Counted from the stretch's first letter, positions 1 through 32,000 are shown. The stretch: 32,000 bases of DNA from Anabaena subtropica FACHB-260 (GCF_014697105.1 NZ_JACJRF010000012.1:98930-130929), one strand, 5' to 3'. The notes: a model not told the origin generated them from the letters alone. Made by a program: numbers and translations.

Positions 1-2569
1 AATTTTCTAGACGGCTTTTGAGTTCTTGGTTTTGTTGTTTGAGTTGGTCAAGTTCCTCCCGTAATTTCCTTAAGGCATTGTCTGTACCGATGTTTTTCTG
101 CACATTAGCCAGTTCTTCCTCGGCAAAACGACGCACACGCCCATCGGCTGTTTGTTCAGCCAGCGATCGCAATACTCCCATCGCCTTTGGTGTCTCCATT
201 TGCCCTAAAGCAGCGACAACTGCCATCAGGGTTAAAAAGAAGTTTTCTTTGGACAGTTCGGCTAGCCGGGCAATAATCCGTTCTAAATTCACGGGATTTT
301 GACCGACGGAAATCTTACCTAATGCCCGAATGGCTGCTAGGCGTAATGGTTGCGATACCCCAAGTTTTGTATACTCAAGTATCAAGTCTAACGCTGCTTC
401 TGAGGTTTTGAGTTCAGCTAAACCCCCAATCGCCCCACTACGGACTATTTCATTCCAACCAGCCCTCTCTTCTAGAACCGATTGCAGAAGCTTGATTGCC
501 TTTTCTTCCTTGGATTTGTCATCGAAATTAATTGCGGCGATCGCACCTAAAGCTAGACAAGCTGCTGATTCTACGTAGTAACTAACGTCACCATCTTTAA
601 CTACATCTTTGACAGCCTTATAACTGGCACGAGTTTTAATTTTTGCTAATGCTTGCACCACAGCCCGCCGTACATAAGGATTTTTGTCTGCCAAGCCCTC
701 AACTAATCCATCAAAGGCTTGATCTAACTTAATTTCTGCCAACTGTTTAGCAACTTCCACCCGTACACCCCAGAATGGCTCATTTTTCAGAGATGCGGCT
801 AAGGCTTTGGTGGCTTCTAAACCACCTTTTTTAGCTAAAGCGATCGCCGCATATATCCGCGAAATCGGGTCAGGGTCAGATACTAATTGTGCTTTTAACT
901 CTGGTACAGGATACTCCAAAGTTACAGTCTTCAGCCAATGATTACCAACATCGAAGCTGATGAAGTCTGGCTTTTCTGTCAGTGGAAAGTAAAAACTTTG
1001 TTCTCGTTCATGTACCCGCACTGTGAAAGTTTGCAGTTTTGCTGCTTCTGTTGTTTGGTTATAGCCAAAACCAATGGAGATTTTCAGGTCAAAGACATCT
1101 TGATTCTTATCTGCGGGTACTTGAGTTTGGGTAACTGTTACCTTGGCTAACTTGGCTTCTCCATCCCAAGAATAAACGACTTTAAAATCGGGATGACCGC
1201 CACGATAAACGTATTGATCGAACAGGAAAGCTAAATTTCTTCCAGTAGCCTTTTCAATTGCCCGGAGCAAATCTATCGTTTCTACAGTTTTGTGGGCGTT
1301 ATCCTGTACAAAGGTTTGAATTGTCTGCCAGAATAATTCTTCTCCCAACTCCGCCCGAATCATGTGATAAACACAAGAGCCTTTTTCGTAGGTGTGGCGG
1401 TCATAAAGTTCAATGGCTTCTCGGTAAACGTGTGTCACCATTGGTCGGCGGTAGCGCCCACTATCTTCACTCAAGTAACTCCGCGCTTCTAGTAATCGGT
1501 AATATGCTGCTTCTTCGGCGCTATATTCTTGTTCTGTCCACATGACCTCAGAATAGGAAGCCATCCCTTCCTTAATCCAAGCATGAGACCAATGTTTAAT
1601 TACCAGCAAATCACCAAACCATTGATGGGCTAGTTCGTGAACTACTAAACTTTCTGTGTTGCGGTTATCTAAGGCGGCGCGTTCATCTAACAAACATCGG
1701 TCTGTTAATAAAGTGGTGGAAGTATTTTCCATCCCCCCAAAAATAAAATCACTGACGCAAACTTGGGCATATTTGGGAAAAGGGTAAGGATAACCATACT
1801 TTTTGCTCAAAAATTCGATCATCCGAGGTGTTTTGCCCATGCTGCGTTTAGCATCAGCCTCGCGTCCCTTTTCTACGTAGTATGTGACTGCTTTACCTTG
1901 CCATTCATCCCGAATTTCGGCGAAGTCAGCAACGGCGAGAGTCATTAAGTAAGTAGGATGTACCTGTTGCTGTGACCAGTGGTAAATTTTATGTTTGCCG
2001 TCTTCTTGAGTGTCAATCAGTTCGCCGTTGGAAATCGCCATCAGGGGTTTAGGAACTCGCACCCGAATTTCCGAAGTAGACAATTGTCCTGGGTAGTCGA
2101 AACAGGGGAACCAGAAGCGCGAGTCTTCATCTTCACCTTGAGTCCACACTTGAACTGTTTTCTTAGGGTAGTGTGAATCTGGTTGAATGAAGTAGATACC
2201 GCGTTGGGGTTTTTCTACAGAATAGGCGATCGCAATTAATATCCGCTTGCCAATCTGGGTTGGTTCAGACAGTCGGATTACCAACTGTTCGCCATCATAA
2301 TCAAAGTTTTGCGCTACTTCATCTATTTGTACAGATTGGATCTGCAAGTTAACAGCATCCAACGTTAAACGATCTATATCATTGCGGATAGGCAATAAAC
2401 GAATGCTGCAACTTCCCTTGTAACTCTGCTTAGGGATATCCAAGTCCAAATCGAGAAAAATATGCTCTACTTGTCCAGGGCGATCGGGATTATAGTGTGG
2501 CCTGGCTCCTGGTAGTTCAAAAGACTTATGTCCGTTACTATCTGTGTCAAAAGAATACGAGTGTGGCAT
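1..2569 (-). CDS. M1-family zinc aminopeptidase (aminopeptidase N-like) with C-terminal HEAT/PBS-lyase-type repeats; the 3' end runs off the window
   Basis: My own translation of the minus strand from the ATG at 2569-2567 gives MPHSYSFDTDSNGHKSFELPGARPHYNPDRPGQVEHIFLDLD... The frame stays open to position 1. It carries the GGMEN exopeptidase motif and HELAH-X18-E zinc site (VVHELAHQWFGDLLVIKHWSHAWIKEGMASY). The C-terminal part has HEAT-like repeats (NPYVRRAVVQALAKIK...). It is absent from the ORF track only because it is edge-truncated. Confidence 0.9.
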   Translation of the reverse strand, partial: MPHSYSFDTDSNGHKSFELPGARPHYNPDRPGQVEHIFLDLDLDIPKQSYKGSCSIRLLPIRNDIDRLTLDAVNLQIQSVQIDEVAQNFDYDGEQLVIRLSEPTQIGKRILIAIAYSVEKPQRGIYFIQPDSHYPKKTVQVWTQGEDEDSRFWFPCFDYPGQLSTSEIRVRVPKPLMAISNGELIDTQEDGKHKIYHWSQQQVHPTYLMTLAVADFAEIRDEWQGKAVTYYVEKGREADAKRSMGKTPRMIEFLSKKYGYPYPFPKYAQVCVSDFIFGGMENTSTTLLTDRCLLDERAALDNRNTESLVVHELAHQWFGDLLVIKHWSHAWIKEGMASYSEVMWTEQEYSAEEAAYYRLLEARSYLSEDSGRYRRPMVTHVYREAIELYDRHTYEKGSCVYHMIRAELGEELFWQTIQTFVQDNAHKTVETIDLLRAIEKATGRNLAFLFDQYVYRGGHPDFKVVYSWDGEAKLAKVTVTQTQVPADKNQDVFDLKISIGFGYNQTTEAAKLQTFTVRVHEREQSFYFPLTEKPDFISFDVGNHWLKTVTLEYPVPELKAQLVSDPDPISRIYAAIALAKKGGLEATKALAASLKNEPFWGVRVEVAKQLAEIKLDQAFDGLVEGLADKNPYVRRAVVQALAKIKTRASYKAVKDVVKDGDVSYYVESAACLALGAIAAINFDDKSKEEKAIKLLQSVLEERAGWNEIVRSGAIGGLAELKTSEAALDLILEYTKLGVSQPLRLAAIRALGKISVGQNPVNLERIIARLAELSKENFFLTLMAVVAALGQMETPKAMGVLRSLAEQTADGRVRRFAEEELANVQKNIGTDNALRKLREELDQLKQQNQELKSRLEN

Positions 2570-3060
2570 TGACGTTAACTAGCCTTGTTAATTTGCAAAT
2601 TTTAACTGAGTATATTTTCCAAAAATAGCGCTATTTGGCAGATTTCCCAAATTTAGTTAATAGTCATTAGTCCGAGACTATCTCTCTGTTGTCGCTTGTT
2701 TCAAAAAACACGAATTTAGAGGTGTCTGGTGAGGAAAAGTTTTGTTTCATTTGTAGGGTGTGGCGCACAACCAATAGGGCGCTTTTAATATACAAGTTTG
2801 GGTTGTAGCTGGTTTCCTTGTAGGGTTATAGAGTGATTGGCTCCCCAACTTATGCCTAGATTGATAAAAGTTTTGAAAAATAAGATGTTGAAATTTTTCT
2901 CTAGCAAGAGCGATTAAAAAAGGCTATGAGACTAATATTGGATTTTTTGCTTACCAGAGTTAGATGATTTTTTTTAGCTCTATATGTACAAAGTAATTAT
3001 AGGAATCCGATTTGATTTATGTTGGCGTAGCCTGCGCTTGCGCTTAAAAATATCAGTATA

Positions 3061-3142
3061 AGTAGGGTGTATTAGGCGTAAGCCCTAACGCACCAAAAGC
3101 TTTCTGGAAAGATGCGTTACGCTGACTCTAACACGCCCTACT
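3061..3142. mobile_element. MITE-like small element with terminal inverted repeats AGTAGGGTGT...ACGCCCTACT
   Basis: Inverted termini are visible in the sequence. A longer relative with the same termini lies at 31517-31657, and a solo GTAGGGTGTGGCGCAC end lies near 2754. It has no coding capacity. Confidence 0.4.
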
Positions 3143-3210
3143 TATATTTCATAAATTAAGTATGAATCTTATATGATTTCTACATATCATCTAAATTAAA
3201 TTTTCTACAC

Positions 3211-4248
3211 ATGAATAAACCAAACAGTAATAAGCTCTGGGAGCAATTCAATAATACCAAATTGATTCGCTATATATTAATCTTTGCATTCGCTTGGGGA
3301 ATTGTCCAATTTTTAAGCTATTTTGCCACGGTTATTATCATTTTTATTTTTGCTGGGATTCTAGCGTTTTTACTCAGTTATCCAGTGGATTGGTCTGAGC
3401 GTTTTTTCCCACACAGCATTGCCGTTATCTTAGTTTTTCTCACCAGTCTCCTCATTGTATTAGGGTTGATAGCTACGCTAGGCTTTGCAATTTTATCTCA
3501 AGCCCAAGAGTTAGTTAATCAAGCACCACAGGTTTTAGATTCTGCCATTTCCTTATTAGAAAGGTTACAAAATATTTTAGCAAATTTTAACTTTAAAGTC
3601 GATTTTCAAACAATAGAAGAAGAAATTAGGAGTCAGGCTTTAGCTTTTATTGGTACTGGCTTGGTAACTATTCAAGGCTTATTATTTAATTTTATAGATT
3701 TAGTTTTGATAGCAGTTGTAGCTTTCTTTATGTTGTTAGATGGTAGAAGAGTATGGAATTTTATTTTAAAACTTTTTCCAGAAAATATTCGCCCTAAAAT
3801 AACAGCAGCAATTCAACAAAATTTCTTAGGTTTCTTTTGGGGACGCTTGTTATTATCATTATTTTTTGGCGCTTCATTATTTATTATATTCATTATTTTG
3901 CAATTACCTTTTGCTTTATTCTTAGCAGCGATCGCTGGTGTATTTGACTTAATTCCTGGCATCGGAGCCACAATCGGAATTACTCTAGTTTCTCTAATTG
4001 TTTTACCTCAAGGAATTTGGGTGAGTATACAAGTTTTAATTGGTTGTATCATCCTCCAGCAAGTAGAAGAAAACCTACTCATGCCAAGAATTATGCAAGG
4101 CTCAATCAATATGAATCCAGTTTTTATGTTCTTTGCTTTATTAGTAGGAGCAAAGGTTGCAGGCTTGGTGGGAGTCTTTTTGTCTATTCCTTTAGCAGGA
4201 GTTTTAATCAGCTTGTTTGAGATTGAAGATATGCAAGGAGGAGGGTAG
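3211..4248 (+). CDS. AI-2E family transporter (PerM/UPF0118-type permease)
   Basis: 345-aa ORF, polytopic and hydrophobic. The characteristic C-terminal region is GVFDLIPGIGATIG...QQVEENLLMPRIMQ...NPVFMFFALLVGAKVAGLVGVFLSIPLAG. Confidence 0.85.
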   Translation: MNKPNSNKLWEQFNNTKLIRYILIFAFAWGIVQFLSYFATVIIIFIFAGILAFLLSYPVDWSERFFPHSIAVILVFLTSLLIVLGLIATLGFAILSQAQELVNQAPQVLDSAISLLERLQNILANFNFKVDFQTIEEEIRSQALAFIGTGLVTIQGLLFNFIDLVLIAVVAFFMLLDGRRVWNFILKLFPENIRPKITAAIQQNFLGFFWGRLLLSLFFGASLFIIFIILQLPFALFLAAIAGVFDLIPGIGATIGITLVSLIVLPQGIWVSIQVLIGCIILQQVEENLLMPRIMQGSINMNPVFMFFALLVGAKVAGLVGVFLSIPLAGVLISLFEIEDMQGGG

Positions 4249-4425
4249 AAATTAAAGATCAAAGATATTCTCAGTAGAGATTTTGTAAGCAATGTCTCTA
4301 ATTACTGAGACTTTGAAGTGTAAGCATAGGCTAGGCTAACAAAAATCAAATCGAATTGCTGTGGATACCTTATGGGTATTTCAGTATCTGTGTCTTAAAA
4401 GGTGTGAACTATATTAGGAGGTTAT

Positions 4426-5136
4426 ATGACATCCATCATCCAACTATCCCCTCTGACTAACAGCAATCATAAGTTTCCGAAACAGTTAATCTTAACTCTG
4501 GCTTTAACCAGTCTGTTATCTTCTGGATTCGGTTTGGCTAGTAGTAATACTGCTACAGCAGCTCCTACAACAAACTCCATAGAAATATCTCAAATCTCCC
4601 AGAATCGCTTACCCGGATACATCGGTAGAGCAGTATTAAATGATGCTTCCAGACGTTATGGAGTAGAAATTACTAATTTAAGTATCACTCAAACTACACC
4701 AAAAACTTTTGGTAATCCCTGTGAGTTCAACTTTGGGGAAGTTTGCACCAAGGAATATCGACCAGTCCAAGGTTGGGAAGTGGTTGTGCGGGGACAAAAT
4801 CAATCTTGGACTTATCATGTTAATCAATCTGGGACGGAAGTTGTCCTAGATCCTAAAACTAATGTTAGTGGAAATAGCCAATTACCTAGAGCGATCGCTC
4901 ATAAAATTTTGAATGAAACTGCTAGACGTTCTCGTGTACCCAGACGAGAACTACGAATAAACAACGTCACAAGCAGAACCTTTGGGAATCCCTGTGAGTT
5001 CAACTTTGGGGAAATTTGCACCAAGGAATATCGACCAGTCCAAGGTTGGGAAGTGGTTGTGGGGGGGCGGAATCAATCTTGGACTTATCATGTTAATCAA
5101 TCCAATTCGCAATTCATTTTAGATCCAAAAAACTAA
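4426..5136 (+). CDS. Secreted protein of unknown function built from two ~91-aa repeats, each with a C-x9-C pair
   Basis: 236-aa ORF with a signal-peptide-like N-terminus (LILTLALTSLLSSGFGLASSNTATA). The module TFGNPCEFNFGE[VI]CTKEYRPVQGWEVVV.G.NQSWTYHVNQS occurs twice. A GGAGG lies 7 nt upstream of the ATG. Confidence 0.75.
   Translation: MTSIIQLSPLTNSNHKFPKQLILTLALTSLLSSGFGLASSNTATAAPTTNSIEISQISQNRLPGYIGRAVLNDASRRYGVEITNLSITQTTPKTFGNPCEFNFGEVCTKEYRPVQGWEVVVRGQNQSWTYHVNQSGTEVVLDPKTNVSGNSQLPRAIAHKILNETARRSRVPRRELRINNVTSRTFGNPCEFNFGEICTKEYRPVQGWEVVVGGRNQSWTYHVNQSNSQFILDPKN
4708..5102 (+). repeat. Intragenic direct repeat: 122-nt copies at 4708-4829 and 4981-5102, offset 273 nt (91 codons)
   Basis: Hand alignment gives 6 mismatches in 122 nt. 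The first halves of the two protein repeats are much more divergent. Confidence 0.85.
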
Positions 5137-5282
5137 TCCAAATATTAGAGGATTTTTGTAAATCCACATCTCGACACAGCTATTTACGCCAATCTTATTG
5201 ATCAAATCTATCCACCCATTACTTTTATTGCGATAATTCCTAAGGGAGACAAGCTCTCTACTGGTTCGTCAAAGGGGGACAG

Positions 5283-6848
5283 ATGACTATCAAGCGGTTG
5301 GTTTTATTTTTTGTATTAACGCCGATAGCAGCTTTGTTAGCAGCTTCGTCTTTATTTGGTAGTTTGCAAGAACCACAGTTTCAGAGTCGCTTGGAACTGT
5401 ACCAAACCAATATTGCACTGCAAGCACAAGCTTGGAAACCAGACGACAGTAACGACGATGATAGTTCTCAAGTAATCCAAGGGGCGATACTTGGGGAAAA
5501 GCCTCTGGAAAATGCCGCTAAGGAATATCAAAAAACCCGTCAATCAGTGCAAACGAATTTGACGAAAATTCAAAACCAACTTGAACAACTGCGTTCTCCA
5601 TCCCAAGTTAACGATGTTCCTCCCGCCACTAATACCTCTCGCAATGACAAAGAAAAGCAGTTGCAGCAGTCTCTCCAACAACTGCAAAAATTCTCGGCTG
5701 AATTAGACTTAAAGCTAGGAATTTTACAAGCAAAACAAGGACAGACAAAAACAGCCATCAAAACTTGGAGCGAATTACAAAAAGGTGACACTTCAGCACT
5801 AAATACAGAAACTGAGCAAACGGCGGCTGTCTTGAGTGGACTTTGGAGTGAACCACCACGACTCTTCCCCAATGCTCAACAGTTAATTCAAAAGAATTTA
5901 GAAGGTTGGTTTCGTTCTACAGCTTTGATTGAGTTGTATCAACTCCAGCAACGCCAAGACGCTTTAACAGAAGTTCAATCCGCACAACAAGAGGCGGCTA
6001 GTCAAGCTGTGTTTAAATTAGCTGTGATTGGTACTGTCCCCAGCTTGGCAGCTTTGGTGGGGATGATCCTATTAATTTTCTTAGTTGCTCAACGCTTGCT
6101 CAAGGGAAAAGAAGCCTTGTTAGGGCAAAATGCTGACATAGCTTGGTCAACACCTTGGGATGCAGAAACAATTCTCTTGGTTTTTGTCGTTGGCTTTTTC
6201 TTCATGGGACAGATTTTTGTTCCTTCTTTGTTGTTACTCCTCCCCATACCTCGTCCCATAGTTGATGTACGACTCCAGGCTGTTTCTGTTTTAATAAGTT
6301 ACTTATTAGTAGCATCCGGTGCGCTGTCAGTCCTGTATTTTTCGATTAAACGCTTTTTCCCCTTACCTCAATTTTGGTTTCGCTTCCGGTTGCGGGATAA
6401 TTGGTTTTTGTGGGGACTAGGCGGTTATTGTGCAGCTTTGCCGATAGTTGTGATTGTGTCTTTGATTAATCAACAGTTATGGCAAGGACAAGGTGGTAGT
6501 AACCCTCTATTGCAATTAGCACTGGAAAGCCAAGACTTTACTGCATTGGGCATATTTTATGTGACAGCTGCGATCGCCGCCCCTTTATTTGAAGAAATCC
6601 TGTTTCGCGGTTTTTTATTACCGTCTTTGACTCGTTATTTGCCAGTATGGGGATCAATTGTCGCTAGTGCTGTGTTGTTTGCTGTCGCTCACCTCAGTTT
6701 GTCGGAAATTCTCCCACTCACCGCTTTAGGCATCGTTTTAGGTGTAGTATATACGCGATCGCGTAACCTCCTGGCTCCTATACTCCTTCATAGCCTCTGG
6801 AATAGTGGCACACTACTGAGCTTATTTCTTTTAGGTAGTAGCAACTGA
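5283..6848 (+). CDS. CPBP-family (CAAX/Abi-type) intramembrane metalloprotease with a long Q-rich N-terminal extension
   Basis: 521-aa ORF. CPBP motifs are APLFEEILFRGFLLPSL (EExxxR), FAVAHL and ILLHSLWNSG. There are several TM helices in the C-terminal half. Confidence 0.85.
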   Translation: MTIKRLVLFFVLTPIAALLAASSLFGSLQEPQFQSRLELYQTNIALQAQAWKPDDSNDDDSSQVIQGAILGEKPLENAAKEYQKTRQSVQTNLTKIQNQLEQLRSPSQVNDVPPATNTSRNDKEKQLQQSLQQLQKFSAELDLKLGILQAKQGQTKTAIKTWSELQKGDTSALNTETEQTAAVLSGLWSEPPRLFPNAQQLIQKNLEGWFRSTALIELYQLQQRQDALTEVQSAQQEAASQAVFKLAVIGTVPSLAALVGMILLIFLVAQRLLKGKEALLGQNADIAWSTPWDAETILLVFVVGFFFMGQIFVPSLLLLLPIPRPIVDVRLQAVSVLISYLLVASGALSVLYFSIKRFFPLPQFWFRFRLRDNWFLWGLGGYCAALPIVVIVSLINQQLWQGQGGSNPLLQLALESQDFTALGIFYVTAAIAAPLFEEILFRGFLLPSLTRYLPVWGSIVASAVLFAVAHLSLSEILPLTALGIVLGVVYTRSRNLLAPILLHSLWNSGTLLSLFLLGSSN

Positions 6849-7511
6849 AGAAGTTAGTAAGTATTGTTAATGGTCAACATAGACAAAAACAAAACTAGCA
6901 CACTTCATATTGTCAAATAGATTACAGAAATCCAGATGAACTTTTAGTATCATCTGGATAAATAGATTAATTATTCATTAGTTTTTCGGTTCATATCCCA
7001 TCTGACTCTACACTAAAGCTAATGACAAAAGCATTGCAATAAAGATGTGAGTGATGTTTCTCTACTTCAGTAGCTACAAAAACATTTTTAGCTGAAGCAA
7101 ATACTCCATAACATACTTAACAAAGGTAATTTCCATGAGAGATTATCCTCATACTTGTAACAGTCTCCAAAAAAATCCGGAGATAACACTGATGTACTTG
7201 TAGAAAGTGATATATTACAGGTGTTTTCACCAGTAATTAGAATTAATTCTCTTGAAAGATTATTTTTTTCTAAAATACTGTAATACTTATGTATTAGGTG
7301 ATGTAATTACAATTATCTTTAGCGATTTAGTAACACAGTAATATTAGGCGATATCTCATATTATTAGGATATCTCTTATGTTTGTGGAAGCTTTTTTTTG
7401 CTTAGTAATGTAGTAAAAAATTTTACTATTTACTGGGTAAATATGTTTTAGGAAATCCAGGCAATAAAAACTACAATTTTATATTTATTTTCTTGAGGAG
7501 TAACTGAACCT

Positions 7512-7787
7512 ATGGCAAATCTTAACCCTACTCAAACCAACAAACAATTACTCGCTGGTTACTGTGGTATTATTTTTGGCGGCTTTGGTCTGCATAAATT
7601 TATTTTAGGTTATGCTCCCGAAGGCTTCGTTATGTTAGTTATCACTTTAGTTGGTGGTTCTTTTTCCTACGGGATTACTTTGTTAATTATGCAACTTGTA
7701 GGATTAATTGAAGGCATGATCTACTTAAATAAAAGCCCTGAAGAATTTGTCAATACTTATTTAATAAATAAGCAGAGTTGGTTTTAA
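7512..7787 (+). CDS. TM2 domain-containing small membrane protein
   Basis: 91-aa ORF. The stretch LLAGYCGIIFGGFGLHKFILGY followed by a second TM helix is typical of TM2-domain proteins. Confidence 0.7.
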   Translation: MANLNPTQTNKQLLAGYCGIIFGGFGLHKFILGYAPEGFVMLVITLVGGSFSYGITLLIMQLVGLIEGMIYLNKSPEEFVNTYLINKQSWF

Positions 7788-7802
7788 ATTAGTCATTGCT
7801 TA

Positions 7803-7848
7803 TTAGTAGAGACGTGCCATGACAAGTCTCTACTAATCCCTTTGTTTC
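7803..7848 (+). terminator. Hairpin (11-bp stem TTAGTAGAGAC/GTCTCTACTAA) 16 nt after the TM2 gene stop; also a member of a dispersed GAGACG..CGTCTC hairpin family
   Basis: The stem at 7803-7813 / 7826-7836 is followed by the T-rich TCCCTTTGTTTCG. Related hairpins occur near 8222-8248 and 20467-20520. Confidence 0.45.
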
Positions 7849-7867
7849 GCTGTTCAACTCAAATAAT

Positions 7868-8047
7868 ATGCTGACACTGAAACGGAAACACCTGATTTGG
7901 GTAATGTGCTTATTGGTGGGTATGGGGTACTTTGGTGCTATGTCTAACTTAGAAATTCACTATTTTTGGAAAAGCCTGATTGCCTTTATACCAGTGCAGA
8001 TGGCAGCGATCGCCTACGTAACTGCTTTACGTTGGAGTCGCAGTTAA
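7868..8047 (+). CDS. Possible small (59-aa) two-TM membrane protein, below the ORF-track cutoff
   Basis: My own translation: MLTLKRKHLIWVMCLLVGMGYFGAMSNLEIHYFWKSLIAFIPVQMAAIAYVTALRWSRS, then stop. It has a basic N-terminus and two hydrophobic segments, and lies between the TM2 gene and the Cu-ATPase. Confidence 0.35.
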   Translation: MLTLKRKHLIWVMCLLVGMGYFGAMSNLEIHYFWKSLIAFIPVQMAAIAYVTALRWSRS

Positions 8048-8276
8048 CACTACATTAGTCCGTTTTACCTTGATTGGTAAAACGGTAATTAGTCGTCAAT
8101 ATTGAATATTCTTCAGTCCCCAGTCTGTAATTTGGAATTTTGAATTGATTCAGTCCCATATCTTAATAAAATTAATGGTATTGACAATCAGTCAAAGTTC
8201 CAAATTTCGCCTACGCTCGAAATAGAGACGCTTGTCATCAAACGTCTAATCTTCGTAGCGAATCTCAACACTTGCC

Positions 8277-10706
8277 ATGCAACTTGTCCCAAAAACTCAG
8301 CTTGACCCAGAACCAACCCCCACATTAGAGAAAATTATTCTGGATGTCGGGGGGATGAAGTGTGCCGGGTGTGTAAAGGCAGTAGAGCGACAACTCACCC
8401 AAAATTCAGGTGTTAAGAGTGCCTGCGTGAATCTAGCTACAGAGGTGGCGGTGGTAGAGTCGGAAGTTGGCGCAGTAGACCCAGATATACTGGCACAACG
8501 ATTGACAGCAGCAGGTTTTCCCACTCAACCACGAAAAGCTAGAGATAAGCCTGGTGAATCAACACGAGAAGACCCAGCAGCAAGGCAGCACCAACAAATG
8601 CAGGAGGCATTCCGGCAGTTAATTATTGCTGGGGTGTTGCTATTCTTTTCAGGAATTGGGCATTTCGGCAATATTGGCGGCTCAATCTTCCCCCTCTTAA
8701 ATAACATCTGGTTTCACTTTGGACTAGCAACAATAGCTTTACTAATTCCTGGTCGCCCGATTTTGGTTGATGGGTGGCTTGGTTGGCGGCGTCATGCACC
8801 CAACATGAACACCTTAGTAGGATTGGGAACACTCACAGCCTATACGGCTAGTGTGGTGGCGCTACTATTTCCCCAAATGGGTTGGGAGTGCTTCTTTGAT
8901 GAACCAGTGATGATGTTGGGCTTTATTCTGTTAGGTCGGACATTAGAGCAACAAGCCAGAGGTAAGGCGGCGGCGGCATTTAGGCAATTGCTGGCACTGC
9001 AACCACAAGTAGCACGATTGATTGCTAATCCAGACCCAGAAAAGTTGGGCATGGGAGCAAATACTGTGGAAATCCCGGCTGAACAGGTAAAGGTGGGAGA
9101 ATGGTTGCAAGTGTTGCCAGGAGACAAAATCCCCGTTGATGGTGAGGTACGTTTTGGACAAACAACGGTGGATGAGTCGATGTTGACTGGGGAAGCTGTG
9201 CCGGTGATCAAGCAACCAGGAGACATTTTAACAGCAGGGACGATTAACCAATCAGGGGCGATCGCTCTCCAAGCCACCCGTACAGGTAATGATACTACCC
9301 TAGCTCACATCGTCGCCTTGGTAGAAGCAGCCCAAACTCGCAAAGCCCCAATCCAAAAATTAGCCGATACAGTCGCCGGTTACTTTACCTACGGCATATT
9401 AACGGCATCTGTATTAACATTCATCTTCTGGTACTTCTTCGGCACTAATATCTGGACTGATATCAATATATCTAGTGGTGGGATGGAAATGATGAACCAC
9501 GCCGCCCATACTACCAACAATTCCCCACTCCTAGTTAGTTTAAAACTAGCGATCGCTGTTATGGTCGTCGCTTGTCCCTGTGCCTTGGGACTAGCCACAC
9601 CCACAGCGATTATTGTCGGCACAGGTATAGGTGCAGAAAGGGGTTTATTAATCAAAGGTGGTGATGTTTTAGAAAAAGTACATCAACTAGACACTATAGT
9701 TTTTGATAAAACCGGCACTCTCACCACTGGTCATCCTGTTGTTACTGATTGTGTTGTATTTGATGAACTAGGAAAAAACAGAGGCGCAGAGGTGCAGAGG
9801 ACAGAGGAAAAAAATCTTACTCCCCACTCCCTCATACAACTAGCAGCCGCAGTAGAAAGCGGCACACACCACCCCTTAGCCAAGGCAATCCAGCAAGCAG
9901 CCCAAAAACAACAGTTATCGATTCCAGAAGCTACAGACTTCCACACTGAACCAGGAATGGGGGTTTCTGCGGTGGTAGATGGTCAAACTGTGCTATTGGG
10001 TAACTGGGATTGGTTAAAGTGGCATGGAATTAATTTGAGTGAAACGGCTCAACAGGAAGCGCAAAAGCTCGCCACTCAAGGTAAAACTGTCGTTGGTGTA
10101 GCAGTTGGGGAGACTTTAGCCGGATTGATTGGTGTGCAAGATACTACCAGACCGGATGCCCAAACTACGGTAGACAAATTGCGCCAGATGGGTTTGCGAG
10201 TAATGCTGTTGAGTGGCGATCGCCCAGAAGCTGCTCACGCCATAGCGCAAGAGCTAGGTATAAATAGTACTGATGTCATAGCTGGTGTTCCTCCCGCCAA
10301 AAAAGCCGCATTTATTCAAGAACTACAAGCAAAATCTGCCGCTAAAGTGGCAATGGTTGGCGATGGTATCAACGATGCTCCCGCTTTATCCCAAGCAGAT
10401 GTAGGCATTGCCTTACACTCAGGGACAGATGTAGCGATGGAAACAGCACAGATTGTCTTAATGCGCGATCGCATTAGCGACGTTGTGGAATCAATTCATC
10501 TGAGTCGCGCCACCTTCAACAAAATCCGCCAAAATCTATTTTGGGCTTTCGCATACAACACCGTTGGTATCCCTTTAGCAGCAGGTGTGTTGCTTCCCAA
10601 CTGGGGTTTTGTTCTCAGTCCTTCGGGTGCGGCTGCACTGATGGCATTTAGTTCAGTTAGTGTGGTGACGAACTCTCTGTTATTGCGTCGGTTAGCTCAT
10701 CGGTAG
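8277..10706 (+). CDS. Copper-translocating P1B-type ATPase (CtaA/CopA-like)
   Basis: 809-aa ORF. Motifs: N-terminal HMA domain GMKCAGC, TGE (MLTGEAVP), CPC in the TM helix (VACPCALGLATP), DKTGTLT phosphorylation site, HP (GTHHPLAKA) and GDGINDAP hinge. Confidence 0.92.
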   Translation: MQLVPKTQLDPEPTPTLEKIILDVGGMKCAGCVKAVERQLTQNSGVKSACVNLATEVAVVESEVGAVDPDILAQRLTAAGFPTQPRKARDKPGESTREDPAARQHQQMQEAFRQLIIAGVLLFFSGIGHFGNIGGSIFPLLNNIWFHFGLATIALLIPGRPILVDGWLGWRRHAPNMNTLVGLGTLTAYTASVVALLFPQMGWECFFDEPVMMLGFILLGRTLEQQARGKAAAAFRQLLALQPQVARLIANPDPEKLGMGANTVEIPAEQVKVGEWLQVLPGDKIPVDGEVRFGQTTVDESMLTGEAVPVIKQPGDILTAGTINQSGAIALQATRTGNDTTLAHIVALVEAAQTRKAPIQKLADTVAGYFTYGILTASVLTFIFWYFFGTNIWTDINISSGGMEMMNHAAHTTNNSPLLVSLKLAIAVMVVACPCALGLATPTAIIVGTGIGAERGLLIKGGDVLEKVHQLDTIVFDKTGTLTTGHPVVTDCVVFDELGKNRGAEVQRTEEKNLTPHSLIQLAAAVESGTHHPLAKAIQQAAQKQQLSIPEATDFHTEPGMGVSAVVDGQTVLLGNWDWLKWHGINLSETAQQEAQKLATQGKTVVGVAVGETLAGLIGVQDTTRPDAQTTVDKLRQMGLRVMLLSGDRPEAAHAIAQELGINSTDVIAGVPPAKKAAFIQELQAKSAAKVAMVGDGINDAPALSQADVGIALHSGTDVAMETAQIVLMRDRISDVVESIHLSRATFNKIRQNLFWAFAYNTVGIPLAAGVLLPNWGFVLSPSGAAALMAFSSVSVVTNSLLLRRLAHR

Positions 10707-10720
10707 CAAAATTAAGCACC

Positions 10721-10835
10721 CCTCTCCAAACCTCTCCCCGACGCGGGGAGAGGCTTCAAAGTGTAATTATTTAGTACTAATAAGTTACAAATTGTTAGCC
10801 CCTTCCCTACAAGGGAAGGGGTTGGGGTTAGGTTC
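10721..10835. repeat. Two GC-rich hairpins of a dispersed repeat family; the first may terminate the ATPase transcript
   Basis: Hairpin 1: CCTCTCCCCG-acg-CGGGGAGAGG at 10731-10753. Hairpin 2: CCCCTTCCC-tacaa-GGGAAGGGG at 10799-10821. A related copy lies at 23461-23545 (CCCCTTCCCTACAAGGGAAG..., ...TTCAGAGTGTA). Confidence 0.6.
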
Positions 10836-10905
10836 CGCACTCGACGTTACTCAATACGCTAAACTGAGGTACATAAGTATAATCTCGTATTATTATTCTT
10901 AACTT

Positions 10906-11367
10906 ATGGAACCAGTAACCTTGACTGCGGCGGCTGTTGCAACCCTAGTTTTTTCAGAAGCCTTGAAGGAAGGGGGAAAAGCTTTAGGTAAAGGCGTTTC
11001 AGAACAAATTGCTCAACTATTGAGTGCGATTCGGCAGAAATTCCAAGCGGCGGGAATGGAGGGATTACTGAAAAGAGCCGAAGAAAATCCTACAGAAAAG
11101 AATCAAAGCAAATTCCAGGATGAATTGGAAACTCAAATGGAGGAAGACACAGCTTTTGCTAATCGGCTGCAAGAACTGATGACGCAGCTAAAAGCTAATG
11201 AAACAATTAATCAAATAGTCCTCAAGGGAGTCAGTGTACAGGGTAAGGCGAAGGTAGGCGATATAGATTTGACAGCTACAAGAGAGGGTGCAGTGAATCA
11301 AGAAGCGGTAGTTGATTCTCAATTTGGTGATGATATTGACCTCGGTAATATCAACATGAAGGCTTAG
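10906..11367 (+). CDS. Small helical protein of unknown function, candidate effector/adaptor partner of the downstream NB-ARC NTPase
   Basis: 153-aa ORF. Its stop lies 4 nt before the next ATG, which suggests an operon. It has a hydrophobic N-terminal helix (EPVTLTAAAVATLVFSEAL), a charged helical middle and a G/V/D/Q-rich C-terminal ~50 aa with an internal pseudo-repeat (KVGDIDL / FGDDIDLG). Confidence 0.7.
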   Translation: MEPVTLTAAAVATLVFSEALKEGGKALGKGVSEQIAQLLSAIRQKFQAAGMEGLLKRAEENPTEKNQSKFQDELETQMEEDTAFANRLQELMTQLKANETINQIVLKGVSVQGKAKVGDIDLTATREGAVNQEAVVDSQFGDDIDLGNINMKA

Positions 11368-11371
11368 GATA

Positions 11372-13462
11372 ATGAGCGAAAATCGCGCTAATCCTGAGCA
11401 AATACGCCAGAATGCCTTTGAGAATGTTCAAGCCCGTGATATAAAAATTGGAGTCTTTAACCAGTCTATAAATCTGGGCAAAACTTCCAAAGCCATTGGT
11501 ATTCCGCAAAATTTACCCCTGAGTGGGGTGGTGAAATTTGTGGGACGTGATGAAGAACTGGAAGAACTCGACAAACTATTGCAGGAAAATAACCAAGTAG
11601 CCATTGCAGCTATTTTGGGAATGGGTGGACTGGGTAAAACAGAACTCGCCTTGCAATATGCCATGACTCAGCGCGAAAACTACCAAGGTGGACTGTGCTG
11701 GTTACAGGCGAAAGTTGAGGATTTTGGCGTTCAATTGGTGCGGTTTGCCAGAACTCAGCTTGATTTAAAGCCACCAGAAGAGTTTGATTTACCTACACAA
11801 GTACAATACTGCTGGCGGAATTGGCGTGAGGGTAATGTGCTGCTGGTGGTGGATGATGTTACAGATTACCAGCAAATCAAACCTTACCTACAGGGCGCAT
11901 CTTCCAGTTTTAAAGTGTTGATGACTACCCGCCAAAGGTTGGGTGTAGGCATCAAGCAATTATCTTTAGATGTATTACAACCAGATGCAGCGTTGGAGTT
12001 GTTACGGTCTTTGCTGGCAGAAACACCAGAGCGAATTGAGAGAGAATTAGATGTAGCCAATCAATTGTGCGAATGGCTGGGGTATTTGCCTTTGGGTTTA
12101 GAGTTGGTGGGGCGATATCTGGCGCGAAAACCGGATTTGTCCCTATCGAAAATGATGGGGCGATTAAAGGACAAGCGACTAGAACAACCTGCAACTGTCA
12201 ACCCAGAAGCAGATATGACAGCACAACGGGGAATAAAAGCCGCCTTTGAGTTGAGTTGGCAGGAATTAGCAGAGAATGATAAGTTATTAGGCTGTGTACT
12301 CAGTTTATTTGCAGCCGCACCCATACCCTGGAACTTAGTAGAACAGTGCTTACCAGAGAAAGATGAGGATGAGTTAGAGGAAATTCGGGATGATAAATTA
12401 TTGAATCTGCATTTACTCCAGCGCAAAGGTGAAGGAATCTATCAACTACATCCCTTACTGCGGGAATTTTTCCAATCTAAGTTTACAGGTTTAGAGCAAG
12501 CAGAGGAATTTAGGCGATCGCTTTCTCAGGTAATGGTAGCAGTAGCCCAAAAAATTCCTAAAAATCCCACCCTTGAAGAAATCAACGCTGTTTCCGTTAC
12601 CATACCTCATCTAGCTGAAGTAGCGAATCATCTCATTGAGTATATTAGCAACGATAATTTAGTTTGGCCGTTTGTTGGAAATGCTTTGTTTTATAATGCT
12701 CAAGGCTTGTATGCCCAAACTGCACATTGGTATGAAAAGTGTAGAGAAATCAGTAAACAGCGATTAGCAGAAGAAAACCGTAATTTTGCTTCCATTCTCA
12801 ACGACTTAGCATTAATCTACAAATTTCAAGCTAGATACGATGAAGTCGAAATTTTGTACTTAAAAAGTTTGAAACTCAGGCAGTACTTGTTTGGTGAGGA
12901 AAATACTCATGTGGCGCAAAGTCTCAACAACTTAGCTGAACTCTACCGTTGCCAAGGCAGATACGGCGAAGCAAAACCGCTTCATATAAGAGCTTTGGAA
13001 ATGAGACAACGCTTACTCGGAATTGAACATGAAGACGTTGCTACTAGCCTTAACAATCTAGCTTTACTCTATAGTTCACAAAAATTTTACAAAGATGCTG
13101 AATCACTTTTTCTAAAAGCTTTGAAAATTAGGCAACGCCTCCAGGGTCAAAAACATCCAGATGTTGCTACTGTCCTAAATAATTTGGCTGTACTCTACCA
13201 ATCACAAAAACATTATGTGAAAGCAGAAACTTATCATTTAGCAGCTTTGGAGATGAGGCAAGACCTTCTTCCACAAAACCATCCAGATGTGGCCAGTAGC
13301 TACAATAATTTAGCGTATCTCTATCTTTCTCAAAGCAGATACAAAGAAGCTGAACCCCTATATAAAAAGGCTTTAGATATTTGTGAACTAAGGTTTGGAA
13401 TTAATCATCCCCATACTGTTATGGTGCGTGAGAATTTAGCCAATTTACGCGATCATCTCTAA
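11372..13462 (+). CDS. NB-ARC (STAND) NTPase with C-terminal kinesin-light-chain-type TPR repeats; NLR-like
   Basis: 696-aa ORF. Motifs: Walker A GMGGLGKT (aa 83-90), Walker B LLVVDDV, RNBS-B-like MTTRQR and GLPL-like GYLPLGLELVG. About six TPR_10/12-type repeats follow (LNNLAELYRCQGRYGEAKPLHIRALEMRQRLLG...). Only ~55 aa precede the NTPase domain. Confidence 0.9.
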   Translation: MSENRANPEQIRQNAFENVQARDIKIGVFNQSINLGKTSKAIGIPQNLPLSGVVKFVGRDEELEELDKLLQENNQVAIAAILGMGGLGKTELALQYAMTQRENYQGGLCWLQAKVEDFGVQLVRFARTQLDLKPPEEFDLPTQVQYCWRNWREGNVLLVVDDVTDYQQIKPYLQGASSSFKVLMTTRQRLGVGIKQLSLDVLQPDAALELLRSLLAETPERIERELDVANQLCEWLGYLPLGLELVGRYLARKPDLSLSKMMGRLKDKRLEQPATVNPEADMTAQRGIKAAFELSWQELAENDKLLGCVLSLFAAAPIPWNLVEQCLPEKDEDELEEIRDDKLLNLHLLQRKGEGIYQLHPLLREFFQSKFTGLEQAEEFRRSLSQVMVAVAQKIPKNPTLEEINAVSVTIPHLAEVANHLIEYISNDNLVWPFVGNALFYNAQGLYAQTAHWYEKCREISKQRLAEENRNFASILNDLALIYKFQARYDEVEILYLKSLKLRQYLFGEENTHVAQSLNNLAELYRCQGRYGEAKPLHIRALEMRQRLLGIEHEDVATSLNNLALLYSSQKFYKDAESLFLKALKIRQRLQGQKHPDVATVLNNLAVLYQSQKHYVKAETYHLAALEMRQDLLPQNHPDVASSYNNLAYLYLSQSRYKEAEPLYKKALDICELRFGINHPHTVMVRENLANLRDHL

Positions 13463-13518
13463 TGAGAACACGAAAATTTACCTTCCCAACCTCATCACTC
13501 TAGCTTTTATCTCCAAGT

Positions 13519-13728
13519 TTCCTGTTTTGAACACAAAGTTTCATGTTCAGAACCCGAACTTTCGTGTTGCAAACGAGAAAGTTCCTGTTTCCAACTAAAG
13601 TATTCTTGTTTTCAGTGAGAACGTTCTTGTTCTAAACGAGAATATTTCTGTTTCAAACGAGAACCTTCCTGTTTCCAGTGAGAATGTTCCTGTTTCAAAC
13701 GAGAATCTTCTAGTTCTGAAGTGGAATG
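13519..13728. repeat. Ten perfectly phased 21-bp tandem repeats, consensus TTCCTGTTTCAAACGAGAAnn
   Basis: Hand-parsed units start at 13519, 13540, 13561, 13582, 13603, 13624, 13645, 13666, 13687 and 13708. A degenerate 11th unit lies at 13729. There are stops in every frame over the array. Confidence 0.9.
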
Positions 13729-13887
13729 ATGGTGTTATGAAGGTGTAGGGAGAGCATCATCAAGTAAATTCACCGGCGATATGTGGGGTATGATGGGTTT
13801 GTTTTGAGAGTGGCGATCGCTTTGATATGATGATCTTATGAGAATATGCTATGTCTCATTATTATTGAAGCTTGAGGTACTAAAAAC

Positions 13888-14130
13888 ATGGCAACACTTC
13901 AACTTAATATTGAGCAAGTTATATCATTGGTAAAGCAATTAGCAGTTACAGAACAGCGTATGATATTACAAGCCATCAAAGCAGAACAAGATGCTTGGTG
14001 GCAAAGTAGACTTGATGACGGAGAATTACAGATGCGCTCTTTGAGTGCGTCACGCGGGCTTAATTGGGATATTATGACCGAACAAGAGCGAGAAGACTTT
14101 ATAGATGATTTGATGCACGAATCTAAATGA
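13888..14130 (+). CDS. Putative antitoxin partner of the PIN toxin (unknown family)
   Basis: 80-aa acidic ORF. Its TGA overlaps the ATG of the next gene (ATGA overlap at 14127-14130), a typical toxin-antitoxin layout. Confidence 0.65.
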   Translation: MATLQLNIEQVISLVKQLAVTEQRMILQAIKAEQDAWWQSRLDDGELQMRSLSASRGLNWDIMTEQEREDFIDDLMHESK

Positions 14131-14534
14131 TCTCTTATATAGTTGTTTTTGATACAAATACGCTCTTTTCAGGGTTAGGCTGGCGAGGTAGTCCTTATAG
14201 TTGTTTAGAACTTGCAAGAAACGGACAGATTGAATCTGTAACTTGTCGAGAGATTTTATTGGAGTTACGGGAAAAGTTACAAACAAAGCAAAATCGCTCT
14301 CCAACAGATGCAGCTATTGATATTGAGCAAATTCTCACCTTTTCACGCTTGGTAGAAATTTCCAATAGTCTGCAAGTTGTAGTTGATGATCCAGATGACA
14401 ATATGGTGATTGAGTGTGCAATTGTGGGAAAAGCAACCCATATTATTACAGGTGATAAGCATCTATTATCATTTAACAAATATCAAGACATCCATATTCT
14501 CAAAGCAGGGGCCTTTTTGGAATTACTTACTTAA
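14127..14534 (+). CDS. PIN-domain toxin (PIN_3 / TIGR00305-type toxin-antitoxin toxin component)
   Basis: 135-aa ORF with the acidic residues in the expected contexts: VVFDTNTL, DDPDDNMVIECA and IITGDKHLL. Confidence 0.85.
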   Translation: MISYIVVFDTNTLFSGLGWRGSPYSCLELARNGQIESVTCREILLELREKLQTKQNRSPTDAAIDIEQILTFSRLVEISNSLQVVVDDPDDNMVIECAIVGKATHIITGDKHLLSFNKYQDIHILKAGAFLELLT

Positions 14535-14550
14535 TCGTCAACCACGCCGC

Positions 14551-14733
14551 TTAAAGTAGAGATTGACGGATATCTTCCGGCTCTAAATCAGGATATTCTT
14601 CTAAAATCTCCCCTATAGGTTTGCCATTAGCTACCAAATTTACGACAAGAGAAACCGGAATCCGCATCCCCCGAATGCAAGCTTGTCCACCCATAATGTT
14701 ACGGTTAAAGCTAATTCTGTCCAGACCTAACAT
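14551..14733 (-). CDS. DUF433 domain protein (short, antitoxin-like), with no partner gene
   Basis: 60-aa ORF with the DUF433 core GGQACIRGMRIPVSLVVNLVANGKPIGEILEEYPDLEPEDIRQSL. It ends 16 nt from the convergent PIN gene. Confidence 0.7.
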   Translation of the reverse strand: MLGLDRISFNRNIMGGQACIRGMRIPVSLVVNLVANGKPIGEILEEYPDLEPEDIRQSLL

Positions 14734-15012
14734 AAAATTTTCTCTCTCAAATCTCTTTTATTATGATGGGCGTGTTGTTTGTTTTGGAGCATTGACTACA
14801 AATCGCATCTATACCCCTGTTCAAAGTATAAATCTAAGTGCGCTGGCGTTCTGCCCACTGGAGGCGATGGGCTACGCCCCACCGTAGGCGATCGCTGATA
14901 AGTGTCATTGTGCAGAGTATAATTAGCTTGCTCCAACGAAGGCGATACCCACGGTAAGCTAGGCTAACGCTGGTGTGGAAAAAATCAGCTACGATAAATC
15001 AAAGCAACTTGG

Positions 15013-15486
15013 ATGAATCCAACTTCAACTGACTGTGGCAAAGATGTATCAATGACAGCAGAAACTCATGAAAGCCATTTATTAATTCTTGAAGACGATC
15101 AAGGTCGTAAAGAATTTTCGCTAGATAAACCTTTATATTCCATTGGCAGAGATAAAGAGTCTAATATTCGTCTAGTATCGCAATTTGTCTCCCGTCGCCA
15201 TGCTACATTAGTGCGACTGCCAAAAGATAATAATAATCACAGCTATTATTATCGAATTGTCGATGGTGATGGTAAAGGTAAAGCAAGTTCTAATGGTTTG
15301 ATGATTAATGGGCGCAAAATACCAGCCCACGATTTAAAAAATGAAGACGAGATAGTTTTTGGCCCTAAAGTACGTGCCATTTACTATCTGTTAAAAAATA
15401 CTCAACGCTCAGGGCAAACAGACGCTAGTGAATATGACATCACACTTATAAATCCTGGGATGACTGAGGATTTAGAAGAAATATAA
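15013..15486 (+). CDS. FHA domain-containing protein
   Basis: 157-aa ORF with FHA signature YSIGRDKESNIRLVSQFVSRRHATLVRL...SSNGLMINGRKI...DEIVFG. An alternative start at M14 is possible. Confidence 0.85.
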   Translation: MNPTSTDCGKDVSMTAETHESHLLILEDDQGRKEFSLDKPLYSIGRDKESNIRLVSQFVSRRHATLVRLPKDNNNHSYYYRIVDGDGKGKASSNGLMINGRKIPAHDLKNEDEIVFGPKVRAIYYLLKNTQRSGQTDASEYDITLINPGMTEDLEEI

Positions 15487-15589
15487 AAGTCAAAAGTCCG
15501 AGCGCCGGAAACCTTCTCTAAGATGGCGTTAGCCTAGCCGTAAGCTATTTTGAATTTGGAATTGTATAACCTTGCTATACATAGTGATT

Positions 15590-15946
15590 TTAGCCAGCAA
15601 GACTTTCGATAAGATGCCAATGACGACTATCTTCAATCGCCTGCTTAATAAATTCAAATGTTTGTCGGCAATGATTATCAAATTGGAGAGGCAATTCCTC
15701 ATTTTTAATGACAATACTCATCCGGCTTTCTGTTTCAGTAGCCTTTGATTTATCAATCAGTACTTCCACTTTCACCATCTTAGAAAAAGAAACATTACCA
15801 GGAATCTCCCGCGCCAAAATGTAATCAGGTGTATAGTATTGGATTTCTAAATCACAATCCTGTAACAGGTCTAGAAGTAACGGTTGGAGATAGTCGAGAC
15901 CAATAGAAATCAGAAATGAACAGGTATAGCGAGCCATTAGCCCCAT
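15590..15946 (-). CDS. Hypothetical protein (118 aa)
   Basis: The ORF has coding-like composition and lies upstream of, and on the same strand as, the rhomboid-fold gene. I recognise no motif. The start may be the second Met. Confidence 0.55.
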   Translation of the reverse strand: MGLMARYTCSFLISIGLDYLQPLLLDLLQDCDLEIQYYTPDYILAREIPGNVSFSKMVKVEVLIDKSKATETESRMSIVIKNEELPLQFDNHCRQTFEFIKQAIEDSRHWHLIESLAG

Positions 15947-16084
15947 GCCCCTTGAAACACTCCGTCCATCCTATAATATGGAGGTAGCTAAACGCCAAGT
16001 GGTTATAGATTACTTAAACAAAAATACTGTTTTCAGCTCCTGTACAGAGACAAAAAATAATCGTTCTCGTCAATCCGAGCTACC

Positions 16085-16798
16085 CTAACAACAATCATGG
16101 GTTAGATTTTTTCGCATATAGCCAGCACCAATAATCATGGCTGCAAGCTGCATCCAGTAAGCCAGAGTCGGTTGGTTCACTCCCACAGGCGGAATGTTTA
16201 AACTACCAATACCATAGAATAACTGTTGAATATACCACCAAAATAGATAGAAGGAAGCTGGTAATTGAATAGGTATATAAACAAGAATCAAAGGTAAGAT
16301 TGTATCTATTTTGATTTTAGGGAACTTCATCACATAAACTCCTAAGACTGCGGCGATCGCTCCATTCGCACCAATCAGTGGTACAGTCAACGTTGGTTCA
16401 ATCATGATCTGCACAATCCCTGTGAGAACACCCGCAGCCAGATAAAACGCTAAATAGCGTCCATGTCCTAGAATATTTTCTACAGCTTTGCCAAATACCC
16501 ACAAAAACAACATATTTCCCAATATTTGGCTAAAACTGCCGTGCAGAAATATGCTAATCAACAAAGAAAATAGACGACCAAAAACTACCACCCAAGCCGC
16601 CGGATTAATAAATAGTGCATGATTGACTGCTGTACTAATCTGAGAGGGAACCAAACCCCAAGTATTGATAAAAGCGCCTAATTCACCACTCAGTTCTAGT
16701 TTAATTTCCCATAAGAATATAAAAATATTAATCCCAATCAACCAATAATTAATAATCGGTCGCCGACGAAAGCGTAAGTTATCACTAATAGGAATCAT
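16085..16798 (-). CDS. Rhomboid-family membrane protein, apparently catalytically dead (pseudoprotease)
   Basis: 237-aa ORF with rhomboid topology and motifs: MIPISDN start, FLHGSFSQILGNMLFLWVFG, GANGAIAAVLG and AYWMQLAAMIIGAG. The positions expected to be His, Ser and His are Gln91, Asn145 and Gln217. Confidence 0.85.
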   Translation of the reverse strand: MIPISDNLRFRRRPIINYWLIGINIFIFLWEIKLELSGELGAFINTWGLVPSQISTAVNHALFINPAAWVVVFGRLFSLLISIFLHGSFSQILGNMLFLWVFGKAVENILGHGRYLAFYLAAGVLTGIVQIMIEPTLTVPLIGANGAIAAVLGVYVMKFPKIKIDTILPLILVYIPIQLPASFYLFWWYIQQLFYGIGSLNIPPVGVNQPTLAYWMQLAAMIIGAGYMRKNLTHDCC

Positions 16799-16804
16799 TT
16801 GAGT

Positions 16805-16825
16805 TAGTCATTAGTCATTGGTCAT
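16805..16825. repeat. STRR-type heptamer run (TAGTCAT TAGTCAT TGGTCAT; contains TTGGTCA)
   Basis: Three tandem heptamers are seen directly in the rhomboid/kinase divergent intergenic region. The repeat class is typical of heterocystous cyanobacteria. Confidence 0.6.
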
Positions 16826-16926
16826 CAAATTCTCTTTTTCCCTTGCTTCCTATCCCCTTCCCACTCCCCAAACAACTTGTGGCAAGATTGGAATCAGATC
16901 ACGATGCACTCAACTAGGTAAACTGG

Positions 16927-19050
16927 ATGCTGGGAAACACACTTGTTGGAAGATACCAAATTATTAGCCATTTGGGAGGTGGGGGATTTGGTGAAACTTT
17001 TGTGGCTTGTGATACTCATTTGCCAGGATTACCTAAGTGTGTGGTGAAGAAACTCCAACCTCAAGCAAATGATCCGGCTACTTTGGAGATAGCTAGGCGA
17101 TTATTTGATACAGAAGCTCAAGTTTTGTATAAATTAGGAACTTGCGATCGCATTCCCCAACTATTAGCTTATTTTGAGGAAAATGCAGAGTTCTATCTTG
17201 TACAGGAACTAATCCTTGGTCACGACTTAAGTAAAGAATTAACGCCAGGAAAAACCTATACTCAAGAGGAGGTGACAGTACTATTACAAGAGATTCTGAC
17301 TATCTTAGAATTTGTCCATCAGCAAAATGTGATTCACCGTGATATTAACCCGCGAAATTTACTCAGGCGAGAAGATGGTAGGTTAATCTTAATTGACTTT
17401 GGGGCTGTGAAACAAATCACTACCCAAGTGGTGACTCCCAAGGGTGAAAATAAATCTACTGTTGTTATTGGTACTCCTGGTTATATACCCGGAGAACAAG
17501 CCCAAGGAAATCCCAAGTTTAGTAGTGATATCTATGCTGTGGGGATAGTTGCAATTCAAGCACTCACGGGATTATTACCCCATCAACTAGAACACGATGC
17601 TGATACTCATGAAATTATCTGGCAAAATCATAGTCAAGTCTCACCAGAGTTTGCCAAATTTATAGACAAAATGATCTGCTATGATTTCCGCCAACGTTAT
17701 GCTTCGGCTACTGCTGCGTTACAAGCACTCACAGACATAAACCAACCTGAGTCTAATACTATTGCTATAACTCCGACTTTACCACCAGCAAAAGTTAGAT
17801 TTAATCAAACTAAAAAAAGTATATTTCTCAAGTTATTGTTAGCAATTCTATTAATTAGTGCTACTGCTACAGCTTCAGTATTGGTTGTTAATAATATTAA
17901 TAGTAATAATGCCACAGAATTAGCGAAAAAAGGCAATACTTTTTTTGAATTACAACGATATAAAGATGCACTATCTGCTTATCAAAAAGCAGTTGAAATT
18001 AGACCAGATTATGCTAAAGGTTGGAATGGACAAGGTAAAACGCTGTCTCGACTGAAGCAATATCAGGAAGCATTAACAGCTTATGATAAAACAATTCAAC
18101 TCCAACCAGATTATGTAGAAGCTTGGAGTGGTAGAGGTTTCGCTTTACAAAGTCTACAGCGATATTCAGAAGCGATCGCCTCTTTTGATAAAGCTTTACA
18201 ACTAAATGAGAGTTACCCAGAAGTATGGAACGCTAGAGGAGAAGTTTTTAGTAGCTTGAAACAGTACGACCAAGCGATTAAATCTTATGATAGAGCTATT
18301 GAATTTAAAGCAGATGCTTATGAATCTTGGTATAATAAGGGTCTGGCTTTACAAAGCTTGAAGGAATACAATGAGGCAATCAATGCTTATAATAAAGCTA
18401 TTGAAATCAAATCAGATTATCAAGGAGCTTGGTATAATTTAGGAAATTCCCTCGTAAATTTAAATCGTTACGAAGATGCTTTTAAAGCTTATGATAAAGC
18501 CGTCCAATATCATACAAATTATCCTATAGCCTGGTTATCAAGAGGAAATGTCCTGATTATTTTACGACGTTATCCAGAGGCGATAGAGTCATTTAATCAA
18601 GTAATTAAATTGCAACCCAATAGCTATCAAGCATGGTATGGCAAAGGTTGGTCAGAACATCAAAACCAACGCTATGCAGATGCAATCAAATCATATAATA
18701 AAGCCGCAACAATTAGACCAAACACCTATGAAGTTTGGTATAGTTTGGGCAATTCGCAATATATTTTACAGAAATATCAAGAAGCGATCGCCTCCTATAA
18801 TAAGGCAGTGCGCTACAAAGCAAATCATCACGAAAGTTGGTATAGCAGAGGTAATGCCTTCTTTAATTTAAAACAATATCAGCAGGCGATCGCATCCTAC
18901 GAACAAGCCATTAAACACAAACCAGATTATAACCAAGCCGTTAACGCCCGTGACGAAGCCCAGCGTCAACTCCAAGCTGCAACACCAAAGCCTGTAGTTG
19001 TACCAGCCTTACCTAGTTCTGAATTTACTAGTCCCTCACCGGAAAATTAA
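16927..19050 (+). CDS. Hanks-type Ser/Thr protein kinase, one TM helix, C-terminal array of ~10 TPR repeats
   Basis: 707-aa ORF. Kinase motifs: G-loop LGGGGFGETF, VVKKL lysine, catalytic loop HRDINPRN, DFG and GTPGYIPGE. A TM segment (IFLKLLLAILLISATATASVLVV) is followed by repeated ...Y..A...Y.KA....P.. TPR units. Confidence 0.9.
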   Translation: MLGNTLVGRYQIISHLGGGGFGETFVACDTHLPGLPKCVVKKLQPQANDPATLEIARRLFDTEAQVLYKLGTCDRIPQLLAYFEENAEFYLVQELILGHDLSKELTPGKTYTQEEVTVLLQEILTILEFVHQQNVIHRDINPRNLLRREDGRLILIDFGAVKQITTQVVTPKGENKSTVVIGTPGYIPGEQAQGNPKFSSDIYAVGIVAIQALTGLLPHQLEHDADTHEIIWQNHSQVSPEFAKFIDKMICYDFRQRYASATAALQALTDINQPESNTIAITPTLPPAKVRFNQTKKSIFLKLLLAILLISATATASVLVVNNINSNNATELAKKGNTFFELQRYKDALSAYQKAVEIRPDYAKGWNGQGKTLSRLKQYQEALTAYDKTIQLQPDYVEAWSGRGFALQSLQRYSEAIASFDKALQLNESYPEVWNARGEVFSSLKQYDQAIKSYDRAIEFKADAYESWYNKGLALQSLKEYNEAINAYNKAIEIKSDYQGAWYNLGNSLVNLNRYEDAFKAYDKAVQYHTNYPIAWLSRGNVLIILRRYPEAIESFNQVIKLQPNSYQAWYGKGWSEHQNQRYADAIKSYNKAATIRPNTYEVWYSLGNSQYILQKYQEAIASYNKAVRYKANHHESWYSRGNAFFNLKQYQQAIASYEQAIKHKPDYNQAVNARDEAQRQLQAATPKPVVVPALPSSEFTSPSPEN

Positions 19051-19464
19051 TTCATGGAAAGCGGTGGATAGAAAATTCTCTCCGCCCCTTTAGTCATGAG
19101 GAATAAACATGGCGGAGCAAATTTTTCTCGTTAAAGCATTTAATTAAGGCATTAAAGTCCGATTCATTACAAATAACCGATAGGTTGCTATAGGCTACTA
19201 GTTTTTAGATGTTGAATTTTGATAAATACTATTTAAAAACCTGCCAAAATGGCAACTCAAATCAGAATCACTAAGTTAGATTTATCAAAGATAAACGACT
19301 TCCAAGATATTGTTATCAGGGCTACCGAGTCTGCAAAAGTTAAGTTATTTTTTCTTTTATATCTAATAGATTATCAGAAAGCGTGTGACTGACACATGGA
19401 CATCACAAAGTTTACCAATAATATTTTCCTTCATCCATAAAGTTCATATATTTTGTAACCAATC

Positions 19465-20400
19465 ATGCTCACAGCTATTTGTACTTTATTTGAAGGTGAT
19501 TACCACTACGGCGTGGGAAACCTAGTTAATTCTCTTTATAACCACGGTTTTCGTGGTGTAGTTTGGGCTGGATATCGGGGAAATTTACCACCTTGGGCTA
19601 CATCTGTTAAAGATGGTCAAAATTATCAAGAATTTACTGTTGCTAAAGACTGTGTAATTCGGTTTATCAAGTTAGATACTTATAAGTGTTTTACCAATTA
19701 TAAACCTGATTTCATGCTTCAACTCTGGGAAAATTATTGTCCAGAAATTGAAGCCATATTCTATTTCGACCCTGATATTGTCAACAAAAGACGCTGGGCT
19801 TTTTACGAAGAATGGGTTAATCGTGGCATTACTTTATGCGAAGATGCTTATGATTATATGCCTGCCAATGATCCTAATCGAGTCGCTTGGAAAGAACTTG
19901 CCGAACGACACGGTCATGTTTGCCTTCGTGAACTAGATAGATATTATAATGCGGGATTTATTGGCGTAAAGCAGAGTCAGAAAAGTATACTTATACTCTG
20001 GAAAAATTTACTAGAAACTTTTGAATCTGTAGGCTATTTTAACCTCCATAATTTCCATCTTCATTCAGAGCTTTGTCCTTATTTTTTAACTGATCAATGT
20101 GTTTTGAACTTAACTGTCATGTTGTCTACTGAACCCCTGAGTACTGTTAGCAGATGGGGTATGGATTTTGGTAATGTTAGTACTTACCTCATGTCCCACG
20201 CATCAGGAGCAGCTATCAAACCGTGGCGAAAAAAATTGCTTATAAAGGCTTTAGGTGGCGTACCCCCTAGCTTAACGGATAAAGCATATTGGCAACACAC
20301 TCAATCACCAATTCAACTTTATTCAAGACGGTTATTCTTGAGGAAAAAAATCGAGATGCGCTGTGCTTCTGCTATTGGGCGCTTTATCCGACGTTCTTAG
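19465..20400 (+). CDS. Conserved hypothetical protein, possibly a GT-A-fold (GT8-like) glycosyltransferase
   Basis: 311-aa ORF with a DxD-like motif in a beta-strand context (IFYFDPDIV) and an N-terminal LFEGDYHYGVGNLVNSL. The functional call is tentative. Confidence 0.6.
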   Translation: MLTAICTLFEGDYHYGVGNLVNSLYNHGFRGVVWAGYRGNLPPWATSVKDGQNYQEFTVAKDCVIRFIKLDTYKCFTNYKPDFMLQLWENYCPEIEAIFYFDPDIVNKRRWAFYEEWVNRGITLCEDAYDYMPANDPNRVAWKELAERHGHVCLRELDRYYNAGFIGVKQSQKSILILWKNLLETFESVGYFNLHNFHLHSELCPYFLTDQCVLNLTVMLSTEPLSTVSRWGMDFGNVSTYLMSHASGAAIKPWRKKLLIKALGGVPPSLTDKAYWQHTQSPIQLYSRRLFLRKKIEMRCASAIGRFIRRS

Positions 20401-20550
20401 TTTAAATCAATTATTTAAATCATAAAACGTGACATTTGCTGCAACAGGAATCATCAATTTTGTAAAGACGTTGCTATTAACCTACTAACTAAACCCTTAA
20501 ATAAAGGGTAACGTCTCTACATATTCCTGAACGCTACAGTGGCAAGTGCC

Positions 20551-20600
20551 AGAGTGGGAGAAAAAAGCGATTGGTATGCTTTCTCCCACTCTCTTTTTAT
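20551..20600 (+). terminator. Rho-independent terminator candidate
   Basis: 13-bp stem AGAGTGGGAGAAA (20551-20563) / TTTCTCCCACTCT (20580-20592) followed by CTTTTTATT. Confidence 0.5.
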
Positions 20601-20616
20601 TGTTATAGCTAACTCC

Positions 20617-20762
20617 CAATACGGTTCGGTTAACAGAGTTATCTGTTGAGGCGAGCAGGGGGTGCAGGGGGAGAATAGAAGCAGGGGAAGAGAAATTGCT
20701 TAATAATAACTCTCTTCCCTCCCCTGCCTCCCCTGCACCCCCTGCTTATCCGAACCGTATTG
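20617..20762. mobile_element. 146-bp palindromic MITE with 13-bp terminal inverted repeats and a 10-bp target-site duplication
   Basis: TIR CAATACGGTTCGG (20617-20629) pairs with CCGAACCGTATTG (20750-20762). The internal arms are also largely self-complementary (GCAGGGGGTGCAGGGG...). A perfect direct repeat AGCTAACTCC flanks it at 20607-20616 and 20763-20772. Confidence 0.75.
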
Positions 20763-20764
20763 AG

Positions 20765-22261
20765 CTAACTCCGGTTATCTATTTGGGCGCGTTGCAAACT
20801 GCCTGAAAAGTCTACGTAAACACTTTTCCATTCCGTAAAAACATCTAAGGCTGTAGTTCCTGCTTCCCTGTGTCCGTTGCCAGTTTGTTTAACACCACCA
20901 AATGGTAAGTGTACTTCTGCGCCAATGGTGGGGCCATTGATATAGGTAATACCAGCTTCGATGTCGCGGATAGCAGCAAAGGCTCGATTGATATCGCGGG
21001 TATAAATTGAGGAGGAAAGACCATATTTAGTATCGTTGAGGATGGCGATCGCTTCCTCAAAGGTGCTAACCTCAATCAATGCCACTACTGGCCCGAATAT
21101 CTCTTCACGGGCGACACGCATATCAGGTGTGACGTTATCTAAAATAGTGGGTTGAAAGAAGTAACCCTGTTTTAATTGTCCATCTGTGGCAATTTTGCCA
21201 CCAATTAAAATCTTTGCCCCTTCCTCATGGGCAATGTTCATATATTCATGTACCCGTTGCAACTGTCGATTATTAATTATCGGCCCGATTTCTGTGTCAA
21301 GTTCAGTACCAGCACCCAAGCGTAATTTGCTAGTACGTTCACGCAACATAGCTGTAAATTTTTCCTTGATGTCACGATGCAAAATCAAGCGACTGGTAGC
21401 TGTACACCGTTGTCCGGTTGTGCCAAATGCACCCCAAAGTGCGCCATCCAGGGCAAGTTCTAAGTCTGCATCTTCCATCACCACTTGGGCATTTTTACCA
21501 CCCATTTCCAGACAGACACGCTTGTGAGTGCGTCCACAAGTCTCACCGACATAAGCACCCGTTGCGGAAGAACCAGTAAACGACACCAAATCAATATCTG
21601 GATGTTCGACTAATGCTTTCCCCACTTCTTCACCGACTCCATGCACCAAGTTAATTACACCCGGTGGTAAACCGGCGGCGGCGAAAATCTCAATTAATTT
21701 AGTTGCACAAGCGGGGGTATCTTCAGCAGGTTTGAGAATCACCGTATTGCCACAAACCAACGCTGGCATAGCTTTCCAGCAAGGAATAGCCACAGGGAAG
21801 TTCCAGGGAGTAATTAAAGCACAGACTCCAATGGGCATTCGGACAGTCATAGCGAACTTGTTGGGCATTTCCGAAGGTGTGGTTTGCCCAAATAGTCGTC
21901 GTCCTTCACCAGCACTGTAAAAAGCACAATCTATCCCTTCTTGAATATCGCCTCTGGCTTCAGTTAAGGGTTTACCCATTTCCCTACTGATCAACTGCGC
22001 TAATTCTTCTTTATGCTGAAGTAATAATTCGCCGACGCGAAAGATATATTCGGCTCTAGCTGGAGCTGGAACTTTGCGCCAACTGCGATAAGCTTGGCGG
22101 GCGTTGGCTACGGCTCTATCTACATCATCAGCTTGAGAACGGGGGAAAGTAGCGACAATTTCACTCTTGTCAGCAGGGTTGTGACTGTTGAGGGTATTTT
22201 CTGTGGCGGCGTTTAACCATTGACCATTGATGTAATTTTGGCAGTTTAGCGGAGTTGTCAT
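20765..22261 (-). CDS. NAD(P)-dependent aldehyde dehydrogenase family protein
   Basis: 498-aa ORF with ALDH motifs: LEMGGKNA (catalytic Glu), GQRCTATSR (catalytic Cys), FTGSSATG and [11 protein letters not shown]. Confidence 0.92.
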
Positions 22262-22457
22262 TCTACAAGACCTCCAGCTTGAGATTTATTTTGGTGTAAT
22301 AATATCAATGAAAAAAAACACTAAGACAAATTCAAACTAGGAAACATTAGATGAAATCTAAGTTTTTGAATTTTGAATTGGTATGAGTTTGGCTCGCTTT
22401 CTAGGTTATCGTCAAGTTTGTGGAATGAACAGAAGATAGTCAAGACAGATACAAAAG

Positions 22458-23180
22458 TTAAGGCACAAACGCCAAAACTCCCACGGGAGAACCTGAACCA
22501 CCGCGTAATCGGAGGATAGCGATCGCTAGAGTACTACCTTTTGCTGGTAGTTGATGCAAATTTGTCAGGTTTTCTAACACAATGCCTTGTTGCGCCAATA
22601 CTAAGCGGTTGGTAGCGAAACTGGTATCTTGTCCAGAGTCTACACCATGAGTATCAATCCCTACCCCTGCAATCTGCCGTTCATCAAGTAGGAACTGAGT
22701 TGCATCGCTACCAAAACCTGGAAAGTGCATGATTCCTCTAGCATCTTGGTTGAGAAAAGCGTTTTTATCAGACCACTTATTTTGCCAACCAGTATGTAGT
22801 AGCACCAGATGACCAAGAGGAATTTCACCGTGTTGTACTTCCCAAGCGAGAACGTCATCAACCGTGAGCCGATAGTCAGCGTTTACTGCGGCGGCTGCAT
22901 GAATATCTATGACTACCGCAGGTACAACCAACGACTGAGCAGGGTATTGGTCAATTCCTATACCAGCTTGATAAAAACTATTAGGAGCATTGATATGGGT
23001 GGCGCTATGTTCTCCTAGTGAGACGCGCCGCAAATAATAGCCATCATCCGGTAACTGGGCAACAGAGGTAAATTCAACTTGAGGGTCGCCAGGCCATTGG
23101 GGAATATCTGGGTCAATTACATGACTTAAGTGAATAATGCGCGAGTATGTAATCCTTTTTAAGCTTGACACCCTAATCAC
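22458..23180 (-). CDS. Putative cyclase family protein (kynurenine formamidase-like fold)
   Basis: 240-aa ORF. HSATHINAP resembles the HxGTHxDAP metal motif of the cyclase/formamidase family. The C-terminal E-N-L (LENLTNL) is typical of the family. Confidence 0.8.
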   Translation of the reverse strand: MIRVSSLKRITYSRIIHLSHVIDPDIPQWPGDPQVEFTSVAQLPDDGYYLRRVSLGEHSATHINAPNSFYQAGIGIDQYPAQSLVVPAVVIDIHAAAAVNADYRLTVDDVLAWEVQHGEIPLGHLVLLHTGWQNKWSDKNAFLNQDARGIMHFPGFGSDATQFLLDERQIAGVGIDTHGVDSGQDTSFATNRLVLAQQGIVLENLTNLHQLPAKGSTLAIAILRLRGGSGSPVGVLAFVP

Positions 23181-23460
23181 CCACTCAAGAAATTTTCTTC
23201 ATCCCCTGAAATTTTGATACCCGATTTAAATAACCCCCCAAAGTCGCTAGATTAGTACTTGTTGGGGGGTAAATGTTGCAGCAAAAAGTGAATTAGTAAT
23301 AGTTAACAACTCATTGTTTAACTTGACAATAACAACAGATAAATTTTCTGTAAAGATTATGTGTGACTGACCCATCTTCAATGTAGGCAATCATGTTGAT
23401 AGCTTTGTCATCCTATTAAGCCCACAAATATAGCAGTTTGCAGTTGAGTTTAATACAGAC

Positions 23461-23545
23461 CTAACCCCCGACCCCTTCCCTACAAGGGAAGAGAAGTAAG
23501 CCTCAAAGCCTTTCCTACAAGGAGAGAGGTTCAGAGTGTATTGCA
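23461..23545. repeat. Second copy of the dispersed hairpin repeat family seen at 10721-10835
   Basis: CTAACCCCCGACCCCTTCCCTACAAGGGAAG...CCTTTCCTACAAGGAGAGAGGTTCAGAGTGTA. It shares the CCCTTCCCTACAAGGGAAG hairpin and the TTCA[AG]AGTGTA tail with the 10.7-kb copy. Confidence 0.6.
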
Positions 23546-23594
23546 TACAAACGAGAAGCGCTATAGATTGCAGATTTATGGGGGTTTATGTCAT

Positions 23595-23627
23595 AAAAAA
23601 CTCTACCCGCAAGGAGATAGAGTTTTT
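23595..23627 (-). terminator. Hairpin plus T-tract; terminator candidate for the 72-aa gene
   Basis: On the minus strand, AAAAACTCTA-tctccttgcggg-TAGAGTTTTTT. It lies ~95 nt downstream of the stop at 23722. Confidence 0.45.
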
Positions 23628-23721
23628 ATCATTAGTCAGCAGTCAGTGGCAACACAACTGACTACTGACACACACCGTATAATAAAAATTTCCCCAGTCT
23701 CCAGTTACCAATCCCTAGAGC

Positions 23722-23940
23722 CTAATCCTCGTCCCAAGCTTCAACGGCGAGTAAATCGCCAATTGGGTCTTGCATAGTGAATCCAAAATCCAGCAACTCC
23801 TGTTTCCAGTGTTGCCAGTCGTTACCATAAAGCAGCGCAATCTTCCAAATGCTATCAGTCGGCTTGATAATATTCGATTCAACGAGTGATTGCACGTTAC
23901 GCTGCAATTTCACCATTGGGTGAAGTACTTGCTGAGTCAT
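23722..23940 (-). CDS. Small conserved cyanobacterial-type hypothetical protein (72 aa; possibly DUF4327-like)
   Basis: The ORF has coding-like composition and an acidic C-terminal ...LLAVEAWDED. The family assignment is from memory only. Confidence 0.6.
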   Translation of the reverse strand: MTQQVLHPMVKLQRNVQSLVESNIIKPTDSIWKIALLYGNDWQHWKQELLDFGFTMQDPIGDLLAVEAWDED

Positions 23941-24688
23941 AACTCTCGATTCAATTCAAAATTTTGTTGGGTAAATACTTAATCAAAACTGCTTTCCGTT
24001 TTGCAATAGTCACTAATCCGTAGAGTGTTGTAATTGGCAAAGCTAGTCTTAACTTTCTTACTATACCATAACAAACTCCATTAAGGTGCGGCAAAATTCG
24101 GCTTTGTACGGTAATTACACCACAATACCTAAATTTACCCCAGCAGATATACGTGAATGGCAAACGAAGAAACTAGCCTTTATAAAAATTGCAGAAAAAG
24201 CACAAGCAGGTAAGAATTGTAAAATCTTATTTCTTGTATCAACTAGAATCTGTGCAATTGTGAAAAAGCCCATATAACTCTGGCTGATAGAATTTGTTTC
24301 AACCGCAGCACAAGAATTTTTAGGCTGTTGGGTGCGATCGTTATTTAGAATAACGCAAACATCTAGAGTTAAATCAGATCATTGTAAAACTTAATAAAAG
24401 TTTAATCTTTCTCTAGAGATTAAGCAGACATGACATATATTTACTTTTGTCCGGACAAGCCAAGTAAAATTAAATACTTTGACTTGGTAGCTTACTTACA
24501 TTAACAGCTAAGTATGCAGCAAGCCGTTTTTATTTCCAATAGTCAGCGCAACTTAACATATCTTCACGTTGAGCCGAATTCAAGCATAAAAATTTTTTAA
24601 TTCCGATGTTAGTTTCTGTGAAGTAATGGGTAATCTCTTATCTAGGAGATTGCTGTCACTAAGTATTTACCACAGTCCAGATTAAAAC

Positions 24689-25102
24689 ATGGCTAGTTCA
24701 GGTGAAGAGTATTTAATTGCTCGTGAAAAACAGATTGCAAGGAAAAAAAGAATTTTAACAATAGTTTCAATGATTTCTTTCTTTGGCTCTATGGCATTTG
24801 CAGGTATTTCAACTGTTCAACGAGCTATCCAAAATCCGCAGCCAGTGACTCAAACTGTATCTGCTGAGTTTTCGTTACAAGAGCAAGCTAAAGGTTATGA
24901 ATTAGTTTTACAGCGAGAACCGAATAATCAAACAGCGTTAGAGAAGCTTTCTTTAGTACGCGTACAGTTAAAAGATTTTAAGGGTGCAAGAGAACCATTG
25001 GAAAAGTTGATGAAGCTACATCCTGATAGAAAGGATTATCAGGTCATTTTGGAGGATATGAAGAAACGAGAAAAATTAACAGAAAAAAAGAGCGATCCCT
25101 AA
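24689..25102 (+). CDS. Small membrane-anchored TPR-like protein
   Basis: 137-aa ORF with one TM helix (ILTIVSMISFFGSMAFAGI) and then a TPR-like helical segment (GYELVLQREPNNQTALEKLSLVRVQLKDFKGAREPLEKLMKLHP). Confidence 0.65.
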   Translation: MASSGEEYLIAREKQIARKKRILTIVSMISFFGSMAFAGISTVQRAIQNPQPVTQTVSAEFSLQEQAKGYELVLQREPNNQTALEKLSLVRVQLKDFKGAREPLEKLMKLHPDRKDYQVILEDMKKREKLTEKKSDP

Positions 25103-25131
25103 ATTAACGTAAATTTATTAAAAATACGAAT

Positions 25132-28100
25132 ATGAATAATCAAACCAATAACTCTGAACTAGATCGGTTAATTCCTCCTGAAATAAAGAATGATGAATTT
25201 TATGCTGCTATTCAAAGGATTGCTAGAGAAGAAGATATTAAAACAGTTTTAGAAATCGGTTCGTCTTCAGGTGAAGGAAGTACAGAAGCATTTGTTACAG
25301 GATTAAAAGATAATCCTAACAAACCAATACTGTTTTGTATGGAGGTTTCAAAGGTTAGATTTACCGAATTAAAAAATAATTACAAAAATCAAGATTTTGT
25401 AAAAGTTTATAATGTTTCTTCTGTACCTTTAGATTGTTTTGCTGATGAACAAGAAGTTATTGATTTTTATTATACTACTGACAATAAATTAAAAAATTAT
25501 CCATTAGAAATGGTTATTGATTGGCTCAAACAAGATATTGAATATGTAAATAAATCGGGATTGTCTGAAAATGGCATAAAAAAAATCAAGATTGAAAACA
25601 ATATAGAATTATTTGATTTAGTATTAATTGATGGCTCTGAATTTACTGGTAATTCTGAATTAGATGAAGTCTATGGAGCTAAATATATTTTTTTAGATGA
25701 TATAAATACATTTAAAAATTATAATAATTTTAAGCGATTACTTGAAGATGATAATTACGCTTTGATTGGCTGGAATGATAACGTCCGTAATGGATATGCA
25801 ATTTTTAAACAAAAAAGTGTTCCACCGATATCATACAGCACTATTCATCATGCAGTTGTGTCCCTAAAAGGGTTCATGATTGATGGTCAAGAAGAATATC
25901 TTTTCAATAAAGTTAAATCTCTCCCAGAAGATGCTGTAATCGTGGAAATTGGCTCTTTTAAAGGTCGCTCAACAGTTGCAATGGGTTATGCTTGTATAGG
26001 AACCAATAGAAAAATTTATGCTATTGATACATGGGATGGAAATGATTCTGATTTTACTGAACGCCAATTTTTTGACATTTGGCAACACAATATAAAAGCT
26101 AATGGGCTTGAAGAATATGTCATTCCGTTAAAAGGTTACTCTTATCAGGTCTTAAAAAAGTGGCATCAATTAACAAATAATAAAGCGATTGATTTTATTT
26201 TTATTGATGGTTCTCATCAGTATCTAGATGTTTTAAAAGATTTTGAAATGTCATTTCCACTAGTAAAAGAAAGTGGTTGGATGGCATTTCATGATGTAAT
26301 AGAGACTTGGCCTGGTTCGGAACGTGCATGGCATAAGACAGCTAAATATTTTCTTGATAACCATGAATATTGCTCAAGTATTGCCTGTGGTCGGAAAACA
26401 TTAACTGGCGCAAATAATTCATTATCAACAATACCTATCCACTTTTTCACTATTGTTCTGAACGGACAACCATTTATCCGTTATCACATCGATATTTTTA
26501 AACAGCTACCTTTTAAATGGCATTGGCATATTATTGAAGGTGTAGCAGATTTAAAACATGACACTAGTTGGAGTGTGCAATTAGGTGGGCATATTAGTGA
26601 TGAAGTTCATAGAAATGGACGTAGTTGTGACGGAACTACAGAATATATAGATGAATTAGTACAACTCTATCCAGAAAATATCACCGTTTATCGTCAACCA
26701 GAGGGTGTTTTTTGGGATGGAAAGCGGGAAATGGTGAATGCACCATTGGCAAATATTCAAGAAGAATGTTTGTTGTGGCAAGTGGATGTTGATGAACTAT
26801 GGACGTTAGAGCAGATTTGTACTGCTAGAGAAATGTTCATTAGTAACCCAGATAAAACAGCTGCTTTCTATTGGTGTTGGTACTTTGTTGGCGAAAAGTT
26901 AATTATTAGCACTCGTAACTGTTACGCACATAATCCTCAGCAAGAGTGGTTAAGAACTTGGCGATTTAAACCAGGATATATTTGGGCTGCACACGAGCCA
27001 CCTGTATTAGTAGAACCGTTAGCAGATAATGAGTATAAAAATTTAGCTGCTGTTAATCCTTTTCTGCATCCAGAAACAGAAGCATATAATTTAGTATTCC
27101 AGCATTTTGCTTATGTCACACCAGAACAATTAAGCTTTAAAGAAAAATACTATGGTTATAAAAATGCTGTTGAACGATGGAGTAATTTACAAGAAAACAG
27201 TAAATTTCCTATTTTATTAAGAGAATATTTTCCTTGGGTTTACGATGAAACTCAAGTAGATACTGTAAATAACTCTGGAATAGTTCCGATTGCTCAAAGA
27301 GACGAAAACGATAAAAGCTGGCGATTTTTACAACCAGAAGAAGTACAACAAAAAATTAATCAAATCAGTAAACCATCACCGATTATTCTCATTGATGGAA
27401 TATTTTTTCAACTTTATCAAACTGGGATTGCTCGTGTTTGGAAATCTCTTTTGGAAGAATGGTCAAATAAGGAGTTCGCCAAACATATTATATTCATTGA
27501 CCGGGCTGGAACTGCTCCTAAAGTGTCTGGAATTAAGTATTTAAACTTACCTCGTTATAACTATAAAGATAGTAATCGTGAACGAGAACTGTTACAGCAA
27601 GTATGTGATCAAGAGGGTGTAGATTTATTTATTTCATCTTACTACACAACGCCAATCACAACACCTTCTGTATTCATGGCTTATGACATGATTCCAGAAG
27701 TCATGAAATGGGATATGAGTAATCCCATGTGGCAAGATAAACACCAAGCAATAGAACACGCATCTGCTTATATAGCTATTTCTAAAAATACAGCATTTGA
27801 TTTGACAAAGTGCTTTAATCAAATATCTTTAGAATCAGTTATTTTAGCGTATTGCGGTGTTAGTAGCACCTTTGTGCCATCCACATTGGATGACATCAGT
27901 ATTTTCAAGACAAAGTATGGCATTACCAAGCCTTACTTCTTATTACCTGGTGTTGGTTCTGGATATAAGAATAGTATTTTATTCTTCCAAGCTTTTTCAC
28001 AACTTGTGAGTAGCTATGGTTTTGATATTGTGGTTACAGGTGGCGGAGGTGGATTAGATGCTCAGTTTAGAAACTACACATTTGGTAGTATGGTTCATAC

Positions 28101-28866
28101 TTTACAACTGAGTGATGAAGAGTTAGCAATAGCTTACTCTGGTGCTGTGGCTGTAGTTTATCCTTCCAAATATGAAGGTTTTGGGATGCCTGTAATCGAA
28201 GCAATGGCTTGTGGTTGTCCTGTGATTACCTGTCCTAACGCCTCAATTCCAGAAGTGGCAGGAGAAGCAGCAATTTATATCAATGATGATGATATAGATG
28301 GATTAGCAAATGCACTATGTGAAGTACAAAAACCTGTTATTCGTCAATCATTAATTACTGCTGGTTTAGCCCAAGCGCAAAAATTTTCTTGGTCAACAAT
28401 GGCAGAAATTGTCAGTTCTACTTTAATTAATACAACTCTTTTATCATTAAATTTAAGAGAAATTAACTTAATTATTTTCCCTGATTGGCAAGAGTCGGAA
28501 GATTTAATAGGTTTAGAGTTGATGCAGATAATTAAGACACTAGCAACTCATCCTGATAGTCACAAAACTACTTTATTGATTGATACCACTAATTTTGTAA
28601 CCGAAGATGCTGAGTTGTTGTTATCTAGTGTGACTATGAATCTTCTGATGGAAGAAGACTTAGATATTACTAATGGAATAGAAATTTCTTTGGTGGCAAA
28701 TTTATCTGAGATTCAGTGGAAAACTTTATTACCTCGCATTCATGGCAGAATTACTCTAGAACATGAAAATCAAGAAGCACGGATACAAGTAAAAGCAGAA
28801 AATCTCACATCTTATGAACTAGCAAGTTTTAGCCAAGTACGCGAGGAAGAGTTTTTTTTTACCTAA
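25132..28866 (+). CDS. Multidomain glycosylation enzyme: two class-I SAM methyltransferase-like domains, a GT-A-like domain, a GT4/GT1 (GT-B) glycosyltransferase domain and a C-terminal IIFPDW domain
   Basis: 1244-aa ORF. MT motif I-like [12 protein letters not shown] (~aa 40) and [13 protein letters not shown]...[10 protein letters not shown]...FHDV (~aa 270-390). GT-A-like [13 protein letters not shown]...WQVDVDELW (~aa 435-555). GT-B EX7E region [23 protein letters not shown] (~aa 1010). The tail is [13 protein letters not shown]... Confidence 0.9.
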
Positions 28867-29078
28867 GTCAGAAATTATACAGTGAGGGCAGATGGCAAGA
28901 AGCGATCGCCCCATTTCAAAAACTGATAGAATTAAACCAAGGTAGTGCAGATATTTACTGGAATTTAAGCCAGTGCTACAGAAATTTAAACTTACTAGAT
29001 CAATATTTTCAAACTCTAGAGCAAGGAATCCAAAATCACCCTACAGACGCTCGGCTATACTTTACCTTAATTATTGAT

Positions 29079-30533
29079 TTGCGGCGCAATGGACGTACTC
29101 AAGAAGCAATTGAGTATGCAGAGAAAGCTTGCCAATATTTACCAAATGATTATACTTTTCAAATCCTCAAATATTTAACAGTTCCGACTATTTATAATAC
29201 CCCAGAAGAAATATTATTGTATCGTCAACGCTATAGTCAAGGTTTACAAAATTTAATTGCACAAACCTGTCTGCAAACTATTGAAGACAAACAAAATGCT
29301 TTGTCTGGTATTAGTAGACTGACGAATTTTTATCTATCTTATCAAGCTCAAAATGATGTAGATTTACAACGCCAATACGGAAAGTTAGTCTATGAAATTA
29401 TGTCAGCTAACTTTCCTCAATGGATAGTTCCTTTATCCATGCCTAAACTTGAACCACATCAGAAAATTCGGATTGGTTATGCTTCCCATTACCTGCATTC
29501 TTATAGTGGTACATTATGGTTAACTGGTTGGTTAAAATACTGTAATCATAACAACTTTGAAATTTACTGTTATTACACAGGTAATGAACCAGATGCAATA
29601 ACAGATAAATTTAGAGAATATAGTGATTGCTTCTACCATATTCCTTATAATTTATCGGCTGTTTGTGAACAGATAATCGCTGATAAATTACATATTTTAG
29701 TTTATCCTGAAATTGGCATGAATCCTCAAAGTATGCTGATGGGGGCTTTGCGACTTGCGCCTGTACAATGCGTAGCTTGGGGACATCCAGTTACAACTGG
29801 TTTATCTACAATTGATTACTTTTTATCTAGTGAGTTAATGGAAGCTGAAAATGCTCAAGAACATTATTCAGAAAAATTAATTCGCTTACCTAATATTGGA
29901 GTTTCTTACCCTAAACCATACATACCACCAGTTCTAAAAAATCGTGATGAATTTGGTTTGTCAGATAATGATATTCTCTATTTATGCTGTCAAGCACCGT
30001 TTAAATATTTACCACAATATGATTTTATTTTTGCGGAAATAGCGTCTCGTGTACCGCAAGCTAAATTTATATTTTTGCGTGGTACTTTGCTTCAAGAAAG
30101 ACTAAAAAAAGCTTTTGGGGCTTTGGGGCTAAAATTTGAGGATTATTGCGTATTTTTGAATATTCCCGAAAGACTAGATTATCTGATGATTAACTTACTG
30201 TCAGATATTTATCTAGATACGTTTACATGGTCTGGTGGTAATACTACCTTAGAAGCGATCGCTTGTAATCTTCCTATAGTGACTTGTCCTGGTGAATTTA
30301 TGCGTGGTCGTCACTCTGACAGTTTTTTAAAAATGTTGGGGGTGACAGATACTATTGCTCAAAATGAAGCAGAGTATATTGAAATCGCTGTTAAATTAGG
30401 GCAAAATCCAGCTTGGCGACGGGATATTTCAGAACGCATTAGCCAACGTCATGACCAATTGTTTGATGACAAAGTTTGTGTTGCGGGTTTGGAAGCTTTT
30501 TATAGACAGGTTGTTGTGGAATTAAGTTCGTAG
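29079..30533 (+). CDS. TPR plus GT41 (SPINDLY/O-GlcNAc-transferase-like) glycosyltransferase. The track start (TTG 29079) is probably wrong: the frame is open from 28833 and TPR-like sequence begins at ~28860.
   Basis: GT41-type C-terminal catalytic region: RIGYASHYLHSYSGTLWLTGW, LRLAPVQCVAWGHPVTTGLSTIDYFLS, LIRLPN and LDTFTWSGGNTTLEAIACNLPIVTCPGEFMRGRHS. My translation of the same frame upstream gives [74 protein letters not shown], with no ATG or GTG in it. Confidence 0.8.
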   Translation: MRRNGRTQEAIEYAEKACQYLPNDYTFQILKYLTVPTIYNTPEEILLYRQRYSQGLQNLIAQTCLQTIEDKQNALSGISRLTNFYLSYQAQNDVDLQRQYGKLVYEIMSANFPQWIVPLSMPKLEPHQKIRIGYASHYLHSYSGTLWLTGWLKYCNHNNFEIYCYYTGNEPDAITDKFREYSDCFYHIPYNLSAVCEQIIADKLHILVYPEIGMNPQSMLMGALRLAPVQCVAWGHPVTTGLSTIDYFLSSELMEAENAQEHYSEKLIRLPNIGVSYPKPYIPPVLKNRDEFGLSDNDILYLCCQAPFKYLPQYDFIFAEIASRVPQAKFIFLRGTLLQERLKKAFGALGLKFEDYCVFLNIPERLDYLMINLLSDIYLDTFTWSGGNTTLEAIACNLPIVTCPGEFMRGRHSDSFLKMLGVTDTIAQNEAEYIEIAVKLGQNPAWRRDISERISQRHDQLFDDKVCVAGLEAFYRQVVVELSS

Positions 30534-30831
30534 TGAACACTGTAGTACCTATCTAAGGCTTCCGTGAGTTCAGCATCATGAGCTGCTAGGTTATGCAGTG
30601 ATTGATATGAGTTAATGGTTAATTAGCCAAGCATAAGCTAGAGTTAAATCACTATACCTCTTATATCGCTTTGCTTTGGCGTATTCGTAGGATGCTAATT
30701 AACATCTTGTTGTTAATCAATTGCTTCTTGTATCATAATACCTCTATGCCGCTATAACGGTAATGTAGTTTATCAACACATAGAAAGAAAAAGCTTTCAA
30801 GTTTCGAGACAATTACTGTGGGCAATAAATT

Positions 30832-31455
30832 ATGACTCAAGCCTTACGGAAACTAGTAACCTTTGAAGATTTTGCAGCGTGGCGGACTGAAGGCAGAAGA
30901 TATGAATTACATGATGGTGTGATTGTTGAAATGGCACAACCAGCAGGCGACCATGAAGATGTTGTGGGTTTTTTGGCACTAGAAATATCTGTTGATATCA
31001 AGCGTTTAAATTTACCTTATTACATCCCAAAAACTGTATTAGTCAAGCCACTTGAAGGTGAATCAGCTTATTCACCAGACATATTAATAATCAATCGACC
31101 CAATTTAGTGAATGAACCTTTGTGGAAAAAGGAATCGACTGTATCTTACTCTGCATCTATTCCATTAGTTGTTGAAGTTGTTAGTACTAATTGGCGAGAT
31201 GATTATTACAAAAAATTAGCTGATTATGAAGCTATAGGTATTCCTGAATATTGGATTATAGATTACGCCGCTATAGGTGCTAGAAAGTTTATCGGCAATC
31301 CCAAACTGCCTACTATATCCATTTATCAATTAATCGATGGTGAATACCAAGTTACTCAATTTAGAGATGATGCCCATATTGTCTCACCTACTTTCCCCGA
31401 ATTGAATTTAACCGCCAAACAAATTTTTCAAGCTGGAAGTCTGTCAAGGCGCTAA
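30832..31455 (+). CDS. Uma2-family (DUF820) endonuclease
   Basis: 207-aa ORF with a PD-(D/E)xK-like core typical of Uma2: YELHDGVIVEM, SPDILII, PLVVEVVS and YEAIGIPEYWIIDY. Confidence 0.88.
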   Translation: MTQALRKLVTFEDFAAWRTEGRRYELHDGVIVEMAQPAGDHEDVVGFLALEISVDIKRLNLPYYIPKTVLVKPLEGESAYSPDILIINRPNLVNEPLWKKESTVSYSASIPLVVEVVSTNWRDDYYKKLADYEAIGIPEYWIIDYAAIGARKFIGNPKLPTISIYQLIDGEYQVTQFRDDAHIVSPTFPELNLTAKQIFQAGSLSRR

Positions 31456-31516
31456 GAGCATGGTTTGAACTAAATGTAGGGGTTTAAGTCCCCGGCTTCT
31501 ATAAAGCCGCAAGGTT

Positions 31517-31657
31517 AGTAGGGTGCGTCAGTATGAATAATTTCTTGGTACAGCTAGGTTTTCTTGCACTGACGCACCGTCTCACGGATGGTGCGTTACG
31601 GCTAAATTGTTTTGTCTCTAATTCCCAAATCCTTTCATAGCCGTAACACACCCTACT
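31517..31657. mobile_element. MITE-like element of the AGTAGGGTG...CACCCTACT family
   Basis: Termini are AGTAGGGTGCGTCAGT... and ...CCGTAACACACCCTACT. Internal self-complementary segments include ACTGACGCACC and GGTGCGTTACGGC. It is related to 3061-3142. Confidence 0.45.
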
Positions 31658-31777
31658 TAAGATTTACTTTATAAGAGGAAAATCCAGTTAAAAAATGTTT
31701 TATAAGTTGTCAACGGTACTGATTACAATGCTTGGTCATTTATCGGACAGTTGATGAGTAAACAATACCATATAAAA

Positions 31778-31815
31778 AAGTATTAACTTTATTTTTAAAA
31801 ATAAAGTTAATACTT
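31778..31815. terminator. Perfect 19+19-bp AT-rich palindrome between convergent genes; bidirectional terminator candidate
   Basis: AAGTATTAACTTTATTTTT (31778-31796) is the exact reverse complement of AAAAATAAAGTTAATACTT (31797-31815). A and T runs lie on both sides. Confidence 0.45.
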
Positions 31816-31883
31816 GGTTGAGAAAGTTTGTAGTAAAGGATAAAGCACTTAGTGATGTCTAATGTTGAAGACTAAAGCCCTCA

Positions 31884-32000
31884 CTACGAACTCATGTATA
31901 TTTCCCACATTTGGGTGTAAGCATTCTCCATTTCGCGGGTGAACTGCTTACCATTCCATAGCGGTGATGTTTTTCTTGATTGTTTCAACTTCCAAGCTAT
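31884..32000 (-). CDS. C-terminal 38 codons of a second GT41/SPINDLY-like protein (5' part outside the window)
   Basis: My minus-strand translation from position 32000 gives IAWKLKQSRKTSPLWNGKQFTREMENAYTQMWEIYMSS, then a stop (TAG at 31886-31884). The pattern SPL(F/W)..K.FTR.(L/M)E.AY..MW is the usual C-terminus of bacterial TPR-GT41 proteins. Confidence 0.5.
   Translation of the reverse strand: MAWKLKQSRKTSPLWNGKQFTREMENAYTQMWEIYMSS

Follow-up and report, generated by a model that had tools for sequence, protein, structure and literature searches.

A Bell/BASS4 effector gene and its NB-ARC-TPR partner in Anabaena subtropica: an additional member of a probable amyloid-signalling class of filamentous cyanobacteria

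The gene pairs closest to the one described here are the Bell/BASS4 and NB-ARC-TPR pairs of Nostocaceae, catalogued in Supplementary Table 2 (sub-motifs cya_02 and nlr_13) of Dyrka et al. 2020 (bioRxiv 10.1101/2020.01.06.895854), where Nostoc OYD94771.1/OYD94772.1 and further members of the family are listed as BASS4 pairs. In that work a BASS is a motif some 25 aa long that tends to form beta structure, rich in Q, N, G, V and I and poor in K, P and L, and the genes of a pair lie within 5 kb of each other, usually collinear and at most 10 bp apart. Only BASS1 and BASS3 were assayed experimentally in the preprint; the BASS3 pair of Nostoc punctiforme was assayed in another host for its behaviour as a prion and for fibrils, and in Podospora the Bell-side BASS was turned to the prion state by the NLR-side BASS (Dyrka et al. 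2020). A second point of reference is Bab/Agp (BASS11) of E. coli, an abortive-infection system that acts via amyloid signalling (Ibarlosa et al. 2024, bioRxiv 10.1101/2024.11.07.622273), and our literature search found no other bacterial system built on this logic for which a phage phenotype has been shown. The same search found no experiments on BASS4 and no test of a Bell/NLR pair inside a cyanobacterium. An earlier claim about the present locus, that no such system had been tested in cyanobacteria, agrees with this for BASS4 and for tests inside the organism, and has to be limited to the latter because the Nostoc punctiforme BASS3 pair was assayed in a foreign host.

The locus was picked out in the window (the whole stretch of 32,000 nucleotides of Anabaena subtropica FACHB-260 that was analysed) by a tool-free reading of the raw sequence, here called the first-pass annotation. 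Its genes and immediate surroundings are as follows.

10873..10905, + strand: short conserved 5' leader; the homology of the module starts here in all related modules
10906..11367, + strand: small effector gene, 153 aa (ORF call)
11372..13462, + strand: NLR-like STAND NTPase gene, 696 aa (ORF call, Pfam and NCBIfam)
13515..13728: tandem repeat array, downstream of the module
14127..14534: PIN_3 gene, downstream of the module

Both reading frames lie where the first-pass annotation had put them, intact and separated by a stop-to-ATG spacer of 4 nt (GATA), and an upstream alternative start was looked for in the NLR frame and found to be absent. The leader contains a perfect TATAAT at 10878–10883, 22 nt upstream of the ATG of the small gene, which may be regarded as a candidate element. 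A full −35/−10 site was absent from the leader in a consensus promoter scan, and consensus promoter and terminator sites were no more numerous than in shuffled sequence, with none ahead of the module. No score came near any gathering threshold in an Rfam scan of 10600–15000. When the window was compared by blastn with 35 related loci, alignments started at 10860–10905 and the upstream flank was common to none of them, the Nodularia loci included. The module had been placed in a defence islet, next to a PIN toxin-antitoxin pair and a repeat array; a PIN_3 gene and the array do lie downstream, and the islet itself is thin, the accessory-looking DNA being confined to about 10.87–14.76 kb and the remainder of the window being housekeeping. 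A large defence island was therefore no longer considered, given the housekeeping genes upstream of 10.87 kb and past about 14.8 kb. A 21-nt palindromic repeat array accompanies the 3' end of the module.

Comparison with the catalogued Nostocaceae pairs leaves little room for a new system type. The segment printed for OYD94771.1 (aa 96–122) covers the same residues as in our small protein and is identical at 24 of 27 positions. The pairs also agree in the motif family found on either protein, in their collinear arrangement with a spacing of a few nt, in the NB-ARC-TPR partner and in the two repeats on the Bell side. They differ in the NLR motif, which in the window is of the sub-type …AFENVQARDIKIGVFNQ and one residue shorter. 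The string NVQAR, its signature, is absent from the table of Dyrka et al. 2020, and in the listed QNVQVGGNLTTG-type pairs the NLR is closer to its own tail than the window NLR is. Since Dyrka et al. 2020 already list the ortholog as a Bell/BASS4 pair, the module is real and is an additional member of a class catalogued since 2020 in filamentous cyanobacteria. Its novelty had been overrated, this class having been described already, and yet a reading without tools did locate a real amyloid-signalling NLR module. Our preferred reading, which we consider probable, is that both genes belong to one co-translated Bell/BASS4 plus NB-ARC-TPR module, in which the oligomerised NLR turns the Bell tail into amyloid by templating and thereby releases a membrane-attacking helix. 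The architecture of the pair and the identity of its domains are given below by position.

10906..11199, + strand: Bell-type domain, aa 1–98 of the small protein (AF2/DSSP, alignment A1, hydropathy)
11203..11268, + strand: BASS4 repeat 1, aa 100–121 of the small protein, TINQIVLKGVSVQGKAKVGDID (profile score)
11284..11358, + strand: BASS4 repeat 2, aa 127–151 of the small protein, EGAVNQEAVVDSQFGDDIDLGNINM (profile score)
11399..11464, + strand: single BASS4 motif, NLR aa 10–31, QIRQNAFENVQARDIKIGVFNQ, with its profile core at aa 10–27 (profile score)
11549..12181, + strand: NB-ARC domain, NLR aa 60–270 (PF00931)
12781..13447, + strand: TPR sensor array, about NLR aa 470–692, in 42-aa TPR_10/TPR_12 units (Pfam)

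The large protein presents no difficulty. PF00931 scores 58.1 bits (E = 1e-15, cut-off 23.5), and the motifs GMGGLGKT (aa 83–90, with K89), LLVVDDV (157–163), TTR (185–187) and GYLPLGL (237–243) are all in place, with canonical Walker A and Walker B. The TPR array was recognised by TPR_10 (E = 1.5e-55, five stretches) and TPR_12 (E = 3.4e-49), its repeats reaching to about aa 690. These results bear out the NB-ARC motifs and TPRs that had been read by eye, and the peptides quoted at the time sit at the residues given for them. PADLOC returned only a generic TPR match for the NLR, with no Avs or bNACHT model.

Homologues of the small protein number 71, every one of them cyanobacterial. It starts M-E-P, with E2 invariant and P3 present in at least 90% of the sequences (alignment A1), and this start leads into a hydrophobic helix 1 (aa 4–15, MEPVTLTAAAVATLVF). 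The AF2 model, with secondary structure from DSSP, adds helices at 18–21 (a short turn), 29–48, 52–60, 64–80 and 82–98, which gives a predicted bundle of four long helices together with helix 1 and the turn. Its mean pLDDT is 73.7, with 82–92 for aa 31–90 and only 57–72 for aa 1–30. A Kyte-Doolittle-type scan in 15-aa windows peaks at aa 6–20 (1.73) and stays at or below 0.65 elsewhere. Relatives of the N-domain (150–152 cluster representatives) carry tails of differing BASS types, 51 of them BASS4; one relative, P0198, has a BASS5 tail scoring 13.0 bits, a value reached by none of 3000 shuffles, and 90 of 119 start with M-x(0-2)-[ED]-[PLATI]. In the literature a Bell domain is an all-alpha unit of about 100 aa in which helix 1 is cupped by four others; this first helix, at the N-terminus, is hydrophobic, and residue 2 or 3 is acidic ('MEPIS'-type). 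As far as sequence and predicted structure can tell, the small protein has these hallmarks: the M-E-P start, the hydrophobic first helix, a helical domain of about 100 aa and exchangeable BASS tails.

Searches for a known fold gave no significant match. Foldseek of the modelled Bell domain against the PDB retrieved designed helical bundles only (best E = 1.6, no E < 1), and the family sequence profile gave only chance matches to designed proteins among PDB chains. The missing fold match weakens the Bell claim without overturning it, because the source paper reports that Bell-domain topology varies widely. With no E < 1 in the same search, a fold-level link from Bell to Babybell, HeLo or the MLKL 4HB could not be demonstrated. 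For the small protein, no match in Pfam, NCBIfam or PADLOC rose above its cut-off. A GvpT/GvpP-like identity was considered and dropped, because its score (19.9 bits, E = 8.5e-4) is too low against a cut-off of 80 and the window holds no gvp genes.

The motif evidence rests largely on a BASS4 profile built from the published rows of the BASS4 table, with the ortholog pair left out. Against it repeat 1 of the small-protein tail scores 10.6–13.1 bits and repeat 2 scores 21.9–24.4 bits (0/5000 shuffles as high). The first 60 aa of the NLR score 16.9 bits, again a value reached by none of 5000 shuffles, and aa 10–27 are the sole such match in the 696-aa NLR and among the N-termini of the window ORFs. 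The result holds when each side is scored with the other. A profile made from partner N-termini only finds aa 92–124 of the tail region at 16.7 bits and the tail alone at 15.5 bits (matched by 0/3000 tail shuffles), while the NLR N-terminus scores 6.0 bits (p = 0.0008) with a profile of the Bell side only and 9.2 bits (p = 0.0003) with one of tails of other types. Composition is biased in the same direction on both proteins, the QNGVI fraction being 0.47 in the tail and 0.59 in NLR aa 10–36, and the KPL fraction 0.13 and 0.07, against 0.26 and 0.22–0.26 elsewhere. Among the conserved G/N positions are 'LGN' in the small protein (G145/N146) and 'IG' in the NLR (G27). Both proteins thus match BASS4, the ortholog stands in the published table and the genes keep their adjacency in relatives (see below), in agreement with the Bell/BASS-type pair first proposed.

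Direct comparison of the two sequences is another matter. With E ≤ 100 allowed, BLASTP failed to align the tail with the N-terminus of the NLR, and Smith-Waterman scores did not exceed those of shuffles (tail, p = 0.26; repeat 1, p = 0.58; repeat 2, p = 0.21). For this reason we abandoned the register of the hand alignment in the first-pass annotation, in which SVQGKAKVG was set against NVQARDIKIG and FGDDIDLG against FNQSINLG; the latter is exactly the best Smith-Waterman match, at chance level. In the register given by the profile, NLR aa 10–31 pair with tail aa 100–121 and aa 127–151. The shared motif is, on sequence grounds, significant at the profile level only and not pairwise. The arrangement originally suggested, with a single rung in the NLR and two in the effector, follows from these profile matches, and the two effector rungs recur in the AF2 model of the small protein, where the strands at 103–123 and 132–152 repeat an identical pattern.

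It might be argued from the lack of pairwise similarity in BLASTP and Smith-Waterman, and from the weak GvpT/GvpP match, that the resemblance is due to chance and that we are dealing with unrelated neighbours, a helical protein (e.g. a gas-vesicle accessory of the GvpT/GvpP kind) beside an orphan STAND regulator. Apart from the poor Gvp score and context, both proteins reach significance in the profile tests, and over about 214,000 six-frame residues from 36 sequences the BASS4 profile matches only the tails and the N-termini of the next ORFs, i.e. two positions in all loci. The partner ORF begins 2–5 nt past the stop of the small gene in 24 of 26 related pairs, a conservation of adjacency that had been asked for at the outset, and the motif co-varies between partners. 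Chance is refuted computationally by the profile significance, the co-variation and the two-position specificity, and we regard it as extremely improbable.

How close the two segments are bears on what they might do. In register, the NLR is identical to repeat 2 at 7 of 22 positions (32%) and to repeat 1 at 5 of 22 (23%). Both values are below the 43–56% identity of the pairs for which cross-seeding was shown, and 7 is inside the range of 6–10 identities that Dyrka et al. 2020 allow one to count in their BASS4 pairs. The low identity would suit an ordinary stoichiometric beta-strand contact, in which docking of the NLR, for instance, restrains or recruits the small protein one-to-one and no self-propagating amyloid is formed. 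The AF2 monomer already packs both tail repeats against each other, at moderate confidence (tail pLDDT 56–72), which makes an intramolecular beta unit taking one more strand conceivable, and our literature search found no fibril data for BASS4. Against such a contact, the two-plus-one layout, the composition bias and the length of about 22 residues match motifs that did form fibrils or prions, and Bell domains swap their tails as modules, which fits a self-contained templating unit. We therefore consider a purely stoichiometric contact unlikely.

Variation among related loci provides a further test of the pairing. With nine clade representatives, repeat 2 matches its cognate partner better than random ones (p about 0.0007) and repeat 1 does not do so significantly (p = 0.27). 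Co-variation of the motif with its cognate partner thus appears partial and is seen at the level of clades. The co-variation expected for a true pair is borne out by repeat 2 and not by repeat 1, and the window's own pair is poorly matched: the cognate tail ranks only 5–7 of 9 for the window NLR, whose N-terminus shows no significant match to the tail profile of its own clade, clade A (p = 0.27). Because of this last result, tight like-with-like co-evolution inside clade A was rejected. The pairing scores predict that NLRs with the QNVQVGGNLTTG-type motif, such as those of L004 and L010, would seed the window's tail better than its own NLR. Decay is also present among the relatives: the NLR of L003 carries a frameshift, a deletion has produced a fusion in L014, and the small gene is truncated in both L030 and L031.

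These three observations, i.e. the rank of the cognate tail, the clade-A result and the decayed relatives, would be expected if the module were a decaying or decoupled copy, its Bell gene intact and its 'QARDIKIG'-type NLR motif drifted too far to template its partner. The intact ORFs and canonical Walker motifs speak against that, as do the published BASS4 pairs of comparable identity. Moreover, L001, L002, L005, L006 and L008, from both Nodularia and Nostoc, retain this type of N-terminus, which argues for selection. A decoupled copy appears to us quite unlikely. The drift of the NLR motif away from its own tail type could instead mean a tuned, high-threshold or heterotypic templating rather than plain like-with-like seeding.

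Differences in repeat number give the partners in related loci lengths between 696 and 1215 aa, and some related Bell/BASS4 genes precede BASS4-tagged partners without a recognisable NTPase (a TM-TPR protein, a HEAT-like protein of about 880 aa, or a protein of about 170 aa followed by a two-TM protein). A broader reading, to which the motif drift and the 21-nt array also belong, takes Bell/BASS4 for a general-purpose plug serving many kinds of sensor besides NLRs; we think this improbable. As part of it, the palindromic array at the 3' end could regulate such modules in a way that has so far escaped notice.

Returning to the templating module, we infer amyloid formation, templating, membrane attack and a biological role such as abortive infection by analogy with HET-S/NWD2, the heterologous BASS1 and BASS3 experiments and Bab/Agp. 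The TPR array of the NLR would sense a cue, be it phage-derived, other non-self or a damage signal, and the NB-ARC domain would then oligomerise in a nucleotide-dependent manner, gathering several NLR BASS4 segments (aa 10–31). Clustered in this way, the segments might take a cross-beta fold and serve as template for tail aa 100–121 and 127–151, which would become a beta-solenoid-like amyloid. As the tail refolds, the buried helix 1 would be freed from the Bell bundle, and the freed helix may attack the membrane and kill the cell. The 2.6-kb module, with exact motif boundaries and the right register, is reasonably suited to assays of fibril formation, toxicity and cyanophage challenge, and the weak match between NLR and tail makes the pair useful for gauging how much identity templating needs.

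Beyond the Nostocaceae pairs, the logic of the module can be set against three known systems. Avast2/Avs and bNACHT proteins, all-in-one bacterial NLRs with an N-terminal Bell or 'MEPIS' effector, share the STAND NTPase sensor logic and the helix signature at the effector N-terminus, but they join effector and NTPase in one fusion protein, whereas in the window it is a separate polypeptide connected through a short motif. HET-S/NWD2 (HRAM, HeLo) likewise consists of an adjacent NLR and effector, the NLR having one pseudo-repeat and the effector two; it also has a hydrophobic helix at the N-terminus after an acidic residue, and the same templating logic is proposed for it. HeLo, however, has about 220 aa against about 100 for Bell, and NWD2 is a fungal NACHT plus WD40 protein whereas the window has a bacterial NB-ARC plus TPR; the likeness meant here is one of layout. 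[quoted passage not shown] By its sequence, with an NB-ARC partner that Pfam recognises and that has no GreA/B-C or PIN domain, the module is no member of Bab/Agp and resembles it in logic.

The module comprises two adjacent genes on the same strand:

10906..11367, + strand, small-protein ORF of 153 aa (ORF call)
11372..13462, + strand, NLR ORF of 696 aa (ORF call)

Only 4 nt lie between the genes (stop-to-start junction ATG AAG GCT TAG / GATA / ATG AGC), with AGGA shortly 5' of the second ATG, and since the NLR frame is open only from 12 nt upstream of this ATG, the N-terminus of the NLR is well defined. In Pfam, the NLR has an NB-ARC domain at aa 60–270 (E = 1e-15; 58 bits, cut-off 23.5), and TPR_10/TPR_12 repeats form a strong array as far as ~aa 690; NCBIfam gave only partial, sub-cut-off matches to NB-ARC-TPR proteins (e.g. 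FxSxx_TPR, AfsR). The nucleotide-binding motifs listed by the first-pass annotation are all where it had placed them (GMGGLGKT at 83–90, including K89; LLVVDDV at 157–163; TTR at 185–187; GYLPLGL at 237–243), as are the two small-protein peptides it had singled out (aa 108–122 and 134–147). The small protein had no significant match in Pfam, NCBIfam or PADLOC.

It had also been proposed, from a hand alignment, that the tail of the small protein and the N-terminus of the NLR share a short motif. That alignment did not survive: BLASTP returned nothing even at E <= 100, and Smith-Waterman scores did not stand out from shuffles for the whole tail (p = 0.26), for repeat 1 (0.58) or for repeat 2 (0.21). 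The suggested FGDDIDLG/FNQSINLG pairing is indeed the best Smith-Waterman alignment, but at chance level. A shared motif does exist in another register, which emerges once relatives are added (71 small-protein homologues, all cyanobacterial, and 35 genomic loci). The tight adjacency of the two genes is conserved among these loci, and in nearly all complete ones the next ORF starts with Q-x-[IA]-[FL]-x-N-V-Q-[AV]-x(1-2)-[ND]-[IL]-x-[VIT]-G-[ND]-[IF]-x-Q. In the corrected register NLR aa 10–31 (QIRQNAFENVQARDIKIGVFNQ) correspond both to tail aa 100–121 (TINQIVLKGVSVQGKAKVGDID, repeat 1) and to aa 127–151 (EGAVNQEAVVDSQFGDDIDLGNINM, repeat 2).

Bell/NLR motif pairs have been tabulated before (Dyrka et al. 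2020, Supplementary Table 2, bioRxiv 10.1101/2020.01.06.895854), and the BASS4 block of this table includes members of the window small-protein family. The BASS4 segment of the published ortholog covers the same residue positions as KANETINQIVLKGVSVQGKAKVGDIDL of the window and is identical at 24/27. A profile of 12 published cya_02 rows, with the ortholog pair excluded, scored 24.4 bits on the window tail at aa 127–151, 13.1 bits at aa 100–121 and 16.9 bits on NLR residues 1–60 (aa 10–27); the top score of either side was reached by 0/5000 shuffles. Among window ORFs of at least 100 aa, these were the only termini to score, and when the window and all loci were translated in six frames (~214,000 residues), each match of at least 9 bits fell in a small-protein tail or a next-ORF N-terminus. 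Profiles built from our own loci without the window or any close relative of it gave the same result across sides: that of partner N-termini only found aa 92–124 of the small protein (16.7 bits; tail alone 15.5 bits, 0/3000 shuffles), and that of other-type tails matched NLR aa 10–31 (p = 0.0003). Pure chance, the level at which the pairwise scores lie, is excluded as the source of the resemblance as far as computation allows, and on sequence grounds the window tail and NLR N-terminus are both members of the BASS4 motif family. The NLR-side sub-type QARDIKIG is absent from the 2020 table.

The remainder of the small protein resembles a Bell domain. Family members begin M-E-P, and a hydrophobic helix follows; in the family alignment E2 is invariant and P3 nearly so. 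This is the same signature, an acidic residue plus a hydrophobic helix, as described for Bell, Hell, HeLo, MLKL and RPW8, and named the 'MEPIS' region in Babybell and Avast2 (bioRxiv 10.1101/2024.11.07.622273). The AF2 model (pLDDT 73.7, 31-sequence alignment) has helices at 4–15, 18–21, 29–48, 52–60, 64–80 and 82–98 and an identical strand pattern twice in the tail (~103–123 and 132–152), so the protein is predicted to form a ~100-aa bundle around helix 1, its sole hydrophobic segment, followed by a two-rung beta unit. Fold comparison of the model failed (Foldseek against PDB, no match with E < 1) and the family sequence profile gave only chance matches against PDB; Bell topologies are said to vary widely by the Bab paper itself (bioRxiv 10.1101/2024.11.07.622273).

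Searching aa 1–100 alone against 1.84 billion cluster representatives yielded 152 relatives, mostly of 120–160 aa, with an M-x(0-2)-[ED]-[PLATI] start in 90/119. BASS4 tails were present in 51/150 and different recurrent tails in others, e.g. a BASS5 tail in protein P0198 (13.0 bits, 0/3000 shuffles). Conversely, three proteins (P0048, P0067 and P0068) join a window-type tail to a divergent N-domain, and the gene for an NB-ARC partner follows after 4 nt. Such interchange of N-domains and tails is the defining property of the Bell/BASS system. Some relatives are longer, with the Bell-type domain N-terminal (P0127, 682 aa; P0126, 458 aa) or followed by an internal BASS4-like segment (P0101, 387 aa); in others the Bell domain is preceded by what looks by eye like a TIR stretch (P0120, MLVFLSYRRADS…) or a hydrolase stretch (P0142, …HSMGG…, BASS4 tail after).

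Homology to all related modules starts abruptly at ~10873, 30 nt before the ATG; Nodularia loci are 82–86% identical to the window inside the module, yet show the same abrupt start. No upstream flank is shared with any related module, so the module is located at different sites in different genomes. Downstream lie the following features:

13515–13728, tandem array of ~10 copies of a 21-nt unit, beginning 53 nt after the NLR stop
13888–14534, 80-aa ORF and PIN_3 gene (E = 6.9e-20) with a 4-nt overlap
14551–14733, − strand, DUF433 gene

The 21-nt unit is an imperfect palindrome (TTCnnGTTTsAAACnnGAA) without an Rfam match, and its two-helical-turn spacing suggests a candidate binding-site array for a dimeric DNA-binding protein. 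The array travels with the 3' end of the module, since 13319–13743 shares 75–80% identity with what follows the NLR in Nostoc loci L009–L011 and in the deletion remnant L014. The 80-aa ORF and PIN_3 gene are likely a toxin-antitoxin pair. The module has PIN genes beside it in loci L032 (7311–7751) and L034 (71–523) too, and the DUF433 region (14537–14758) matches a stretch that precedes the module in L004 (3551–3771) at 86% identity; either a recurrent association or the mere abundance of toxin-antitoxin genes in Nostocales may lie behind this. Given that housekeeping genes occupy the window upstream and beyond DUF433 (AI-2E transporter, CAAX protease, P-type ATPase, FHA, rhomboid, Ser/Thr kinase-TPR protein, aldehyde dehydrogenase, glycosyltransferases), the region is a ~4-kb accessory insert and not a defence island. 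Two GC-rich hairpin repeats at 10730–10835 (CCTCTCCCCGACGCGGGGAGAGG, CCCCTTCCCTACAAGGGAAGGGG), located 3' of the P-type ATPase stop (10706) and just ahead of the homology start, presumably resemble dispersed cyanobacterial repeats and may be an insertion-boundary marker or the ATPase transcript terminator.

Related loci show turnover. The NLR of L003 is frameshifted (4491–6725), in L014 (4001–4435) and in P0200 an in-frame deletion joins Bell aa 1–95 to the last NLR TPR, and the small genes of L030 and L031 are truncated after ~50–60 aa; all are module decay products. Partners vary between 696 and 1215 aa in length because their TPR numbers differ. Five loci (L015, L017, L020 and L026, ~4440–6240 in locus coordinates; L022, ~540–2310) hold an arrangement of three genes, in which the Bell/BASS4 gene precedes one for a protein of ~170 aa that lacks an NTPase and carries the BASS4 motif at its N-terminus (e.g. 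QKQIQQNALENVSVGGNLSIGQLQQ), and the third gene encodes a protein of ~420 aa predicted to span the membrane with two helices. This variant would escape the 2020 screen, which considered NB-ARC/NACHT neighbours only. Other non-NLR partners with an N-terminal BASS4-like motif are BASS4-TM-TPR proteins (L013, L016) and, in L023, L025, L027 and L028 (start ~4460–4480), ~880-aa proteins that have weak HEAT-repeat matches only, a hydrophobic C-terminal segment and what may be a degenerate P-loop (…LVLEGSSEVNKDS…). Nostoc sp. CCY 9925 carries two paralogous modules (L008, L012) whose tails are similar, whereas their NLRs differ in motif type (QAHDITVG vs QVGSNLTTG) and widely in length (1215 and 747 aa), which raises the question of cross-talk between the modules.

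The best-supported reading of the module is the published Bell/BASS class model. The TPR sensor would set off nucleotide-dependent NB-ARC oligomerisation, the clustered NLR N-terminal BASS4 segments would take up a cross-beta fold and template both repeats in the Bell-protein tail, whose refolding would free helix 1 for membrane attack. In Podospora, NLR-side BASS1 and BASS3 turn the Bell-side motif into a prion state, and BASS1 fibrils are cross-beta (bioRxiv 10.1101/2020.01.06.895854); a rival reading takes the shared motif for a stoichiometric, non-amyloid beta interaction. The E. coli Bab/Agp system acts in abortive infection via a BASS-like motif, and its helix 1 is essential (bioRxiv 10.1101/2024.11.07.622273). 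For the window locus we infer, on the class model, the trigger, BASS4 amyloid formation and membrane attack, and the role may be phage defence or, in a filamentous organism, developmental/allorecognition death. Class and motif family are already in the literature, as is an ortholog of the small protein; our search there found no BASS4 experiment. The first-pass statement that no such system had been tested in cyanobacteria holds for a cyanobacterial host, but a Nostoc punctiforme BASS3 pair has been tested heterologously. The Bell/BASS4 pair is a sound experimental candidate and no surprise.

Tail repeats and partner N-termini co-vary in part. Across nine clade representatives in-register scores averaged 23.3 (shuffled N-termini, -2.4 +/- 6.9), and cognate pairing beat random pairing for repeat 2 (p = 0.0007) and not for repeat 1 (p = 0.27), with representatives and motif cores hand-picked and the sequences mutually related. 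In the L023/L025/L027/L028 clade, tail and partner alike carry an extra residue and E/F substitutions (…EIGGDVKFSGNLTQ vs …EFGGNFNFVGDLNQ). The window's own pair is among the less well matched: its cognate pairing ranks 5–7 of 9, in register the NLR motif and repeat 2 agree at 7/22 positions (repeat 1, 5/22), and the NLR N-terminus does not match the tail profile of its own clade (p = 0.27). The rank and the missing profile match would suit a less likely rival reading, a decoupled or decaying copy; the identity is below the 43–56% of pairs shown to cross-seed; the published BASS4 pairs of the Dyrka et al. 2020 table likewise share just 6–10 identical positions (bioRxiv 10.1101/2020.01.06.895854).
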